Assembly: GCA_021162615.1 (NCBI GenBank)
Contig: JAGGYH010000098.1
Coordinates: 1 to 62,126 of the forward strand
DNA from: Candidatus Aminicenantes bacterium
Lineage (GTDB): Bacteria; Acidobacteriota; Aminicenantia; Aminicenantales; Aminicenantaceae
Length of the DNA: 62,126 bases
Direction: 5' to 3'
Shown: positions 1 to 62,126 of the stretch, piece after piece
How the letters are laid out: each line of letters starts with the position of its first letter
Numbering within the stretch: the stretch's first letter is position 1
Program-made: the position numbers and the translations under genes
Notes under the pieces: generated by a model
Told to the model about the DNA's origin: nothing
The model's input: only the letters and a program-made list of their open reading frames with translations
Databases searched by the model: none

Positions 1-16
1 CGGCTTTTCTATATTA

Positions 17-269
17 CCTGACCTATTCATAAAAAAATGGCGATGAGCAATTTTTTGTTTTGATTTCAAGGATATGCATACTTTTTACAAAAATGACAAC
101 TGAAATATTTTTATTTGTTTTTACTTTCATTTTAATCGCCATTTTTTTACCATATAGGCAAGCCGATCTCACTGCATCTGCTTCGTTACAGGGTACTCGC
201 AGTGAAGGACCACAGCTTTGCACCCTGTGCCTCGCATCTGCAGCAACCTCGACTTGTGAATAATCCAGA
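17..269 (+). mobile_element. MITE-like element A, full-length copy (253 bp)
   Basis: Imperfect terminal inverted repeats CCTGACCTATTCAT...GTGAATAATCCAGA. Internal 14-bp inverted repeat 31-44/135-148. Near-identical inverted copy at 21123-21375. Confidence 0.8.
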
Positions 270-287
270 CTAACCATAAAAAAAGAA

Positions 288-932
288 TCATTGACTCTTG
301 AATAACTCTCCGGCCAGTCTGTGAGCGTATCTTATTGGTTCTGGAATCCTGTATTTCGAACACCTCAATACTATATCCAGCGAAACAGTAAAATTTACCC
401 GGTGTCCCGGGGAAACAAAAATAGGCTTGACTCCCGTACGCGTTCTCACACAGTATCCAACGTGTTTATCCTTCCTGTTCTTATAATGAGTATAAGCCCC
501 TCTCTCGTTATCAGGATAAGTGAACGGGTAAAACGGGCTTTTAGCACAGCCTATCGTAGCGATGCCCAATACAACCCCCAAATAAGAGGCGATCCCCATA
601 CTCCGCGGATGAGCGATGCCGTTCCCGTCAATAAGGCTTATATCAGGTTCTGTGTTTAAACCCTTAAAAGCTTTTATCAAGGCCGGAGCTTCACGAAAAT
701 TCAAGAATCCAGGGACATAGGGAATGGCAAAATCAGCCACACCTTCAGAGGTCTCAATGATCTTCAAATCAGATAATTCGATAACAACGACTTTAGCGCC
801 GACTTTTTTGTTTTTGTAATCATAACTGCAGTCTGCCCCCGCTATTTTTTTTACTTCCTTCCTGTCCCAAAAAAGGTCCAATTTCCTGGACAGCATCAAC
901 TGGGCCTTCACGGCCTTTTTGAAATCAAACAT
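288..932 (-). CDS. nfi: Endonuclease V
   Basis: GADCSY, PYVPGFLNFRE, DGNGIAHPR, IGCAKS, PIFVSPGH and RIPEPIR motifs. Confidence 0.93.
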   Translation of the reverse strand: MFDFKKAVKAQLMLSRKLDLFWDRKEVKKIAGADCSYDYKNKKVGAKVVVIELSDLKIIETSEGVADFAIPYVPGFLNFREAPALIKAFKGLNTEPDISLIDGNGIAHPRSMGIASYLGVVLGIATIGCAKSPFYPFTYPDNERGAYTHYKNRKDKHVGYCVRTRTGVKPIFVSPGHRVNFTVSLDIVLRCSKYRIPEPIRYAHRLAGELFKSQ

Positions 933-1065
933 TTATGTATTAATGTACTCGCCTTACCCCTTTATTTCAAGGTCCCTCTTCCCTAGCCCATTCATCATAT
1001 TATCTCTGTCCGCTCGGACTTTTGCGCATCAGAAACTTCCAGGTACTGGCATTCTTCCCTCTATG

Positions 1066-1095
1066 TTGACATAACAAGGGAAGATATCATAAAAT
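1066..1095 (+). promoter_or_regulatory. sigma70-type promoter upstream of rodZ-like gene
   Basis: TTGACA-18nt-TAAAAT, 8 nt before ATG 1104. Confidence 0.55.
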
Positions 1096-1103
1096 TCAAA
1101 GAG

Positions 1104-1874
1104 ATGAATTCTTTTGGCCAAGAGCTGAAAAAAGAAAGAGAATTAAGGGGAATATCTCTAAAAGAAATTGCAGACACTACAAAAATCAATATCAGATACT
1201 TAAGGGCTCTGGAAGAAGATAACTTTGACATGCTCCCTGGCAACTTCTTTATCAAAAGCATTATAAAAGCATATGCCGGATACGTCGGACTGGATGAAGA
1301 AGTAATTTTAGACCACTTTCATCATACCATCCAAACAAAAAAGGAAGAAATCAAAGAACAACCCAGGGAAGAAATGCCACCAATTGAAGTTCCAAGAAAA
1401 TTCAAGCTCTTTCTCCGGACAGCTGGTTATTTCATAATTTTCATCACAGCTCTTGTCATAATCTTTATCCTGGTCAAAAGTAAAAAATCAGTTTCCATCA
1501 ACGAATACACTGCTACAACAGCGCTTTTGTCTCCTGAAGACACTCACAGCCTTATCCTTGAATCAATAAATCCAAGTGACGGGATGCTTCTGGAAATGAC
1601 TTTTCACCAAGAAACCTGGATAGAAATTTTTACTGACGGAAATCTCTATTTCACAGGATTGAAGCAGCCGGGAGATCAGCTTTTTTCAACCGCAGAGAAC
1701 GAGTTTCTTATCCATATAGGCAATGCAGGCGGTTTTACTTACAGCATTAATGGAATTCCGGGAGAACCCCTGGGAAAGCCAGGCCAAGTTATTAAAAATC
1801 TACGCATAACATCCAAAAATCACAAACAATATTTTTCAAAGGAAAAAGAAACACGCTCAACTATTATTTTATAA
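1104..1874 (+). CDS. rodZ: RodZ-like protein (XRE HTH, TM helix, DUF4115-like C-terminus)
   Basis: N-terminal FGQELKKERELRGISLKEIA...LRALEE HTH, one TM segment, C-terminal IGNAGG motif. Confidence 0.75.
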   Translation: MNSFGQELKKERELRGISLKEIADTTKINIRYLRALEEDNFDMLPGNFFIKSIIKAYAGYVGLDEEVILDHFHHTIQTKKEEIKEQPREEMPPIEVPRKFKLFLRTAGYFIIFITALVIIFILVKSKKSVSINEYTATTALLSPEDTHSLILESINPSDGMLLEMTFHQETWIEIFTDGNLYFTGLKQPGDQLFSTAENEFLIHIGNAGGFTYSINGIPGEPLGKPGQVIKNLRITSKNHKQYFSKEKETRSTIIL

Positions 1875-1914
1875 AATCTGTTAAATTTAAAGAAAATATA
1901 CTATTATCAATCAA

Positions 1915-4080
1915 ATGGAAAATTCGAAAAAAAAGGGCTCCCGTATAATCGGTGCTGCGATTCTTCTCTTGATCATTCTTTTTATCGTCATCGAATCGAT
2001 CATACGGGGAACCCAACAGTTCTCTCCTATATCAGTAACGAATATTCTGCTTTCCCTCCTTCAAATCATTGTTATCCTTCTCTTTCTTATTCTTCTCTTT
2101 GTTCTTGGAAGAAATCTTGTCAAGCTTTATCTTGAGAGAAAAAGAAAAGTGCTCGGTTCAAAATTCAAAACAAAACTACTGGTATTTTTTATTTCTTTAT
2201 CACTCATTCCCACCCTGCTTCTCTTCTTTTTTGCAAGCGACCTTATTACAAGAAACATCGAACAATGGTTTAAAACCCCTATAGATAAAATACTGGATGA
2301 CACCAGCGACCTCACTGAAAGCTTCTATCAAACTACCAAAGACACCACACTCCATTATGCGAGACAATTGGGAAAAGCCATCCAAACACAGGAACTTGCT
2401 GACCCGAATGACAGGGTTCCTCTCATAGACTTTGTAAGAGAAAAATTAAAGGAATACCAGTTAGATGAAATAAGCGTCTTCTTGGATGAAGAAGAACTTT
2501 TTTCTATGATGAATCCCGATCTTCCTCTCCAGTACTACCGCAATATGAACAGCAATTATGTAAAAAGAGCCCACCTCGGAGAAGTCTTCAGCACCATTGA
2601 ATCCATGGGAAGCGGGGAGATGATACGAAGAGGAGTCTCCATCCCCATTCCTGAAAAAGGTAATATCCTGGTCGTAGCCGGCAAATTCCTTCCCCAAAAC
2701 TATGCCCAAAAAATAAACAGCGTCTCCGCTTATGTTAAGAGATACAGACAAGTCAAGACCCAAAAAAATCCTGTAAAAACATTCTATCTTTTAATGCTTG
2801 TGTTTATCACACTTTTATTGGTGTTTGCCGCAAGCTGGATAGGATTTCATCTGGCAAAAAGCATCACAGTCCCTGTTGAAAAGCTGGCCAATGCTACCAG
2901 GGAAGTATCCAAAGGAAATCTGGATATACAGGTTCAGGACCCTGCTTCCGATGAATTAGGCATGTTCATTGATTCCTTTAATAAAATGATATCCGACCTC
3001 AGAGAAAGCAGGGAACATATACAACAGAAAACAGCTGAACTCCAATCAGGAAAACAGTATATAGAAACCATATTAAATGACATCACCACAGGGGTCATAA
3101 CCATTAATTCCGATGACAGGATAACGACCATCAATCCCTCCGCACTCAAAATGCTGGCACTGGAAAGAAAAAACCTTATAGGGAAAGATTACAAGGAAGT
3201 CCTGAAAGGCTTAAAATACACAGAAATCGTACGGGACATAGAGAAAGCCGCCGTAAATAAACATCAAATTTCTGACAAAGAAATCACCATAAATTTCAAC
3301 AGCCAGAACACAACTCTCTCCCTGACTATTTCTCACATAGAACAGGACGAAGATGGGACATCCGGATTGATTATAGTTCTTGATGATCTGACCCAATTGA
3401 TAAAGGCTCAAAAAATAGCTGCGTGGAAAGAAGTCGCACAAAGAGTCGCCCATGAGATTAAAAATCCACTGACCCCGATCCAGCTGTCCGCAGAAAGGAT
3501 AGAAAAGAAGATCAGAAAAAGAAAAACCCCCACTGACCAGACTTTAATCGAAAGCACAAAAACAATCATTCAGGAAGCAAGGACGATTAAAGACCTTATA
3601 GATGAGTTTTCAAATTTCGCCCGCATGCCAAAAATCACTTTAAAAGAAACAAATCTTCATGAAATAATCACTCAGACCATAGCTCCCTTTCAAGGCATAT
3701 TCTCGGAAATAAAGTTTCAAACACAGTTCGATAACAGCATCCCCAATAAAATAAAACTGGATAAAGAACAAATGAAACGCGCGCTGACGAATATTATTGA
3801 CAATGCTATTGATGCCATGAACAAGAAAGGAAAAATTGAAATAAAGACGTCCCTCGACAAACAGTACAATAAAATCGAAATAGAGATATCAGACACAGGG
3901 CCGGGAATCCCTGAAAAAGACAAAGAAAAGCTTTTTCTCCCTCACTTCTCTACCAAGAAAAAAGGGACAGGCCTTGGTCTGGCTATTGTCAATCAGGTCA
4001 TCAATGAACATAATGGAATCATTCGAGTCGAAGACAATGAGCCTATAGGCACAAAATTTATAATACAGGTCCCGATATGA
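1915..4080 (+). CDS. ntrY: NtrY-like sensor histidine kinase (HAMP, PAS, HisKA, HATPase)
   Basis: AWKEVAQRVAHEIKNPLTPIQLSAER H-box, DTGPGI, GTGLGLAI. Confidence 0.85.
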   Translation: MENSKKKGSRIIGAAILLLIILFIVIESIIRGTQQFSPISVTNILLSLLQIIVILLFLILLFVLGRNLVKLYLERKRKVLGSKFKTKLLVFFISLSLIPTLLLFFFASDLITRNIEQWFKTPIDKILDDTSDLTESFYQTTKDTTLHYARQLGKAIQTQELADPNDRVPLIDFVREKLKEYQLDEISVFLDEEELFSMMNPDLPLQYYRNMNSNYVKRAHLGEVFSTIESMGSGEMIRRGVSIPIPEKGNILVVAGKFLPQNYAQKINSVSAYVKRYRQVKTQKNPVKTFYLLMLVFITLLLVFAASWIGFHLAKSITVPVEKLANATREVSKGNLDIQVQDPASDELGMFIDSFNKMISDLRESREHIQQKTAELQSGKQYIETILNDITTGVITINSDDRITTINPSALKMLALERKNLIGKDYKEVLKGLKYTEIVRDIEKAAVNKHQISDKEITINFNSQNTTLSLTISHIEQDEDGTSGLIIVLDDLTQLIKAQKIAAWKEVAQRVAHEIKNPLTPIQLSAERIEKKIRKRKTPTDQTLIESTKTIIQEARTIKDLIDEFSNFARMPKITLKETNLHEIITQTIAPFQGIFSEIKFQTQFDNSIPNKIKLDKEQMKRALTNIIDNAIDAMNKKGKIEIKTSLDKQYNKIEIEISDTGPGIPEKDKEKLFLPHFSTKKKGTGLGLAIVNQVINEHNGIIRVEDNEPIGTKFIIQVPI

Positions 4081-5432
4081 AAGGAAAAAACATACTAATC
4101 ATCGATGATGAATCAGGAATCCGCTCATCCCTGAAAGGGATTTTTGAAGATGAAGGCTATAACGTAAAAACAACCAGCACAGGAGAAAAAGGCTTAGATT
4201 ATGTAAAAAACGAATCTTATGACCTCATTCTCCTCGATATTTGGCTTCCTGAAATGAATGGCATAGAAGTCCTTAAAAAAATAAAGAATATTGACGAAAA
4301 TATCCAGGTTGTCATGATAACAGGCCACGGTTCTGTAGAGGCTGCTGTTAAATCAACAAAGCTTGGCGCTTATGACTTTTTAGAAAAACCTCTTTCTCTG
4401 GAAAAGGTCGTACTCACAGCAAAAAACGCCCTCAAACAAAAATCACTGGAAGAAGAGAACATACAGCTGCGGCAGGAAATGAGATCAAAATTCAAATTAA
4501 TAGGAAAAACAAAAGCCATACAAAAAATAAGAGAAAGAATCCAAACAACAGCCCCGACCGATGGCAGAATACTCATTTACGGTGAACATGGAACAGGGAA
4601 AAAGCTTATTGCCAGGTATATCCATCAGCACAGTAAAAGAAACCATCACCCATTTGTCCAAATAAATGTCGCTGCCATTCCGGATGACCTGATTGAAAAT
4701 GAGCTTTTCGGACATACAGATAAGAGCGGTTTAGGAAAAGAGAAAAAAGGCAAGCTTCTCCTTGCAGACAAAGGCACTCTATTCTTCGATGAAATAGGAG
4801 AACTAAGCCTGAATACCCAGGATAAACTCATCAAATTCATTGAGGAAAACAAATACGAAACCCTGGGAATCTCTAAAACAGTTGAAGCAGATATAAGGAT
4901 TATCTCATCAACCCACCACAATTTAAGGGAATTGATAACAGAGAATAAGTTCAGAGAAGAGCTCTTCTTTAAATTAAACGTCATTCCGTTAAAAATGCCT
5001 CCTTTAAGAGAAAGAAAGGAAGATATTCCCCTTCTCATCAACTATTTCTTAAAGTATTTTTCATTCGAATACGGGAAAAAACAAAAGACAATGGATGAAA
5101 AAGCCATGGAGGCTTTTATCAATTATTCATGGCCTGGTAATATCAGTGAACTCATTAACGTTATAGAAAGATTTGTTATCATGGTCAAAGAGGATGAAAT
5201 AAATTCTTCCCATCTTTTCCTTCTTGTCGAACCCATTGAATCTGAATTCCTTCATGGGGCAAAGAAAACGATCTCCTTAAAGAAGGCCAGGGAAATTTTT
5301 GACAAAGAATTTATTCATAGTGCTCTTGTCAGGAATAATTGGAATCTTGATAAAGCGGCCTCTGATTTGGAAATAGAGAAAAAAACATTACAGTCAAATA
5401 TAGAAAGACTGGGGATTCACTTTTCAAAATAA
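4077..5432 (+). CDS. ntrX: NtrX-like response regulator (REC, degenerate sigma54-type AAA+, HTH)
   Basis: REC (IIDDE, LLDIWLP, FLEKP), GEHGTGK, FFDEIG. Overlaps the kinase by 4 bp. Confidence 0.8.
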   Translation: MKGKNILIIDDESGIRSSLKGIFEDEGYNVKTTSTGEKGLDYVKNESYDLILLDIWLPEMNGIEVLKKIKNIDENIQVVMITGHGSVEAAVKSTKLGAYDFLEKPLSLEKVVLTAKNALKQKSLEEENIQLRQEMRSKFKLIGKTKAIQKIRERIQTTAPTDGRILIYGEHGTGKKLIARYIHQHSKRNHHPFVQINVAAIPDDLIENELFGHTDKSGLGKEKKGKLLLADKGTLFFDEIGELSLNTQDKLIKFIEENKYETLGISKTVEADIRIISSTHHNLRELITENKFREELFFKLNVIPLKMPPLRERKEDIPLLINYFLKYFSFEYGKKQKTMDEKAMEAFINYSWPGNISELINVIERFVIMVKEDEINSSHLFLLVEPIESEFLHGAKKTISLKKAREIFDKEFIHSALVRNNWNLDKAASDLEIEKKTLQSNIERLGIHFSK

Positions 5433-5458
5433 CCTGGATGATAAACGAGTCGAGGTTA
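5433..5458 (-). repeat. Element A right-end fragment abutting the ntrX stop codon
   Basis: TAA|CCTGGATGATAAACGAGTCGAGGTT matches CCAGGATGATGAACAAGTCGAGGTT at 21123. Confidence 0.65.
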
Positions 5459-5561
5459 AAGATAACATATTTTCATAAAATTTTTTATCTACAAGCCAAA
5501 GTGAAATTGATTTACAGTCAAGTTCTTTTATGATATCTTGGGCAATCAAAGGAAGAAGACA

Positions 5562-6923
5562 ATGAAGCTCGATACCATCCGGCTGATCATTAATTCATCA
5601 CGAAAATTTATGAACATCGGCGCCCGGCAGAAACTCTGGAATCTTCTCAAGAACTTTCATCCTCCTGATATTGCCGGTCTTATAAATCATTTCACCGAAC
5701 GGGAAAAAATAATTCTTTTGATCACACTCCATGAAAATGACAATAAAAAAGCCGCTGGATTATTAAGCGAAATGGCTGCGGAAGATGCGGCAGAGATCGT
5801 ACAGCAAATTCCCATAGAAACAGCAACCAAAATATTTCATGACCTTCCCTCAGACGATATCGCTCCTATACTTGAACTAGTGTCCGAAGAGCTTAAAAAC
5901 AGCATCCTCCATTCGCTCGAAAAAAAGCCCACCGAAGAGGTCAAAGAACTTCTGGAACATGAGGAAGAAACAGCGGGAAGGATCATGTCCCCAAATCTCT
6001 ATGCCCTGAATGAAAACACGAATGTATCCGATGCCATCACAGCCATGCAGCTTGAGGGGGATGTAGAGTCAGCTTTTTACCTGTATGTGGTAGATGATGA
6101 GAATCGTCTCAAAGGTGTCGTCTCTTTGCGTCAGGTCCTTTTTTCTAAACCGAACACGCCTCTCAAAAATATAATGACTACAGATGTAATAAATGTTCAA
6201 ACCGATACCGACCAGGAAGAAGTAGCAAGGATCGTGGCCGATTATAATCTGGTAGCCATTCCCGTGACTGATTCTCAAATGAAACTCGTGGGTGTTGTGA
6301 CTGTAGATGACATCATCGATGTCATCGACCAAGAGGCCACCGAAGATATTTATAAAATGGTCTCCCTGGATACTTCGGATAGAATACAAGACAGCCCTTT
6401 TTCTTCCATAAAAAAACGGCTTCCTTTCCTTCTTCTGAGTCTACTGACGGCATCCGTAGCTCCTTTTGTCGTGAATTACTTTAAAGGAACAATCCAGGAA
6501 GTCGTAACCCTTGCTGTTTTCATGCCGCTGGTGGCTGCACTGGGGGGAATTGCAGGAAACCAGACCGTTGCCATTATGGTCCGGGAAATAGCTGTGGGCC
6601 AGACCGAATGGATCTCCGCAAGAAAAGCCCTGTTTAAAGAAATCGTAGTGGGAATATGCAACGGAATAGTGATTGGTTTGCTTTTAGGTTTGGTCTCCTA
6701 TGTTCTCACCAGAAATCCTTACCTTGGCTTAGTATTGGGCCTTGCCGTTATCACCAACCTTTTTATTGCCGCTTTAGTGGGAACACTCATCCCATTATTC
6801 CTTAAAATGGTAAAACTCGATCCAGCCCTTGGCTCTGTAAACCTTCTCACTATGTTCACGGATTCGCTTGGGCTTCTGACTTTTTTAGGATTAGGAACCC
6901 TTTTTCTTAAATATCTTTCCTAG
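5562..6923 (+). CDS. mgtE: Magnesium transporter MgtE
   Basis: MgtE N-domain, CBS pair (ETAGRIM, GVVTVDDIIDV), GGIAGNQ and DPALGS TM motifs. ATG 5562 preferred over TTG 5538. Confidence 0.92.
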   Translation: MKLDTIRLIINSSRKFMNIGARQKLWNLLKNFHPPDIAGLINHFTEREKIILLITLHENDNKKAAGLLSEMAAEDAAEIVQQIPIETATKIFHDLPSDDIAPILELVSEELKNSILHSLEKKPTEEVKELLEHEEETAGRIMSPNLYALNENTNVSDAITAMQLEGDVESAFYLYVVDDENRLKGVVSLRQVLFSKPNTPLKNIMTTDVINVQTDTDQEEVARIVADYNLVAIPVTDSQMKLVGVVTVDDIIDVIDQEATEDIYKMVSLDTSDRIQDSPFSSIKKRLPFLLLSLLTASVAPFVVNYFKGTIQEVVTLAVFMPLVAALGGIAGNQTVAIMVREIAVGQTEWISARKALFKEIVVGICNGIVIGLLLGLVSYVLTRNPYLGLVLGLAVITNLFIAALVGTLIPLFLKMVKLDPALGSVNLLTMFTDSLGLLTFLGLGTLFLKYLS

Positions 6924-6932
6924 ATAAATTTA

Positions 6933-7679
6933 ATGCCTAAAGACCAGACTGAAGCTATTGTTCTTAGGACTTTCAATGTGGGAGATCAAGATAAAATTGC
7001 GGTTTTTTTCTCAAGGGATAGAGGAATATTGAAAGGCATAGCAAAGGGTGCCAGAAAATTCGGCAATAGATTTGGAAGCTGTCTGGAACCTTCCTCACAC
7101 ATAAATGTATATTTTTATGAAAAAGAGAACAAAGATCTTGTCACGGTCAGTAACTGTGACCTTTTGGAATCGTTCTTTGATATCCAGAGCCATTTGGAAA
7201 CGGCTTTCACATTACGCTATTTCTCTGAGTTAATAGAAAATTCCCTTCCCGCAAGAAGCGAAGAAGATACTCTGTTCAGACTCCTGCTTAAAATTCTGAG
7301 GGCTCTGAAACAAAGAAAAGAACTCGTGTTCCTCACGGCATATTTTGAACTATGGTTCCTGAAAATCAACGGATTTTTCCCTGATCTGAAAAAATGCAAA
7401 AAATGCCGTAAAAACATAGGAAAGACCGGATGGCTTTCAGTGAAAAGAGATGGTGTCCTTTGCAGCCGCTGCGGCTCAACGGAGAGAGAAAAAATAACTT
7501 CCGAGGAAATTTCTGTCTATTCCTGGATTTTGAAAAATCCTCCTGCATCTGAAAAAAAATATCCTTTCTCAATAGAACAAATCCAGAATGCCAGGAAAGT
7601 CCTTAAAAATCTCATTGTCTTTCATATAGAGAGAAGGCCCAGGTTCCCGGATGACCTAAAAAAACACTTCAACACCTGA
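6933..7679 (+). CDS. recO: DNA repair protein RecO
   Basis: EAIVLRT...DKI...AKGARK OB fold; CxxC...CxxC zinc finger. Confidence 0.9.
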   Translation: MPKDQTEAIVLRTFNVGDQDKIAVFFSRDRGILKGIAKGARKFGNRFGSCLEPSSHINVYFYEKENKDLVTVSNCDLLESFFDIQSHLETAFTLRYFSELIENSLPARSEEDTLFRLLLKILRALKQRKELVFLTAYFELWFLKINGFFPDLKKCKKCRKNIGKTGWLSVKRDGVLCSRCGSTEREKITSEEISVYSWILKNPPASEKKYPFSIEQIQNARKVLKNLIVFHIERRPRFPDDLKKHFNT

Positions 7680-7698
7680 ATTCCTCCTTTGTGATTTT

Positions 7699-10005
7699 TT
7701 ATGAACGAGCCGAACGAATGGAAAAATGAAATATCAATCCGGCGGACATATAGAATACGGCGGCTAAAAACAACGCAGCAGCAAAATTCCAGTTTATAGC
7801 GATAATGACGGTCATTACAGAACCCAAAACAGTGGCGAACGCATTGGAACCCCAGGCCCATCCAATCATTGACTTCTGTCTTTTTCCTAGATATTCAATT
7901 CCTGTGGGAAAGAACACTCCCATTAAAAAGCCCGGAATAAACAGGAGAAAAAAAGTGATAAAAATCCGCCACATCAGGCTTAAATGAATAAAAGCTGTTA
8001 TAATTTTGAATAAAAACAGGGAATACAGAACCAGTACTAAAAAGAGAAGCACAGAAAAAATCAGGATGAAGCCTTTCCCCGCAGCCTGCTTCATCTTTTT
8101 CGATAAAAGCGACCCTATTCCGGACGAGACCAACAGGGAAGAAATAATCACAGATATGGAATAGGCTGGATTTCCCAGGTACAACTGAAAAATCTTGATC
8201 ATGATAATCTCTACAGTAATGAAAGAAAGCCCTATGAGAAAGAAATAAAGGATGAAATTTTTACTCACTTGCCCTCCGGAGGATGCCTTGAGAGGGATGA
8301 ATATAAGCATAATGGGAAGCGCTATGGAAAGAAAAAGTATGGATAGATAAACAGAGTTTGAATAAATCAAAGCCCATTTAACGACGCTTTGAGCCATTCC
8401 TCTGACTTGCATATTCTTGAATGTAAACTGACCGATTTTATTAGGCTGGTTGAAATAAGGAGAATTGTCCCTGACGGGCCTGATATTTACAGAAGAAAGG
8501 CTGATGGTTTTTTTGTATTTAGGAGAAGCTAATCTGTAATACATATTATCCTTTTTTTCAAAAGGAGAATAGACGATCTCCTTTTTTTCAGCAAATTTTC
8601 TAAGGATTTCTGCTTCATCCCGGTTAAAATTTCCTTTCTTCATGAAAAAGAAATTAAACCCGTTTTCCCTTTGTACGATAAAAAATTTCTTCTCAGGCTC
8701 CTTGACCCCCATCTCTCTCAATGCTTCAAATGCTGTTGAAAAAAGCCTTTCCCCAAACCAATGCACGATATACACAACTCCGCCATCTTTGAGGTGATTC
8801 CAGTAATCCTTAAAGCTTTCTACCGTATAGATGTACGTTTCAGCAATGCTCAACCCTCCGGATAATAAAGCATCCGCGTTATGGGAATTGACCATCTGGA
8901 TAACATCAAACTGACCGTCAATCCTTTTCAAGACACTTCTTCCCTCGTCATTAAGAAGTCTCACTCCTTTTTGACGGAATATATTCCCGATATAATCCGA
9001 ATATTCGTTTGTGACCAAATGACATATTTCAGGATCCATCTCAACAGCAACTATATTCCTGAATCTATTGGAAAGAGCGCACAGAACCTCATAACCTCCG
9101 GCAGACCCGATAATAAGGGCACTTCCTCTTTTTGTCAGCTGAAAAGGAATGGCCTCATTAGCCCATTTTATCTGTCCCATCTCATGCAGCTTTCCGTTGA
9201 ATTTGGCAAGCCAGGACTGCATGGTCCCCGCATCTATCCAAATGACTTTTTTCCTTTTCAAAAAAGGAGCCACATCTATCTTATTGATAGGACTCCACTT
9301 CGAATACTCAATCATATTGTTATTATAGTGTCTGAGATAGCCCCTTTTTATCATCTTAGGTATGATCGGAAACAGAGCTTCCGAATGAACAAATAAAACA
9401 GCAAAGGCGGCCGCTATCAAGGAAAAAATGATTGTTTTTTTTACGGCCTTTATTCTGGCTATCAAAAACCATGCGAATCCCAAAAACAAAAATATGACTA
9501 ATATGACTTTTGAAGGCCCCCATTTTGTAATGAGCGGGATAATCGCTATTCCCCCCAGCGCTGCTCCCAAAAGGTCAATAAAATAAAGCTTCCCGATCTC
9601 AGAAGAGTACAGGCTGAATATCAAAACCAGAGAAGCGCCTGCAAAGAAGAAAGGAAGCAGTAAAAGGAAAAAATTGAGGATCAAAAGCAGAAAATTCGAG
9701 ATCGGATTGAAGAGATTTAAGAAATCTATACTGGTCGATATGGTTATTTTATAAATAACTGGAAGACTTAATGAAAAACACAGCAGAAACAGCTCCAGAT
9801 ATTTCATCGCATCCTTTTTATATGTGATACGTCCTACGGACATATAAGCCCCGCTCAATCCATACCCGAAGAGAGCGAGGGAGATCATCAGGAAAGCAAA
9901 AGAGCTGACATATATCACTGAGAAGACCCGTGTGTAGAGGATCTCAATCAAAACAGTAGAAAAGGTGATGGCAAATATGGGAATGATGAGTTTGAGCCGT
10001 TTCAT
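7699..10005 (-). CDS. Polytopic membrane protein with spermidine-synthase-like SAM-binding domain
   Basis: N- and C-terminal TM bundles flank WSPINKIDV, IIGSAGGYE, VEMDP and DEGRS; LYFIDLLGA and WAWGSN motifs. Confidence 0.75.
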   Translation of the reverse strand: MKRLKLIIPIFAITFSTVLIEILYTRVFSVIYVSSFAFLMISLALFGYGLSGAYMSVGRITYKKDAMKYLELFLLCFSLSLPVIYKITISTSIDFLNLFNPISNFLLLILNFFLLLLPFFFAGASLVLIFSLYSSEIGKLYFIDLLGAALGGIAIIPLITKWGPSKVILVIFLFLGFAWFLIARIKAVKKTIIFSLIAAAFAVLFVHSEALFPIIPKMIKRGYLRHYNNNMIEYSKWSPINKIDVAPFLKRKKVIWIDAGTMQSWLAKFNGKLHEMGQIKWANEAIPFQLTKRGSALIIGSAGGYEVLCALSNRFRNIVAVEMDPEICHLVTNEYSDYIGNIFRQKGVRLLNDEGRSVLKRIDGQFDVIQMVNSHNADALLSGGLSIAETYIYTVESFKDYWNHLKDGGVVYIVHWFGERLFSTAFEALREMGVKEPEKKFFIVQRENGFNFFFMKKGNFNRDEAEILRKFAEKKEIVYSPFEKKDNMYYRLASPKYKKTISLSSVNIRPVRDNSPYFNQPNKIGQFTFKNMQVRGMAQSVVKWALIYSNSVYLSILFLSIALPIMLIFIPLKASSGGQVSKNFILYFFLIGLSFITVEIIMIKIFQLYLGNPAYSISVIISSLLVSSGIGSLLSKKMKQAAGKGFILIFSVLLFLVLVLYSLFLFKIITAFIHLSLMWRIFITFFLLFIPGFLMGVFFPTGIEYLGKRQKSMIGWAWGSNAFATVLGSVMTVIIAINWNFAAALFLAAVFYMSAGLIFHFSIRSARS

Positions 10006-10124
10006 ATCTTCTCTTTAAAATGAAGACATTATAGTATAGGGGCTTATCCTAATCAATAAAAAGGTTTCTGTCTCTGTCCAAAATTTTCTTTACAAGGGAA
10101 CACAGGAGACTAAAATATAAAGAA

Positions 10125-11159
10125 GTGAAAAACATATTTAAGAGACCCAGAAAGCCAAAGCAGTCAGATGGAGAATTTCTGGAAGAAATATATAGGAGGC
10201 TTTTGGGGAGAGAGGTTGACGAGGAAGGAAAAAGATATTACCTTGAATTTCTGGGCAAAAGACATTCAAGGGTCTCGGTCTTACTGAGCATCATAGAGTC
10301 AGAAGAGTTTAAAAACAAAACAGCAAGAGATAACCTCCATCATCTGCTGCTTCCCTCCATTCGAAGCGAGAAGCCCGACCAGTACAAACAAGTAATGGAT
10401 ACACATGCAAAAGAAAAAATATGGGTATTTGAAGTTCGAGAGCCTTCTGATTTTGACTGGCTTGAGAAGAAAATCATTGATAACGGTTATTATGAAAAAC
10501 CAGGCGTATGGAATCTTGAAATCGGGGAGGACCAAAAAATCCTCTCTGAACTCATCTCAACGTTCGATCCTGAATGGGTACTGGATTTAGGGTGTGCGAA
10601 CGGAACCATCATGAAATGCCTTTTTGACAGGGGAATAAAGAGCGAGGGGATAGAAATAAGCAAGCTTTCTCTATCCAAAGCTTTCCCTGAAATAAAGGAA
10701 AACATTCACTTCGGAGAAATCCTGGAAGTCGATCTCGCAAAGAAATACGATTTCATACTCGGACTTGACATATTCGAGCATCTGAATCCCAATAAACTCA
10801 AACAATATATCCAAAAAATTGACACCCTTCTCTCTGAAAACGGGTTCCTTTTCTGCAACATCCCGGCCTTTGGAAACGATGAGGTTTTCGGAGAGATATT
10901 TCCTGTCTATATCAAAGATTGGGAGCAGGACATAAAAGAAAATCAACTTTTTCAAACCGTACACACAGACGATTACGGATATCCGAAAAACGGGCATATC
11001 ATCGGAGCCGGGACCCAATGGTGGGTGAAGCAGTTTGAAGATCAAGGATTCCACCGCCAGAGAAAAAGAGAAAGAGCCCTTCACCGCCAGTACGACAGAG
11101 CCATGGATCAGATATCCATTGCTAGGAAATCCTATTATCTCTTTTCAAAAAAACCTTGA
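10125..11159 (+). CDS. Class I SAM-dependent methyltransferase with N-terminal DUF4214-like helical domain
   Basis: VLDLGCANG motif I, GIEIS, DIFEHL; N-terminal FLEEIYRRLLGREVDEEG...SEEF. Confidence 0.75.
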   Translation: MKNIFKRPRKPKQSDGEFLEEIYRRLLGREVDEEGKRYYLEFLGKRHSRVSVLLSIIESEEFKNKTARDNLHHLLLPSIRSEKPDQYKQVMDTHAKEKIWVFEVREPSDFDWLEKKIIDNGYYEKPGVWNLEIGEDQKILSELISTFDPEWVLDLGCANGTIMKCLFDRGIKSEGIEISKLSLSKAFPEIKENIHFGEILEVDLAKKYDFILGLDIFEHLNPNKLKQYIQKIDTLLSENGFLFCNIPAFGNDEVFGEIFPVYIKDWEQDIKENQLFQTVHTDDYGYPKNGHIIGAGTQWWVKQFEDQGFHRQRKRERALHRQYDRAMDQISIARKSYYLFSKKP

Positions 11160-11211
11160 AAAAAGTCCATCCATTCAGAATAAATTGAATTGCTTACATG
11201 AAATTCATTTT

Positions 11212-12600
11212 TTATTTATGGAATTTCTTTATAAATTCCTCAACTTCAGGAACCCCTCCCTGGTAAACCAAGTATCCGTTATAAGGCTCCCTTTCCGTTA
11301 TCTCATCGTTTATGGGATCAAGCATCATTTCCTTTACCTTCTCCGGATCATCTGTCTGGGCCAGGACCCATCCCAGTTTGATATAAGCCACTTCAGGAAG
11401 CATGTTCTCTGCCGGAACAATACCTTTGGCCATCAAATCTCTCCCGGTGTCATACACATACATGTGCACATAGCCCCAGAGAGTCTGTACTGTCATAAAA
11501 ATGTGCACACCCTTTTTTACTGCTCTTTCTATAGCAGGATAAACCGGCTTGTTCACATGTCCCAGACCTGTTCCCGCGATCACGATTCCTTTATATCCAT
11601 TGTCTACCAAAGAATCAATCATATCCGGCTGCATATTGGGATAATAATAGATCAAGGTGACTCTTTCTTCAAAATAAGGAAATACCCGGCATTTCTTGTC
11701 TTTTCTCCTGGGATTGTATTTCTTCTTAATGAGTTCCACACTGTTTCTTGTGACTTTGGCGACCGGGACATCCCCAATAGTCCGGAAAGTGGAACGATAG
11801 GAAGAATGCATCTTCCTCACGCGTGTCCCCCTGTGAAGAAAACCATATTCGTCTGATGTGGGCCCGAACATACACACCAATACTTCGGCAATATCCGAAT
11901 GACCTGCCGCATAGGAAGCATGCATCAGGTTCAAGGCTGCATCTGAGCTGGGTCTGTCCGAAGACCTTTGAGAACCCACCAGAATAACCGGTACAGGCAA
12001 ATCCTGTACCATAAAAGTCAAAGCAGCGGCTGTATGATGGAGTGTATCTGTTCCATGACCGATAATGATTCCGTCTGTTCCTTTCTGGATTTCCTTTTGG
12101 ATGGCCTTAGCCAGAACCTTATACTGCATAGGACCCATGTTTTCACTGAAAACTCCGAACAATTTTTCAGTGGTGATATTGCATATATCAGCAAGCTCGG
12201 GAACAGCTCCGTAAAGCTCCCCGGGAGAAAAAGCAGGGATCACAGCCCCTGTCCTGTAATCCAGTCTGGAAGCTATGGTTCCTCCTGTCCCGAACAGTTT
12301 GACATTGGGTTTGTCATCCGAATAGGGAAACTTCTTCTCTGGAATATGATATTGGGCTTTTTTATAACCTAATTCTTCAATATCATTTACCGTATCTATG
12401 TCAATCCCTATGTTGTAGCCGGTGGCTATTTTAAGAACGATGTGTTTGTCATCATCATTTTCGGCCCTGGGAAGGATGGTCCCTTCAAACAATCCCCTCG
12501 TGGTATCCACTTTGACCTTTCCCCAGACTCTGGCATTGAATTTTTTCAGCAGGTTCAATGCTTTTCCTTTATAACCCTGAAACAAATCTTTATCACTCAC
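11212..12600 (-). CDS. gatD: Glu-tRNA(Gln) amidotransferase subunit D (glutaminase)
   Basis: N-terminal IVLKIATGYNIGI domain; GTGGTIASRLDYRTGAV, HGTDT, GSQRSSDRPSSD, RKMHSS. GTG start at 12600 overlaps the gatE stop. Confidence 0.92.
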   Translation of the reverse strand: MSDKDLFQGYKGKALNLLKKFNARVWGKVKVDTTRGLFEGTILPRAENDDDKHIVLKIATGYNIGIDIDTVNDIEELGYKKAQYHIPEKKFPYSDDKPNVKLFGTGGTIASRLDYRTGAVIPAFSPGELYGAVPELADICNITTEKLFGVFSENMGPMQYKVLAKAIQKEIQKGTDGIIIGHGTDTLHHTAAALTFMVQDLPVPVILVGSQRSSDRPSSDAALNLMHASYAAGHSDIAEVLVCMFGPTSDEYGFLHRGTRVRKMHSSYRSTFRTIGDVPVAKVTRNSVELIKKKYNPRRKDKKCRVFPYFEERVTLIYYYPNMQPDMIDSLVDNGYKGIVIAGTGLGHVNKPVYPAIERAVKKGVHIFMTVQTLWGYVHMYVYDTGRDLMAKGIVPAENMLPEVAYIKLGWVLAQTDDPEKVKEMMLDPINDEITEREPYNGYLVYQGGVPEVEEFIKKFHK

Positions 12601-14581
12601 TGTTCTCAACCTCTTCTCTGACTTTCCGTCTGAGCTCGGAAAGAGGGATGTTCCCTAAAGCTATGCGCCTCAGTTTGCCCATAACCCAATCAATCGCTGC
12701 CTTTTCCCGGTTATTTATCCTTTTATAAGGAGAGAAACCCTCTAAAACTAAAGGGATCCGGGCCAAAATATCTTCTTTTTTCCTTTTCCTGTATCCCCAT
12801 CTATCCAAAAGATGATTGAAATACTGCCGGGGACGGGAATAGAGCACGGGAATCATTTCCTCAGCCAATTCGAATTCAATGGAATTGTCATGGAGAAATT
12901 TCAGTAAATGATAGATTTTTTCATACGTAAATCCAGTTGAAATCTGGTTCTGTCCCTGGACATGTTTCAACATATGGCCGAAAAGAGTTCCCACATAGGT
13001 TGGATCTATCTCCAGGTCGTTTATTATTTTCTCCATAACAGGGACCAGATTGTTTCTTAAGAGATAGATAAACGTATCCTCGGGTATATCCCATTTTCTT
13101 AACTGGTCTATTCTCTTTGAAACATCCACAGGAAGTCTTTTTCTTATTTTTTCTATGTAATCTTCCTTTAAGGGAATAGGGGATGAATCTGTATCCGGAT
13201 ACATGCGGTCAGGCCCGGGCAGAACCCGTTCGAATACAGTTGTACCGTCTTCGAACGATTTCCGGCTCTCCCTGGGTACTCCCTCAAAAGCCATGTGGCA
13301 TCGTTCCTCAATGGTCTCAAGGGCTGTAGGGATATCTTGTTCGGGGCCCCAGATAACCATTTGGGCATCATCCGGCCTTGAGTTTAAAATCTTTCGAATC
13401 CTCTTCCATTGGTTATCAGATATATCTTTTCTTATCTGTTCTGAATGAGCCAGATGGGGCTTTTCTATACACGCAATCACTTTTATCCGGCCGCTCAACT
13501 CATCCGCAAACATCTGACCGGGCTGTGTGAAATGGGACAGGATCCCTTTGAATGAAGGGAGATTGACCGCCTTTATTTCAAAATCATTCTTAACCGCATC
13601 TTTCAAGACATGTGACTTGAATCGAAACGCTTTGGGATTGATGGATTTTGACTGTATCTTCCATTTTTTTATTTGCTTCACTCTTTTTCGGAGCTTGTCT
13701 CTTATATGCAGAAGGGCCCACTGCCTGAAAGCTTCGTTATGCGTCAGCTCTGGAATCCATTTGTTATGAGAGACCCCTTTTATTTCATTGCGGCTTCCTC
13801 CCCTGCAGCTCACATTGACATCCTCTCTTCCAGACCCTATTCCTGTTCTTACTTTCCCTGTGCTCCGGTTTAAAAAGCGGATATACTCGGCTCCTTCCCT
13901 TACCTCATCAGGATTTGCAAAATCCGGATAGGTCACAGTCTCAATTAGGGGCATCCCCAATCTGTCAGTCTGGTATTTCCTCACATGCCCTCTATCCGAT
14001 ATTTCACGGCAGGAATCTTCCTCCAGGCTGAGCTGGATCAGCCTGATTTTTTTGTTCCTCAGCTGGATCTCCCCTTCCACCCCTAAAATAGCGGTCCTTT
14101 GGAATCCGGTGGGAATGCTTCCATCCAAATACTGTTTCCTGATGATATGGACTTCTCCCACGATATTCAGTTTGCATAAAAGTGAGATCTCCAATGCGAT
14201 ATCCAGAGCTTCCCTGTTGAGCGGAAAAGGAGGTGTGTCGTCTATGTCATATGTGCAGGCAGTCTCATTCTTTATTCTGTATACGATCTGTTTTCTGGTC
14301 TTAAACTCCATCAAGGCTGTACCGTCATACTCTCCCAGCTCACTCAGAGTGGGCCGCATATGTCTGATGATCTCCGCATCATATTCCCCTTTGGGATTAT
14401 AAAGTCCGGCCGGACAGTTACAGAACAACTTTTTCTTGGTTTTCAACTGCTGATGGACTTCAAGACCGGATTTAAAGCCGATCCGGTCATAGTCTTTTTG
14501 AGTGGCCCGCCGAAGGGAAACATAACCGATCTCTTGTTTTGTATTATTATAGTTATTCTCAGGATCAAATTCTTCAGTCAT
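12593..14581 (-). CDS. gatE: Glu-tRNA(Gln) amidotransferase subunit E
   Basis: GLEVHQQL, KLFCNCP, RPTLSELGE, DGSIPTGFQRT, LEEDSCR, DRLGMPLIE, RVLPGPDRMYPDTD. Central insertion is typical of GatE rather than GatB. Confidence 0.92.
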   Translation of the reverse strand: MTEEFDPENNYNNTKQEIGYVSLRRATQKDYDRIGFKSGLEVHQQLKTKKKLFCNCPAGLYNPKGEYDAEIIRHMRPTLSELGEYDGTALMEFKTRKQIVYRIKNETACTYDIDDTPPFPLNREALDIALEISLLCKLNIVGEVHIIRKQYLDGSIPTGFQRTAILGVEGEIQLRNKKIRLIQLSLEEDSCREISDRGHVRKYQTDRLGMPLIETVTYPDFANPDEVREGAEYIRFLNRSTGKVRTGIGSGREDVNVSCRGGSRNEIKGVSHNKWIPELTHNEAFRQWALLHIRDKLRKRVKQIKKWKIQSKSINPKAFRFKSHVLKDAVKNDFEIKAVNLPSFKGILSHFTQPGQMFADELSGRIKVIACIEKPHLAHSEQIRKDISDNQWKRIRKILNSRPDDAQMVIWGPEQDIPTALETIEERCHMAFEGVPRESRKSFEDGTTVFERVLPGPDRMYPDTDSSPIPLKEDYIEKIRKRLPVDVSKRIDQLRKWDIPEDTFIYLLRNNLVPVMEKIINDLEIDPTYVGTLFGHMLKHVQGQNQISTGFTYEKIYHLLKFLHDNSIEFELAEEMIPVLYSRPRQYFNHLLDRWGYRKRKKEDILARIPLVLEGFSPYKRINNREKAAIDWVMGKLRRIALGNIPLSELRRKVREEVENSE

Positions 14582-14623
14582 CAAACATACCTATTATAGA
14601 ACTAATTATTCTATCAGAATTAA

Positions 14624-15227
14624 CCTGACCTATTCATTAAAAAAATGGCGATAAGCATTTCTTTGTTTTGCTTCCAAGGATATACATGCTTTTTACAAAA
14701 AAGACAAATGAAATATTTTTGTTTGTTTTCACTTTCATTTTAATCATCATTTTTTTTCCATTAAGGCGAGCCGATATGAAATTCAGGTGTGGCCTTTGCT
14801 CCCTTCAGATTTTTAACGCCATTCTTCGCACTGTGTTCTCGGCTGCTGCGTAACTCCCCCCGTCCGTGGGTGATCCTGGTAATTCATAAAATATGGTTGC
14901 GTTTCCAACACATTTACCATGATCGGCTCTCTTATCATTCTTAATTCATTAAGAACATACTTCTTACGTTAGTACATGTAATAATTTTACTTTATGCAAC
15001 CATATTTTACCTTCATAGGCGAGCCCATCTTACAGCATCTGCTTTGTTTAAGGGTATTTGCGGTGAAGGACCACAGCTTCATACCCTGCGCCTCGCATCT
15101 GCAGCAACCTCGACTTGTGAATAACCAGGATCGACTTCATGCATCCGAAGGCTGAATCTTCAATGTCGCTACGTCCACACCTGAATTTCATAAGGTTTTT
15201 ACAGCCTCGACTCGTGAATAAGCCAGG
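14624..15227 (+). mobile_element. Nested composite repeat A[B[A]]
   Basis: Outer A ends 14624/15227, element B 14784-15183, inner divergent A 14875-15129 (255 bp). Confidence 0.75.
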
Positions 15228-15265
15228 TTGAATAATTTTCCAAGTCACATTAAACTGAGCTTGGC

Positions 15266-15724
15266 TTATATATAGAAAAGAACCAGGACTTCCGCAACTA
15301 AGGCTGGTTTGTCCTCCCCTTCTATCTCGACCGTATTTTGAACAGAGGCCAGAACTCGGCGGAATCCTCTTTTCTCAACTCTTGCAAGAAAAGCCCTGTT
15401 TCTTATCCGGGACCCGGGTCCGACCGGATGGATGAATCTGACTTTATTCATCCCGTAATTAACCATCATCTTACAGTCATATGAAAATATTTCGCTTTTC
15501 CGACTCAAATAAGGTATGAGGGAGAGCACTAAAAAACCATGAGCCACAGTTCCACCCAAGGGGCTTTTTTCTGCCTTTTTGATATCCACATGGATCCACT
15601 GCCTGTCTTCCGTGCATTCTGCAAAGTCATTGATACGGTCCTGGGTTATCTCAAACCAATCTGAAAGGCAGACTTCTTTTCCTCTATATTTTTTAAGCTT
15701 TTTTAGTGTTAATTTCTCGCTCAT
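15266..15724 (-). CDS. MaoC/NodN-family hot-dog dehydratase
   Basis: FAECTEDRQWIHVD, VAHGFL, NYGMNKVRF. Confidence 0.88.
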   Translation of the reverse strand: MSEKLTLKKLKKYRGKEVCLSDWFEITQDRINDFAECTEDRQWIHVDIKKAEKSPLGGTVAHGFLVLSLIPYLSRKSEIFSYDCKMMVNYGMNKVRFIHPVGPGSRIRNRAFLARVEKRGFRRVLASVQNTVEIEGEDKPALVAEVLVLFYI

Positions 15725-15869
15725 TGTTTATTCTCTTTTCTTCGATACACACGATCCTTTTTAAGAATAATTACTTGAACTTCAAAATCTGAATCATGTA
15801 TACTCGGCGTAAGAATTTTGTTATACAGAAATCATACTAAACTGGGCCATGACTAACAAGACCAAATGT

Positions 15870-16013
15870 CCTGACCTGTTCATAAAAAAACGGCGATGTT
15901 CATTTTTTTACCTTACAGGCAAGCCGACATGAAATTCAGATATGGCCTGTGCTCCCTTCAGATTTTTAACGCCATTCTACTTCGTTTTTCTCGGCGCTTG
16001 CGTAACTCCCCCC
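15870..16013 (+). repeat. Truncated A+B composite repeat overlapping the dctP 5' end
   Basis: CCTGACCTGTTCATAAAAAAACGGCGAT, then the same A/B junction as 14765-14790, then the B left half. Confidence 0.75.
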
Positions 16014-16981
16014 TCACCTTGGTTCTTTTCTTCTCCCTTATTTTTCTCCTATTTACAGGATGCTGCCAAAAAAAAAGCCACAGGATCCTTAAACTCGCCC
16101 ATGTTCTGGATACCAGTCATCCCGTTCATAAAGCCATGGCTTTTATGGCTGAACAAGTTGAGGAAAAATCAAATGGAAGATTGACCATAAAAATATATCC
16201 GAGCGGACAGTTAGGTCAAGAACGTGAACTGATAGAGCTTTTACAAATCGGAAGCCTGGCAATGGCTAAAGTATCCACAGCTCCTCTCGAATCCTTCGTT
16301 CCTGAGATAAAAATCCTTGGCATCCCCTATGTTTTTAGGGATGATACACACAGATGGAATGTTTTGAAAAGCGATATCGGCAGATCCCTGCTTCTTTCAG
16401 GAGAGGAATGTTTTCTCCGCGGCTTGTGCTTTTATGATGCGGGAAGCCGAAGTTTTTATACCAAAAAAATCCCTATACATTCCCCGAAAGACCTCAAAGG
16501 TCTGAAAATCAGAGTCATGAAAAGTGTGACATCTGTCAACATGGTCAAAGCTCTGGGAGGCTCTCCTACCCCTATTTCATGGGGTGAACTATACACCGCT
16601 CTCCAACAGGGGGTTGTCGACGGAGCGGAAAACAATCCACCCAGTTTCTTTCTCTCCCACCACTATGAAGTCTGTCAGTTTTACACCCTGGACGAACACA
16701 CCTCGGTTCCGGACATACTCTTGATAAGCACTGCAGTATGGGACCATCTCACCCCTCAAGAACGGACATGGCTGCAGCAGGCCGCTGATGAATCCGTGGA
16801 TTTCCAGAGAAAACTTTGGGATAAAGCCTGCCAGGAAGCTCTTCAAGAAGTCAAAAAAGCAGGGGTCACGATCATATATCCTGATAAAGCGGCTTTCATC
16901 CGGTCCGCAGAAAAGCTACATGATTCGTATAGAGGTACTCAAATCTTTGAACTGATAAATAAAATAAAGGAGATGGAATAA
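15896..16981 (+). CDS. dctP: TRAP transporter solute-binding protein DctP (start uncertain)
   Basis: IYPSGQLG, DLKGLKIRV, ELYTALQQGVVDGAENN; lipobox-like FTGC. Confidence 0.88.
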   Translation: MFIFLPYRQADMKFRYGLCSLQIFNAILLRFSRRLRNSPLTLVLFFSLIFLLFTGCCQKKSHRILKLAHVLDTSHPVHKAMAFMAEQVEEKSNGRLTIKIYPSGQLGQERELIELLQIGSLAMAKVSTAPLESFVPEIKILGIPYVFRDDTHRWNVLKSDIGRSLLLSGEECFLRGLCFYDAGSRSFYTKKIPIHSPKDLKGLKIRVMKSVTSVNMVKALGGSPTPISWGELYTALQQGVVDGAENNPPSFFLSHHYEVCQFYTLDEHTSVPDILLISTAVWDHLTPQERTWLQQAADESVDFQRKLWDKACQEALQEVKKAGVTIIYPDKAAFIRSAEKLHDSYRGTQIFELINKIKEME

Positions 16982-17006
16982 AAAAATTTACAAAAAGAAT
17001 CCGCAC

Positions 17007-17528
17007 ATGCCAAATTTTATTCAGAAAATAAACAGAATCACCGGCGCTCTTGTTTCCCTCTTAATGGGCCTTATGGTCCTGGATGTCAGCTGGCAGGTAT
17101 TTACCAGATTTATTATAAGGAAACCGAGTCCTTTTTCTGAAGAAGTGGCGGGTTTTTTTCTCATATGGGTCAGCATACTGGGAGCAGCCTACGCCTTTTA
17201 TAAAAAAGCCCATTTGGGAATAGACATTTTATCATCTAAGCTAAAGGGACTGAAAAGACAGATTCTGGAAGTCATTGTAAATCTTATCATCCTTGGTTTT
17301 GCTCTCTTTATAATGGTTGCGGGAGGCATGAAATTGGTCATCCTGGCCTTTAAATTAAATCAGATATCACCGGCCGTAGGGATACCGATGGGGTATGTTT
17401 ACTCCGTTATACCTGTTTCAGGAGTCCTGATCATCCTCTATTCCATAGGATTCATCACAGCTTCCATTAAAGATAAAGACAAAGCCATCCTGTCACACAG
17501 AGACAAAAAAGATGAACTGCCTCTTTAA
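17007..17528 (+). CDS. dctQ: TRAP transporter small permease DctQ
   Basis: QVFTRF, SEEVA, HLGID; four TM helices; lies between dctP and dctM. Confidence 0.88.
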   Translation: MPNFIQKINRITGALVSLLMGLMVLDVSWQVFTRFIIRKPSPFSEEVAGFFLIWVSILGAAYAFYKKAHLGIDILSSKLKGLKRQILEVIVNLIILGFALFIMVAGGMKLVILAFKLNQISPAVGIPMGYVYSVIPVSGVLIILYSIGFITASIKDKDKAILSHRDKKDELPL

Positions 17529-17554
17529 ATTTTTTAAATCGGGGAAATGAATTC

Positions 17555-18853
17555 ATGGAGATCTCTGTTATCATACTCACTTTCAGTTTCATAATCCTCC
17601 TTGCACTCAATGTCCCCATTGCTGTGAGCATCGCTCTTTCAACTATACTGACCATGCTGTTTACAATAAATCCGGTCCCTGCCCTCACTACCGTAGCCCA
17701 GCAGATGACCAGCGGAATCAACCGGTTTGCACTCATAGCCATACCTTTTTTTATACTATCCGGACAGTTTATGGGAAGAGGGGGTATTGCCCGACGCCTC
17801 ATTGACTTTGCCAAAGCTGTGGTAGGGATGTTCCCGGGGGGCCTTGCCTATGTAAATGTCCTCGCATGCATGCTTTTTGGCTCCCTATCCGGTTCTGCTG
17901 TCGCAGCCACATCAGCAATAGGCGGTTTCATGGTCCCTGTCATGAATAAAGAAGGATATGATAAAAATTTCAATACGGCGCTCACAGTAACGGCCTCAAC
18001 AACCGGTCTTCTTATTCCTCCCAGCAATGTTCTTATTGTCTATTCCCTTGCAAGCGGGGGGATTTCTATAGCTGCTCTTTTTGTTGCCGGATATCTTCCG
18101 GGAATTCTGGTAGGCTTAGGCCTGATGGCGGCTTGTTCTGTGATAGCTGTTATAAAAAAATTCCCGGTCGGGAACAGAGAAAAATTCTTTACAGCCCTAA
18201 AAAAATTCTGTTCAGCCGTTCCAAGCCTTCTGCTGGTCATTATTGTCATCGGAGGTATTATAACCGGCATCTTCACAGCAACTGAAGCCAGCGCTGTGGC
18301 CGTTATTTATTCTTTTATCCTTTCAGTCCTTATATACAAAGAAATCCGCATTCCGGAGATCCCCCGTATCCTTCTGAAAACAGCAGAGACCACCGCTGTG
18401 GTCATGCTATTGATCGGAACCTCAAGAGCCATGTCCTGGATCCTGTCCTATGAAAATATCCCCCAGAATATAAGTTCTGGCCTGACAGGGATAACAAATA
18501 ACAGATTCATCATCCTGATGATGATAAATCTGATGCTTCTTATTGTGGGCACGTTCATGGACATCACTCCGGCTGTGCTTATCTTCACTCCTATTCTCCT
18601 TCCTGTTGTGACCGGTCTCGGCATGAGCCCCCTTCACTTTGGAATCATGCTTGTGTTTAATCTCTGTATAGGGCTCTGCACACCACCAGTCGGTTCTGTC
18701 TTGTTCGTGGGATGCGGGATAGGGCAGACCACAATAACCAAAGTCACAAAATCCCTTCTTCCCTTTTATGCGGTGATGGTCGCTGCACTCATGCTGATCA
18801 CTTATTTTTCATGGTTCAGCGAATGGCTGCCTAAGCTACTCGGCCTCTATTAA
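17555..18853 (+). CDS. dctM: TRAP transporter large permease DctM
   Basis: AIPFFIL, SGSAVA, LIPPS, TATEA, TPPVG motifs. Confidence 0.92.
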   Translation: MEISVIILTFSFIILLALNVPIAVSIALSTILTMLFTINPVPALTTVAQQMTSGINRFALIAIPFFILSGQFMGRGGIARRLIDFAKAVVGMFPGGLAYVNVLACMLFGSLSGSAVAATSAIGGFMVPVMNKEGYDKNFNTALTVTASTTGLLIPPSNVLIVYSLASGGISIAALFVAGYLPGILVGLGLMAACSVIAVIKKFPVGNREKFFTALKKFCSAVPSLLLVIIVIGGIITGIFTATEASAVAVIYSFILSVLIYKEIRIPEIPRILLKTAETTAVVMLLIGTSRAMSWILSYENIPQNISSGLTGITNNRFIILMMINLMLLIVGTFMDITPAVLIFTPILLPVVTGLGMSPLHFGIMLVFNLCIGLCTPPVGSVLFVGCGIGQTTITKVTKSLLPFYAVMVAALMLITYFSWFSEWLPKLLGLY

Positions 18854-18917
18854 GATAATTAATCCAAGCACTAAGCTAGGAGATTGATATTTCAATTTTA
18901 AAATGCGTCTAAAAATA

Positions 18918-19228
18918 CAGGCACGGTTGAAGCGACATTGAAGATTTAGCCTTCGAATGCAGGAAGTCGATCCTGGTTATTCACGAGTCGAGGCTATGAA
19001 AGGGAAGAAGGGCATGGGATGAGGAATCCACTATGAGGGCTGAGCGGGCATGGTTCCTCTTTAGAGGAGAGCGAAGCCCGAATGGGAGTGAGATCCCACG
19101 CTGGGGGATCGAACGGGTGACGAATCCCTTTCCCATTCCCTCCTAACATTTATAGGGAGTTACGCAGCAGCCGAGAAAAACGAAGAAGAATAGCGTTAAA
19201 AATCTGAAGGGAGCACAAACTGTGCCTG
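18918..19228 (-). mobile_element. Element B variant carrying an A end and a GC-rich insert
   Basis: Ends TACAGGCACGGTT...AACTGTGCCTGTA. Both arms match the 56525-56699 copy in reverse orientation. Confidence 0.72.
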
Positions 19229-19273
19229 TAGTTTATACACTCCTCTACAAAATTAATGATTTATCTTATGGAA

Positions 19274-20689
19274 TTATTCCAGGTTAAAGCAGATGGTCTT
19301 GGGCTCTGTCATCTCCTGAATGGAAAACTTGATCCCTTCTCTCCCCAATCCGGAATTCTTTATCCCCCCAAAAGGCATAGAATCTAATCTGTAATCAGTG
19401 GAATCATTCACCATAACTCCACCGCAATCCAGACCATACGCTATTTTAAAAGCCAGATCAATATCCTTGGTAAAGACAGCGGCATGAAGCCCGAAGGGAA
19501 GGCTGTTGGCTCTCTCAACCGCCTCCTGCATATCGGATACGGAAAAGAGATTGACAGCCGGACCGAACACCTCTTCTCGATATATTTTGGCTTTTTCCGG
19601 GACTTTTTCCAAAACCGTGGGCTCAAAAAGCGCATTTTTACGCTTCCCTCCACACAACACTTTAGCTCCCATGGAGACAGCTTCATGAATCCATTCTTCA
19701 ACACGCACAGCTTCTTCCTCTGTAATCATGGGCCCCATGTCTGTGTCTTCCTTTAACTTATCGCCTATCTTGTATTCCCCGGTCCTTTTGACAAATTTAT
19801 TTTTAAAAGAATCATAGAGCTCCTCATGGATATATATCCTCTGCACTCCAATGCAGTTTTGACCTGCTGCCCAGAACGCACCGGAGACACAGGATTCCAC
19901 AGCCCTCTCTTCTGAAGCATCCTTCCATACGATAACCGGAGAATTTGAACCAAGTTCCATTCCGATCTTCTTTATGCCTGCTTTGCGGGTAATCTGTTTT
20001 CCCGCTTCCACGCCTCCTGTAAACGAAATCATACGCACTCTTCTATCAAAAACAAGAGAGTCCCCTATCTCATTTCCATATCCGGTCACAACCTGGATCA
20101 CTTCAGGAGGCAACCCGCATTCCAGCAGAGACTGAGTCAATTTAATGGCTGAGAGAGGAGTCAATGTGGCTGGTTTCAAAAGGATGCTGTTGCCCGCGGC
20201 CACTGCCGGGCCAATTTTGTGGGCAACCAAATTCAAAGGGTCATTAAAAGGAGTTACAGCCAGCACAACTCCCACCGGGAAGCGGTAGTAATATCCGATT
20301 CTTTTCTCTCCTCCAGGGAACGAATCAAAAGGGATTGTCTCTCCAAGAATGCGTTTGGCTTCTTCTGCAGACACCGTAAGTGTGTTGACACATCTTTGAG
20401 TTTCTTTCCGGGCTTCACGGATGGTCTTTGAACCTTCTCTTGCAATAAGAGTGGCAAACTCCTCTTCTCTTTCAGAAACATACCTTGCTGTTTTATATAA
20501 GACGGAAGCTCTCTGATGAACGGTCATTTTCCTTGCTGTTTCAAAACCTGTATGGGCAGCCTCCAGAGCTTGTTCAACATCATACGGATCTGCTTTGGGC
20601 ACCGTGTCTATCACAGAACCATTGAACGGATCACGGACCTGTATTTTATTTTCCTTATCCACCCAACGTGAACCAATAAACATCTTCAT
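19274..20689 (-). CDS. NAD(P)-dependent aldehyde dehydrogenase
   Basis: TPFNDP, KPA, SFTGG, MELGSN, GQNC catalytic Cys, EEVFGP, PFGGIKNSG. Confidence 0.92.
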   Translation of the reverse strand: MKMFIGSRWVDKENKIQVRDPFNGSVIDTVPKADPYDVEQALEAAHTGFETARKMTVHQRASVLYKTARYVSEREEEFATLIAREGSKTIREARKETQRCVNTLTVSAEEAKRILGETIPFDSFPGGEKRIGYYYRFPVGVVLAVTPFNDPLNLVAHKIGPAVAAGNSILLKPATLTPLSAIKLTQSLLECGLPPEVIQVVTGYGNEIGDSLVFDRRVRMISFTGGVEAGKQITRKAGIKKIGMELGSNSPVIVWKDASEERAVESCVSGAFWAAGQNCIGVQRIYIHEELYDSFKNKFVKRTGEYKIGDKLKEDTDMGPMITEEEAVRVEEWIHEAVSMGAKVLCGGKRKNALFEPTVLEKVPEKAKIYREEVFGPAVNLFSVSDMQEAVERANSLPFGLHAAVFTKDIDLAFKIAYGLDCGGVMVNDSTDYRLDSMPFGGIKNSGLGREGIKFSIQEMTEPKTICFNLE

Positions 20690-20704
20690 TTTTTCCTCCT
20701 ATAT

Positions 20705-21073
20705 TTACCTGACGATGATATCGTCATCTGTGCCAAAAGTCCTGTCGCTTCCGGCTGAAGTCAAACGAAACTCTACACCAGATAGCTTTTCATATTTGAT
20801 TTCAGTCCCCCATGCATCCAGTTTCCCTGTTGTTATTGGAATATCCAACCTCATATCTTGAAGTGTATCCGGAAGACTTCCCTTCTCAGCCGCATAAGAA
20901 TCAACAGCCCGTTTTAAAGAGGACATGTTCGTCTTTGTAAGTTTCTCTTTAGCGCTTGAAAAAGAACCTATTTCATTCTCAATGATTTTTTTCTCTCCGG
21001 AGCCGATAAAATAAACAAAAAATGCAATAATAACCACCAAAACAAGAATCACAAAAAATCCTTTAATTTTCAT
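20705..21073 (-). CDS. Membrane-anchored GspG/pseudopilin-like protein
   Basis: N-terminal TM; DAWG...Y...SAGSDRTFGTDDDI resembles the GspG C-terminal motif. Confidence 0.6.
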   Translation of the reverse strand: MKIKGFFVILVLVVIIAFFVYFIGSGEKKIIENEIGSFSSAKEKLTKTNMSSLKRAVDSYAAEKGSLPDTLQDMRLDIPITTGKLDAWGTEIKYEKLSGVEFRLTSAGSDRTFGTDDDIIVR

Positions 21074-21122
21074 TTTTTCCTCCCTTTGAAGAGGATATCT
21101 CTTATCATTTCCAGCTTATTAA

Positions 21123-21375
21123 CCAGGATGATGAACAAGTCGAGGTTGCTGCAGATGCGAGGCACAGGGTGCGAAGCTGTGGTCCTTCACCGCGAGTACC
21201 CTGTAACAAAGCAGATGCAGTGACATCGGCTTGCCTATATGGTAAAAAAATGGCGATTAAAATGAAAGTAAAAACAAATAAAAACATTTCAGTTGTCATT
21301 TTTTTAAAAAGTATGCAGTTCCTTGATATCAAAACAAAAAATTGCTCATCGCCATTTTTTTATGAATAAGTCAGG
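21123..21375 (-). mobile_element. MITE-like element A, full-length copy (253 bp), flanked by TTAA on both sides
   Basis: Reverse complement of 17-269; TTAA|CCAGG...TCAGG|TTAA. Confidence 0.82.
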
Positions 21376-21416
21376 TTAAATGTTGATTCTATAGAAATAT
21401 TATGCTTTGTCAACAA

Positions 21417-21488
<72 letters not shown>

Positions 21489-21499
21489 CTTTTTTTATT

Positions 21500-21529
21500 T
21501 TGACTTTTATTCTTTGACTCTTCTATAAT
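21500..21529 (+). promoter_or_regulatory. sigma70-type promoter with no downstream + strand CDS
   Basis: TTGACT-18nt-TATAAT. Confidence 0.55.
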
Positions 21530-21535
21530 AGAATA

Positions 21536-21617
21536 CGTATAGCAGCTGGCTGGAGAGGAATCCTCCTTAGCCCCGCTTCCTTTTCTAAACCTTGGCGCCT
21601 CTACAGCCAGCTTTTTT
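21536..21617 (+). ncRNA. Candidate small RNA (stem, pyrimidine-rich loop, poly-U)
   Basis: 14/15-bp stem 21544-21558/21598-21612, 39-nt loop containing CCTCCTT, T6 tract, upstream promoter. Confidence 0.45.
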
Positions 21618-21620
21618 CTA

Positions 21621-24542
21621 TTATGGGGATTTCTTTTTCTTTTCCTCTTCCTTTTTCTTCTGTTTTATGCTCTCCAGGATCTTTTCTGTCCGCTTCTTTA
21701 TATGCTCTTCCTGCTTGAGGTGGGGGATTCCCTCTTCCAGCCAGACCGGAGCGGCTGTTCCGAGAAGGTAATGGTCAAAGAACTCGCGCATCCTCATGGT
21801 GTAGTCTTTGAGATTGGCAGGCTTTCTGAGCCCGTGGTTTTCTCCTACATATTCGAGCATGACCACCGGTTTTTTGAGCTGGCGCAGCGTGTTGAAATAC
21901 TCGATTCCCTGGTTCCAGTCCACAGCTCCGTCCTTGTCATTATGAAGGATAATAAGAGGTGTGGTTACCTTTTTTGCGTGATAGACCGGGGAATTCCTGG
22001 CATAAGCATCAAGATTTTCAAGGTAATTTCCTTTGAAACGGCCCTGGCTTGATTCAAAAATAGGCTGATTGGCTGAACCCGAATTCCAGTAAATGGAGCT
22101 GTACATGCTGATCATATTGGTCAGAGGGGCGCCTGCGACAGCCGCTTTAAAAAGGCCGGTCTGTGTGATAAGAAAAGCGGTCTGGTATCCTCCCCAGGAA
22201 TGCCCGTGTATGCCCACTCTCTCAATATCTACGACTCCGGTATCAGCAGCGGCTTTGATAGCAGGAATGACACAGTTGACCGCCGATATCCCGGGGTCGT
22301 TGATCTCATAGACGATATCAGGCATCAGAACAGCGTATCCCCGGCTTGTGTACACGGATTTATTAAACCCCCTTGCTGAGGGAGGGAAGTAGGTGTTCAT
22401 GCGTTGTGAGAGTTTTTCATAAATGTAGACAATAGTGGGATAGCTTTTTCCTTTCTTGTAATTTGCGGGCAAAAAGAGCGCTGCCTGAAGTCTGTCTCCG
22501 TTCGTGCTTGTGTAATCCACGAGCATCGAGCCTGAGGACCAGAGATATTCATCCTGCTGCGGATTGGCGTTTGTTATTTTTTGGCCGTCCTTGAGGGTAT
22601 GGTCTGAGACATAATAGTCAGGATAATCCTTATAGGTCTGTCTTGTGTAAAAATACACATCCGCATTTTTCGCTTTGCTGATTGAAAATGAAGCATCATC
22701 CCAGAGAAGCATTTGAGCTCCGGGATTGTCCTTTTCCACAACAGCAATGCCTCCTTTTTTGGTCCATTCGCCGTAGGCAGAGAGATAAAGGGGTTTTTCA
22801 AGGTCAATACCCTTTTCTTCCGGATCCAGGCGGATGCGCCGGAGGAAGCGGATTTGGTCGGTTTTCCCTGTTTTGGTGAGATTGATGCCTTCTCCGCCGT
22901 GTACGGGAATGTTCCAGACATCCCAGTTGTCATACAAAAGCACGGATTTGCCTTCTTTTTCCCAGCCTACAGGGTAGATGGGCGGGTCAACCACATTATG
23001 GTCATCTTCTGTATTTATGAAGGAAGCGGGCACGTCTTCTGTGATGTTGTATGTTTTGCCCGTAGGCATTTCATATGTATAAAAGTCACCGTCCTTGTAA
23101 TAGAGAAAATGGGTTCCATCCGGAGAAGGGGAGAAGAACCATCGGCATTTTTCAAGAGCCAGCTCTCTTTTTCCTGTTTTTATGTTGATGACATAGACAT
23201 CCTGATATCTTCTTCCGTAGAGATTTGAATCCAGCTCATATTTTTCCCTGTCGAATCCCACCGCCCAATTGTGTTTGGGAGCAGGCGTGACCTCTCTGAC
23301 CTGCTCATCAGCAAGCCGGATGAATTTTTTATTGTTTACATCGTAATATGACAGAAAGCTGAAATTTTTATCTCTGCGCTCCTGAACCTGCTGCATGGAC
23401 TGGAGGCGGTTATCCAGCCAGTGCCAGATAACGAGGTCCGGCAGGTCCTGTTTGTCGATCTCTGCATCAGGTTTCTTCGGAGCGGGTTTTTCATCTTTCT
23501 TCTCTTCTTCTTTTTTCTTTTCCCCCTCCTCTTCCTTTTTCTGTTCCTTTTTTTTGACTTCATGGATCCCGAAAAGCAGACCGGTGAGGTCTTCAGTCCA
23601 TAAAGGATTTCTGTTGGGGCTTATGGTCATGCTGTGCGGGAAGTTTTCATCTTCATGGGGGTCGTAGATGGTTTTTACGGGTTTTTGGGAATCAAATCCT
23701 TTGAAGCCCAGCAAACTGTAGAGGCTGTCTTCGTATTTTTCGTCTTTTTTCCCTTTTAATACTGCCAGCCCGTCTCCTTCTTCCGTCCATGTGAGCTTCA
23801 CATATTCAGCCTCATCGCTTTCCAGAGGGAGGATGACCCCGGTTTCTGAGCTGCGTATCTGGACTCCGTTTCCTGTTTTTCCTTCCGCGTCTATGGTATA
23901 GGCGAGCCATCTTCCTTTTTTATCAAAAGAGAATTCCGAAACGTTACCGATATTCAGTTGAGCGGATGTTTTCAGATCGTAAAGCAGAAGGTCTGTTCCT
24001 TTCCAAGAATCCTTGTTTTTAGACTGTTCCTCTGTTGGGTATTTATGGAATGCGATCCAGGAAGGATTTTCTCCAGAGAAAGAGAAACTTCTGATCTTCT
24101 TAAATTCCTTTTTCTCTCCGGACTCAAGGTTCAAAAGCGCAGCTTTGTTGTAGGCCTGCTTCTTTTGTTTTTTGAGTTTTCTTGCCTCTTCTCTTTCCGG
24201 ATACACGGCAAAGGCAAGCCAGCCGGAGTCTTCGGAAAATTGGATATCTCTTGAGGAGGGGTATCCGGCGGGTTCTCCAGCGGGGAAATTAAATTCCTTT
24301 TCTTCTTTTGTGTTTGTTACTAAGAGTTTCCCATCTCCTTCCTGAGGCACAAGATAGTAAGCAAACCATGTGCCGTCCGGAGAGACAACAGAGCTCCGGA
24401 TGCTTTTCCATTCGATTATGTCTGCAATATCTTCAATAGGCCTTAGATCATTCTCTTTTGAGTAGGCAGGATGCTGCGTGATGGAAATCGAAGACAGGAC
24501 AAGAAATAACAGCAGAGTTAAAACGTGTGAAAATTTTTTCAT
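21621..24542 (-). CDS. Secreted S9-family (prolyl oligopeptidase-like) peptidase
   Basis: Signal peptide, beta-propeller region, GHSWGGY, DGAV, ENHG catalytic triad. Confidence 0.9.
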   Translation of the reverse strand: MKKFSHVLTLLLFLVLSSISITQHPAYSKENDLRPIEDIADIIEWKSIRSSVVSPDGTWFAYYLVPQEGDGKLLVTNTKEEKEFNFPAGEPAGYPSSRDIQFSEDSGWLAFAVYPEREEARKLKKQKKQAYNKAALLNLESGEKKEFKKIRSFSFSGENPSWIAFHKYPTEEQSKNKDSWKGTDLLLYDLKTSAQLNIGNVSEFSFDKKGRWLAYTIDAEGKTGNGVQIRSSETGVILPLESDEAEYVKLTWTEEGDGLAVLKGKKDEKYEDSLYSLLGFKGFDSQKPVKTIYDPHEDENFPHSMTISPNRNPLWTEDLTGLLFGIHEVKKKEQKKEEEGEKKKEEEKKDEKPAPKKPDAEIDKQDLPDLVIWHWLDNRLQSMQQVQERRDKNFSFLSYYDVNNKKFIRLADEQVREVTPAPKHNWAVGFDREKYELDSNLYGRRYQDVYVINIKTGKRELALEKCRWFFSPSPDGTHFLYYKDGDFYTYEMPTGKTYNITEDVPASFINTEDDHNVVDPPIYPVGWEKEGKSVLLYDNWDVWNIPVHGGEGINLTKTGKTDQIRFLRRIRLDPEEKGIDLEKPLYLSAYGEWTKKGGIAVVEKDNPGAQMLLWDDASFSISKAKNADVYFYTRQTYKDYPDYYVSDHTLKDGQKITNANPQQDEYLWSSGSMLVDYTSTNGDRLQAALFLPANYKKGKSYPTIVYIYEKLSQRMNTYFPPSARGFNKSVYTSRGYAVLMPDIVYEINDPGISAVNCVIPAIKAAADTGVVDIERVGIHGHSWGGYQTAFLITQTGLFKAAVAGAPLTNMISMYSSIYWNSGSANQPIFESSQGRFKGNYLENLDAYARNSPVYHAKKVTTPLIILHNDKDGAVDWNQGIEYFNTLRQLKKPVVMLEYVGENHGLRKPANLKDYTMRMREFFDHYLLGTAAPVWLEEGIPHLKQEEHIKKRTEKILESIKQKKKEEEKKKKSP

Positions 24543-24557
24543 ATTAATACCTCCAGT

Positions 24558-25439
24558 TTAACCGGACTTATTCATAAAAAATGAGCGATGCCCGGCTTGT
24601 TCATCATCCAGATTGGTTTTTATACTTTGCCCTTCACTCTCTAATTGAGAGTAATCGAATTCAGAGCCCAGAAGGCTGTGAGGGATGAGAAAAACGACCA
24701 GCATGACGCAGGAGGCAGCCAGTATCCACCTGCGGGATGTTTTTTTGCTTTTTTTCCTGGACACCCAAAGAGCCGTGATCCAGAAGATAAGAGCCATAAA
24801 TGTTTTCGTATCTGTGAGGTCTTTGCCGAAAGGAAAACCAGTCCAGAAATCACCGAAAGAGAATTTTTGCATGATAGGGCCGAATATCATTCCTCCTGCA
24901 AAAAGGAGTGCCGCAGCCCATATACCCAGCTTTCTTGGGTCTGATTGCGGCATAAGCGCCTCAAGCCCGGCGCGGATTGAGAAAAGAAAGGCCGCAGATA
25001 TGGTCACAACGTGAAGGACAATGATCAGCATCGGGGTTTTTCCTTTAAAGCGAATGACAACAGGCGGATCGCCTGATAAGGATATTTCTTTATACAGGTC
25101 TTTGAGGATGACTTTGTACTCCAGTTTGCCTGCGGCCGGCTGCTTTGGAAGCTGTCCTTTGAGAAAATCGCCCTTCCGGACAAGTTCCTGTTTGGTCCAT
25201 TCATTTTGGGATCTGAATATCCTGTATAAAAGAAAGCCCTGAATATTTGTATCCGGGGCACTTATTTTTATTTCATAATCCTCGGTGTTCACATGGCTTC
25301 GTTCAAGCTTGTAGGATACTTTTGAATTTCCGATAGAGATTTTCCCCTCAAGAGGATAGGTGGGGCCCGTGAGCCTTTGAAACACCAGTACGCAAGCCGT
25401 GATGACAAAAGCCAGAATCCATAAAAAAATCTTTTTCAT
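24558..25439 (-). CDS. Hypothetical membrane protein
   Basis: N-terminal TM with QRLTGPTYP, soluble domain, C-terminal TM helices, WTGFPFGKDLTD. Confidence 0.75.
   Translation of the reverse strand: MKKIFLWILAFVITACVLVFQRLTGPTYPLEGKISIGNSKVSYKLERSHVNTEDYEIKISAPDTNIQGFLLYRIFRSQNEWTKQELVRKGDFLKGQLPKQPAAGKLEYKVILKDLYKEISLSGDPPVVIRFKGKTPMLIIVLHVVTISAAFLFSIRAGLEALMPQSDPRKLGIWAAALLFAGGMIFGPIMQKFSFGDFWTGFPFGKDLTDTKTFMALIFWITALWVSRKKSKKTSRRWILAASCVMLVVFLIPHSLLGSEFDYSQLESEGQSIKTNLDDEQAGHRSFFMNKSG
24562..24612 (+). repeat. 51-bp mini element A inside a CDS 3' end
   Basis: TTAA|CCGGACTTATTCATAAAAAATGAGCGAT...CTTGTTCATCATCCAGA contains both A ends. Confidence 0.7.
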
Positions 25440-25627
25440 TGTGACTCACAGATGGGATTGCTTTATCACTCCATTCTTGCTTGCAGCATATCCATCCTGA
25501 TTTGTGAATGATACATGTTATTATACAAATATTTTTAAAAGAACAATAATGATTTTGAAAAATATTTGACATTGATTTACAATATATACGTAGATTATAA
25601 TTTGATGGAGTGAATAAGGAGGTTTTA

Positions 25628-26494
25628 ATGAAAAAGGGCATAAAAACAGCGTGTCTTTTTCTTGTGATTCTTTCGATTTCCGTAAGTGCTTTTGCCAAAG
25701 ACGATGTGTTTCAGAGCCGATGGATCAAGGAGAAAATCATGATGGACGGATCTGACGAGGATTGGGCTCCGGAAATGCTGCGGACTTATAAGAAATTCAG
25801 TGTGGATTATGCGTTTAAGAACGATGGGAATTATATGCTGGCTCTTTTTGTATTCAAGGATCCGGCGTATTTAACTTCTGTAAAAGAGTCAGGCATCATA
25901 ATATGGCTGAACACAGATGGGAAAAAGAAAAAAAGGTACGGCATAAGATTTTGGAACATGAAGATGACTGCAGAACAGTATATCAAGCTTCTGGAGGCGC
26001 AGCAGGGACCGTTGTCAGAGCAACAAAAGAACGATATTCTCGTCAAACAGACCTATGATATCGCGGATATCAAAGTCACGAACAAGGATGCAAAGTCTGA
26101 ATTAAAGGAAAAGGTCGAAATAAGGCCAGCGGCGTTTGAGACACAGACCTTTGAAGACAGGATCGTTTATGAGTTTGCCATCCCGCTGGAAAGGCTTTAT
26201 GATAAGGCTCCCGGAGTGGGGACCGTGCCGGGCGAGACCGTTAAAGTCGGATTTGAATGGGGCGGCATAACAGATGAGATGAAGGAACAGAGAGCGAAGT
26301 TGGCCGCTGCCATGGCTTCCAAAGCCAGAGACCAGGGAGCCACCAGTGACCTGACTGCAGAAAGAGGCGTGAGCAGCGGAATGGGCCGGTCTGATCGAGT
26401 GAGCAGCTTTGCCCGCACTATGAGAGGGAATATTCCTCCGGAATACACTTTCTGGGTGGATGTCCAGCTGGCTAAGGAGGAATCAACCAAGTAA
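25628..26494 (+). CDS. Hypothetical exported protein
   Basis: AAGGAGG RBS, signal peptide MKKGIKTACLFLVILSISVSAFA, long ORF. Confidence 0.7.
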   Translation: MKKGIKTACLFLVILSISVSAFAKDDVFQSRWIKEKIMMDGSDEDWAPEMLRTYKKFSVDYAFKNDGNYMLALFVFKDPAYLTSVKESGIIIWLNTDGKKKKRYGIRFWNMKMTAEQYIKLLEAQQGPLSEQQKNDILVKQTYDIADIKVTNKDAKSELKEKVEIRPAAFETQTFEDRIVYEFAIPLERLYDKAPGVGTVPGETVKVGFEWGGITDEMKEQRAKLAAAMASKARDQGATSDLTAERGVSSGMGRSDRVSSFARTMRGNIPPEYTFWVDVQLAKEESTK

Positions 26495-27385
26495 AACCAG
26501 CAAGACGCCGCCAAAAGCAATGCCCAGGGCAAAGATTTTTTTCCGGCTCACCGGTTCTTTGAGGATGATCACTCCCAGAAGGAAAATAAATACAAAGTTC
26601 ATCTGATTCAGTACGGATGCTTCTGAAACAGAGGCGTATTTCATTCCTGCCATCCAGGCAATGAGAGCCGCATATCCTCCCAGAAAAGAGCCTGAAAGCA
26701 TAGGCTTCCAGTTTTTTGAAGAAAAAACACTTCTATATATCTGGCGGTGTCCGCGATTAATCTGGATGGCGGGAAAAAGGAATGCCAGACCTCCTGCAGT
26801 CCTTACCAGTGTTGCCCATAGGATTGAAGAATCCGAAAGGATCGGTTTCATCAAAATAATGCTCACAGCCATGGCAAACATAGCAAGGAGCCCCAGTATG
26901 ATACCGGCGGTAAAGTCTTTTCGCGGGATATGATTCAGGCTGTTTTTATGGGAGATCAGGACCACTGCCAAAATAATGAAGGCAACCCCCGCTAACTGCT
27001 GTAAAGTCATTTTTTCAAAAAGAAACAGGGACGCCAGTATGATGACAAAAGGGCTGTAGCTGCAGTCCACAATCGCAGAGAGGCTGGCTCCAAGCCTGTT
27101 AAGGCTTTCGAAAAGCAGTGTGTCTGAGACTCCGATGCCAATGATGCCGCTTAAAAAAAGCAGCCCGTAATTTTCCAGAGGCAGGGACGGGACGGCAGGT
27201 TGATGCAGCAGCCAGAGTGTAGGGAGAATAAACAAACACGAAACAAGGGATTTAACGAGATTCAATCCCAGAGGATGAACGGTGCGGCCGCTTATTCTGA
27301 ACAGAATAACGGCAAAGGCCCAAATCAGGGCTGAACTAAGCGAAAACAGCTTGCCGAGGAAAACAAGATTTTGCGGCTGCCCCAT
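26483..27385 (-). CDS. DMT/EamA family transporter
   Basis: About 10 TM helices, two EamA repeats (LFEK, ILKEP). Confidence 0.88.
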   Translation of the reverse strand: MGQPQNLVFLGKLFSLSSALIWAFAVILFRISGRTVHPLGLNLVKSLVSCLFILPTLWLLHQPAVPSLPLENYGLLFLSGIIGIGVSDTLLFESLNRLGASLSAIVDCSYSPFVIILASLFLFEKMTLQQLAGVAFIILAVVLISHKNSLNHIPRKDFTAGIILGLLAMFAMAVSIILMKPILSDSSILWATLVRTAGGLAFLFPAIQINRGHRQIYRSVFSSKNWKPMLSGSFLGGYAALIAWMAGMKYASVSEASVLNQMNFVFIFLLGVIILKEPVSRKKIFALGIAFGGVLLVLLG

Positions 27386-27456
27386 CGTAACAACATACCT
27401 AAAAGGAAGGAAAAGAGCTATAAGCTGGCAGCTCTCTTAGAAAATCAGGAGCGGCG

Positions 27457-27738
27457 CTAAGAGTCTGATTCTTCTTTTTCTTCATTCTCTTTGGCTGTGA
27501 CTTCTTGGGATTGTTTGTCTTCGTCGGATTCTTCTTCAGATTCGATTTCCACTCCTAACAGCCTTGCGGCTCCTTCATATAATTGTCTGAAGGATTCTTT
27601 GGATTCCTGCAGTTTTGCCAGGCGTTCTCTTGCTTTTTGGATTTCTTTTTCCATTTCTTCGTCTATGGTATCCAGTTGGGATTTTGCTTCTTCCATTGTC
27701 TGCCTGTAAAGATCTTCCTGTTTTTTAGTAAGCCCCAT
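27457..27738 (-). CDS. Small acidic coiled-coil hypothetical protein
   Basis: AAGGAG RBS, heptad pattern, acidic tail. Confidence 0.65.
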   Translation of the reverse strand: MGLTKKQEDLYRQTMEEAKSQLDTIDEEMEKEIQKARERLAKLQESKESFRQLYEGAARLLGVEIESEEESDEDKQSQEVTAKENEEKEESDS

Positions 27739-27851
27739 GGCTCTCTCCTTGATCCAGGTTAATAGTTTATTATATTGTATTTATATTTTAATTCAAATGG
27801 CAATCACCTTTAGAGATGAATTTTGCCTGCATCCTGCATATCGTCAGCTGT

Positions 27852-29099
27852 CTATTTTACTACCCTAACCCTGGCATCATGGGCCAGCGTGAAATGTCCT
27901 TCTACCGCGACTTCTTCTCCTTCCTTTACCCCGTCAAGGACTTCGGCATAGTCTTCGTTTTCAAGGCCCAGCTCAAGATATCTCCATTTAGCCAGGTCTC
28001 CCTCCACCACAAAAGCCAATTTCCGGCCTCCTCTGAGCAGTATGGCTTCCTGGGGAATAAGAAGCCTGTCCTTATAAATATCGGTTATGATCTCGACTTC
28101 AGCATGCATTCCCGGTTTGATGACTTCACCCGGATTGCTCATGACCACGACCACTTTGCATGTTCTGTCTTCCGGGTCAATGATGGGGCTTATGGATTTG
28201 ACTATGCCCTTGAAGTCCTTTCCCGGATAAGCGCTGAAGTTCAGGGTGACTTCCCGGCCTGTTTTCATTTTTCCGATTTCGCTTTCCAGGACTTTGGCAT
28301 GCACCCGGATCTGGTCTATATTGACAAGAGTGAACAGCTCCTGCGCGTTTGAGACATGTTCTTCCAAGGCGACCTGGATGTCGCAGATTATACCTGAGAA
28401 AGGAGCATGGATTTTTGTCTTTTCCAGGTCCATCTGCGCTTTTTTCACACGAACATCAGCCTGTGTGACCCCTTTGGCCGCTTCTCTGATTTCACCTTTG
28501 AGTTGTCCTGATTCGATGAGAGCCATCTCATATTCTTTGCTGGCTTTTTCATATTCATCCGTTGAAATGAGGCCTTTGGCATAGAGAGCGTTCGCTTTGT
28601 CAAATTCCTTTTTTGCCTTTTCTAATTCAGCTCTGTTTTGAGCGGGCGGGGATTCTTGTTCCTGTGAAAACTTTTGTTCCATGAGGAGCTCTGAGAGCTT
28701 TTGCAGGTAGGAGGCTCTGGCATCTTCCAGGTCCAGTTGATACTGTCTGTTGTCAAGTTCCATAAGAAGGTCTCCTTTTTTGACATGCTGGCCCTCTTCA
28801 ATAGTAAGGTTTTTTATTCTGCCCGATACTTCTGATTTCATAATGATTTTTTCTCTGGTAAATGCCTCTCCCGGTGATTTGAGCTTCATTTTGAGGTCGC
28901 CTTTTTGAGCGATCGTTGTTTTGATTGAAACCGGAGCATCACTGACTTCCTCACTCCCTTCTTTTATGGTATCCGTCGATTCTTCTGCAGGCGGGGAATC
29001 AGGGCTTTTTTTGAGAAAAATAAAATAGACTCCCAGAAAGCAGATGATGAGAATCAAAGACAGAATCAAGATTTTTTTAGGAATTAATATTTTATTCAT
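27852..29099 (-). CDS. RND efflux periplasmic adaptor (MFP)
   Basis: SEVSGRI, EGQHVKKGDLL, IHAPFSGII, IKPGM. Confidence 0.9.
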   Translation of the reverse strand: MNKILIPKKILILSLILIICFLGVYFIFLKKSPDSPPAEESTDTIKEGSEEVSDAPVSIKTTIAQKGDLKMKLKSPGEAFTREKIIMKSEVSGRIKNLTIEEGQHVKKGDLLMELDNRQYQLDLEDARASYLQKLSELLMEQKFSQEQESPPAQNRAELEKAKKEFDKANALYAKGLISTDEYEKASKEYEMALIESGQLKGEIREAAKGVTQADVRVKKAQMDLEKTKIHAPFSGIICDIQVALEEHVSNAQELFTLVNIDQIRVHAKVLESEIGKMKTGREVTLNFSAYPGKDFKGIVKSISPIIDPEDRTCKVVVVMSNPGEVIKPGMHAEVEIITDIYKDRLLIPQEAILLRGGRKLAFVVEGDLAKWRYLELGLENEDYAEVLDGVKEGEEVAVEGHFTLAHDARVRVVK

Positions 29100-29124
29100 T
29101 TCATACTCCTTGTTTTGTGCATAT

Positions 29125-32100
29125 TTAGAACCGTCTCCAGGATTCCTTTATTTCCAGTGATTTATCTTTCAGCCAGGTTTTTATATTATCCCCGTGGTAG
29201 TAGAAAACAGGGATGGCAATGAGAATAAAGAGGGTCGAACTGATCAATCCCCCTACAGTCGAAAGAGCCAGTGTCGACCAGATTTTTTCTCTCCCTACTT
29301 CGACCTGAATGAGGATCATGGGCAGCATTCCAAGGACAGTGGTGCTTGTAGTGAGAAAGATGGGCCTTATTCTTTCTCTGGTCCCTTCCAGAACCGCTTC
29401 AAGAAGAGCCATGCCTTTTTTCCTTTTAAGATTGATATGGTCGACCAGGAGAATGGAATTGTTCACCACAATCCCTCCAAGAAGGATAACACCCACATAA
29501 GCGGCCGAGTCAAATGAAAAATCAGCAATGATAAAGGCAATAAACACTCCTATAAGGGCCAGAGGGACCGCAAGAAGGATAAAAAGGGGCTGGATAAGGG
29601 ACTCATAAAGGGAAGCCAGGATCATGAATATGATGATGATGGAAAAGATGATAGCAAACGTGATCTGTCCCTTTTCCTCCTCGGTCATCCACCGGGTCCC
29701 TTCAAGCGTGGCGGAAAATCCCGGGGGAAGAGAAAGGTTTTCAAAAACACCTTTTTTATAATTATCTGCGGCTTTATAAGGGCCCCTGAATTCCCAGCTC
29801 AGGGTCTGCTGGAACTGCTGGTCTTCCCTGTCTATGCCGCCGGCAATGGGTCTTTCCTCGATCTCGGAGATCTCTCCCAGCCTGAGGTATTCGCCATCCT
29901 GGGTCCGGAACATCATATCTTGAAGTTCCTTGAGCTGAACGGAATGCGATTGGGGGAATTTGATGGATATATCCATTTCCTTCCCGCTCATTTTTGCCTT
30001 GAGAGACGCTCGGACCTGTCCCTGGATCAATGAGCCTATATAGGAATAAAGATAACGGGGATCGATATTGTATTTTTGTATTTTTTTCTTTGAGATCTTA
30101 AGGATGTATTCAAATGAATCAAGGCGCCACCATCCGTATCTTGAAGAACTTATTTTGGTGTCTTTTATTCTGGGATTTTCCTTGAGGGTTTTTTCCAGGT
30201 TCAGAGTGATGTTGTTTAATTTTTTCATATTGTAGCCGAAAAATTTTATACTCGAGTCATAAAATGTGTAGCTTCCGATGCTCGTGGAATAGGATTGGGG
30301 GTCGAATCCGTAGATCCCGATAGAGATACCGGCATAGTTCGTGGCGTGCTGGATCAGTTCTTCTTTCAGTACATAGGGACGGTAGGAATTTTCGATTTCT
30401 ACAGGAAAAGTGATTCTGATGAAGGCCCTCTCTGCTGTTACCTGGGTGTCTGCTTCTTTCTCGTAATCTTTTTCCAGTATTTTTTCTTCGAAATGTTTCA
30501 CCACTTCATCGGTCTGCTCGATATCTGTCCCTGGCGGCATACCAATGCTTACGATAAGCTCTTGTTTTGAATACCAGCTCATCCATTCCCCTATGGTGAC
30601 TTCTGACTTGAACCATTTGTAAGACCCGTAAAATATCAGAACCAGAACGAGAATGACCTCCAGGGGGTGTTTTATCAAAAAGCGGAATGTTTTTTCAAAA
30701 AGTTTTTTATGTTCGGCCGGTTTTTTCTTTTTCCCTCTTTTCAATAATTTTGGGCTGAGAGCCGGTATCAAAGAAAAGGAGACCAGAAGCGATGTGGCCA
30801 GAGCAGAGGTCATGACAATGGCAAGAGGGAGATAGTAGATCTTAAGGCGCCCCTGAAAATAGGCAAAAGCAAAGAACACGCTCATGGTCGTCAGGGTCGC
30901 TGCAAGAACCGGGAGAAAGACTTCTTTTGAGCCGGCTATAGCTGCTTCCTTCGTGGAAAGACCTTTTTCTCTTTTTCTCAATATGTTTTCAAAAACAACT
31001 ATGGAATTATCCACGAACAGACCGATGCCAAGGGCCAATCCTCCCAGGGTCAGCATATTGAGAGAGATATCGAAAAGATAGATAAGGTTGAAGGTGATCA
31101 GGACGGAAAACACAACCGATGATATAACCAGAAGCGAGGGTTTGAAGTTTCTGAGCACCAAAAAGACCAGAACAAAGATAACGGTTATGATGATCCCTAT
31201 CACGATATACAGCTCTCTCAGATTCTCATGGATCTCCTCGCTTTCATCGCTTACGGTCCTGTAGACCAGGTCAGAGGGGAGTTCTTTTTTCAGGTCATTT
31301 AATTTTTTTTTGACTTTTTTGACCAGCTTTAAGGTGCTGGTTCCTTTTTCCTTTTGAATGGTCAAGGTTATGGTCGGCTGTCCGTTGATCCGGTTGATGT
31401 AATAGATTTCCCCGAAGGTGGGGTTGATTTCTGCAACGTCTTTCAAACGGATGACGTTTTCGCCGGAACGCCTGAGGATGGTATCTCCCAGGTCATGGAT
31501 ATCCGCAATGGAATCAGACACCTTGAACAGATATTCCTGCTCTCCTTTATGGATTTTTCCTGCCGGATAGGTCCTTATTCTTTCCTGTATACTAAAATAG
31601 ACAAGATAAGGAGGGATGTTGAGAGCATCCAGTTTTTCCTTGAGAAGAATGACTCCTATTTCCGGGTCAGCTCCTCCTGTGACCGAAACTTCTGATATCC
31701 CTTTGACAGAGCCTATTTTCAGCTCGATTTTTTCCTTTACCATCTTGCGGAGCTGATTGAGAGAATAATCTCCGGAAATGGTGTACTTGAGAAACGAGTC
31801 TGTCTGGAATTCTTCAGGGACATAGGGTTCTATTCTGGGCCTGACGTTTTCCGGCAGTTCCTCTTTTATTTCGGATATTTTCTCCGTTAATGAGAGATGA
31901 GCGAATTCCATATTGATCTTGGGATCGAATTCCAGTGTGATCCGGGATTGTCCGTTGGTGGAAGAGGACGTGATTTTTCTCACACCCTTTACCGTAGAGG
32001 CTTTTTCCTCGAGGGGAGAGGTGATTTGAGTCTGTATGATTTCGGGCGGAACGCCCTGCCATGTCGTGTTGATGTTGAGCTGCGGGAATTCTTCCTTGGG

Positions 32101-32202
32101 CGCCAGTTCGATCGGAATATTGATATAGGAATTGATTCCCAGTATAAGAAGAGCCAGAAAAAGCATGGCTGTGGCAATGGGGCGTTCAATAAAGATTTTC
32201 AT
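29125..32202 (-). CDS. RND efflux permease subunit
   Basis: IERPIAT, GLFVDNSIVVFEN, GIVVNNSILLVD, RIRPIFLT. Confidence 0.92.
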   Translation of the reverse strand: MKIFIERPIATAMLFLALLILGINSYINIPIELAPKEEFPQLNINTTWQGVPPEIIQTQITSPLEEKASTVKGVRKITSSSTNGQSRITLEFDPKINMEFAHLSLTEKISEIKEELPENVRPRIEPYVPEEFQTDSFLKYTISGDYSLNQLRKMVKEKIELKIGSVKGISEVSVTGGADPEIGVILLKEKLDALNIPPYLVYFSIQERIRTYPAGKIHKGEQEYLFKVSDSIADIHDLGDTILRRSGENVIRLKDVAEINPTFGEIYYINRINGQPTITLTIQKEKGTSTLKLVKKVKKKLNDLKKELPSDLVYRTVSDESEEIHENLRELYIVIGIIITVIFVLVFLVLRNFKPSLLVISSVVFSVLITFNLIYLFDISLNMLTLGGLALGIGLFVDNSIVVFENILRKREKGLSTKEAAIAGSKEVFLPVLAATLTTMSVFFAFAYFQGRLKIYYLPLAIVMTSALATSLLVSFSLIPALSPKLLKRGKKKKPAEHKKLFEKTFRFLIKHPLEVILVLVLIFYGSYKWFKSEVTIGEWMSWYSKQELIVSIGMPPGTDIEQTDEVVKHFEEKILEKDYEKEADTQVTAERAFIRITFPVEIENSYRPYVLKEELIQHATNYAGISIGIYGFDPQSYSTSIGSYTFYDSSIKFFGYNMKKLNNITLNLEKTLKENPRIKDTKISSSRYGWWRLDSFEYILKISKKKIQKYNIDPRYLYSYIGSLIQGQVRASLKAKMSGKEMDISIKFPQSHSVQLKELQDMMFRTQDGEYLRLGEISEIEERPIAGGIDREDQQFQQTLSWEFRGPYKAADNYKKGVFENLSLPPGFSATLEGTRWMTEEEKGQITFAIIFSIIIIFMILASLYESLIQPLFILLAVPLALIGVFIAFIIADFSFDSAAYVGVILLGGIVVNNSILLVDHINLKRKKGMALLEAVLEGTRERIRPIFLTTSTTVLGMLPMILIQVEVGREKIWSTLALSTVGGLISSTLFILIAIPVFYYHGDNIKTWLKDKSLEIKESWRRF

Positions 32203-35200
32203 TTTTTCGAACCTGATTTGGCTTTTTCCGCCATTTCATAAGACAAGGGAATAAGGATCAAGGTCAAAAACGTGGCCAGCAGCAAGCCCCCTATCACTGA
32301 AATAGCAAGAGGCTGCTGGAGTTCTGATCCCCTTCCCAGTCCTAGTGACATAGGGAAGAGGCCGAAAACTGTCGTGACTGTGGTCATAAGTATGGGCCGC
32401 AGCCTCACTCTGCTGGCCTCCAGTATGGCTTCTCTGATGCCCATTCCTTTTTTTCGCAGCTGGTTGGTGTAGTCTATTTTTACTATGGCGTCATTGACCA
32501 CGATTCCCGCCAGAACCACCATTCCTATGATGGAGATGACATTAAGGGTCTGCCCGGTTATAAAAAGAGCCCATATGACTCCTGTGAGTCCCATTGGCAG
32601 AGTAAAAAGTATAAGAAAAGGGTGAAGCAGGGATTCAAACTGGGCGGCCATGATCATATAGACAAGAAGAACGGCTAAGATGAAAGCAAAGCCGAGGCTC
32701 CGAAATGACTTCTGCATTTCTTCCTGTTCTCCGCTGAAGATGATCCTATAGTTTTTCGGGAGAGAGATTTCGTCTATCTTTTCTTTAATCAGGGGCACGG
32801 CCTGACTTATTTTTATGTTTCGCACATTGGCGGTCACAAGGATTTCTCTTTCCTGGTTCTCTCTTCTTATTTCTTTAGGGCCTTTGGATAGCCGGTAGGT
32901 GACCAGTTCCCTCAGAGGGATGTTTCCCCCTGCATAAGGAATTTGTTCGTTAAGGAGTACATCAATGTCTTCCCGCACCTGATCTTGAAAACGCACTCTG
33001 ATATCGTATTTTTTCTCCAGTTCTTTAAACTGGGTGTCCACGCGTCCCCGCACAGCATTCACCAGGAAATCCCCGATTTCCTGAGGGGAAATATTGTATT
33101 TATCCAGAGCCTGTTTTTTGATCTGGACCAGAAACTCCGGCTTTCCCTCACCGATGTTCGTGGTCACATCAGCGATTTCCTCGATCCCGCTCATTTTTTG
33201 GACCACGTCTTCAGCTATATTCGTTAGAACATTCAGGTCTTCACCTTTTATTTTCAATCCGACTTCTGCTGTAGAGAAGGCAAGAAACTCTCCTATGGTT
33301 GACTGTTCTTTGACCATGGAGAACTGAAGGTCAGGGAATTGGCTGAGAAATTTTCTTAAGTCCTCAATGATACCTTCCATTTTGGAGGGGGATTGTGCCT
33401 GGATGCGGATCTGGACCGAATTTAAGGATACTTCAGGATTCAGGCTTTCCATTCCGCTGACGATCCCGATCTGAGAGAAGGAATCCTTCACATCCTTTTG
33501 CCTGTTAAGCCATTGTTCTATGACGGCGGTCAGGTCTGAGGTCTGTTCCAGAGAATAGTCTATGGGAGTGGTCAGATGAAGGTCAAATATTGAGGTCTCT
33601 GGTTTGGGCATCAATTCACTGGGTATTTGGGCGGCGAGGAGCAGGGTCAGTAAAAGAAAAACAAAAGATACGGATATGACTCTTGCTTTATGATCCAGAG
33701 CCCAGATAAGAAATCTGTGGTAAAAGGAGGAGAACCTGTCATAGATTTTATTAAAGACCTTGAATACAAACCGGGCTGCCGGCTTAAAGGGAAGACAAAT
33801 GTAGTGGAAAACAAGGACAAAGAGCTGGATGAGGAAGCTGATGATGTAATTCAGTGCTTTAAAAATGATTTTAAAAATAAAATAGAGAAGTTTTAGTAAT
33901 CCTTTAAGAGGGAGAAGCAGGATCTGCTTGAACGATTTTTTTTGTTTTGGGAAGTTTTGTCTTTCTGTTTTGGCTTTTTTAGAGGGAGGGGCTTTTACTT
34001 CGAATTTCCTTGACGCCAGCATAGGAAGCAGAGTCAGGGATACAATCAGCGAGGAGAGAAGGGCAAAGGCCACGGTCAAAGCCTGGTCCTTGAAAAGCTG
34101 TCCTGCCACTCCATGGACATAGATGACCGGAAGAAAAACCGATATGGTCGTAAACGTGGATGCTGTGACAGCCATTCCCACTTCCTTGGTTCCGATATAA
34201 GCGGCTTCTCTGAGGCTTTTTCCAAGGTTTTTATGCCTGAAGATGCTTTCCGAGACCACAATGGAGTTGTCCACAAGCATTCCCACGCCCAGAGCCAGTC
34301 CGCCCAGGGACATGATGTTCAGGGTGACGTTCATGAAAAAGAGAAGGTTGAATGTGGCGATAATAGCAATGGGGATAACAGATGCGATGATAAGCGGTGT
34401 TTTAGCGTCCTGAAGAAACACAACCAGGACGAGAAAAGCTAAAATCGCACCGTAGATAATGGAGTTAAGAACAGAGGATATGGCGTCTTCGATATATTTG
34501 GCCTGCTCTGAGACGACCCGTATGTCTATCTGTTCGTTCCTGCGCTTTATCTCCTCAATCACTTCCCTTGCTTTTTGGGTGACTTCGACCGTGTTGGCTC
34601 CGGCTTCCTTCCTGACCAGGATTCCAATGCTTTCATTCCCATTGAGCCTGGTGATGCCTTCGCGTTCTTTGATGGAGTCAATGACCTGAGCCACATCTTT
34701 TACCCGAACCAATCCTTTTTCCTTAGTGGTCTTAAGGATGACCTCTTCGATTTCATCAATTTTTTCAAACTCACCGATGATCCTCAACGCATATTTGAAT
34801 CTTCCTTTTCTTATGGAGCCGCCCTGAAGATTGCTGTTGAACTGTTCAATTTTGCTGGATATCTGTGCGATGTCAAGCCCGTAAAGAGCCATAAGATCGG
34901 GATCGATCTCTATATGGATCTCTCTTTCCACGCCTCCGGCTATTTCTGCAGAGCCGATTCCGTCGATTTGCTCCAGGCGGGGTTTGATCAGTTCTTCAGA
35001 AAATTCTTTGAGTTCCAGAAGCGATCTTTCCCCGGAGACAGAGAGGACCATAATGGGTTTGCTCTGCGGGTCAAGGGGGATGATGGTAGGCTCTTCTTCG
35101 ATGTCTTCGGGAAGCTGCACACTGTCCAGTTTTTCCCTTGTGTGAAGCATGGCAAAGTCCATATCCGTCCCCCAGGAAAATTCAAGGGTCATATACACTC

Positions 35201-35462
35201 CGCCTTCTTCGGAAACCGTTTCCACTCTTCTCAATCCCGGGATCCGCATTACTGCGGATTCAAGCCTCTGGGTGAGAAGAGTTTCCACTTCCTCGGGCGC
35301 CACTCCGGGATACCGTGCGGAAACAGATAATTTGGGGTAGCTGATGTTTGGAAGAAGGTCTACGCTGAGCTCCCTTAAAGAAACAAATCCCAGGAGAATC
35401 ACAGCTAAAAAAAACATAAATGTGGTTACAGGCCTGTTGATGGTTAATTTTGCTATTTTCAT
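32199..35462 (-). CDS. RND efflux permease subunit
   Basis: INRPVTT, GMLVDNSIVVSE, GIVVNDAI, RLRPILMT. Confidence 0.92.
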   Translation of the reverse strand: MKIAKLTINRPVTTFMFFLAVILLGFVSLRELSVDLLPNISYPKLSVSARYPGVAPEEVETLLTQRLESAVMRIPGLRRVETVSEEGGVYMTLEFSWGTDMDFAMLHTREKLDSVQLPEDIEEEPTIIPLDPQSKPIMVLSVSGERSLLELKEFSEELIKPRLEQIDGIGSAEIAGGVEREIHIEIDPDLMALYGLDIAQISSKIEQFNSNLQGGSIRKGRFKYALRIIGEFEKIDEIEEVILKTTKEKGLVRVKDVAQVIDSIKEREGITRLNGNESIGILVRKEAGANTVEVTQKAREVIEEIKRRNEQIDIRVVSEQAKYIEDAISSVLNSIIYGAILAFLVLVVFLQDAKTPLIIASVIPIAIIATFNLLFFMNVTLNIMSLGGLALGVGMLVDNSIVVSESIFRHKNLGKSLREAAYIGTKEVGMAVTASTFTTISVFLPVIYVHGVAGQLFKDQALTVAFALLSSLIVSLTLLPMLASRKFEVKAPPSKKAKTERQNFPKQKKSFKQILLLPLKGLLKLLYFIFKIIFKALNYIISFLIQLFVLVFHYICLPFKPAARFVFKVFNKIYDRFSSFYHRFLIWALDHKARVISVSFVFLLLTLLLAAQIPSELMPKPETSIFDLHLTTPIDYSLEQTSDLTAVIEQWLNRQKDVKDSFSQIGIVSGMESLNPEVSLNSVQIRIQAQSPSKMEGIIEDLRKFLSQFPDLQFSMVKEQSTIGEFLAFSTAEVGLKIKGEDLNVLTNIAEDVVQKMSGIEEIADVTTNIGEGKPEFLVQIKKQALDKYNISPQEIGDFLVNAVRGRVDTQFKELEKKYDIRVRFQDQVREDIDVLLNEQIPYAGGNIPLRELVTYRLSKGPKEIRRENQEREILVTANVRNIKISQAVPLIKEKIDEISLPKNYRIIFSGEQEEMQKSFRSLGFAFILAVLLVYMIMAAQFESLLHPFLILFTLPMGLTGVIWALFITGQTLNVISIIGMVVLAGIVVNDAIVKIDYTNQLRKKGMGIREAILEASRVRLRPILMTTVTTVFGLFPMSLGLGRGSELQQPLAISVIGGLLLATFLTLILIPLSYEMAEKAKSGSKK

Positions 35463-35568
35463 TTTTTTCTACGCCTGACTGTTTATAATAATAACGTCTC
35501 CCCTTTGTGAATCGTTACCATAATATCAAAGAAATTGTAAAAACCAAAGAATTTTTCATTTTCTTTAA

Positions 35569-35669
35569 CCTGGGTGATGAACAAGTCGAGGTTGCTGCAG
35601 ATGCAGTGAGATTGGCTTGCCTATATGGTAAAAAAATGCTCACCGCTATTTTTTTATAAATAGCCCAGG
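35569..35669 (-). repeat. Internally deleted element A (101 bp), TTAA-flanked
   Basis: TTAA|CCTGGG...CCCAGG|TTAA; interior matches 21123-21375. Confidence 0.78.
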
Positions 35670-35698
35670 TTAATAATACGTTAATAGGACGAATAAAG

Positions 35699-37138
35699 TT
35701 ACGGTTTATTCTCAACGGGCTTTATTGCATTTAAGATATCAACGATAAATTCTTCCAGATCCCAGCCCCCCTTGGTGGTCCACCCCAGCCTGACCACAAC
35801 AAGCTGTTTGGATGGGATCACAGTTACGGATTGGGAGTTGTGTCCCAGACAGAAAAAGGCATCTCTGGGAAGTTTGGGATATTCGCGGTCTTTGGGGTCT
35901 TCATGGCTTCCTCTGTTAAGCCAGAATTGAGCGCCGTACTCTCCTTTTCTTGAAGCTGGTGCCGGAGTGGTCGTGTATTCGACCCAGTCTTCGGGCAGGA
36001 TCTGTTCTCCTTCCCAGACTCCGTTATTGAGATAGAGCAGACCGAATCGAGCCCAGTCCCTGGCAGTGGCATAACAGTAAGAGGCACCGGAAAATGTACC
36101 TGAAGCATCCGGTTCCAGCACAGCGTTCCGCATGCCGATTTTGTTGAACAGAGCCTGGCGGGGAAAGGCAAGATATTCCTCGTCAGAGTCAAAAGAATGC
36201 CGGATGATGCGGGAGATGATGTTTGTGGTTCCGCTGGAATAGGACCAAACAGTCCCCGGCTCTGCTTGAAGCGGGAAGCCGGCTGCAAAAGCCCCCATAT
36301 CCTCTTTGGTGAACAGCATGGTGTTTACATCAGAGAGGGGGTCGGACTCATAGGTCTCGTCAAACTCCAGGCCGCTGCTCATTTGCAGGAGGTGGTTTAG
36401 AGTGATGTCTTTACGGGGGTCATTCGGATTCTGCCATTCCGGAACCGGTGCCGGGGCATGAATATCCAGCTTTCCCTGTTTTACCCTGAGTCCGACAAGA
36501 GTGCTTGTTATGCTTTTAGACATGGACCATCCGATCAAAGGCATGTCCTTGGTGATACCAGGCGCATACCGCTCTGCTATGAGATCTCCTTTATACACCA
36601 CGGCCACGGCTCTGGTTCTTAGCGGCTTTTTTGGATCGGGTTCTTCGAAAGCTTTATCCAGGGCTTTGCTTAAAAGGGAGAGGTCTATTTCATCCAGGTT
36701 CTCTGATTCGGTCAGGAGGTCCCCGGCAGGCCAGGGGACTTCTTCCGGATTCGCAGGCTGGGGTTCCGGAATGGAAACAGGCCAGGACCGGATGCTCTCT
36801 TCCGAAGCTCCGCTGAGAAGGATGCCTCCCAGTTTTTCAATATACACAGCCCTGGCTTTTACAAGCCCCAGAAGGGAAGTGTTCACTGCTTTTTGGTCAT
36901 AGTCGACTTCGGCTTTTATGAGCTTGAAAAGAGGATGAAAGACCAGATCCTGTTCCAGAACAGACTGAGTGTCCCGCCCTGAGACAAAAATTCCGGAACA
37001 CAGGATCTTAGCCTTGTACCCGCATCCTATAGGGCCCTGCTGCAGATAAGGATAGTAGGTGACCCCCAGATAAATGAGCAGTCCCGCCAGGATGACCAGA
37101 ATGCCGATCCAGACTCTTTTTTTGGTGAAAATTTTCAT
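35699..37138 (-). CDS. Serine hydrolase, beta-lactamase/AmpC-like family
   Basis: SMSK (SxxK), YSS, LLQMSSGL, LGHNSQ; N-terminal TM. Confidence 0.85.
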   Translation of the reverse strand: MKIFTKKRVWIGILVILAGLLIYLGVTYYPYLQQGPIGCGYKAKILCSGIFVSGRDTQSVLEQDLVFHPLFKLIKAEVDYDQKAVNTSLLGLVKARAVYIEKLGGILLSGASEESIRSWPVSIPEPQPANPEEVPWPAGDLLTESENLDEIDLSLLSKALDKAFEEPDPKKPLRTRAVAVVYKGDLIAERYAPGITKDMPLIGWSMSKSITSTLVGLRVKQGKLDIHAPAPVPEWQNPNDPRKDITLNHLLQMSSGLEFDETYESDPLSDVNTMLFTKEDMGAFAAGFPLQAEPGTVWSYSSGTTNIISRIIRHSFDSDEEYLAFPRQALFNKIGMRNAVLEPDASGTFSGASYCYATARDWARFGLLYLNNGVWEGEQILPEDWVEYTTTPAPASRKGEYGAQFWLNRGSHEDPKDREYPKLPRDAFFCLGHNSQSVTVIPSKQLVVVRLGWTTKGGWDLEEFIVDILNAIKPVENKP

Positions 37139-37213
37139 TTTTTTATCCCTCTTAGAAATAATTTTTTTTAGTTTATATTTTTTTTATTCCTTTTTCCAAT
37201 AAAAAATCATTAA

Positions 37214-37314
37214 CCCTGTTATTCATAAAATATGCCGATAACATATAATAACTAACCAGGATTGACTTCCTGCATCCGAAGGCTAAATCTTTAATGTCGC
37301 CACGTCCACACCTG
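37214..37314 (+). repeat. Mini-A plus right half of element B
   Basis: CCCTGTTATTCATAAAATATG...CCAGG followed by ATTGACTTCCTGCATCCGAAGGCT...CCACACCTG, as at 15125-15183. Confidence 0.7.
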
Positions 37315-37383
37315 ACTTTCATCCTATTTTCTTATTGACATAAAACTTGTGAGATGCGAAAATTCTAACACTTAAGTACACAT

Positions 37384-37461
37384 GGTGAGCGTAGCTCAAC
37401 TGGTTAGAGCACCGGACTGTGGATTCGGAGGTTGGGGGTTCGAAGCCCCTCGCTCACCCCA
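37384..37461 (+). tRNA. tRNA-His(GTG) with G-1 and encoded CCA
   Basis: GGTGAGCG...CGCTCACC-CCA; anticodon loop CTGTGGA; upstream TTGACA-17-GAAAAT. Confidence 0.96.
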
Positions 37462-37462
37462 T

Positions 37463-38380
37463 CTACTGCTGTTCGATGAGCTCGAGCACATTGGCTGAAT
37501 CGCGCCATCTCTTTTTCACTCTCACATGAAGGTCGAGAAACACTTTTGATTTCAGTATCTCCTCAATTTCTTTTCTGGCTTCAATGCCTATTTTCTTTAT
37601 AAGAGAGCCGTGTTTCCCCAGTATGATTTTGCGATGGGTTTCTCTTTCGACAAAGATATCTCCGTGGATATAGGTCAGTGGTCTGCCCCTCGTTTTTCTC
37701 TTTTCGATCTTGTCCAAAAGAACCGCTGTCATAAAAGGAAGCTCCTTTTCAACATATTTGAGCATCTTCTCTCTTATGATCTCAGAAAGCAGAAACCTTT
37801 GGGTCTGGGTCGAAAGCTCGCCTTTGGAAAAGACTCGTTCTGCTTCTGGAAGGAACTGATAAATGTTTTCCTCCAGTACGTCTATGTTGGTCCCTTTCAA
37901 AGCGGAAATAGGGATGATTTCTGCAAAAGGAAAAAGGTCCTTGTATCTGTCAATGAGCAGCAGGACTTTTTCCTTTTTGATGATATCGACCTTATTGATG
38001 AGAAGGAAGACCGGGGTAGAGACATTTCTTAAGCTGTCGATCACGAATTCGTCGCCGCCGCCGAATTTGAGAGTGGCGTCTATGAGAAGGCATATGAGGT
38101 CTGCTGTTTCAAGGGAAGAATACACAAAGCTCATCATCCTTTTATTGAGTCTGTGGAGGGGCTTGTGGATTCCGGGATTGTCTATGAAGATGATTTGCCC
38201 TTTCCGGGTTGTTTTTATCCCCAGAATGCTGATTCGTGTGGTCTGGGGTTTATCGGATATGATCGAGATCTTCTGGCCTAAAAGCCTGTTGAGCAGAGTG
38301 GATTTTCCCACATTAGGGCGTCCGATAAGGGATACATAACCGACTCTTGTTTTTTCTTCTCTGTTTTTATTCTTTTGCAT
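37463..38380 (-). CDS. era: GTPase Era
   Basis: GRPNVGKSTL, KPQTTR, NKVD, ISA; C-terminal KH domain. Confidence 0.95.
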   Translation of the reverse strand: MQKNKNREEKTRVGYVSLIGRPNVGKSTLLNRLLGQKISIISDKPQTTRISILGIKTTRKGQIIFIDNPGIHKPLHRLNKRMMSFVYSSLETADLICLLIDATLKFGGGDEFVIDSLRNVSTPVFLLINKVDIIKKEKVLLLIDRYKDLFPFAEIIPISALKGTNIDVLEENIYQFLPEAERVFSKGELSTQTQRFLLSEIIREKMLKYVEKELPFMTAVLLDKIEKRKTRGRPLTYIHGDIFVERETHRKIILGKHGSLIKKIGIEARKEIEEILKSKVFLDLHVRVKKRWRDSANVLELIEQQ

Positions 38381-38795
38381 TTCTTCCTTTGAGCATGAGT
38401 TTTCTTATTTTTTGTTCTTCTTCCTCCAGGCCTTTGGTGTGTTCAAAGCCCATAAGATGGAGGAATCCATGAATCGTGAGTATTTCAAGTTCTCTTTCCA
38501 GGCCGTAAGATGTGCCGGAGCTTTGATCAAAAGCACGGGGAACGGATATGATGATATCTCCGAGATAGAATCTCCCGTCAGCTTTTTTTTCATTGAGAGG
38601 AAAACTCAACACATCTGTCACTTTATCTCTTTTTAAAAATTTTTGGTTCAGCTTTTTGATTTCCCTGTTATTGACAAAAGCCAGCACGATCTCTGGGTCT
38701 TTAAGGCTGTAGTGCTCTATCAGGCGCTCCAGCAGGTTCCTAAACTTGTTCTTTTTTAGCCGGTGTCTTTTTTGTCGATTGAGGACTTCTATCAT
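38367..38795 (-). CDS. ybeY: rRNA maturation RNase YbeY
   Basis: TDVLSFP, LGDIIIS, HGFLHLMGFEH. Start set at ATG 38795. Confidence 0.92.
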   Translation of the reverse strand: MIEVLNRQKRHRLKKNKFRNLLERLIEHYSLKDPEIVLAFVNNREIKKLNQKFLKRDKVTDVLSFPLNEKKADGRFYLGDIIISVPRAFDQSSGTSYGLERELEILTIHGFLHLMGFEHTKGLEEEEQKIRKLMLKGRNAKE

Positions 38796-41139
38796 TTTTT
38801 GGTTTCTTTGATTTTGGTTTTTTTCTTTGTTTGTTTTCAAAGTTGAATCCGGGGTATTCGATTCTGGGGTGGAATACAGTATCAAGTGTTGATAAAAAGG
38901 AAGAAGCGATGGCCTTTAGCTCTTTGAGCGAGAGGTTGCAGTGATCAAGCTGGCCGTCGAGAAGATAATTGTTGAATATCTCATTAATAAGTCTTTTTAA
39001 ATTATCCCGGGTCGGCTTTTCCAGACTTCTGGAAGCCGCTTCGACCGAGTCAGCAAGCATGACCAGCGCTGCTTCCTTTGATTTCGGTTTGGGACCTGCA
39101 TATCTGTAACTTTCTTCTCCAACTTTATACATTTCAGGGTCATATTCTTCTTTGGCTTTTTCGTAAAAATATTTCATTAAAGAGTCCCCATGATGCTGGG
39201 CAATGATTTCTTTTATTTTTTTGGGGAGCTTCAGCTGGTTTGCTTTTTCAACGCCTTCCTTCACATGGTTTATGATGACCAGGCTGCTCATGCTGGGCTT
39301 GAGGTCCTCATGCATATTGCTTTTTCTGGTCCTGTTTTCAATGAAGTATTCGGGTCGTTTGATCTTCCCGATGTCATGATACATGGCGCCGGCTTTGACA
39401 AGAAGCGGGTTTATTTTTATTTCTTCTGCTGCATTTTCCGAAAGGGAGGCTACAATAAGGGAATGATGATAAGAACCGGGAGCTTCCATAGCCATTTTTC
39501 TGAAAATAGGAAGGTCTGAGTTCGTCAGTTCATTGAGCTTTGATTGGGTCAGTATACCGAATGTGTTCTCGAAAAGAGGGATGAACACAAAGGCAAAAGC
39601 GCCGCTCACCACTCCTCCCATGATTCCCATTATGATTTCGCTGGAAAAAACACTTACAGGTCCGATGGTTTCTCTCATAAGATGAAATATGATTATGGTC
39701 GTAAGATTTATCGGAGCGACCAGAAAAACACCTGCTTTGAAAGCAGATATCATGGATCTTCCATAATGTTTGGTTCCGAATACAGCAGCCATGCCACCCA
39801 CCATTGTGAAAAGCATGAGGTAAAAATTGGCTTTGAAAAGATGTCCCACTATTATGCTGTTGAGAAAAGTGAAAATTATTCCCATATGGATTCCAAGAAG
39901 GTAAGTGAAAAGGATGCTCCCCAGCTGAAAGGGAAGGGCATAGTTAAGGCCCTGGGAATTTTCCAGCATAGTGATATTAGAATTCTGGCTGATGAGCTGT
40001 ACAAGGAATATTGAAAACTTATAGAGGACAAGACTGAGAAGAGCCAGCACGCCTGTCATGATGTATTTATTAAGGGAATCTTCTTTGTTTTTTCTGGATG
40101 AAAAATAGGACATGAGAGCAAGAAAAAGAATCCCGAAGAGAATAAAAGAGCCTAAAAAATTGGTAAGCCAGCTTGGTTTGTTGCTGAGATTCTGATTTAT
40201 TATTTCTATTTGTTTGATGATGTCTTGTTTGGCTTCGTCTCCTTTGCGGAGAAGTACTTTTCCTTTTTTTATGGTGTAAAATACTGTCTCTACATTTGAC
40301 CGGGCGTTTACTTTCCGGAGTTCTGTTTCAATGGGATTATAGGTGATGTTTTCTCTGATAAATAAGTTTGAGAGAGATTTTAAAAGAGATTTTTCCCTGT
40401 TTGAGATATCCATTCCGGATATTTCCCTGGACAAGGCTTCCTTGCATTCATCTATCTCCAGTATATCAGATATTTTTACTGTTTTTTCCTGACCCGTGCT
40501 TGTGATGAGCGTGAATCCTCTTTCCTGCTCATTGCTGGAGAAAAGGCTCTTTGATGTGATGATGCCTGTTTTCGAATATTTTCTGACAAGAGTTATGAGA
40601 TCCTCTTCCATTTGGGTCGAAAAGCCTTCCTGTATCAGCGAACCTGCGGTGCTTGAGGAGATATCTATCCCGTATTTGTCTGCATATTCTTTTCTGAGGC
40701 TTTCTATCCGGGGGCTGGTAGGCCCTTTTTGCATCAGATCTCTTCCCGAGTTGAAAAGGTCCCTGATTTTTTCTTCTGTGTTGAGGCTCACATTTTCATC
40801 AAGTGAATAGACGGGCAGAACAGTATCAGCTGCTTCTTGTTTGCGCTTTTCAGTCGTTTCTGTATCTTCTATAGTCATATCAGAAGGAGCCACTACGTTT
40901 GACGAAGCGATTTCTCCTTCCTCAAAATTGGGAAGAGAGTGGGAAGGTATGTATGTCGTGAGTATGGTTATGGAAATGGTAAAGATGACAAAATAAAAAT
41001 AGGGACTGTTGATTATTTTTTTTATAAATCCGATTTCTTTTTTCAATGTTGCAGGGATGTGGTTATTTTTTTTCTTTTTTGGCGGTGGGGAAGGATTCTT
41101 CTTGAAGAAGTTGATTTTTTTTATGTTGAATGGTTCCAT
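38740..41139 (-). CDS. 7TM-HDIG phosphohydrolase (PgpH-like)
   Basis: Extracellular domain, 7 TM helices, APGSYHHS, YHDIGK, QHHG, MLADSVEAA. Confidence 0.88.
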   Translation of the reverse strand: MEPFNIKKINFFKKNPSPPPKKKKNNHIPATLKKEIGFIKKIINSPYFYFVIFTISITILTTYIPSHSLPNFEEGEIASSNVVAPSDMTIEDTETTEKRKQEAADTVLPVYSLDENVSLNTEEKIRDLFNSGRDLMQKGPTSPRIESLRKEYADKYGIDISSSTAGSLIQEGFSTQMEEDLITLVRKYSKTGIITSKSLFSSNEQERGFTLITSTGQEKTVKISDILEIDECKEALSREISGMDISNREKSLLKSLSNLFIRENITYNPIETELRKVNARSNVETVFYTIKKGKVLLRKGDEAKQDIIKQIEIINQNLSNKPSWLTNFLGSFILFGILFLALMSYFSSRKNKEDSLNKYIMTGVLALLSLVLYKFSIFLVQLISQNSNITMLENSQGLNYALPFQLGSILFTYLLGIHMGIIFTFLNSIIVGHLFKANFYLMLFTMVGGMAAVFGTKHYGRSMISAFKAGVFLVAPINLTTIIIFHLMRETIGPVSVFSSEIIMGIMGGVVSGAFAFVFIPLFENTFGILTQSKLNELTNSDLPIFRKMAMEAPGSYHHSLIVASLSENAAEEIKINPLLVKAGAMYHDIGKIKRPEYFIENRTRKSNMHEDLKPSMSSLVIINHVKEGVEKANQLKLPKKIKEIIAQHHGDSLMKYFYEKAKEEYDPEMYKVGEESYRYAGPKPKSKEAALVMLADSVEAASRSLEKPTRDNLKRLINEIFNNYLLDGQLDHCNLSLKELKAIASSFLSTLDTVFHPRIEYPGFNFENKQRKKPKSKKPKNDRSPQSTKKTPAKKEQV

Positions 41140-41141
41140 GT

Positions 41142-42086
41142 TTATTTTATGTTTTCAGCTTTTTTGTAAGCTCTGATTATTTTTTGGACCAAGGGATGTC
41201 TCACCACATCCTTTTCGTTGAACCGGACAAATGCGATCTCTTTGATGTATGAAAGAATTTTCATAGCATGCAGGACACCGGATTTTTTAGGCTGTGGAAG
41301 ATCGATTTGTGTGATATCTGCAGTGACGACAAGCTTGGAGCCAAAGCCTGTTCTGGTTAAGAGCATTTTCATCTGCTCTTTGGTTGTGTTTTGCGCTTCA
41401 TCCATGATGATAAAAGCACTGTTCAGGGTTCGTCCCCTCATATACGCAAGAGGAGCGATCTCTATAATGTCTTTTTCCATTAGGTTATTAGCCTGTTCAT
41501 AAAGGATGAGGTCGAAAAGAGCATCATAGAGAGGTCGAAGATAAGGATTTATTTTTTGCTGGAGGTCTCCCGGAAGAAAGCCCAGTTTCTCACCGGCTTC
41601 GACTGCAGGCCGTGTCAGAATGATGCGGTTGACCATTTTATTCTGAAGAAAGGAAAGGGCAAGAGCCATGGCCAGGTATGTCTTTCCGGTCCCGGCAGGC
41701 CCGATTCCAAATACCAGATCGTTTTTTTTTATAGACTGGATGTATTTTTGCTGGTTTAAAGACTTGGGAGTCACGGATTTTCGGGATAATATGAGAGGTT
41801 CAGCTGGAAAAAATTTATCCAGCCCCTTGGAACTGTCTTCCTCCAGAAGGTCTAAGGCTATACTGAAGTCTTCTTTTCTTAGAGGCCGTCCCTGAGCTTC
41901 ATATTTTTTTAACTGGTCGAAATAATATTTTGTAAACTCTATCTTTTCTTCAGGTCCGTCGATCAATATGGATTTTCCGCGAATGGAGAGCAGAACTCCC
42001 AGCCTTTTCTCAAGTTTTTTTAAGTTTTTATCCAGCACCCCTGAAAAAGCACTATTATCAATAAAAGGGTTTTCTATTTTTTCCAT
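41142..42086 (-). CDS. phoH: PhoH-family ATPase
   Basis: GPAGTGKT, RPAVEAGEKLGFLPG, RGRTL, DEAQN, DVVRHPLV. Confidence 0.93.
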   Translation of the reverse strand: MEKIENPFIDNSAFSGVLDKNLKKLEKRLGVLLSIRGKSILIDGPEEKIEFTKYYFDQLKKYEAQGRPLRKEDFSIALDLLEEDSSKGLDKFFPAEPLILSRKSVTPKSLNQQKYIQSIKKNDLVFGIGPAGTGKTYLAMALALSFLQNKMVNRIILTRPAVEAGEKLGFLPGDLQQKINPYLRPLYDALFDLILYEQANNLMEKDIIEIAPLAYMRGRTLNSAFIIMDEAQNTTKEQMKMLLTRTGFGSKLVVTADITQIDLPQPKKSGVLHAMKILSYIKEIAFVRFNEKDVVRHPLVQKIIRAYKKAENIK

Positions 42087-42323
42087 TTTAATAATGTATT
42101 AAATATAAAGGTGGGATTTGTTTGTCATCTTTTCATGTAAATACATAATAAACATGATATTGGGTGCTTTGTCAAGTCATCCTCCCTCCCAAATTATTCA
42201 TAAAAACCGGCATGTCATCAAGGGGAGCAGAGCGGCGGAGCGGTACCATTCATAAGAAGCGCATCATGATGAGACAAATTTATCTTGCAGGAAATGCGTT
42301 TATTAATTAATATAATAGTCATT

Positions 42324-42908
42324 ATGAGTTTAAAAAAAGATACCAATTATATTGTTTCCGGGCTGGAACGTTCGGGCACATCTATGATAATGCAGATTTT
42401 GCATTCAGGAGGAGTCCCGGTTGCTTTTGATTTCACCTCCAGGCCGGCGGATGAAAATAATCCTAAAGGATATTTTGAACTTGAGGGAGGGAAGGTTATA
42501 AACAGACTGATGGACGGTACGTTTCCGTTGGAAATGTATAGGGGGAAGTTTATAAAGATAACGTCATTCGGAATGCGGTTTCTTCCCAAAGGAAAGTATA
42601 AAGTTATCTATACACAGCGCAATATAGAAGAAGTGTTGTTCTCAATGGAAAGGATGACAAAGAAAAAAGATGAGAACAGAGCTGAGATCAGGGACAGTTT
42701 TCTTAAGCTGGACATACTTGTAAAGGACATCATAACCAAAAGAGATGATATTGAAGAACTTTTTGTCAATTATAACCAGATAATAAAAAATCCGAAAGAG
42801 AACATAGAAAAGATCAGTCATTTTATAAAAGAGGAAGAAGTAAACCTTGATAAAATGATTGAAAGCGTGGACCTAAGCCTTTATAGAAACAGAGAAATCA
42901 ATGATTGA
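42324..42908 (+). CDS. Sulfotransferase-family protein
   Basis: IVSGLERSGTSM (PAPS-binding loop), NPKGYFE, RNIEEVLFS. Confidence 0.75.
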   Translation: MSLKKDTNYIVSGLERSGTSMIMQILHSGGVPVAFDFTSRPADENNPKGYFELEGGKVINRLMDGTFPLEMYRGKFIKITSFGMRFLPKGKYKVIYTQRNIEEVLFSMERMTKKKDENRAEIRDSFLKLDILVKDIITKRDDIEELFVNYNQIIKNPKENIEKISHFIKEEEVNLDKMIESVDLSLYRNREIND

Positions 42909-42970
42909 TTCGGATTACTTGTAGAACATTTTTCCATAGAGAGTCCGGATCTAAAAGAGTGGAGGGAAGT

Positions 42971-43186
42971 ATGGCTAAAAACAGAAGGAAAATATCAATT
43001 CCTGTTTCTACATTTGAACAAATCAAAAAGCTGGCGGAGAAAGAAAAAGCGGGTTCGGTTGAGGAGTATATCGTTAAGCTGCTTGAGAAAAAAATTCTGG
43101 AGGACCGGGACAAAAGCCATGATTTCAGTAAAGAGGATGAAGAAAAAGTCAAGGAGCGGCTTAAAGCTCTCGGTTATATGGACTGA
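42971..43186 (+). CDS. Small RHH/CopG-like protein ending in RLKALGYMD
   Basis: GGAGG RBS; ISIP strand plus two helices; acidic linker and RLKALGY tail. Confidence 0.7.
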   Translation: MAKNRRKISIPVSTFEQIKKLAEKEKAGSVEEYIVKLLEKKILEDRDKSHDFSKEDEEKVKERLKALGYMD

Positions 43187-43264
43187 ATCGAAATATATTT
43201 GATTGTATCCTGGAAACGGGGGATTGATACTCCATCCCATCAAGGACGATTAAGGAGCTAAGAC

Positions 43265-44569
43265 ATGAAGATCGGTGTCATCGGAACGGGATATGTCGGA
43301 TTGGTCACAGCGGTCGGGCTTGCTGATATGGGGCATAACGTCACAGGGACTGATAAGGTCACGGAAAAAATTGAAAAAGCATCAAGAGGCATAGTTCCGA
43401 TTTACGAGCCGGGCCTTGGTGATTTGTTGAGGAAAAACCTCAAGAAGGGAAACCTGTGCTTTAACTCAGATCTTGAAGAAACCATAAGGTCTTCTGATGT
43501 GCTTTTTGTGTGTGTCAATACACCCCAGAGGAAAGACGGAAGTGCTGATATGACGTTCGTAGAGGGGGTATCGCGTTGTATCGCTGAAAATCTGAATGGA
43601 TACAAGCTGATCGTTGAAAAAAGCACGGTTCCTGTCCGGACATCTTCCTGGATTAAACGCACAATGACACTTTACAAGGCCGGTGAATGTTCTTTTGATG
43701 TGGCCTCAAATCCTGAATTTTTAAGAGAAGGTTCGGCTGTATCGGATTTTCTTGATCCTGATCGCATTATCATTGGGGTGGAATCTGACAAAGCAAGGGA
43801 TATGCTTTTAAAAATCTATGAGAAATATAAGGACAAGATTTACATAACAAATATCGACACAGCCGAACTTATCAAGCATGCGTCCAATTCTTTTCTTGCC
43901 ATGAAGATATCTTATATAAACTTGATTTCCGATCTATGCGAAAAAACAGATGCGGATGTGGAGTTTGTTGCCAAAGGGATGGGATTGGACTCTCGAATCG
44001 GGAAACAGTTTCTTCAAGCCGGATTGGGATACGGCGGTTCCTGTTTCCCCAAAGATGTCCGGGCTCTGGTTAAAATGGGAGAAGACCTGGGTATTGATAT
44101 GAAGCTGCTGAAAGAGGTCGACAGGATAAATATGGCGAGAACAGATATGTTCATAAAAAAAGTAAAGAACGCTCTGTGGATACTGAAGAACAAGAAACTG
44201 GCTGTTCTTGGACTGGCTTTTAAGCCCAGGACAGATGATATTCGGAACGCTCCCAGTATTCATATCATTGAAAGGCTTTTGGAGGAAGAAGCCCGGCTTT
44301 CTCTCTATGACCCGGAGGCGGTAAAAAACATAAAGGCGCTTTTCCCTGAGGGCAGGCCGGAGATCCTTTATGCGGCGTCAGCTTACCAAGCATTGGAAGG
44401 AGCGAACGCAGCTCTCTTTGTGACCGAGTGGGAGGAGCTGAAAAACCTGGACTTGAAAAAGGCCAAAAAATTAATGGAGAATCCCATAATCATTGACGGC
44501 CGAAATATATTTAAACCAGGGGACGTGAGAAAGCTGGGGTTCGAGTACTACTCCATCGGCAGAAAATAA
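43265..44569 (+). CDS. ugd: UDP-glucose 6-dehydrogenase
   Basis: GTGYVG, KSTVP, NPEFLREG, GYGGSCFPKD, GLAFK, DGRN. Confidence 0.94.
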   Translation: MKIGVIGTGYVGLVTAVGLADMGHNVTGTDKVTEKIEKASRGIVPIYEPGLGDLLRKNLKKGNLCFNSDLEETIRSSDVLFVCVNTPQRKDGSADMTFVEGVSRCIAENLNGYKLIVEKSTVPVRTSSWIKRTMTLYKAGECSFDVASNPEFLREGSAVSDFLDPDRIIIGVESDKARDMLLKIYEKYKDKIYITNIDTAELIKHASNSFLAMKISYINLISDLCEKTDADVEFVAKGMGLDSRIGKQFLQAGLGYGGSCFPKDVRALVKMGEDLGIDMKLLKEVDRINMARTDMFIKKVKNALWILKNKKLAVLGLAFKPRTDDIRNAPSIHIIERLLEEEARLSLYDPEAVKNIKALFPEGRPEILYAASAYQALEGANAALFVTEWEELKNLDLKKAKKLMENPIIIDGRNIFKPGDVRKLGFEYYSIGRK

Positions 44570-44575
44570 TCAGGG

Positions 44576-46003
44576 CTAGAAGGCTCCTTTTTGGGAAAAG
44601 AGGATTCTGAGGCTTTTCAACAATATCACGATATCCATCCAGACAGACCAGTTTCTAATGTAGTATTCGTCGATCCTGAGCCGCTCATCAAAAGGGAGAT
44701 TTGACCTGCCGCTGACCTGCCATAATCCGGTTAAACCGGGTTTGACTCTGGTTATCGTGCTGAGGGATTGGTCGCTGTCTTTGACTTCCTCTGGCAGATA
44801 CGGGCGCGGTCCCACAATACTCATATTCCCTTTAAGAACATTGAAAAGCTGGGGAAGTTCATCCAAACTGAATTTTCTGATTAACCGGCCGACCCTGGTT
44901 ATCCTGGGGTCATAATTTTTTAACTTTTTGTATTTTTCCCATTCGCCTCTTGCTTTTTCATCTGATTCCAAATATTTGATGAGCCTGGTTTCATTGTCAT
45001 TATACATAGAGCGAAACTTATAAAGATGGAACAATTTTTTGTCTTTTCCGATTCTTTCCTGAACAAAAAAAATATTTCCTTTTGTGTCCAGTTTTATCAT
45101 AAGAGCGGTTACAAGGAAGATCGGCATGGTTAAGACAACCAGAAACAGAGCAAAAAGGATTTCAAAGAAGTTTTTTAAGAGGAGGTTCCAGGGTTTGACC
45201 AGGTTCCTTTTCAGATAAAGGGTAAATATATTTCCTATGACTTCTATGTTGACCCCTTCTGTAATAAAATCGCCGCTTCTCGGTATGATCCACATGGATT
45301 CGCAGTTCTGTTCACAAAGGGACAGTATTTTTTTGAACTCTTTACGGGATTTATGAGGCGTTGCCACCATGATATCTTTTGATTGATAGGTTTTGGATAT
45401 CTCTGCGATTTTTGACAGGGGCCCTAATACTCTTATACCCGCGAATGTCTTCCCTATGAGCTCCGGGGAATCTTCGATGAGGGCGGTTACTTCATAACCC
45501 ATTGTCCTGTTTTTTTTTATGTTTCTGATAACCTGAAGGCTTGTTTCATGGACTCCTACCATTATCAGTTTCTTTTTCCAAAGATTGAATCTTATAAGGC
45601 TTGTTTTTACAATAAAACGGAACAATGGAAAGAGAAACAAACTGAGTACCCATGCAAGCACAACCGTGGTTCTTGAGAAGTTAACCTCAGCTTTTGCCAG
45701 GAAGATAGCGATCATTATAAAGGCAGAGGAGAAAGTAGCGCTTTTAATGAGTGTTTTGACTTCTTCCCAAAAGGGAAACCGCTTGGTATAGAGCTTTTTA
45801 TAGCTGAAAACCAGGATCCAAACCAGAACCATGAAACAATAGGAAAGATATGTTGAAAAAGGGAACATACCAATACTGCGGTATCTCTTGAAGACCAAAA
45901 CAAGTATTTCACCTCTTATGAGATTGGCGAGGTAAAAACTCAAAAGAACAACGATGATGTCAGTGATAACAAGAGCAAAGAATGAAATGATTTTTTTTCT
46001 CAT
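44576..46003 (-). CDS. wbaP: Undecaprenyl-phosphate hexose-1-phosphate transferase (WbaP-like)
   Basis: KFRSM, DPRITRVG, SLDELPQLFNV, GPRP, KPGLTGLWQV. Confidence 0.85.
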   Translation of the reverse strand: MRKKIISFFALVITDIIVVLLSFYLANLIRGEILVLVFKRYRSIGMFPFSTYLSYCFMVLVWILVFSYKKLYTKRFPFWEEVKTLIKSATFSSAFIMIAIFLAKAEVNFSRTTVVLAWVLSLFLFPLFRFIVKTSLIRFNLWKKKLIMVGVHETSLQVIRNIKKNRTMGYEVTALIEDSPELIGKTFAGIRVLGPLSKIAEISKTYQSKDIMVATPHKSRKEFKKILSLCEQNCESMWIIPRSGDFITEGVNIEVIGNIFTLYLKRNLVKPWNLLLKNFFEILFALFLVVLTMPIFLVTALMIKLDTKGNIFFVQERIGKDKKLFHLYKFRSMYNDNETRLIKYLESDEKARGEWEKYKKLKNYDPRITRVGRLIRKFSLDELPQLFNVLKGNMSIVGPRPYLPEEVKDSDQSLSTITRVKPGLTGLWQVSGRSNLPFDERLRIDEYYIRNWSVWMDIVILLKSLRILFSQKGAF

Positions 46004-46079
46004 TATTTTTTTAATACAATACAGCAGTCAAAAAAAAGTTGAAAGAAGTATGACAAACTAATAATATCCTAAATATATC

Positions 46080-48131
46080 ATGGATTTCAAACTAAAAACA
46101 TTCCTATCAGCATTGGCGGCAGGGACTGTTTTTGTATTCATATATATGAGGTATCTGCCTTTGGTTTTTCCATTCCAATATATTTTGATCTCTCTTTGCT
46201 TGCTGGTTTTTTTGGTGACCGTATTCAATAGGACCTCCGGAGCTCTTATCATTGTTTTTTGTCTGCCTGTCATAAACAGCCTTCCTCATTTTTTTTCTCT
46301 GAAAGCATTGAATCCTCTGATTTTCCTTTTTTATTCTTTTTTAATAGGGTTTTTGATCCATCAGAGCTTTAGCGGAGACTCTTTGAGCCTAAAGAGTCTG
46401 TTGAGGCTTCCCATAATCGGAACTTCTGCTCTAATCGGGATATCTGCCTTGCTGACCTTTTGGAGGTACACGAATTTTTTCCCCATATACGGCAGCACTG
46501 TCTATGACCTGACTATTAATGTTATTGGCGTAAAAGCAGGGGGAGCTATTGAAAGGATCGTGTTCGATACTTTGATCTATGCAGCGGGATTCATCTGGTT
46601 CTTTATAATCATTAATATCTTTAAAAACAAGGATGTCATAAAAAAGGCTCTGATTCTCCTTTCGTCCTCTGCATTCCTTTCATTTTGTTTTGGTTTGTAT
46701 CAGTCATATTCAAATTTAGATCTGGGAAATACTCCTTTTTTCATTTCGCTCAAACGGGCTAACGGTCTTTTTTCCGACTCAAATGCTTTGGGAGTCTTTA
46801 TTGCCTTTGGTATCCCCATCTTTGCAGGCGGATTTCTTTCTTTTAAGAACTGGGAAAGGCTGATTTTTATACCGCCTGTTCTAGCCGGGATCTTGCTTAT
46901 CCCAGGAAGCGGATCCAGGAGTGGTTTTTTAGGGATTGTCATTGCTGCGGTCCTCATGGCTGCCTTTTACATAAAAAACACAAGGGTTTTCAGCAAAAGT
47001 AATCCCAGGCAGTTCAGAAAAGCGGTGATTTATTCGGTGGCGTCTTTTTTGCTTGTCATATTGCTTTTTGTTGTCCTGTTAACCGGAAATTCCACCCTGA
47101 GTGATAGATTTAAATCCAACATTGCGCATTTTTCAGAAGAAAATTTTTTAGAGGAAATAGCCCAAGGAAGAACATATATATGGGAAGCAGGATTGATGAT
47201 GTGGGAGGAAAATCCTCTAAGCGGCATAGGGCTGGGCTCTTTTACAGTGGAGCTGCCTAATTACTATAAGAAATACAATATAATGGAGGTGCGATACAAC
47301 GATAAGGGAAGAACTCCTGATGTGCTCGTGGATACGGCTGATAATTTTTATATTCAAATTTTATCAGAGCTCGGAATCATCGGATTGGTTTTCTTTTTGT
47401 GGATTTTTTATCTTATTGTCCGGCAAGTCTTTAGAAGCGTATACAGAAAGGTTTTGAGTGCTGGAGTGAGGGGAGTTCTAATTGGAATTTCCGCATCATT
47501 GATATCTCTATTTGTTCTTTTTCTGTTTGGAATCCATATACTGCATTTTGAGATCCAGTTGGTGTTTTGGCTTGCTGTTGGGATTCTGTTTTCACTGACA
47601 TCTGAAGGGGAAAAGAAAAGAGACAGATCTCCTCTGAAAAAGGAATTTGTTGTCTTTCTGGTAATCCTTTTTACGGCATTTCATGTCTGGGGTACTTTTC
47701 GTGATTTATCCCTGAAGGAAAGGAGTGAGGAGTTTAACCTCAAAAGCAATTTTGGTTTTTATGAACAGGAGATGATGCAGCAGAGGCCTTTCAGGTGGAC
47801 GAAAAAGAATGCGGGATTGACCGTTCACATAGACAAGCCAGTTTTGAGCCTTGCTGTTCTGGCATCCCACCCTGATATTCAAGAGAATCCAGTGACTCTG
47901 GAACTGTACTTCATAAAAGAATTATTCAGGGAAAAGAGATTCCTGGATAGAGTCATAATCAAAAAAAGCAGCTGGATCGACTTGAAATATGATCTTTCCT
48001 CTGAGGCAGGGTCAGAGGGGATCCTGCTTTTGAAAGTGAGCCGTACATGGCGGCCCATAAAAATGCTCGGGACTCCGGACCCCCGGCCCCTGGGCGTGGC
48101 CGTGAGTGAGTTAGAGTTTAGAAGCAAATAA
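46080..48131 (+). CDS. O-antigen ligase/Wzy_C-family membrane protein
   Basis: RANGLFSDSN, SGSRSG, GRTYIW, PLSGIGLG, ADNFYIQILSELGIIG. Confidence 0.8.
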   Translation: MDFKLKTFLSALAAGTVFVFIYMRYLPLVFPFQYILISLCLLVFLVTVFNRTSGALIIVFCLPVINSLPHFFSLKALNPLIFLFYSFLIGFLIHQSFSGDSLSLKSLLRLPIIGTSALIGISALLTFWRYTNFFPIYGSTVYDLTINVIGVKAGGAIERIVFDTLIYAAGFIWFFIIINIFKNKDVIKKALILLSSSAFLSFCFGLYQSYSNLDLGNTPFFISLKRANGLFSDSNALGVFIAFGIPIFAGGFLSFKNWERLIFIPPVLAGILLIPGSGSRSGFLGIVIAAVLMAAFYIKNTRVFSKSNPRQFRKAVIYSVASFLLVILLFVVLLTGNSTLSDRFKSNIAHFSEENFLEEIAQGRTYIWEAGLMMWEENPLSGIGLGSFTVELPNYYKKYNIMEVRYNDKGRTPDVLVDTADNFYIQILSELGIIGLVFFLWIFYLIVRQVFRSVYRKVLSAGVRGVLIGISASLISLFVLFLFGIHILHFEIQLVFWLAVGILFSLTSEGEKKRDRSPLKKEFVVFLVILFTAFHVWGTFRDLSLKERSEEFNLKSNFGFYEQEMMQQRPFRWTKKNAGLTVHIDKPVLSLAVLASHPDIQENPVTLELYFIKELFREKRFLDRVIIKKSSWIDLKYDLSSEAGSEGILLLKVSRTWRPIKMLGTPDPRPLGVAVSELEFRSK

Positions 48132-48142
48132 GCTACGCCACA

Positions 48143-49129
48143 TCAGCAGATTCGGGGCAGAAGCTCTGAAGTCAAAGGCTCAAGAAGTCTCAATCCCCCT
48201 GAAAGAGTGGAGAGCAGAAGTTCACCGGGTCTGCCCAGCTTGTCATCAACACGGCCTATGACCTCAGCTGTTTCTCCATTTTTATTTTTACGTATTTCTT
48301 TCACTGCGCTTTCTGTTTTTTCTTTTTCTACGACAAGGAGAGCCCTGCCTTCACAGGCCAAATACAAGGGATCAATACCCAGGAGTTCACTTGCAGCCTG
48401 AACAGGTTGGGATAAAGGTATTTTTTCTTCTTCTATAATGACTGAAAAAGGAAGTTTTTCCGAAAGTTCGGAAAGCACTGTGGCCAATCCGCCTCTTGTG
48501 ATATCGCGCATCCATAAAGCTCCCTTTTTCCATAAAGGCAGGAGAAAATTAAGAGGAGCGCAGTCACTTTTTACTTCTGCTTCTATTCCGAATTCTTCCC
48601 TCGCCAGCATGATCGCGAGACTGTGTTCTCCGAGTGTGCCCGTTGTGATGATCGTGTCTCCGGGTTTGATTTTTTTAAGGGATGGTCTGGCAAATAGAGA
48701 GCCCACTCCGGCGGTATTGATAAAAATTTTGTCTCCCTGTCCCTGTTTGACTACTTTGGTATCACCGGTGGTTATAGAGACGTGGGCTTTGTCAGCCGCT
48801 TCTTTTACAGATTTCAGTATTCGTATCACCGTATTCAATTCAAGCCCTTCTTCTATGATCAAGGAAAGGGAAAGGAATTCAGGTTTGACTCCGGAGACAA
48901 TCAAATCGTTTACAGTTCCGTTAACGCTCAGAGACCCTATGTCGCCGCCGGGAAAGAAAATCGGGTCAACAACATAACTGTCAGTTGTAAATCCGATCTT
49001 ATTGGGCAGCAGAGCTGAATCAGACAGCTCATTGAGAAAAGGGTTGCTGAATATCTTGACAATATAGTCGTCTATAAAATCGCGCATGATTTTTCCGCCG
49101 CTTCCCATTTCCAGACTGATTTTTTTCAC
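48143..49129 (-). CDS. hypE: Hydrogenase maturation protein HypE
   Basis: GSGG, TTDSYVV, FPGGDIG, GDTKVV, RDITRGG, C-terminal PRIC. GTG start with AGGAGG RBS. Confidence 0.93.
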   Translation of the reverse strand: MKKISLEMGSGGKIMRDFIDDYIVKIFSNPFLNELSDSALLPNKIGFTTDSYVVDPIFFPGGDIGSLSVNGTVNDLIVSGVKPEFLSLSLIIEEGLELNTVIRILKSVKEAADKAHVSITTGDTKVVKQGQGDKIFINTAGVGSLFARPSLKKIKPGDTIITTGTLGEHSLAIMLAREEFGIEAEVKSDCAPLNFLLPLWKKGALWMRDITRGGLATVLSELSEKLPFSVIIEEEKIPLSQPVQAASELLGIDPLYLACEGRALLVVEKEKTESAVKEIRKNKNGETAEVIGRVDDKLGRPGELLLSTLSGGLRLLEPLTSELLPRIC

Positions 49130-49185
49130 CTTTGCCTCCTTTGTTTCATGCTTTGTGTTTTGGGTTTCCCGGTATTGGTTTTCAT

Positions 49186-50286
49186 TCAATCCTTATCCCC
49201 ATACTTAAAGGATGCCAGGCAGGCTCCCTCGTAAGATACCATGCAGGGCCCCTGCGGAGAGTCCGGTGTGCATCCTTTTGAAAAAAGAGGGCATTCAGAC
49301 GGCAGTATTTTACCTTGAAGCACATCTCCGCAGCGGCATCCTGGAAGGTCATGACTGTGAGCTTCTATCTTCATTTTGTATTTATATTCAGAATCAAAAT
49401 CCTTATATTCATGTTTGAGCTTTAATCCGCTGCCGGTGATATATCCGAGACCGCGCCAGTGGCTGTCTTTTTTCTGGAACATTTCTGCCATGACGGCCAC
49501 TGCAGACGGATTCCCGTTGGGTCTGACCACTCTGTTGTATGTGTTGTCAACGATGGGATTTGAATTTATTATTTGATTTTGTATGGATAAAAGAGACATC
49601 AGTATATCTCCGGGCTCAAAACCTGTAATAGCACCGGGAATCGAGTAATGCTCTGGAATGAATTGAAAGGGTTTTTCACCAATGATCGCGCTCACATGAC
49701 CGGGATAAAGAAATCCCTGGATCCGATTGTCTTTGGACTCCACAATGGTTTTGAGCGGAGGTGGAATCAGCCAGAGAGCAGAGAGAAGGGAGAAATTATT
49801 CAAATGGTTCTGGACAGCATATTTCACCGTGACAGCGATAGAGGGAATGGTCGTTTCAAAGCCAACCCCAAAAAAAACAACATCCTTTTTCGGGTTTTTT
49901 TTGGCTATGTTTAAAGCATCGAAGGGAGAATAAACGATTTTCACCTGTGAGCCTTTTTTAGGCACTGTGGTTTGAATAGAGCCTTTGCTTGTGGGCACTC
50001 TGGTCATGTCTCCAAAAGTCGTTAGTATAAAATTTTCGTTTTCAGTGATGAGGTCAATAGCTGCTTCATGTATTTCATTAGGGGTGATGCAAACGGGGCA
50101 TCCCGGTCCTGAAAGCATCGAGATCCCTGCCCGGCTGAGCATTTTTTTGAGACCGTATCGGTGTATGACCATGGTGTGGGTGCCGCACACTTCCATTATT
50201 TTTAAAGGTCCAGGGAGAGAGGGGGCCCTTTCCCTGATGTCAGACAGAAGCCCTTTTATGACATTTTTATTGCGTAGTTCTCTCAT
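49186..50286 (-). CDS. hypD: Hydrogenase maturation protein HypD
   Basis: MEVCGTHT, GPGCPVC, GFETT, PGHVS, GPCMVSYEGAC. Confidence 0.95.
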   Translation of the reverse strand: MRELRNKNVIKGLLSDIRERAPSLPGPLKIMEVCGTHTMVIHRYGLKKMLSRAGISMLSGPGCPVCITPNEIHEAAIDLITENENFILTTFGDMTRVPTSKGSIQTTVPKKGSQVKIVYSPFDALNIAKKNPKKDVVFFGVGFETTIPSIAVTVKYAVQNHLNNFSLLSALWLIPPPLKTIVESKDNRIQGFLYPGHVSAIIGEKPFQFIPEHYSIPGAITGFEPGDILMSLLSIQNQIINSNPIVDNTYNRVVRPNGNPSAVAVMAEMFQKKDSHWRGLGYITGSGLKLKHEYKDFDSEYKYKMKIEAHSHDLPGCRCGDVLQGKILPSECPLFSKGCTPDSPQGPCMVSYEGACLASFKYGDKD

Positions 50287-50293
50287 GAGTTAA

Positions 50294-50363
50294 CCTGACC
50301 TATTCATAAAAAAATGGCGATGAGCATTTTATTGCAGCAACCTTGACTTGTTCATCATCCAGG
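50294..50363 (+). repeat. 70-bp mini element A between hypC and hypD
   Basis: TTAA|CCTGACCTATTCAT...TCATCATCCAGG|TTAG. Confidence 0.8.
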
Positions 50364-50391
50364 TTAGTAAAGCAAGAGTGCATGTCCGGAT

Positions 50392-50634
50392 TTATCTTTG
50401 TTCTTTTATGTTCTCAGAAAATTCCGTGTATTCCCTGATGAGTTCGAGTGTTTCTTTAGCCTCTTGCTCATTAAGTTTTGATATGGCAAATCCTGCATGG
50501 ACGATCACCCAGTCTTCGGGCTTTACATCTTCCAGCAAAACAAAATTTGTTTTAACTCTGGTGCCGAGATAGTCTATTTTACCTTGTTTGTTTTCATCCA
50601 CACTGATAACTTTAGCTGGAATTCCTAAGCACAT
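50392..50634 (-). CDS. hypC: Hydrogenase chaperone HypC
   Basis: MCLGIPA, VIVHAGFAI. Confidence 0.95.
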   Translation of the reverse strand: MCLGIPAKVISVDENKQGKIDYLGTRVKTNFVLLEDVKPEDWVIVHAGFAISKLNEQEAKETLELIREYTEFSENIKEQR

Positions 50635-50740
50635 TTTATTTATTCCTCTTTATTTTCCAATTTACTTTCCAAATTCAGGTTACTCTATGAAGAACTTATG
50701 TGTATTATAACTGAGTAAGTCTTATCCATCAACTTTTTAA

Positions 50741-50811
50741 CCTGACCTATTCATAAAAATGGCTCTGAATTTCAGTAGGCTTACACATCCTAAGCTCATG
50801 AATAATATAGG
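50741..50811 (+). repeat. 71-bp mini element A with atypical interior
   Basis: TTAA|CCTGACCTATTCATAAAAATGGC...ATGAATAATATAGG|TTAG. Confidence 0.65.
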
Positions 50812-50827
50812 TTAGCTGACTCTGTCT

Positions 50828-50856
50828 TTGACAATAATGACAGCAGTTTCTATAAT
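50828..50856 (+). promoter_or_regulatory. Consensus sigma70 promoter of the uppS operon
   Basis: TTGACA-17nt-TATAAT, 6 nt before ATG 50863. Confidence 0.75.
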
Positions 50857-50862
50857 GACCCT

Positions 50863-51633
50863 ATGATTGAAAGCTTGAGAGGATTTATCAAACCGGGAAG
50901 CGAGGAAGAAGCCCTGATTCAAAAGATTGATTTTTCAAAACTGCCCAAACACGTTGCCGTTATTATGGATGGAAACGGACGTTGGGCGAAGATGAGGAAT
51001 TTACCAAGAGTGGAAGGACATAAAGCCGGATTAAAAGCAGTGAAGGAAATTGTTGAAACATGTCCCCGTATGGGGATAAAATATCTGACTTTATATGCCT
51101 TTTCCAAAGAAAACTGGAAAAGGCCGCAGAAAGAAGTCAAAACACTCTGGGGACTTTTAGCAAATTATTTGAAGAAAGAATCAAGTGTTTTGGTGAAAAA
51201 TGAATTCAGACTCAATGTCATTGGACAGATGGAGCAGATTCCGGAAAGAACGAAAAAAGAACTCGTGAGAGTCATGGATATGACCAGGAATTATGACAAA
51301 TTCATTATAAATCTGGCCCTTAATTACAGCGGTCGTTCTGAAATCGTTGACGCTGTAAAAAAAATATTAGATACAGACAGGATAAAAGGGAATGATTTAA
51401 ATGAGGAGTTGTTTTCAAAATATATATACACATCTGGGATCCCTGACCCAGACCTTCTCATAAGAACAAGCGGAGAGCTGAGGATATCGAATTTTCTTCT
51501 CTGGCAGATTGCTTATTCTGAAATTTGGGTGACTCCTGTTTACTGGCCTGATTTTAATAGGCGGAATATGATCGAAGCCATACTGGAATACCAGAGTCGA
51601 GAACGGAGATTTGGAGATATAAAGGCTGGCTGA
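50863..51633 (+). CDS. uppS: Undecaprenyl diphosphate synthase
   Basis: IMDGNGRWA, YAFSKENWKRP, RTSGELRISNFLLWQ, RRFG. Confidence 0.95.
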   Translation: MIESLRGFIKPGSEEEALIQKIDFSKLPKHVAVIMDGNGRWAKMRNLPRVEGHKAGLKAVKEIVETCPRMGIKYLTLYAFSKENWKRPQKEVKTLWGLLANYLKKESSVLVKNEFRLNVIGQMEQIPERTKKELVRVMDMTRNYDKFIINLALNYSGRSEIVDAVKKILDTDRIKGNDLNEELFSKYIYTSGIPDPDLLIRTSGELRISNFLLWQIAYSEIWVTPVYWPDFNRRNMIEAILEYQSRERRFGDIKAG

Positions 51634-51666
51634 CAGAGGATTCTAAAAGAGGAGAAAACCAAAAAA

Positions 51667-51698
51667 GCTCACCGCCATTTTTTTATGAATAGTTCAGG
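51667..51698 (-). repeat. Element A left-end fragment
   Basis: CGCCATTTTTTTATGAATAGTTCAGG|TTAG, followed by TATAAT upstream of cdsA. Confidence 0.7.
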
Positions 51699-51763
51699 TT
51701 AGTATAATGATTGTTTATAGTCCGTGACTTAAGAGAATATGATATGGGAAATAAAAGAGAAAA

Positions 51764-52576
51764 ATGGACATATTAAAAAGAACCCTGACAGCACTCGTTC
51801 TTCTCCCCCTCTTGTTTTTATTGGTTCAGTTTTCTTCAAAAGTCTTCTTTTTTATAGTGATACAGATAATCGTGCTCTTATCTCTTTATGAATTCTATGA
51901 CCTGTCTCGGAAAAAAAGAGTATACCCTAAGAGAGCTCTGGGCATGATTCTTGCGCTGCTTATTGGGGGGACTTTCCTTTTTGATAAATTTCCTTTGGGA
52001 TTGGCGCTGTTTGCGGGGCTTTTGATTTTAACGGTCGTGTATCTTGTTTCCATAACAGCACTTGAGGAACTAATGGCTTTTCCGTCTGAGGCGGCACTGA
52101 CTTTTTTCGGTGCTTTTTATTTAAGCTTTACCTTGAATCATATCATTCTTCTCAGACAGGATTTCGGGCCTTTTTATATTTATTTTTTATTAATAATTGT
52201 GTTCACCAGTGATACCGGAGCTTTTCTTATCGGGAAGAAATGGGGGAAACATAAAATGGCCGCTTTGGCAAGCCCCAATAAGACCTGGGAAGGAAGCGCG
52301 GCCGGTGTTGCTTCTGGCATTGTTTTTGGTGTGGCCGCCGGATTCGTATTGTTCGGAAAAGATATTTTGATATGGAAGGTCGTTCTTATTGCTTTTATGA
52401 TACAGGTCATTGTTCAATTGAGCGATCCTCTTGAATCTCTGTTTAAAAGAGCGGCGGGAGTCAAAGATTCTTCACATATTTTACCCGGTCACGGGGGAAT
52501 GCTGGATAGGACAGACAGTCTTGTTCTGGCTATTCCTTTTTTTTATTATGTATTGAAGTATTTAGGAATGAGCTGA
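51764..52576 (+). CDS. cdsA: Phosphatidate cytidylyltransferase
   Basis: SDTGAF, SPNKTWEG, ESLFKRAAGVKDS, PGHGGMLDRTDS. Confidence 0.94.
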   Translation: MDILKRTLTALVLLPLLFLLVQFSSKVFFFIVIQIIVLLSLYEFYDLSRKKRVYPKRALGMILALLIGGTFLFDKFPLGLALFAGLLILTVVYLVSITALEELMAFPSEAALTFFGAFYLSFTLNHIILLRQDFGPFYIYFLLIIVFTSDTGAFLIGKKWGKHKMAALASPNKTWEGSAAGVASGIVFGVAAGFVLFGKDILIWKVVLIAFMIQVIVQLSDPLESLFKRAAGVKDSSHILPGHGGMLDRTDSLVLAIPFFYYVLKYLGMS

Positions 52577-52577
52577 T

Positions 52578-53753
52578 ATGGGCAGCAGAGACAGTATGAA
52601 AAATATAGCCGTTCTCGGATCCACCGGTTCAATCGGAAGAAGCACGCTTGAAATCATATCTCATCTCAAGGATAGTTTCCAGGTCGTGGGCCTTTCTGCG
52701 GGGAGAAACAAAGAACTTCTTTATAAGCAGATCAACTATTTTGAGCCCGAGATTGTTTCACTAAGTCATGAAAAAGATGCGGATGAGCTCAAAAAAATGA
52801 CATTCAGCCATAAGGTAAAAATAAGATACGGCCAGGAAGGCGCGGAAGAAGTGGCTGGTTACTCCAAGAACGACATCATTATCTCGGCTATAACCGGAAT
52901 CAAAGGATTAAGGCCTACGATAGCGGCTGTCAGGAGCGGAAAACGCGTCGGTCTTGCGAATAAAGAATCAATGGTCGCAGCCGGAGCGCTGATAAATAAG
53001 GAGGCATCAAAATCAGGAGCTGAGATCATTCCTGTGGACAGCGAACACAGCGGAGTTTTTCAATGTTTACACAAGGAAAATCTTCAAGACGTAAACAAAG
53101 TCATCCTTACGGCTTCCGGAGGGCCTTTTTTTCATTTGGACCAGAGAGACATTAAAAACCAGTCTGTGGAAGACGCCCTTAATCATCCCAGATGGAGTAT
53201 GGGAAAAAAAATTTCTATTGATTCTGCCACCATGATGAACAAAGGCCTTGAGCTGATTGAAGCCAAATGGCTGTTCAACCTCCCCCCTGAAAAACTGGAT
53301 GCGCTCATCCATCCGCAGAGTATTGTGCATTCTCTGGTGGAAATGAGAGACGGTTCTGTGCTGGCTCAGTTAAGCCTGACAGATATGAAAATCCCTATTC
53401 AATTCGCTCTGACATACCCGTACAGAAAGGAATCTGCACTGCCTTCATTGAATCTGAGCGAAGTGGGGTCTCTAGATTTTTATGAAGCGGATTTAAATAA
53501 GTTTCCCTTGCTCAGGCTTGCTTTTAAAGCTCTCAGAAAAGAACAGTATTTTTCAATAGCTTTTAATGCTTCCAATGAAAGCGCGGTCAATGCTTTTCTT
53601 AAGAGAGAAATCCATTTTTCTGATATATGGGAATTAGTTATTGAAGTGACAGAGGAGACAAATAAAATGGAAGTTAAAACAGTAGAAGATATCTTAAATC
53701 TAGACCAGGAAACCAGAGAGAAAATCCGGGATAAAATCAGGCGGAGATACTGA
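52578..53753 (+). CDS. dxr: 1-deoxy-D-xylulose-5-phosphate reductoisomerase
   Basis: LGSTGSIG, LANKES, PVDSEH, TASGGPF, DSATMMNKGLE. Confidence 0.96.
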   Translation: MGSRDSMKNIAVLGSTGSIGRSTLEIISHLKDSFQVVGLSAGRNKELLYKQINYFEPEIVSLSHEKDADELKKMTFSHKVKIRYGQEGAEEVAGYSKNDIIISAITGIKGLRPTIAAVRSGKRVGLANKESMVAAGALINKEASKSGAEIIPVDSEHSGVFQCLHKENLQDVNKVILTASGGPFFHLDQRDIKNQSVEDALNHPRWSMGKKISIDSATMMNKGLELIEAKWLFNLPPEKLDALIHPQSIVHSLVEMRDGSVLAQLSLTDMKIPIQFALTYPYRKESALPSLNLSEVGSLDFYEADLNKFPLLRLAFKALRKEQYFSIAFNASNESAVNAFLKREIHFSDIWELVIEVTEETNKMEVKTVEDILNLDQETREKIRDKIRRRY

Positions 53754-53754
53754 A

Positions 53755-55098
53755 ATGGGACCAATAATCGGAACAATAGCGGCCTTTATCATTGTGTTTG
53801 GGGTCCTTGTTTTTGCCCATGAGTTCGGTCATTTTTTCACGGCCAAGCTGGTAGGAATAAAAGTGACTGTCTTTTCATTCGGTTACGGAAAGAGACTTTT
53901 TGGTGTTAAAAAAGGGGATACGGATTACAGAGTGAGCCTGATACCTATGGGAGGGTATGTTAAGTTTGCCGGAGAGGAAGCCATGGTGGAAGGCTTATCC
54001 AAGCCCCAGGAACTTAAGCCCGGTGATTTCCTCAGCGCTAAAAGATGGCAGCGTTTTCTGGTCATATTGATGGGTCCTGTTATGAACATCGTTCTTGCGG
54101 TCGCTGTAATGTCTTTTATAAATATGGCCGGAGTTTCAGTACCTGTCTATCAGGACCAGGCCCCGGTTATCGGATGGATCGAGCCGGGCTCTCCTGCGGA
54201 AGAGGCAGGCCTTAAACCTGATGACAAAATATTAAAAATCAATAATAAAGAGACGGACACCTGGCAGGATGTGGAGCTGGCTGTTGGCTCAAAACCGGAG
54301 AAAACCATTAATATCAGTTTCATGAGGGGAAGCGAAGTCCTGGATGTTGCTTTAAAAACAGAGAGCCGGACCCGGTATAACATGGGATATGCCGGTTTTT
54401 TCGGAAAGGTGTTGACTCAGGTTCAGATGGTTGCCCCTGGCTCCCCGGCTGAAAAAGAGGGGCTTAAACCGGGTGATGTTATTTTAGCTATAGAGCAAGA
54501 ACCGGTGTTTTACTACCAGTTCACTGATGTTATTGAAAAAAATGCTGGGAAGGAATTGACTTTTTTGATCCGGAGAAACGGAGAGGAAAAACAACTGAAC
54601 ATCACTCCCGTAGCAGAGGGGGGCAGAGGAAGGATTGGAGTCAGGCTTACACTTGAATCATCCATTGAACAGTACGGTTTCTTTGCTTCGATATCCGAAA
54701 GCTTCAGATACAATATAGAATTGATGTCAATGGTGTTTAATTTCCTGAAGGAACTTGTTACAGGGGAAACCCCGGCCTCTCAGGTCGGAGGGCCTATTGA
54801 AATAGCCAATATTTCTTATATGGCGTTGAGAGGCGGATTTCTTTCGCTTCTGGGATGGATCGCGTTCATAAGCCTTCAACTGGGGATCATCAACCTTTTT
54901 CCCATACCGGTCCTGGACGGGGGGCAGATACTCGTTCTTGTATTAGAAGGGATATTCAGAAGGGAATTCAGCCCCAAAGTAAAGCAGATCATTATGCAGA
55001 TCGGTTTTGCCATGTTCATTGTTATCATTGTTTTTGTCATTCTCAATGATGTGGTGAAGCGTTTACCTAACGGGTGGGAGAGCCTGCTGCCATGGTGA
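53755..55098 (+). CDS. rseP: RIP metalloprotease RseP
   Basis: HEFGH, two PDZ domains, NLFPIPVLDGG. Confidence 0.94.
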   Translation: MGPIIGTIAAFIIVFGVLVFAHEFGHFFTAKLVGIKVTVFSFGYGKRLFGVKKGDTDYRVSLIPMGGYVKFAGEEAMVEGLSKPQELKPGDFLSAKRWQRFLVILMGPVMNIVLAVAVMSFINMAGVSVPVYQDQAPVIGWIEPGSPAEEAGLKPDDKILKINNKETDTWQDVELAVGSKPEKTINISFMRGSEVLDVALKTESRTRYNMGYAGFFGKVLTQVQMVAPGSPAEKEGLKPGDVILAIEQEPVFYYQFTDVIEKNAGKELTFLIRRNGEEKQLNITPVAEGGRGRIGVRLTLESSIEQYGFFASISESFRYNIELMSMVFNFLKELVTGETPASQVGGPIEIANISYMALRGGFLSLLGWIAFISLQLGIINLFPIPVLDGGQILVLVLEGIFRREFSPKVKQIIMQIGFAMFIVIIVFVILNDVVKRLPNGWESLLPW

Positions 55099-55100
55099 TA

Positions 55101-55450
55101 TCAAGTGAATGTTCTTGAAAAAAACTTGTACATAGCTGAAAATGGATTGATGATAAAAATGTCGCCATTTTTTTATGAATAGGTCAGGAAAGTCTGAGTT
55201 ATTCACGATTCGAGGTTGATGCAGATGCGAGGCACAGGGTATGAAGTCGTGGTATTTCACTGCGAATGCCCTGTAACGAAGCAGATGCGGCGAGATCGGA
55301 TCGCCTTAATGGTAAAAAAATGGCGATTAGGATAGGAAACAAAAACAAGAAAAATGTTCAAGTGAATGTTCTTGAAAAAAACTTGTACATAGCTGAAAAT
55401 GGATTGATGATAAAAATGTCGCCATTTTTTTATGAATAGGTCAGGAAAGT
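55101..55450 (-). mobile_element. Full element A (55193-55445, AAAG-flanked) preceded by an identical partial copy
   Basis: 55101-55193 is identical to 55358-55450 (93 bp). The full unit is 253 bp. Confidence 0.78.
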
Positions 55451-56522
55451 GGAATTTAAGAGAAGACCTACAAGACAGATTAAAATAGGAGATGTTCTCA
55501 TAGGAGGCGGAGCCCCTATCGTGGTCCAGTCCATGACCAAAACCGATACAAGGGATACTCAGGCAACCGTTTCACAGATCAACAGCCTTGCAATAGCGGG
55601 ATGTGAGCTGGTAAGGGTTGCTGTCCCTGATGAAGAAGCAGTGGAATCTTTGGGGGAAATCATAAAAAGGGTGAGCCTTCCTGTGATAGCTGATATCCAT
55701 TTTGACAATTATCTGGCTGTCAGCTCCATAAAGAAGGGTGTACACGGGCTTCGCATCAATCCAGGGAATATCGGCTCGAGAGCAAGGGTAAAAGAAGTGG
55801 TGGATGCTGCAAAAGGAGAAGGAATCCCCATTCGAATAGGTGTCAATTCAGGGTCTCTGGAAAAAGATATATTGAAGAAATACGGGGGGGCAAGCCCGGA
55901 AGCGATGGTCGAGAGCGCATTAAAGCATATCCGAATGGTTGAAGACATGGGATTTCATCTTATAAAAGTATCTGTTAAAGCCTCGGATATTCGGCGTACC
56001 TGGGAATCCTTAAAGCTTCTGGCTGAACATGTTGATTATCCTTTCCATGCGGGAATCACAGAAGCCGGGACACTGTTTTCAGGAAGCGTGAAGTCTTCAG
56101 CCGGGCTGGCTTTGATCCTAAAGGACGGACTGGCTGATACCATTCGTGTTTCCTTAACAGACTCCCCGGAGTTAGAGGTCCGTACAGCTTATATGATTCT
56201 CTCAAGCCTGGGGTTGAGAAAAAGAGGGCTTAATTTTGTTTCCTGCCCTGTTTGCGGCCGGTGCAGAGTGAAACTTCCTGAGATCGCGGACAGCATAGAA
56301 AACAGGATTAAAGATATCAAAGAACCCATTACGGTCGCTGTTATGGGGTGTGAAGTCAATGGACCGGGAGAGGCCAGAGAGGCGGATATCGGTATAGCGT
56401 GCGGGAAAGGGTTCGGGTTGATATTCAAGCACGGAAAGCCTCTGCGTAAGGTCAATGCTGAGAATATGGTGGATGAGTTCGTGAAAGAGGTACAGGCTGT
56501 GGTTAAGGATATGAGGAAGTAA
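55449..56522 (+). CDS. ispG: HMBPP synthase
   Basis: VQSMT, ADIHF, RINPGNIG, RIGVNSGSL, SCPVCGR, MGCEVNGPGE. Confidence 0.96.
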   Translation: MEFKRRPTRQIKIGDVLIGGGAPIVVQSMTKTDTRDTQATVSQINSLAIAGCELVRVAVPDEEAVESLGEIIKRVSLPVIADIHFDNYLAVSSIKKGVHGLRINPGNIGSRARVKEVVDAAKGEGIPIRIGVNSGSLEKDILKKYGGASPEAMVESALKHIRMVEDMGFHLIKVSVKASDIRRTWESLKLLAEHVDYPFHAGITEAGTLFSGSVKSSAGLALILKDGLADTIRVSLTDSPELEVRTAYMILSSLGLRKRGLNFVSCPVCGRCRVKLPEIADSIENRIKDIKEPITVAVMGCEVNGPGEAREADIGIACGKGFGLIFKHGKPLRKVNAENMVDEFVKEVQAVVKDMRK

Positions 56523-56524
56523 TT

Positions 56525-56699
56525 CAGGTATGGCTTGTGCTCCCTTCAGATTTTTAACGCCATTCTTCTTCGTTTTTCTCGGCTCCTGCGTAACTCCCCC
56601 CGTCCGTGGGTCAGACATACTCGTCGTCCGGCTTCGCCGGATGCCCTCGAAAAGCCTCATCCGAAGGCTAAATCTTCAATGTCGCTTCAGCCACACCTG
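56525..56699 (+). mobile_element. MITE-like element B (175 bp), flanked by AATT
   Basis: AATT|CAGGTATGGCT...AGCCACACCTG|AATT. Internal hairpin TCCGGC-TTC-GCCGGA. An extra left-end fragment lies at 56722-56746. Confidence 0.78.
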
Positions 56700-56746
56700 A
56701 ATTACTTGAGTTTAAAAGGTAGTATGGCTTGTGCTCCCTTCAGATT

Positions 56747-57485
56747 TCAGATTTTGTTGACGGGATTGATGGGTTTTTTCCCTGAGAGAACGTGAACCAG
56801 GTTTTTAGCCGCCATCATGGACATTTGAGCCCGTGTTTCAAAGCTTGCGCTTCCTATATGAGGCAGCAAAACCACATTGTCGAGAGACAGCAGTCTTTCT
56901 TCAATTTCAGGCTCGTTCTCGTAAACGTCTAAACCCGCTCCCCAAAGGTTTCCCTTTTCCAGAGCTTCGGCCAGTGCTTTTTCTTCGACTACAGGGCCGC
57001 GGGATACGTTCACCAGGATAGCCTGTTTTTTCATCAGGTGGATGTTTTCCCTTCAGATCTTTCCCCAGAAAAAGGTCAAGCTCCCAGTTCTTATATTTTT
57101 TTTGCCTGGTGAACCGGTCGGCCTGGGGAATTTTCCTTGCCACGGAGAGAATAAGAGCCCAGGCCAGGTCAGCTGTGGTGTCTGTTAGTACTCCGGGAGT
57201 GTTTGTGACAGTGATCCCTTTGGAAGCAGCATAAGAAACGTCTATGTTGTTGTATCCGACAGCGCAGTTGGCGATTATTTTTAAATCAGGGGCTGCATCG
57301 ATAACCTCTTTATCGATTTGATCGACCAGCAGGGACACAAGTCCTTGTTTGTCTTTAATTCCGGATATGATTTCTTTTTTTGTGGGATAATTATCTGTGC
57401 CTGCCACCTGAAAACGGATATGTTTTTTCAGGTATTCCATGGCTTCAGGGAGAAGTTTTTTTGTGAGTAAAGCGTTCGCTTTCAT
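56747..57485 (-). pseudogene. D-2-hydroxyacid dehydrogenase (glyoxylate reductase-like) with internal deletion and frameshift
   Basis: The N-part (AVGYNNID, TNTPGVLT, GKDLKGK) and C-part (NVSRG, GLDVYENEP, PHIGSA) are in different frames. The GxGxxG NAD-binding region is missing. Confidence 0.8.
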
Positions 57486-57496
57486 GTCAGTCTCTC

Positions 57497-58198
57497 CTAT
57501 TGCAGAAAAGGGTAAAAAATTTCTTTGATCTTATTATCGAATTTTATTTTTGTAAAACCGGTTTTATGAAAAGCAGGGTTCACAATATCCGATACCACCA
57601 TGACAGCCGCCGCCTTTACTTGGTAATATTCAGCAAGGGCGAACACGGATGATGTTTCCATATCTACTAATTCGATATTTTTTGTTTGCTTGTCTGTAAG
57701 CCATTCCTTTGTTTCCTTATACGGGGCATCCGTGGTAACTATGGAAGCTGTTTTAAGGACAGAGTTGTTTGATTTAAGCTTTTCCCTTATTTCCTCGGAT
57801 AAATCTTCAGAAGAAAAGAATTCGCTTTTAAAAGGGATGTAATGTGAAGAGGTTCCTTCTTCGGACAGAGCTTTTTTTACTATGAACGAATCAAAAAGAT
57901 TTATGTCTTTTGTGAGTCCTCCGCAAAATCCCAAAACAAGGATTTCATTGATACCGGAACATATGAGAGGCTCTATGACCAAAACCGAAGCAGGTGCTCC
58001 GATCCCTCCCAAGAGGACAACTTTGTTCTTGAATATGTAAAGATGTGAAAACAGAAAGTTTTGTTTTTTTGCGGCATTTTTTTCTAAATGTGTTTTTATG
58101 ACCTTGCTTGGAGTATCAGCAGGAATAAAGACAGCTCTCCGGCAGTTTAGAGGCTTTATTTCAGGCGGCTTCACAAGGGATGATGTGTTTTTCTGCAT
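57497..58198 (-). CDS. PNP/UDP-family nucleoside phosphorylase
   Basis: GIGAP, LGFCGGL, EEGTSSHY, TTDAPYKET, VDMETS, VSD. ATG 58198 with GAGGGAG RBS. Confidence 0.82.
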   Translation of the reverse strand: MQKNTSSLVKPPEIKPLNCRRAVFIPADTPSKVIKTHLEKNAAKKQNFLFSHLYIFKNKVVLLGGIGAPASVLVIEPLICSGINEILVLGFCGGLTKDINLFDSFIVKKALSEEGTSSHYIPFKSEFFSSEDLSEEIREKLKSNNSVLKTASIVTTDAPYKETKEWLTDKQTKNIELVDMETSSVFALAEYYQVKAAAVMVVSDIVNPAFHKTGFTKIKFDNKIKEIFYPFLQ

Positions 58199-58243
58199 CA
58201 GAATTTTCTCCCTCAAAATAACAAAAACAAGGCGAATAGTAAA

Positions 58244-58267
58244 ATGAAATTCAGGTATGGCTTGTGC
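58244..58267 (+). repeat. Element B left-end fragment
   Basis: ATGAAATTCAGGTATGGCTTGTGC. Confidence 0.6.
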
Positions 58268-58296
58268 GCAGTGATGGAATGGATTAGAATTGCAGT

Positions 58297-59262
58297 ATGA
58301 CAAACATGAAGTTTACCCAGATAGACACAGGCACAATCAATACAAAGGAGAGAAGATTCCAGATTTCACCTTATTTCTCTGTAGATTCTCTCGTCCTTTC
58401 CATTAAAAAAACAGGATTATTGAATCCGCCTGTCATAACAAAAAGGGAAGAAAAACATGTTATTGTTTCAGGCTGGAGAAGAATATTTGCCTGCAGAGAA
58501 CTATCGATCCCTTCTATCCCTGTGTTTGTTATGGATGAGACAAAAGACCTTGAAGCGTTTAAAGTCCCTGTTTTTGAGAATTTATCCATAAGGGATTACA
58601 CACAGATCGAAAAAGCCGCAGTTATAAGAAAACTTGATGGCTTTGGCGAGTCTCCGGAGAACATCATTCAAAGATATCTGCCTCTTTTAAAGGCCCCTCC
58701 CACGCGGGAGGTTATGGATGCTTATATTAAGATCGACCGGCTCAATGAAAATATAAAGGAAACAGCCCATAATAAAAAGTGGCCGTTTGCAACCTTAGAG
58801 CTCATGACAGAATGGACTGAAAGAGAAAGGCAGGGCCTTTTTCCGTTTGTAAAAGAATTGAGTCTTAACAAGCAAAAAGAGCTGATAGAAAACCTTTTTG
58901 AAGTTTCCAGAAAAAAAGGTATTTCCGTTCAAAGCATATTAAGCTCCGGAGAGTTTGCAAAGGTGCAGAAAGACATCAGCCTTTCTCCAATGCAAAAAGC
59001 GGAAAAAATCCGCTTGTTAGCAAGAACGCAGAGATATCCTTCCCTCAGCTCATGGAAAGAAGCGTTTGAAAAGGTCAGTGAGAATCTGAACCTTCCTGAG
59101 GAGATAGCTGTGATCCCTTCAAAGTTTTTTGAGGATGAGGTCATTTCAATACGATTGAATGTCAAAAATAAAAAAGAATTAGAAAAATACGCTGATAAAC
59201 TCAAAGAGCTGTCTTCAAAAAAAGAAATTTCTCTTCTTTTTAATCCATTCTCTCATGATTAA
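58297..59262 (+). CDS. ParB/Srx N-terminal domain protein
   Basis: SIKKTGLLNPPVI box and IVSGWRR arginine patch, followed by a helical region. Confidence 0.75.
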   Translation: MTNMKFTQIDTGTINTKERRFQISPYFSVDSLVLSIKKTGLLNPPVITKREEKHVIVSGWRRIFACRELSIPSIPVFVMDETKDLEAFKVPVFENLSIRDYTQIEKAAVIRKLDGFGESPENIIQRYLPLLKAPPTREVMDAYIKIDRLNENIKETAHNKKWPFATLELMTEWTERERQGLFPFVKELSLNKQKELIENLFEVSRKKGISVQSILSSGEFAKVQKDISLSPMQKAEKIRLLARTQRYPSLSSWKEAFEKVSENLNLPEEIAVIPSKFFEDEVISIRLNVKNKKELEKYADKLKELSSKKEISLLFNPFSHD

Positions 59263-60370
59263 GCCGCACACTCAAATCAAAAAGGTCTTCATTGAAAAAG
59301 GAAGCCTCCAGTATCCTCTTGCCCAAAAAGTGTTGAAAAACTTAGGCCCTGTTCCCGTAGAGATAATAAATGATGAGGAGGAAGTTATTGAAAAGTATAA
59401 CCTGCTTAAAGATCCTGTCGGAGAGGGGAAAAAAGCTCTTCTGTTAAAGCCGTTGAAAGGCGATTTCATTAAACCCTGTCCGTGCACTCCTCATTACCTT
59501 GGATGCAATTATTACATAATAAACACAGACCTGAATTGTCCCATGGATTGTACTTACTGTATCCTGCAGCACTATCTTGATAATCCTGTGATGGTATCAC
59601 ACGTCAACACAAATGACCTATGGGAACAGCTGGATCGGTTTCTGTACCAGCACAGGAGCCGGTTTATTCGCATTGGGACAGGGGAGTTGGGTGATTCGCT
59701 GGCCCTGGATGATATCACAGAGCGTTCCAAAGAGTTTATTGCCTATTTCAGAGAAAAGACCAGGGTGAATTTCGAACTTAAAACGAAGACTATAAATACA
59801 GACAACATCCTCTGTGAGAAACCGGCTGATAACATCATCATTGCATGGTCACTCAACACAGAACTTATGGCGAAGAAAGAAGAAAAGGGTGCTCCTGCGG
59901 TTAAAGACAGGATCGAGGCCGCATATGAAGTGCAGAAAAAAGGCTTTAGAGTCGCCTTTCACTTTGACCCGTTGATTTTATATAGGGGATGGGAGCAGGA
60001 TTACAGGGATATTATAGACAGGCTGTTTTCCAGGATAGATCCGTCCGGGATAGCCTGGATAAGCATAGGGTCGCTGCGGTTTCCCAAACCGCTTAAAACC
60101 CTGATCAGAAAGAGGTTCCCTTTGAGTCAAATAATCTACGAAGAGATGGTGGGGGGAAAGGACGGCAAGTTAAGATATTTCAAGCCGATGCGGCTAAAGC
60201 TGTATCAGGATATAGTCAGAGATATCCGTTCCTGTGGCGGGAAAGGAGTGCCGCTTTATTTTTGTATGGAGAGTAATGAAATATGGAGGAAGATACTCAA
60301 TAAAGAACCTGGGAGTAAAGAGGAAGTCGAAGCCTTCCTTTCTTTACTCCCAAGATTTAAAGCAACTTAA
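59255..60370 (+). CDS. Spore photoproduct lyase-like radical SAM protein
   Basis: CPMDCTYC, ELKTK, WSLN, RIEAA, FHFDP, KLRYF, LYFCME. Confidence 0.8.
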   Translation: MIKPHTQIKKVFIEKGSLQYPLAQKVLKNLGPVPVEIINDEEEVIEKYNLLKDPVGEGKKALLLKPLKGDFIKPCPCTPHYLGCNYYIINTDLNCPMDCTYCILQHYLDNPVMVSHVNTNDLWEQLDRFLYQHRSRFIRIGTGELGDSLALDDITERSKEFIAYFREKTRVNFELKTKTINTDNILCEKPADNIIIAWSLNTELMAKKEEKGAPAVKDRIEAAYEVQKKGFRVAFHFDPLILYRGWEQDYRDIIDRLFSRIDPSGIAWISIGSLRFPKPLKTLIRKRFPLSQIIYEEMVGGKDGKLRYFKPMRLKLYQDIVRDIRSCGGKGVPLYFCMESNEIWRKILNKEPGSKEEVEAFLSLLPRFKAT

Positions 60371-60382
60371 ACATATGCTTGA

Positions 60383-60811
60383 TTATTTGATTGTCTCTGC
60401 TTTTTTATCAGTGATAATTCCGATATCCTCTACGCCGGCATTTTTCATTGTTCCGATGAGCTCAACGATGTTTCCGAAATCTAGATCCTGGTCTGCCTTT
60501 AAATAGAGTTTTTTGTCAGTAGCCTGCATCAAAGCGTCTTCCAAGAGGATTTGGAGTGGGTTTCTATCATCAACTTTTTGGTCATTAACGAACAATGTGC
60601 CGTCTTTTTTTATGTAGAGAATGACATCAGGATTATCAGGCATTTCTATTGTGTTTGAGGCGACAGGAAGCTTTAGATCAACGCCTTGTTGGACCAGAGG
60701 GGTTACGACCATGAAAATAATCAATAGAACAAGCAGCACATCACAAAGAGGGACAACATTAGGTTCAGCATTGACAGCTTCTTTCTTCATTTTAAGAGCT
60801 TTAAGACCCAT
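60383..60811 (-). CDS. exbD: ExbD/TolR biopolymer transport protein
   Basis: NVVPLCDVLLVLLIIFMV, LKADQ. Confidence 0.88.
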   Translation of the reverse strand: MGLKALKMKKEAVNAEPNVVPLCDVLLVLLIIFMVVTPLVQQGVDLKLPVASNTIEMPDNPDVILYIKKDGTLFVNDQKVDDRNPLQILLEDALMQATDKKLYLKADQDLDFGNIVELIGTMKNAGVEDIGIITDKKAETIK

Positions 60812-60860
60812 TTTATACCTCTTTCAAAAATTTATATTTTTAACAACGTCTTTGTTGGAC

Positions 60861-61544
60861 TTATTCCTTTCCCCGTTCTTTCCTTCTTGCGAAGAAATCA
60901 ACGACTTCAGAGCCGGTATTAGCCATTTCAGCTCCGAAGACATCCACTCTTTCAGCCAAGAAATTGTAGCACCAGAGAGCCACAACAGCCACTAGGATTC
61001 CGAAAGCTGTAGAGATAAGAGCTTCTGCGATTCCAGATATAACAGCTCCTAATCCGCCAGAACCTGTAAGAGCGATGCCGCGGAAAGCATTGATGATACC
61101 CAGAATAGTCCCGAACAGGCCAATAAAGGGTGCAGATGTGGCTATCGTTGCCACAATGTTGAGTCCTCTTTTCAGTTCTTGAGTAAACATAACAGAAGCT
61201 CTGTCAGTGCCTCTTTCAGCGGTTTCTACCTGCTGATCAAAACCGATACCAGCTTCTTCGCCTTCCAAAAATTCTTTGATTCCAGCTGCAGAAACTCTAG
61301 CAAGATGGCTTCTTTTGTTTTCTTTCTTGGCAGCAAGATTAAGGGCTTCCTTGTTTTTTCCTGCTCTGAGTAATTCTTCCAATTTCGGAGCGATAATTCG
61401 GGATCTCTTCTTTGCTTTTCTGAAGACGAGCTGACGTTCGATGAAAAGGTAAATTGTCAAGATAGAAAGTAATATCAGAACACCAGCAACGAACCTAACA
61501 GGTACGCCCATTGAGTTCCATAATTCTACTAGATTAAATTGCAT
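60861..61544 (-). CDS. exbB: ExbB/TolQ proton channel
   Basis: APFIGLFGTILGI, GIAEALISTAFG. Confidence 0.88.
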   Translation of the reverse strand: MQFNLVELWNSMGVPVRFVAGVLILLSILTIYLFIERQLVFRKAKKRSRIIAPKLEELLRAGKNKEALNLAAKKENKRSHLARVSAAGIKEFLEGEEAGIGFDQQVETAERGTDRASVMFTQELKRGLNIVATIATSAPFIGLFGTILGIINAFRGIALTGSGGLGAVISGIAEALISTAFGILVAVVALWCYNFLAERVDVFGAEMANTGSEVVDFFARRKERGKE

Positions 61545-61588
61545 TTTTTGTGCCTCCTTTTAATTATCGTAAGCATTCATTTAGCTTC

Positions 61589-62126
61589 TTATTTTAATTC
61601 GAATGTGACCGTGACCGTAAAAATAACAGGCCTCGGGCGGCCGTTAATGACCATGGGTTCATAGAGCCACTGGCGCACCGCATCTTTGGCCGCCTGGTCC
61701 AGCAGTGGTACTGATTTAAGCACTCTGACACTCTGAACACGGCCGTAGATATCAGTGGTGGCTTCGATGATCACAACTCCTTCCACCTTTGCCTGGATTG
61801 CGATTTCAGGATAATCAGGTGGTACCCTGCGTATGAGCTTTGGCCTTTTGATTGAACCTCCCACTCTTATAGGGGCTTCGACCTGTCCGACAACACCACC
61901 TAAAACGCCGCCGACGACACCGCCGAGCACGCCGCCTTCGACGCCGCCTTCGACTCCGCCTTCGACTCCGCCTTCGATACCGAAGTCGGTCAGTTCTTCT
62001 TCAGCGATTTCGTCAGGGATATCGACAGGGGCGACAAGCTGACCCGGCTGGATATTGGTTTGGGCTTTAACAGGTTGTATTTTGGTAACGGATTTGGAGC
62101 TGCTGCGTTTTTTAGCAGGGGGAGGC
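61589..62126 (-). CDS. tonB: Energy transducer TonB (5'-truncated by the window edge)
   Basis: Pro-rich start, (GGVE/GGVL/GGVV)n linker, PDYPEIA...VEGVV, LDQAAKDAVRQW. The frame is open to the end of the window. Confidence 0.88.
   Translation of the reverse strand, partial: PPPAKKRSSSKSVTKIQPVKAQTNIQPGQLVAPVDIPDEIAEEELTDFGIEGGVEGGVEGGVEGGVLGGVVGGVLGGVVGQVEAPIRVGGSIKRPKLIRRVPPDYPEIAIQAKVEGVVIIEATTDIYGRVQSVRVLKSVPLLDQAAKDAVRQWLYEPMVINGRPRPVIFTVTVTFELK

What the first reader, a model, noticed from the sequence alone, without database searches (positions are those of the whole stretch)
11212..14581. Archaeal-type GatDE amidotransferase operon in a bacterial chromosome
Seen: intact gatE then gatD with an 8-bp overlap and catalytic motifs preserved (GatD GGT, HGTDT, SSDRPSSD; GatE GLEVHQQ, LEED, RMYP), in a window with dxr, ispG, era, recO and TonB. 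Established: GatDE is described as the archaeal Gln-tRNA(Gln) route and recognises the A1-U72 pair, while bacteria use GatCAB or GlnRS and typically have U1-A72 tRNA(Gln). Inference: this is a transferred or independently retained bacterial GatDE clade. It should need either an archaeal-like tRNA(Gln) or altered recognition. Motif variants (KQYLDGSIPT, GREDVNVS, PGPDRMYPD) hint at a divergent subfamily. Similar bacterial homologues may already be annotated in MAGs; I cannot check that.
Basis: partly seen in the sequence, partly recalled or inferred. Interest (0 to 1): 0.85.

Follow-up and report, generated by a model that had tools for sequence, protein, structure and literature searches.

The report
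Bacterial GatDE amidotransferase beside GlnRS
An intact copy of the two-gene enzyme GatDE, which textbooks call archaea-only, sits in a bacterial genome that already has the usual direct enzyme for the same job, and it belongs to a large overlooked group of bacterial GatDE genes.

Summary
gatE (12593-14581, minus strand) and gatD (11212-12600) overlap by 8 bp and pass NCBI's curated GatE and GatD cut-offs. Their catalytic residues match the solved archaeal enzyme. The host is an Aminicenantes (Acidobacteriota) genome from hydrothermal-vent or sediment metagenomes. Chimerism is excluded by flat depth, independent contigs across the flank, conserved gene order in a congener, and 8 of 8 congeners carrying the genes.

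The pair belongs to a large clade. At least 597 species-representative genomes carry the same signature motifs, across many bacterial phyla. The clade is monophyletic (100/100). Its best placement is beside an Asgard-labelled GatE, but archaeal monophyly is not rejected.

The real puzzle is redundancy. This genome has GlnRS, AsnRS, glutamine synthetase and two GluRS, but no GatCAB. Of 47 GatE-bearing genomes from many phyla, 37 have GlnRS, 21 have GatB and 16 have both. Both tRNA(Gln) genes have the bacterial U1-A72 pair, not archaeal A1-U72.

My best reading (0.6) is an accessory Glu-tRNA(Gln) amidotransferase with changed first-pair recognition. I found no paper describing a bacterial GatDE; reviews up to 2022 call it archaea-only.

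The parts
12593..14581 (-). gatE, the kinase/amidotransferase (tRNA-binding) subunit. 662 aa from ATG 14581; an in-frame TTG at 14584 would add one residue.
   Evidence: ORF. NF003107 482.6 bits against cut-off 456, TIGR00134 421.8 against 319.55; aligns to solved archaeal GatE 2d6f_C (305 bits) and to 1zq1_C over residues 30-657. The equivalents of the Mg ligands His15, Glu157 and Glu184 (named in passages of PMC2330236) are conserved, lying in GLEVHQQ, LEED and PLIE; dN/dS 0.03-0.07 against congeners.
11212..12600 (-). gatD, the asparaginase-like glutaminase subunit. 462 aa from GTG 12600; the TTG at 12609 would give 465 aa.
   Evidence: NF003217 513.5 bits against cut-off 310. GatD_N, Asparaginase and Asparaginase_C; 2d6f_A 398 bits against at most 128 for asparaginases; GTGGT, HGTDT and RKMH align with the archaeal enzyme; dN/dS about 0.02; 62-71% identical to GatD from other phyla.
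12593..12600 (-). 8-bp overlap GTGAGTGA between the gatD start and the gatE stop, which implies translational coupling.
   Evidence: sequence read directly.
14585..15265 (.). 681-bp AT-rich DNA upstream of gatE. It is mostly copies of a dispersed repeat family, so the promoter is not identified. It is not part of the enzyme and is a presence/absence polymorphism between populations.
   Evidence: about 70-107 copies per position, on 83 of 146 contigs; depth 200-2000 against 9-38 in the flanks, and a joint 14644->15079 in 3 of 4 runs; a congener has about 90 nt here; promoter-like sites are no commoner than in shuffled sequence; no Rfam family reaches threshold.

Best explanation
The locus encodes a working heterodimeric tRNA-dependent amidotransferase of the GatDE type, belonging to a large clade found mainly in bacteria. 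The proposed mechanism is as follows. GatE binds Glu-tRNA(Gln), phosphorylates the gamma-carboxyl using ATP and Mg, and amidates it with ammonia. GatD releases that ammonia from Gln or Asn and passes it through an internal tunnel. The mischarged substrate would come from a GluRS that also accepts tRNA(Gln). In this genome the candidate is the second GluRS paralog on contig C106. Because the genome also has GlnRS, GatDE would run as a parallel or accessory route, or as a clean-up of Glu-tRNA(Gln), rather than as the only route. Because tRNA(Gln) here is U1-A72, the enzyme would have to accept a weak U-A first pair instead of the archaeal A-U, while still excluding tRNA(Glu), which has G1 and a larger D-loop.

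Shown: the genes are intact, catalytically complete, native to the genome and under strong purifying selection; the clade is widespread; GlnRS co-occurs; the tRNA(Gln) first pair is bacterial.

Inferred: the substrate, the source of the mischarged tRNA, the altered recognition and the physiological role.
For: Family membership and the catalytic residues are established. 57 positions are at least 95% conserved in both the bacterial-type and archaeal rows, including the Mg-ligand equivalents. GatE aligns with archaeal GatE from residue 30 to 657, so the insertion, helical and tail domains that hold the tRNA are present. Purifying selection is strong, with dN/dS 0.03-0.07 for gatE and about 0.02 for gatD. 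GatD lies next to GatE in 66 of 80 loci from other phyla, and no other neighbour is conserved.

Two genomes labelled Thermoplasmat* carry an archaeal-type GluRS over cut-off, and their only GatE belongs to this clade. One of them has no GlnRS or GatB hit. There the enzyme must be the housekeeping Glu-AdT. 4 of 47 GatE-bearing genomes show neither GlnRS nor GatB; their completeness is unknown. A tRNA-Gln(CTG) gene lies 82 nt upstream of gatE in L079.

In this genome the two GluRS paralogs share 45% identity over the catalytic domain only. The C106 copy's best solved match, over its full length, is 'Glutamyl-tRNA synthetase 2' of entries 3akz, 3afh and 3al0. Entry 3al0 also holds GatB and a GatC fusion. 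By my reading, the tRNA(Glu) genes have G1 and longer D-loops than tRNA(Gln). The literature names this kind of difference as what AdTs use to reject tRNA(Glu) (passages of PMC2330236).
Against: GlnRS is present at 788 bits, along with glutamine synthetase, so nothing in the genome requires this route. Across phyla, 37 of 47 GatE-bearing genomes have GlnRS over cut-off, 21 of 47 have GatB and 16 have both. Within the order, 23 of 25 GatE-positive genomes have GlnRS, and 8 genomes carry GlnRS alone or as a fragment, with neither AdT type. The enzyme is therefore dispensable there.

tRNA(Gln) is U1-A72, whereas archaeal GatDE is reported to recognise A1-U72. No archaeal-type GluRS partner is present. 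A second GluRS is not a general companion: only 10 of 47 genomes give two GluRS hits, and several GatE-positive families in the order have a single GluRS. The C106 GluRS scores only slightly better on GluRS 2 than on GluRS 1 (350 against 337 bits). Sequence markers of GluRS discrimination are reported to be phylum-specific (passage of PMC3927822). The C-terminal tail motif of this family's GatE is divergent. There is no activity or expression evidence.
Confidence: 0.6

Rival explanations
1. The enzyme has taken on a new function. The bacterial clade kept the GatDE chemistry but acts on a different aminoacyl-tRNA or tRNA-like substrate, or works only under particular conditions, and it no longer contributes to ordinary Gln-tRNA(Gln) supply.
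For: It is redundant with GlnRS (37 of 47), with GatB (21 of 47) and with both (16 of 47). Its distribution suggests repeated loss within the order and a patchy but family-fixed pattern in the phylum, where 44 of 251 genomes have it (f12 7/7, f31 8/8, f33 0/18). The tRNA(Gln) first pair is reversed relative to the archaeal substrate. There are 19 clade-specific signature positions, and this family has a divergent tail motif. GatD is unusually conserved across phyla, at 62-71%.
Against: All catalytic positions and the full domain layout are kept. Archaeal members of the same clade have it as their only GatE. No conserved neighbour points to another pathway. One locus has tRNA-Gln immediately upstream. 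The signature motifs are shared with the Asgard-labelled archaeal sequence, so they do not mark a bacterial-only change.
Confidence: 0.22
2. It serves as an Asp-tRNA(Asn) amidotransferase, replacing GatCAB for tRNA-dependent asparagine formation.
For: GatCAB is not found in this genome. tRNA(Asn) also has U1-A72. In GlnRS-bearing bacteria such as Deinococcus, Thermus and Bdellovibrio, a retained AdT is linked with the Asn route (abstract of PMC4206432 as listed).
Against: AsnRS is present here at 482 bits, as is asparagine synthetase AsnB at 479 bits. AsnRS is over cut-off in 43 of 47 GatE-bearing genomes, and 21 of the 47 have GatB as well. Archaeal GatDE is reported to be specific for Glu-tRNA(Gln), and its insertion domain is modelled to clash with AspRS (passages of PMC2330236).
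Confidence: 0.05
3. It is an artefact: archaeal DNA mis-assembled or mis-binned into a bacterial MAG, or a decaying relic of a recent transfer.
For: The genome is a 146-contig MAG with 1.72% estimated contamination. Contigs break just upstream of gatE in all four runs laid.
Against: In X2 one 5,054-nt contig spans 9706-14756. In X3 an 11.4-kb contig runs from 8000 into gatD. Depth is flat across flank and operon in 4 runs from 4 studies. The upstream breaks are explained by a high-copy repeat. A congener keeps the order gatD-gatE-MaoC-TRAP. 8 of 8 congeners and 25 of 41 genomes in the relatives sample (G000 included) have GatE over cut-off. GC is 43.5% locally against 42.8% for the genome. Carriers include single-contig genomes and chromosome records. 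dN/dS is far below 1.
Confidence: 0.02

Closest known systems
Archaeal GatDE (Methanothermobacter thermautotrophicus 2D6F, Pyrococcus abyssi 1ZQ1)
   Same: The two subunits, gene adjacency, domain layout, Mg-ligand residues in GatE and the Thr/Lys/Asp asparaginase-type site in GatD all match. The proteins pass NCBI's equivalog cut-offs.
   Different: The host is a bacterium with bacterial GluRS, GlnRS and U1-A72 tRNA(Gln). GatE is only about 30-38% identical to most archaeal representatives. It carries 19 clade signature positions and, in this family, a divergent tail motif. It is not the sole route to Gln-tRNA(Gln).
GatE of an Asgard-labelled cluster (P0164; its cluster mate is labelled Candidatus Heimdallarchaeota) and of two Thermoplasmat*-labelled genomes (L053, L090)
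   Same: These are the nearest archaeal relatives. P0164 shares RKQYLDGSIPTGFQRT, LEEDSCRE and RMYPDTD and is sister to the clade at 98/95. L053 falls inside the clade near its base. I did not place L090 in a tree because it lacks a full ORF; it was retrieved by the clade motifs and is 47% identical to the window's GatE.
   Different: Those hosts are archaea by label. For L053 and L090 this is backed by an archaeal-type GluRS over cut-off. There the enzyme is presumably the essential Glu-AdT acting on A1-U72 tRNA(Gln); I did not check that.
Bacterial GatCAB
   Same: It performs the same overall reaction. GatB is a paralog of GatE. It acts on U1-A72 tRNA(Gln) and rejects tRNA(Glu) by its D-loop. 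Within the window's order, GatB and GatE mostly replace one another: only 2 of 41 genomes have both.
   Different: It uses a different glutaminase (GatA, an amidase) and a GatC subunit. It lacks the AspRS-like insertion. It uses a 3(10) turn for the first pair, where GatE has a short loop. It also makes Asn-tRNA(Asn). It is absent from this genome.
Bacteria that keep an AdT beside GlnRS and AsnRS (Deinococcus, Thermus, Bdellovibrio)
   Same: They are a precedent for an amidotransferase retained in genomes that have the direct synthetases (abstract of PMC4206432).
   Different: In those species the AdT is GatCAB. The link to asparagine supply is from that abstract and my own recall. Here AsnRS and AsnB are present, and archaeal GatDE is reported to be specific for Glu-tRNA(Gln).

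Membership tests
GatDE (Glu-tRNA(Gln) amidotransferase, heterodimeric type) | GatE subunit: scores as GatE, not GatB | tested here: met
   NF003107 482.6 bits against cut-off 456 and TIGR00134 421.8 against 319.55. GatB models reach at most 123 bits against cut-offs of at least 314. GatB rows form a separate 100-supported group.
GatDE (Glu-tRNA(Gln) amidotransferase, heterodimeric type) | GatD subunit: asparaginase-like with the GatD N-terminal domain | tested here: met
   NF003217 513.5 bits against cut-off 310. Pfam GatD_N, Asparaginase and Asparaginase_C. Solved GatD scores 398 bits against at most 128 for asparaginases.
GatDE (Glu-tRNA(Gln) amidotransferase, heterodimeric type) | Catalytic residues: GatE Mg ligands (His15, Glu157, Glu184 of the M. 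thermautotrophicus enzyme) and the GatD Thr nucleophile with its Thr-Lys-Asp triad | tested here: met
   The residue names come from passages of PMC2330236. The equivalents are conserved in the printed alignments and at 95% or more in both clades. I mapped the GatD triad by motif (GTGGT, HGTDT, RKMH), not by structure.
GatDE (Glu-tRNA(Gln) amidotransferase, heterodimeric type) | GatE insertion, helical and YqeY-like tail domains that hold the tRNA | tested here: met
   The alignment to 1zq1_C covers query 30-657. Pfam itself called only GatB_N in the window's protein, but many close homologues carry PF02637. The tail motif is divergent in this family.
GatDE (Glu-tRNA(Gln) amidotransferase, heterodimeric type) | Substrate tRNA(Gln) with an A1-U72 first pair | tested here: not met
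   Both tRNA(Gln) genes of the genome are U1-A72 with G73. The tRNA-Gln next to gatE in L079 is also U1-A72. By my reading of the printed ends, only tRNA-Val(GAC) and tRNA-Trp begin with A1-U72.
GatDE (Glu-tRNA(Gln) amidotransferase, heterodimeric type) | Works with an archaeal-type non-discriminating GluRS, in a genome that lacks GlnRS | tested here: not met
   GlnRS is present at 788 bits. The glnS model's only other matches are two bacterial-type GluRS. An archaeal GluRS scores about 300 bits on that model in other genomes, and none did so here.
GatDE (Glu-tRNA(Gln) amidotransferase, heterodimeric type) | Restricted to Archaea | tested here: not met
   The contig carries bacterial dxr-rseP and a TRAP transporter. 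597 relatives were retrieved from species-representative genomes, and 78 of the 80 kept carry bacterial labels.
GatDE (Glu-tRNA(Gln) amidotransferase, heterodimeric type) | Converts Glu-tRNA(Gln) to Gln-tRNA(Gln) | not testable with these tools
   This needs an in vitro transamidation assay.
GatCAB | GatA amidase, GatB and GatC subunits | tested here: not met
   In the own genome, the only gatB-model matches are GatE itself at 81 bits. The best gatA-model match scores 213.8 bits against cut-off 481. I did not search for GatC.

The most novel reading that the evidence does not exclude
Bacterial GatDE is not a housekeeping route. It is a widely exchanged two-gene module kept alongside GlnRS, and often alongside GatCAB as well, for a separate purpose. 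That purpose could be scavenging Glu-tRNA(Gln) made by a leaky GluRS, a nitrogen-state-dependent second supply of Gln-tRNA using Asn as amide donor, or action on a different tRNA. If so, the 'archaeal signature' enzyme has a second life in more than a dozen bacterial phyla. The accepted argument that GatDE co-evolved with archaeal tRNA(Gln), and so blocked exchange between domains, would also need revising.
Probability: 0.25. Interest if true: 0.85.

Novelty: new variant of a known kind. Interest (0 to 1): 0.7.

Why it matters
Reviews from 2008 to 2022 describe GatDE as found only in archaea. [quoted passage not shown] A monophyletic GatDE clade in hundreds of bacterial species, working in cells with U1-A72 tRNA(Gln), bacterial GluRS and usually GlnRS, challenges both arguments.

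It also makes several questions testable. How does GatE read the first base pair? Why would two or three routes to Gln-tRNA(Gln) be kept together under strong selection? Did the bacterial clade arise by one transfer from an Asgard- or Thermoplasmatota-like archaeon, or is it an old sister lineage?

For annotation, it shows that a 'GatE/GatD' call in a bacterial MAG is not a sign of contamination.

Tried and rejected
Chimerism or contamination is rejected.

An Asp-AdT role is unsupported: AsnRS is over cut-off in 43 of 47 genomes, and AsnRS and AsnB are present here.

A conserved genomic partner does not exist. Clustering the ORFs of the 80 loci gave only GatE, GatD and antisense shadow ORFs.

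A second GluRS is not a general partner, since only 10 of 47 genomes give two hits. Within the order, the C106-type GluRS co-occurs with an AdT in 18 of 20 genomes, against 13 of 18 genomes without it. That count is my own tabulation; the genomes are related to one another and the result is inconclusive.

Calling GluRS discriminating or not from Arg358 was dropped, because a passage of PMC3927822 says the marker is phylum-specific.

No RNA element was found upstream. The Rfam E-value scan gave only two sub-threshold chance-level hits, and promoter-like sites were no commoner than in shuffles.

Expression could not be assessed: no RNA holder was listed.

Tree placement changed during the work. 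The first quick 106-row tree nested the clade beside P0164. An AU test then found that the constrained tree with all archaeal rows together was 83.9 log-likelihood units better than that poorly searched tree, so I discarded the quick result. A careful 64-row search restored the P0164 sister position at 98/95. Archaeal monophyly was still not rejected, with a log-likelihood difference of 7.6 and p-AU 0.38. All trees used LG+G4 with only bacterial GatB as outgroup, and many rows have a deviant composition. For the trees I dropped fragments outside 580-720 aa (36 of the 150 representatives) and loci without a full ORF (L048 and L090). The 64-row set is my own hand-picked subset of the 106 rows.

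Literature: searches found no paper on a bacterial GatDE. One search was uninformative because 'gate' is a common word. The library lacks most subscription journals. Sheppard and Soll 2008 was not held. Supplementary alignments of PMC2811023, which may define the GatE tail and loop motifs precisely, were not seen.


Full report
**What is at the locus**

Two minus-strand ORFs fill 11212-14584. The upstream one is 662 aa from the ATG at 14581. It passes both curated GatE models: NF003107 at 482.6 bits (cut-off 456) and TIGR00134 at 421.8 (cut-off 319.55). It reaches at most 123 bits on GatB models. The downstream one is 462 aa from the GTG at 12600. It passes both GatD models at 513.5 and 511.1 bits (cut-offs 310 and 324). 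It carries the GatD_N domain ahead of the two asparaginase domains.

Against solved structures, the best matches are the two archaeal GatDE entries. GatE scores 305 and 294 bits, and GatD scores 398 and 396. GatB and asparaginases fall far below. The GatE residues named in the literature as Mg ligands (His15, Glu157, Glu184; passages of PMC2330236) are conserved in the printed alignment. So are the GatD motifs GTGGT, HGTDT and RKMH.

**Whose genome, and is the contig sound**

The window is the whole of contig C94 of a 146-contig, 2.85-Mb genome. It has 42.8% GC, 92.9% completeness and 1.7% contamination. The closest GatE homologues, at 64-100% identity, are named by their sources as Candidatus Aminicenantes or Acidobacteriota MAGs and are already labelled GatE. 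Elsewhere on the contig are dxr followed by rseP, hypD, a sensor kinase and a TRAP transporter.

Local GC is 43.5%. The stretch 10000-16000 is held near-identically in 20 runs from 15 studies, from hydrothermal-vent and marine-sediment metagenomes. I laid contigs from four of those studies:
- Depth is flat across flank and operon.
- One X2 contig spans 9706-14756.
- An X3 contig runs from 8000 into gatD.

Contigs do break upstream of gatE. That DNA is a dispersed repeat with about 70-107 copies in this genome. A congener has gatD-gatE-MaoC-TRAP in the same order without the repeat. All 8 congeners, and 25 of 41 genomes in the relatives sample (G000 included), have GatE over cut-off. Chimerism is excluded.

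**The rest of the Gln and Asn charging system**

| Component in the own genome | Result |
|---|---|
| GatB | only GatE itself matches the model |
| GatA | best match 214 bits, cut-off 481 |
| GlnRS | 788 bits, cut-off 426 |
| AsnRS | 482 bits |
| Bacterial AspRS | 734 bits |
| Bacterial-type GluRS | two copies, 496 and 494 bits |
| AsnB | 479 bits |
| Glutamine-synthetase-family genes | two |

The genome therefore needs GatDE neither for Gln-tRNA nor for Asn-tRNA. Both tRNA(Gln) genes, CTG and TTG, have U1-A72 and G73. Archaeal GatDE is reported to read A1-U72 and the D-loop (passages). The tRNA(Glu) genes start with G1 and, by my reading, have longer D-loops.

The two GluRS paralogs share 45% identity over the catalytic domain only. 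One best matches 'Glutamyl-tRNA synthetase 1' (2o5r, 404 bits). The other best matches, over its full length, 'Glutamyl-tRNA synthetase 2' (3akz, 3afh, 3al0; 350 bits, against 337 for GluRS 1). Entry 3al0 also contains GatB and a GatC fusion. That this is the Thermotoga non-discriminating enzyme is my recollection, not a tool result.

**A large clade found mainly in bacteria**

A search of 1.84 billion cluster representatives gave 615 proteins at E under 1e-30. About 45 clusters scored 400-640 bits, above the level of typical archaeal GatE. A first tree split the rows cleanly into a 38-row clade holding the query and an 82-row clade.

The named members of the 38-row clade are bacterial (CSSED10-310 and a Deltaproteobacteria MAG). 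The named members at the base of the other clade are labelled Heimdallarchaeota and Thorarchaeota.

I scanned one genome per species with the clade alignment.

The best 80 carry labels from:
- Myxococcota
- Bacteroidota, Ignavibacteria and Chlorobiota
- Planctomycetota
- several Acidobacteriota classes
- Zixibacteria, KSB1, Calditrichota, Cloacimonetes, Fermentibacteria, Krumholzibacteria, Fibrobacteres and WOR-3

They include chromosome-level records, and two are labelled Thermoplasmat* archaeon. Depositors' labels can be wrong.

GatD is adjacent in 66 of the 80 loci. It is 62-71% identical to the window's GatD, while GatE is 38-55% identical. No other neighbour is conserved.

In an even sample of the window's phylum, 44 of 251 genomes have GatE at E of 1e-80 or better. 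The pattern is all-or-none by family.

**Where the clade comes from**

In a careful ML tree of 64 rows (LG+G4, GatB outgroup), the clade is supported at 100/100 and appears in all bootstrap trees. It is sister to the Heimdall-labelled cluster at 98/95. The archaeal rows form one clade in 0 of 200 bootstrap trees. However, the AU test does not reject archaeal monophyly, with a log-likelihood difference of 7.6 and p-AU 0.38. An earlier quick tree had been misleading.

The Heimdall-labelled sequence shares the signature motifs. The two Thermoplasmat*-labelled genomes each have an archaeal-type GluRS over cut-off and only one GatE. L053's falls inside this clade near its base. L090's was retrieved by the clade motifs but was not placed in a tree.

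I read this as favouring one old transfer from archaea into bacteria, followed by spread among bacteria. The branching does not follow phyla: the window's family sits on a long branch, apart from another Aminicenantes-labelled sequence. An ancient sister relationship is not excluded.

**Function**

The enzyme is under strong constraint. dN/dS against congeners is 0.03-0.07 for gatE and about 0.02 for gatD, although dS is saturated. 57 positions are at least 95% conserved in both clades.

Yet it is nearly always redundant on paper. The 47 GatE-bearing genomes from many phyla break down as follows:

| Routes present besides GatE | Genomes (of 47) |
|---|---|
| GlnRS over cut-off (all) | 37 |
| GatB over cut-off (all) | 21 |
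| Both GlnRS and GatB | 16 |
| GatB without GlnRS | 5 |
| Neither | 4 |

One further genome has only a truncated GlnRS. AsnRS is over cut-off in 43 of the 47.

In the window's order:
- 23 of 25 GatE-positive genomes have GlnRS.
- GatE and GatB rarely coexist (2 of 41 genomes).
- 8 genomes carry GlnRS, whole or as a fragment, with neither AdT type.

So the enzyme can be lost. Its near-exclusive pattern with GatB suggests the two do the same job.

Together with the archaeal members of the clade, where it must be the Glu-AdT, this makes an accessory Glu-tRNA(Gln) amidotransferase the most economical reading. It would accept a U-A first pair and be fed by a GluRS that charges tRNA(Gln). Here the C106 paralog is the candidate. 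I put this at 0.6. A changed substrate or role stays open at about 0.22. An Asp-AdT role (0.05) and an artefact (0.02) are unlikely.

**Novelty**

Reviews and primary papers from 2008, 2009 and 2022 call GatDE exclusive to archaea, or an archaeal signature protein (passages). Six literature searches found no report of a bacterial GatDE. The library searched is limited, and Sheppard and Soll 2008 could not be read. Automated annotation already labels these genes, so the sequences are public while the biology seems undescribed.

Noticed in passing
window 14605-15245 and 15865-16020: There is a dispersed intergenic repeat family. blastn gives 357 and 117 matches on 83 and 60 of the genome's 146 contigs, about 70-107 copies per position at 86-98% identity, often at contig ends. 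In four metagenome runs, depth here is 200-2000 against 9-38 in the flanks, and a 434-bp presence/absence joint (14644->15079) occurs in 3 of the 4. It has 79-nt direct copies and 25-29-nt inverted arms. It looks MITE- or REP-like, and no Rfam family matches.
   Followed up: partly
G051 (the genome of L053, labelled uncultured Thermoplasmatales archaeon), C16:8878-10452: This 1.4-Mb genome has an archaeal-type GluRS (508 bits) and also a GlnRS at 743 bits, over cut-off. A 2022 review states that no archaeon encodes GlnRS. This is either bin contamination or a real transfer.
   Followed up: no
L079:3845-3919 (Mesoterricola-labelled MAG) and L056:3726-3802: A tRNA-Gln(CTG) gene with U1-A72 lies 82 nt upstream of gatE in L079. 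A tRNA-Glu(CTC) gene lies upstream of gatE in L056.
   Followed up: partly
Many genomes, for example G027:C1:2363337-2366277 and G059:C283:4967-8208: GluRS and GlnRS genes are direct neighbours in many Aminicenantes relatives and in GatE-bearing genomes of other phyla. In the order, the GluRS beside GlnRS is often a short form that lacks about positions 97-143 of the gltX model.
   Followed up: no
window 12593-14581, compared with L028, L029, L035 and L083: The window's family has a GatE on a long branch (0.43-0.51 substitutions per site). It is only 46-49% identical to GatE from other families of the same order, which is as distant as GatE from other phyla. Another Aminicenantes-labelled GatE (L083) groups with Bacteroidota and Ignavibacteria. 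This suggests either fast evolution or separate acquisitions.
   Followed up: partly
G000:C26:9471-10580: A class-II synthetase-like frame (121.6 bits on the asnS model) contains 2 TAA stops. It may be an AsnA- or AspRS-like pseudogene or paralog.
   Followed up: no

Follow-up and report, generated by a model that had tools for sequence, protein, structure and literature searches.

The window, meaning the whole 62,126-nt stretch of DNA that we analyzed, comes from a Candidatus Aminicenantes bacterium and carries a forward-strand gene pair with a divergent gene upstream:

57497 to 58303, minus strand: PNP_UDP_1 (NP-I family) nucleosidase/phosphorylase-like gene, divergent, an accessory module member
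58297 to 59262, plus strand: ParB-like partner gene, open reading frame of 321 aa
59255 to 60370, plus strand: radical SAM gene with the spore photoproduct lyase (SPL) fold, open reading frame of 371 aa, a distinct family

The paired genes overlap by 8 nt, as an earlier note on this DNA had claimed: in the junction sequence (...CAT GAT TAA), the ATG of the second gene lies at 59255 and the TAA of the first at 59260–59262. Judging from the sequence and the match ranges of distant relatives, the PNP-like gene likely starts with an ATG at 58198, so that 98 nt separate it from the ParB-like gene. Housekeeping genes surround the locus, and neither restriction nor defence genes occur in its vicinity; its flanking genes encode an M50 peptidase, GcpE/IspG, a split 2-hydroxyacid dehydrogenase, the PNP_UDP_1 protein, ExbD, ExbB, and TonB_C. 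No parA was found among nine flanking genes, again as claimed, and the host genome has two canonical-ParB-like matches elsewhere, on other contigs. The note had also pictured the host as a non-sporulating diderm, and this description held: TonB/ExbBD genes are present, the closest named homologues belong to Aminicenantes/Acidobacteriota, and neither SASP (PF00269) nor Spo0A_C (PF08769) was found in the host genome (92.9% complete), with a B. subtilis control positive for both. Nor did the locus contain a splA-like gene, the gene upstream of the enzyme being the ParB-like one.

The radical SAM enzyme belongs to the SPL family in the broad sense. It passed the Pfam cut-off for that family (PF20903, 102.5 bits against 27) but did not reach that of the SPL equivalog (TIGR04070, 116.5 bits against 400). 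Its AF2 model (pLDDT 94.4) aligned over its full length with SPL 4fhe in Foldseek (E 5e-23, TM 0.78/0.85, rmsd 2.9 Å over 350 columns), and the next fold after SPL reached only E 1e-5. The beta-hairpin is kept in the model (strands 298–300 and 305–308), although it is shorter than that of SPL, and the Tyr305 column is a gap in 150 of 151 sequences. At E <= 1e-30, the enzyme family comprises 492 cluster representatives spanning many phyla of non-sporulating, mostly uncultured anaerobes. A search for longer fused forms yielded only a 781-aa MnmE::SPL-like protein on a 2.8-kb contig, and Pfam found no match in the N-terminal extensions (~320–440 aa) of sister-subfamily proteins in loci L102, L104, and L105.

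To place the active-site residues, we used HMMER and MAFFT alignments against the G. thermodenitrificans (Gt) SPL chains and SplB from B. velezensis and a C. botulinum plasmid record, counting columns across 151 enzyme sequences. Two motifs frame the comparison with B. subtilis (Bs) and Gt SPL:

59537 to 59560, plus strand: radical SAM motif C95-x3-C99-x2-C102, with Tyr101 kept and Ile103 replacing Tyr99(Bs)
59669 to 59695, plus strand: RIGTGELGD motif, with Glu144 at the Cys141(Bs)/Cys140(Gt) H-donor column

The machinery for radical generation is retained. The CxxxCxxC cysteines are present in 149–150 of 151 sequences, Tyr97(Bs)/Tyr96(Gt) persists as Tyr101, and the SAM-binding columns (Gt numbering) are K174 (K in 151/151), S195 (S in 144, T in 7), and R273 (R in 151/151). 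The substitutions named in the earlier note were recovered in these alignments, with Cys141 becoming Glu144 and Tyr99 becoming Ile103. Across the family, the Cys140(Gt) column is Glu in 148 of 151 enzymes, and the Tyr98(Gt)/Tyr99(Bs) column holds Ile (62), Phe (44), Tyr (29), or Val (11). Still, the statement that the SPL relay residues are lacking overlooked the clostridial H donor. In clostridial SPLs, Cys140 is likewise missing, and a Cys in the place of Ser76 is used instead (Benjdia 2012); C75 of our enzyme falls in the same column by HMMER and one column off by MAFFT. C75 is also part of a four-Cys pattern described below, and it may be a metal ligand rather than an H donor.

A stronger argument against spore photoproduct (SP) repair than the missing relay residues is the loss of R193, E268, and Y339, whose side chains hold the SP dihydrothymine in SPL. 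All three are replaced across the family: the R193 column is Ser (100), Ala (34), or Gly (17); the E268 column is Ser in 151/151; and Y339 has no conserved counterpart. Together with the host genome, in which SASP and Spo0A were not found, these replacements agree with the earlier view that this is not spore photoproduct repair, and they suggest that the enzyme is very unlikely to repair SP. The narrower idea of a clostridial-type SPL retained in a non-sporulating bacterium would draw on the missing Cys140, a Cys that, like that of Clostridium SPL, lies in or beside the Ser76 column, and the kept Tyr96(Gt) and SAM-binding residues. Yet with all three SP-binding residues replaced, Tyr98 remaining Tyr in just 29 of 151 sequences, a TIGR04070 score far under its cut-off, no SASP, Spo0A, or splA-like gene found, and a dedicated partner, glycosyltransferase, and four-Cys site that have no counterpart in SPL, we regard it as barely credible.

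The cysteines outside the radical SAM cluster fall into two places:

59477 to 59506, plus strand: Cys-rich loop C75-P-C77 ... C84, KPCPCTPHYLGC, aligning to the Ser76–Ser79 loop of SPL
60263 to 60265, plus strand: Cys337 of a Y-x-C-M-E motif, the fourth conserved non-cluster Cys (C in 150/151)

In SPL, the counterpart of the loop contacts the 3' thymine. C75 is conserved in 147 and C84 in 148 of 151 sequences, while C77 (52/151) and C83 (99/151) nearly exclude each other: among the 146 of 151 sequences with C75, C84, and C337, 94 carry C83 without C77, 47 carry C77 without C83, 4 carry both, and 1 carries neither. Y335, M338, and E339 are as conserved as Cys337. The three extra N-terminal cysteines reported earlier (C75, C77, and C84) are thus present, but they are not loose extras, since with C337 they make up a four-Cys pattern. 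From this swapping conservation, we infer that C75, C84, C337, and either C77 or C83 form a four-Cys site, probably a second Fe-S cluster, beside the substrate pocket. The invariant pocket residues E144, E174, H236, D238, and E339 are acidic or polar; such a pocket could also accommodate a sugar or a metal, which argues against a DNA substrate.

The ParB-like protein has three parts and two further features:

Residues ~1–100 of the ParB-like protein: ParB/Srx N domain
Residues ~100–220 of the ParB-like protein: ParB-type helical DNA-binding-like domain
C-terminal region of the ParB-like protein: RYP and FE motifs
58471 to 58482, plus strand: box II G59-W60-R61-R62 (SGWRRIFA), equivalent to GERR of ParB and aligning with GERR/GARR of M. 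xanthus ParB chains
58852 to 59061, plus strand: constant partner module, residues 186–255 (LSLNKQKEL...RYPSL)

Pfam ParB_N matched residues 28–96 (30.7 bits, cut-off 26.3), and the AF2 model (pLDDT 93.4) found its best Foldseek matches in ParB/Noc structures with CDP or CTPgammaS (E 1.7e-7, ~200 columns). The E93A and Q52A mutant structures are among the ParB/Noc matches listed. VIA matched the model to PadC (Z 12.0, residues 1–100), pNOB8 ParB-N (Z 11.9, residues 1–216), Spo0J (Z 9.7, residues 28–199), and the KorB DNA-binding domain (DBD; Z 6.3, residues 88–206), with middling scores for DBD-only matches (Z 6.0–6.3) and no match for residues ~250–321, a stretch that the tool warns is barely covered by its search. 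The model therefore has, by Foldseek and VIA, both the N domain and the helical DBD of ParB/Noc clamps. The earlier note had left two options, a CTP-dependent clamp delivering the enzyme to DNA or an enzymatic ParB/Srx fold as in the SerK/SbnI kinases, and the second is the weaker one. Matches to ParB/Noc/KorB cover ~160–240 aligned positions across the N domain and the DBD, whereas those to Srx (VIA Z 11.3, 84 aligned residues), SerK (Z 9.0, 79), and SbnI (Z 8.7, 75) cover only ~75–110 positions of the shared core, with Foldseek E values of 3e-3 to 0.1.

The GxRR patch that had been noticed in this protein is indeed there, and it is a family trait with a twist. In the family alignment (n = 41), the first position of box II is Gly in 37 of 41; position 61 is Arg (20), Lys (17), or His (4), and hence R/K/H in 41/41; and position 62 is Arg in 38 of 41, although the marinimicrobial copies have lost GxRR. 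An ENL-type box III is kept in most members. Position 60, by contrast, is Phe (19), Trp (12), Ile (4), Tyr (3), or Leu (3). In ParB, the acidic residue of box II GERRxRA serves CTP hydrolysis; because the corresponding position is acidic in 0 of 41 family members, a normal CTPase cycle appears doubtful. Other features speak against a DNA-bound ParB-like protein, namely, the low pI of the middle region (residues 121–185 are not basic across the family, median pI 6.3), the middling DBD scores, and the missing palindrome: a parS/palindrome search of positions 57400–60500 gave no convincing site and only three imperfect AT-rich 13-nt pairs. Overall, pI and charge came out no more than mildly basic and failed to separate the hypotheses.

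The pairing of the two genes extends well beyond this genome. In an order-level set of 61 genomes (the host genome, G000, and 60 relatives), 44 carry a full-length ParB-like gene. In 43 of these, the radical SAM gene follows it immediately on the same strand, and in the 44th (G031) the pair is divided between two contigs. Adjacency within Aminicenantes alone adds little, because the whole neighbourhood is syntenic there. However, the same arrangement recurs in 55 of 80 loci from many phyla, and a ParB-like::enzyme fusion was found (P0297). The gene-neighbourhood survey that the earlier note had proposed thus came out in favour of the pair, whose association is beyond chance and marks a conserved functional unit. 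The radical SAM gene is single-copy and chromosomal, and the module is vertically inherited. Searches of 50,697 phage and 72,556 plasmid records turned up no close homologue; the phage collection gave only two distant matches in unannotated records (27–28% identity), and the plasmid collection gave 37 records with true splB or “SPL family” genes.

What travels with the enzyme, though, is smaller than the ParB-like protein. The ~70-residue module also forms the N-terminal ~100-aa extension of many stand-alone enzymes (P0261, P0286, P0338, P0346, P0295, and others), and in P0298 and P0300 it separates a PNP domain from the radical SAM domain; it scores E 1e-12 to 1e-14 against the ParB-like family profile. 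Atlas look-alikes of residues 180–321 are hypothetical proteins of 130–162 aa (score 0.94–0.95). By these matches, the constant companion of the enzyme is the ~70-residue module, not the whole ParB-like protein. Of the 80 cross-phylum loci, a true module-only partner occurs in 3, and another 20 lack any partner match within 600 nt. Part of the family does without the ParB N domain, and a DNA clamp therefore cannot be essential to the chemistry.

The unit is also larger than the two-protein system first proposed, since linkage, co-occurrence, and fusions bring in a GT2 glycosyltransferase and a PNP-family protein. A GT2 gene lies within 4 kb of the enzyme in 27 of 80 loci and adjoins the pair in other phyla. 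It is unlinked in the order of the host, yet the two co-occur there (45 genomes with both, 2 with the enzyme only, 0 with GT2 only, and 14 with neither), as well as in a phylum sample of 201 genomes (30 with both, 13 with the enzyme only, 2 with GT2 only, and 156 with neither). One of the two GT2-only genomes (G114) has a frameshifted enzyme copy beside its GT2. The PNP-like gene occurs in 36 of the 61 order-level genomes, all 36 of which carry the radical SAM gene; PNP_UDP_1::radical SAM fusions exist (P0298 and P0300), and in locus L061 all four genes form one strand run. Only 14 of the 80 loci, however, have a PNP-like gene next to them. The GT2 and, in some lineages, the PNP-family enzyme belong to the same unit as the pair. 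The PNP-like protein matches Pfam PNP_UDP_1 at 91.9 bits but falls below every NCBIfam equivalog cut-off; its nearest solved chains are DeoD-type PNP, UP, MTAP, AMP nucleosidase, and MTAN (E 1e-10 to 1e-4), with which its MET and SD motifs align. Separately, the N terminus of a 623-aa Fusobacterium vincentii protein, considered as a PNP-like candidate, gained no support from Pfam, the PNP profile, or a BLASTP comparison with the PNP portions of P0298 and P0300.

A GT2 together with a PNP-family enzyme fits small-molecule pathways equally well. HpnH/HpnG/HpnI and MqnE/MqnB provide a parallel for a logic in which an adenosylating radical SAM enzyme is coupled to a PNP-family nucleosidase. By this analogy, the locus could serve small-molecule, lipid, or glycoconjugate biosynthesis: the enzyme would attach the 5'-deoxyadenosyl radical to an unsaturated compound, adenine would be cut off by the PNP-family enzyme, and GT2 would extend the product, with the ParB-like protein acting off DNA as a nucleotide or substrate adaptor. 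The recurrence of the radical SAM/PNP_UDP_1/GT2 trio and the four-gene run in L061 favour such a pathway, as do the PNP::enzyme fusions, which suggest that the nucleosidase acts on the enzyme's own product. The acidic or polar pocket, the housekeeping setting with no mobile copies found, and the partial dispensability of the ParB N domain point the same way, as do weak matches of the PNP-like protein to HpnG (TIGR03468, 27.2 bits) and of GT2 to HpnB (TIGR03469, 36 and 28 bits) and the arsenosugar glycosyltransferase TIGR04283. These matches are nevertheless far below their cut-offs (187.1 bits for HpnG and 379 for HpnB), no lipid or quinone gene is consistently linked, and PNP-like genes are the exception across the 80 loci. 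Moreover, the sole close fold relative of the enzyme is a DNA enzyme, and the partner matches the ParB family over both the N domain and the DBD. We therefore consider small-molecule biosynthesis possible, if somewhat unlikely.

Two further explanations keep the nucleic acid but change the task. Direct reversal of a lesion other than SP (such as a dihydropyrimidine or another intra- or inter-strand cross-link), with the ParB-like protein scanning DNA and the four-Cys site taking an electron instead of the Cys-Tyr relay, would suit the SPL fold, the kept beta-hairpin, the Cys in or beside the position of the clostridial H donor, and the single-copy chromosomal gene. In other lineages, SplB-like genes sit with repair genes, according to the available parts of two sources (PMC3765255, PMC4929162). 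Repair needs neither a glycosyltransferase nor a nucleosidase, though, and GT2 co-occurs almost perfectly; the hairpin is shortened and without the Tyr305 column, and no SOS or repair genes were seen adjoining the 80 loci, so we judge this explanation unlikely. Base modification of tRNA or rRNA, with the partner module as an RNA-binding adaptor, is quite improbable. It would be in keeping with a housekeeping, single-copy, vertically inherited module, with a GT2 gene that in G000 lies close to those of a CCA-adding enzyme and a Sua5/YciO protein, with QueD and QueE upstream in two Desulfobulbaceae loci, and with the 781-aa MnmE::enzyme protein. But each of these links was seen once or twice, the MnmE fusion comes from one short contig and is too thin to use, domain searches detected no RNA-binding domain, and the fold relatives act on DNA.

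Our preferred reading, which we find plausible but hold tentatively and short of calling it probable, is that the gene pair is the core of a multi-gene, DNA-directed, SAM-consuming radical modification pathway and not a system for splitting spore photoproduct. The substrate would be a nucleic acid, most likely a pyrimidine in DNA. Both characterized SPL-fold enzymes, SPL and phage M6 gp53, act on the C5-methylene of thymine in DNA, as far as the available part of PMC8989533 describes them, and ParB-like proteins are known to serve DNA-modifying enzymes, as DpdB does DpdA (available part of PMC10164549). In such a pathway, the ParB-like protein would bind nucleotide through the kept GxRR arginines but hydrolyze it poorly, its Glu having become aromatic, and it would sit on DNA and dock the enzyme via the ~70-residue module. 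Without the Cys140–Tyr98 relay, the enzyme might use SAM as a co-substrate; in B. subtilis SPL, each turnover of the C141A and Y99F mutants costs one SAM, by the portion of PMC3742179 available. The four-Cys site, probably a second Fe-S cluster, could bind or oxidize the substrate radical or donate to it. GT2 would next add a sugar, and the PNP-family enzyme would either clear 5'-deoxyadenosine or take adenine off an adenosylated intermediate. Counting against DNA modification, the housekeeping setting without a close homologue among the phage and plasmid records searched is unlike known DNA-hypermodification systems.

A more specific version of this DNA-directed pathway, which we regard as doubtful, is a chromosome-wide, housekeeping hypermodification of DNA bases in anaerobic bacteria. 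Here, a hydrolysis-poor ParB-type switch would place a two-cluster SPL-fold enzyme on DNA, a pyrimidine would be attacked, possibly by addition of the 5'-deoxyadenosyl radical, the PNP-family enzyme would trim the adduct, and GT2 would glycosylate it. If this were true, the product would be a sugar-bearing base made by no known system and not tied to restriction.

To our knowledge, SPL has for a long time been viewed as a singular case, a DNA-touching radical SAM enzyme used only by spores. The present family keeps the SPL scaffold, but its pocket is new, it has a probable second metal site, and a dedicated partner module and fixed GT2/PNP companions go with it. Its substrate, once found, could reveal new nucleic-acid modification or repair chemistry or a third “adenosylation” pathway, and either outcome would give a widespread ParB-fold protein a function outside chromosome segregation. 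The four-Cys swap, Glu144, the aromatic residue of box II, and the 70-residue module offer experimental handles. Our literature search, which covered main texts and few subscription journals, found no description of a ParB-like protein with an SPL-family enzyme or of the enzyme with GT2/PNP; an SPL relative rebuilt at its active site and accompanied by a ParB-type partner, a GT2, and a nucleosidase probably belongs to an undescribed modification pathway.

Compared with the HpnH/HpnG/HpnI and MqnE/MqnB pathways, the locus family has the same trio of radical SAM, PNP_UDP_1, and GT2 proteins. However, the enzyme belongs to the SPL family rather than the HpnH or MqnE families, it does not reach Hpn-family cut-offs, and the ParB-like partner has no counterpart there. 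SplB itself (TIGR04070; G. thermodenitrificans 4FHC–4FHG, 4K9R, and 4RH0) shares CxxxCxxC, Tyr96(Gt), K174, S195, and R273 with the enzyme, and clostridial SPL further shares the lack of Cys140 and a Cys in the Ser76 loop. Yet identity to SplB is ~21%, the score lies far below the equivalog cut-off, and the enzyme differs in the replaced R193/E268/Y339, the change of Cys140 to Glu, a Tyr98 column that is mostly I/F/V, and the shorter hairpin, as well as in the extra four-Cys site, the dedicated partner module, the GT2/PNP association, and a host without sporulation genes.

Among relatives outside spores, phage M6 gp53 is a radical SAM N-alpha-glycinylthymidine isomerase acting in DNA (Lee et al. 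2021, PMC8989533). By the description available, it is an SPL-like enzyme that installs a DNA modification within a multi-enzyme base-hypermodification pathway and does not repair; unlike our enzyme, it is phage-encoded beside genes for a 5-hmdU kinase, an amino-acid transferase, and a PLP decarboxylase, with no ParB-like, GT2, or PNP partner in that description. Archaeal SplB-like genes lie beside nreA/nreB, which encode PCNA-binding proteins (PMC4929162, available part), and likewise pair an SPL relative in non-sporulating organisms with a partner tied to a DNA clamp, but the partner there is the Nre family with its PIP motif, and that part of the source reports no GT2/PNP link. DpdB, as described in the available part of PMC10164549, is a protein of the ParB-superfamily NTPase fold and a required partner of the DNA-modifying DpdA; it has a DGQQR motif and robust ATPase activity, its partner is a transglycosylase, and it lies in a restriction-modification island, whereas the ParB-like protein here has lost the acidic catalytic residue of box II and has no linked restriction genes. 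Finally, the ParB/Noc/KorB CTP-dependent clamps (6SDK, 7BNK, 7NFU, and 8QA8) share with our partner protein the fold of N domain and helical DBD and, in most members, the GxRR and an ENL-type box III. The partner differs from them in having no ParA among its neighbours, no recognizable parS in 57400–60500, and F/W/I/Y/L in place of the GERR Glu, and in carrying a family-specific C-terminal half that it has in common with the radical SAM enzymes.

The pair of genes lies in two co-oriented open reading frames on the forward strand of the window:

58297..59262, + strand: ParB-like protein of 321 aa (the partner)
59255..60370, + strand: radical SAM protein of 371 aa with a spore photoproduct lyase (SPL) fold (the enzyme)

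The start and stop positions (enzyme ATG at 59255, partner TAA at 59260-59262) bear out the 8-nt gene overlap described in the earlier note. The partner matched Pfam ParB_N at 30.7 bits over residues 28-96 only and fell below all NCBIfam ParB, Noc, and RepB cut-offs, and the enzyme scored 102.5 bits against the broad Pfam SPL family and 116.5 bits against the SplB equivalog TIGR04070, for which the cut-off is 400. The closest named homologues came from Candidatus Aminicenantes/Acidobacteriota. A divergently transcribed PNP_UDP_1 gene sits upstream of the partner, ExbD, ExbB, and TonB_C genes follow the enzyme, and the flanks also hold an M50 peptidase, GcpE/IspG, and a 2-hydroxyacid dehydrogenase in two pieces. 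None of the flanking genes encodes ParA, in agreement with the description of the ParB-like gene as lacking an adjacent parA. The host likewise appears to be non-sporulating, as had been proposed, given that its genome (G000, 92.9% complete) returned no match to SASP or Spo0A_C in searches that were both positive for the B. subtilis control. Separately, the 2-hydroxyacid dehydrogenase gene (56747-57485, - strand) is broken into two overlapping frames (56907-57485 and 56747-57034); relative to 13 related loci it lacks ~230 nt between the matched parts, and the C-terminal piece begins at position 118 of the 178-position NAD-binding domain profile. The gene could have suffered a deletion, be a pseudogene, or be misassembled.

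The predicted enzyme structure (pLDDT 94.4) aligned with SPL 4fhe over its full length (E 5e-23, TM 0.78/0.85, rmsd 2.9 Å over 350 columns), with the next-best fold at E 1e-5. To compare active-site residues, we used phmmer against the G. thermodenitrificans SPL chains, which placed CPMDCTYCIL opposite CMGHCHYCYL and RIGTGELGD opposite RFEAA(C140)TSD. We repeated the comparison with a 50-sequence profile and by adding SplB translations from B. velezensis and C. botulinum plasmid records to the 151-sequence alignment of enzyme relatives (MAFFT and hmmsearch). All of these alignments confirmed that Cys141 and Tyr99 (B. subtilis numbering) are replaced by Glu and Ile in the window enzyme. Across the family, the Cys141 column holds Glu in 148 of 151 sequences and the Tyr97 column Tyr in 149 of 151, and the Tyr99 column is divided among Ile (62), Phe (44), Tyr (29), and Val (11). 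The further suggestion that the enzyme lacks the hydrogen donor overlooks the clostridial enzymes. Clostridium SPLs are also described as lacking Cys140, with a conserved Cys at the Ser76 position, 4.2 Å from the 3' thymidine (Benjdia et al. 2012, PMC3467042). A family cysteine, C75 (147/151), falls on this clostridial Cys in both HMMER alignments and one column away in MAFFT, so the absence of a donor is not established.

The stronger case against spore photoproduct repair comes from the substrate pocket. R193, E268, and Y339 are named as the side chains that hold 5'-dihydrothymine in SPL (PMC3467042). In the family, the R193 column is Ser, Ala, or Gly, the E268 column is Ser in 151/151, and Y339 has no conserved counterpart, which supports the original view that this is not a spore photoproduct repair enzyme. 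The beta-hairpin is kept in shortened form, and 150 of 151 sequences have a gap at Tyr305. Although the fold and the SAM-binding residues K174, S195, and R273 are retained, we regard a true spore photoproduct lyase as having a negligible chance of being correct.

Beyond the CxxxCxxC motif, three cysteines are nearly invariant: C75 (147/151), C84 (148/151), and C337 (150/151). Two more, C77 and C83, substitute for one another: among the 146 of 151 sequences that have C75, C84, and C337, 94 carry C83 only, 47 carry C77 only, 4 carry both, and 1 carries neither. Because the fourth ligand shifts while the ligand count stays at four, C75, C84, and C337 together with C77 or C83 look like a four-cysteine metal site, and on this pattern of conservation the four would be expected to cluster in space. 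The loop bearing three of these cysteines corresponds to an SPL loop described as touching the 3' thymine (PMC3467042). If C75 were a metal ligand, it would not be the hydrogen donor; these are competing readings of the same residue, and we favor neither.

The partner model (pLDDT 93.4) aligned with ParB, Noc, and KorB over 160-240 positions, covering the N domain and the helical DNA-binding domain (Foldseek E 1.7e-7; VIA Z 11.9 for residues 1-216 and 9.7 for residues 28-199). Sulfiredoxin, SerK, and SbnI aligned with a core of ~75-110 residues alone. Box II retains its arginines, and the Glu of GERR is replaced by Phe, Trp, Ile, Tyr, or Leu in 41 of 41 partners. This column faces E93 of M. 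xanthus ParB, which we take to be the CTP hydrolysis residue; E93A and Q52A mutant structures were among the Foldseek matches. At four other loci (L045, L046, L062, and L065; three labeled Neomarinimicrobiota and one Lentisphaeria), box II is gone (VGNIH instead of SGxRR) and the N-domain score is low, and the C-terminal half is retained.

A profile built from 41 diverse partners also matched the ~100-residue N-terminal extensions of many partnerless family enzymes (e.g., P0261, P0346, P0338, P0286, and P0295) and the linker between the PNP and radical SAM domains in P0298 and P0300. The matching segment always spanned profile positions ~180-275, equivalent to window residues ~186-255, and this module is the constant element of the partner. 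One protein, P0297 (705 aa), is a full partner-enzyme fusion that matches profile positions 11-317 (E 4.7e-48), aligns with the window partner by BLASTP (E 1e-11), and retains GWRR. Look-alikes of residues 180-321 in the Atlas were hypothetical proteins of 130-162 aa. Another relative, P0386 (781 aa, from a single 2.8-kb contig), joins MnmE-type domains (TrmE_N and MMR_HSR1) to an SPL-family domain with 41% identity to the window enzyme, which may be gene-calling read-through.

Within the order, we searched 61 genomes (G000 and 60 relatives) and found the enzyme in 47, including 3 with contig-end fragments only. A full-length partner was present in 44 of the 61. In 43 of these it immediately precedes the enzyme in the same orientation; in the remaining genome (G031) the two lie on different contigs. 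The 14 enzyme-free genomes had only canonical-ParB N-domain matches. Because the wider neighborhood was syntenic in all 15 order loci fetched, this adjacency is partly inherited. Beyond the order, we compared 80 loci labeled Aminicenantes, Thermodesulfobacteriota, Aerophobetes, Zixibacteria, Sumerlaeota, Neomarinimicrobiota, Binatia, Nitrospinaceae, Omnitrophota, Planctomycetota, and others. On the same strand upstream of the enzyme, 50 had a partner with its N domain and 5 the module only (2 of them cut by a contig end); in 5 the enzyme was too near a contig end to judge, and in 20 a partner match was absent within 600 nt. Conservation of the pair thus holds within the order (43/44) and in 55 of the 80 wider loci. 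Two genomes carry the enzyme gene as a pair of overlapping frames (G045, contig C27, 37983-39012; G114, locus L108, 4109-5106), possibly through frameshifts or sequencing errors.

The pair does not stand alone. A ~280-aa glycosyltransferase (GT2, PF00535) lay within 4 kb of the enzyme in 27 of the 80 loci, frequently in the one-strand order GT2-partner-enzyme. The G000 orthologue is elsewhere in the genome (contig C59, 20742-21605; 51% identical to its L085 counterpart), and in several closed genomes (e.g., G168, G144, G202, and G240) the two genes are megabases apart. Even so, co-occurrence of the unlinked GT2 with the enzyme was near-perfect; it is given as counts without a P value because the genomes are non-independent relatives.

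Co-occurrence of the enzyme and GT2 (number of genomes)
Order-level set: both 45; enzyme only 2; GT2 only 0; neither 14; total 61
Phylum sample (each at E <= 1e-50): both 30 including G108, which is flagged unpublished, and 29 without it; enzyme only 13; GT2 only 2; neither 156; total 201

The two order-level exceptions, G031 and G033, are 82% and 80% complete. Enzyme and GT2 counts were equal in 8 of 9 taxonomic families, the other being f1 (35 vs. 33 of 36 genomes); carriers and non-carriers were mixed in f1, f3, f7, and f9, and f4 and f5 had no carriers. In the phylum sample, 5 of the 13 enzyme-only genomes have an N-truncated type (family f12), and of the two genomes scored as GT2 only, G114 does carry the enzyme gene, frameshifted, immediately after GT2. 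The divergent PNP_UDP_1 gene of the window has orthologues in 36 of the 61 genomes, all 36 of them enzyme carriers. It adjoins the pair in 14 of the 80 loci, and PNP-enzyme fusions occur in P0298 and P0300; the nearest solved chains belong to hexameric NP-I enzymes that differ in specificity (E 1e-10 to 1e-4). The earlier description of a two-protein system therefore falls short, as GT2 co-occurrence and the PNP-family genes and fusions show more than a pair.

Other neighbors were also observed. On G000 C59 (L097, 6596-9121), GT2 is closely packed with two same-strand neighbors, separated by 1 nt from a LEA_2-domain gene on one side and overlapping a nitroreductase-family gene by 4 nt on the other, with an AbiEii/AbiEi toxin-antitoxin-type pair (12135-13754) ~3.5 kb away. 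The enzyme is followed by a same-strand SDR (adh_short) gene at eight loci labeled Thermodesulfobacteriota, delta-proteobacterial, or unclassified (L042, L047, L051, L055, L056, L063, L085, and L087), and by an MBL-fold gene at L031 and L032. At L092 and L094 (Desulfobulbaceae/Electrothrix-labeled), PTPS/QueD-like, small radical SAM (QueE-like), and UDP-glucose dehydrogenase genes precede the enzyme, and no partner gene was found upstream of it. A sister subfamily includes a 623-aa protein of the culturable oral bacterium Fusobacterium vincentii (NZ_CP084075.1; L100, 1876-3747) with a C-terminal SPL-like domain (family-profile score 197.8 bits). This protein showed no RIGTGE motif or partner-module match, and its ~290-aa N-terminal part matched no Pfam family. 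Same-strand SDR, MBL-fold, UDG-superfamily, and 5-FTHF cyclo-ligase genes follow it; the SDR and MBL-fold genes, thus found 3' of both enzyme types, may be further pathway members or lineage synteny. Sister-subfamily proteins from other Acidobacteriota (L102, 2621-4837; L104, 2442-4415; L105, 1341-3389) have N-terminal extensions of 320-440 aa that match no Pfam family, and the L104 gene overlaps at its start with a GT2 orthologue.

The architecture, conservation, fusions, and residue changes are observed, and everything said about mechanism is inference. A DNA-directed modification pathway is the leading candidate, held tentatively, at somewhat short of an even chance. Considerable evidence counts against it: some family members do without the ParB N domain, the middle region of the partner is not basic, no palindromic site was found in 57400-60500, the context is housekeeping with no defense genes nearby, and no close mobile copies appeared in 50,697 phage and 72,556 plasmid records. 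Moreover, the invariant pocket (E144, E174, H236, D238, and E339) would suit a sugar or metal too. The main rival is a small-molecule or glycoconjugate pathway following the logic of HpnH/HpnG/HpnI, a parallel whose sole computed trace was a set of weak, sub-threshold matches; we consider it rather unlikely. Repair of another lesion strikes us as quite unlikely, and RNA modification seems distinctly improbable for an enzyme whose characterized fold relatives act on DNA.

The relay replacement would have a chemical consequence. B. subtilis SPL C141A and Y99F mutants are reported to consume one SAM per turnover (PMC3742179), and by analogy a relay-free enzyme should release or incorporate 5'-dA. 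The fused nucleosidase would be compatible with either outcome. Searches of mainly open-access literature returned no account of an SPL-family enzyme with a ParB-like partner or with a GT2 or PNP link. We rank DNA-directed modification first because of precedents in known systems. ParB-superfamily proteins are described as aiding DNA-modifying enzymes, an example being DpdB with DpdA (PMC10164549), and archaeal SplB-like genes as adjoining genes for PCNA-binding Nre proteins (PMC4929162). SplB-like enzymes also occur in SOS-linked neighborhoods according to Aravind and co-workers (PMC3765255). Lastly, both characterized SPL-fold enzymes, SPL and phage M6 gp53, are reported to act on thymine in DNA by generating a radical on its C5-methylene (PMC8989533).
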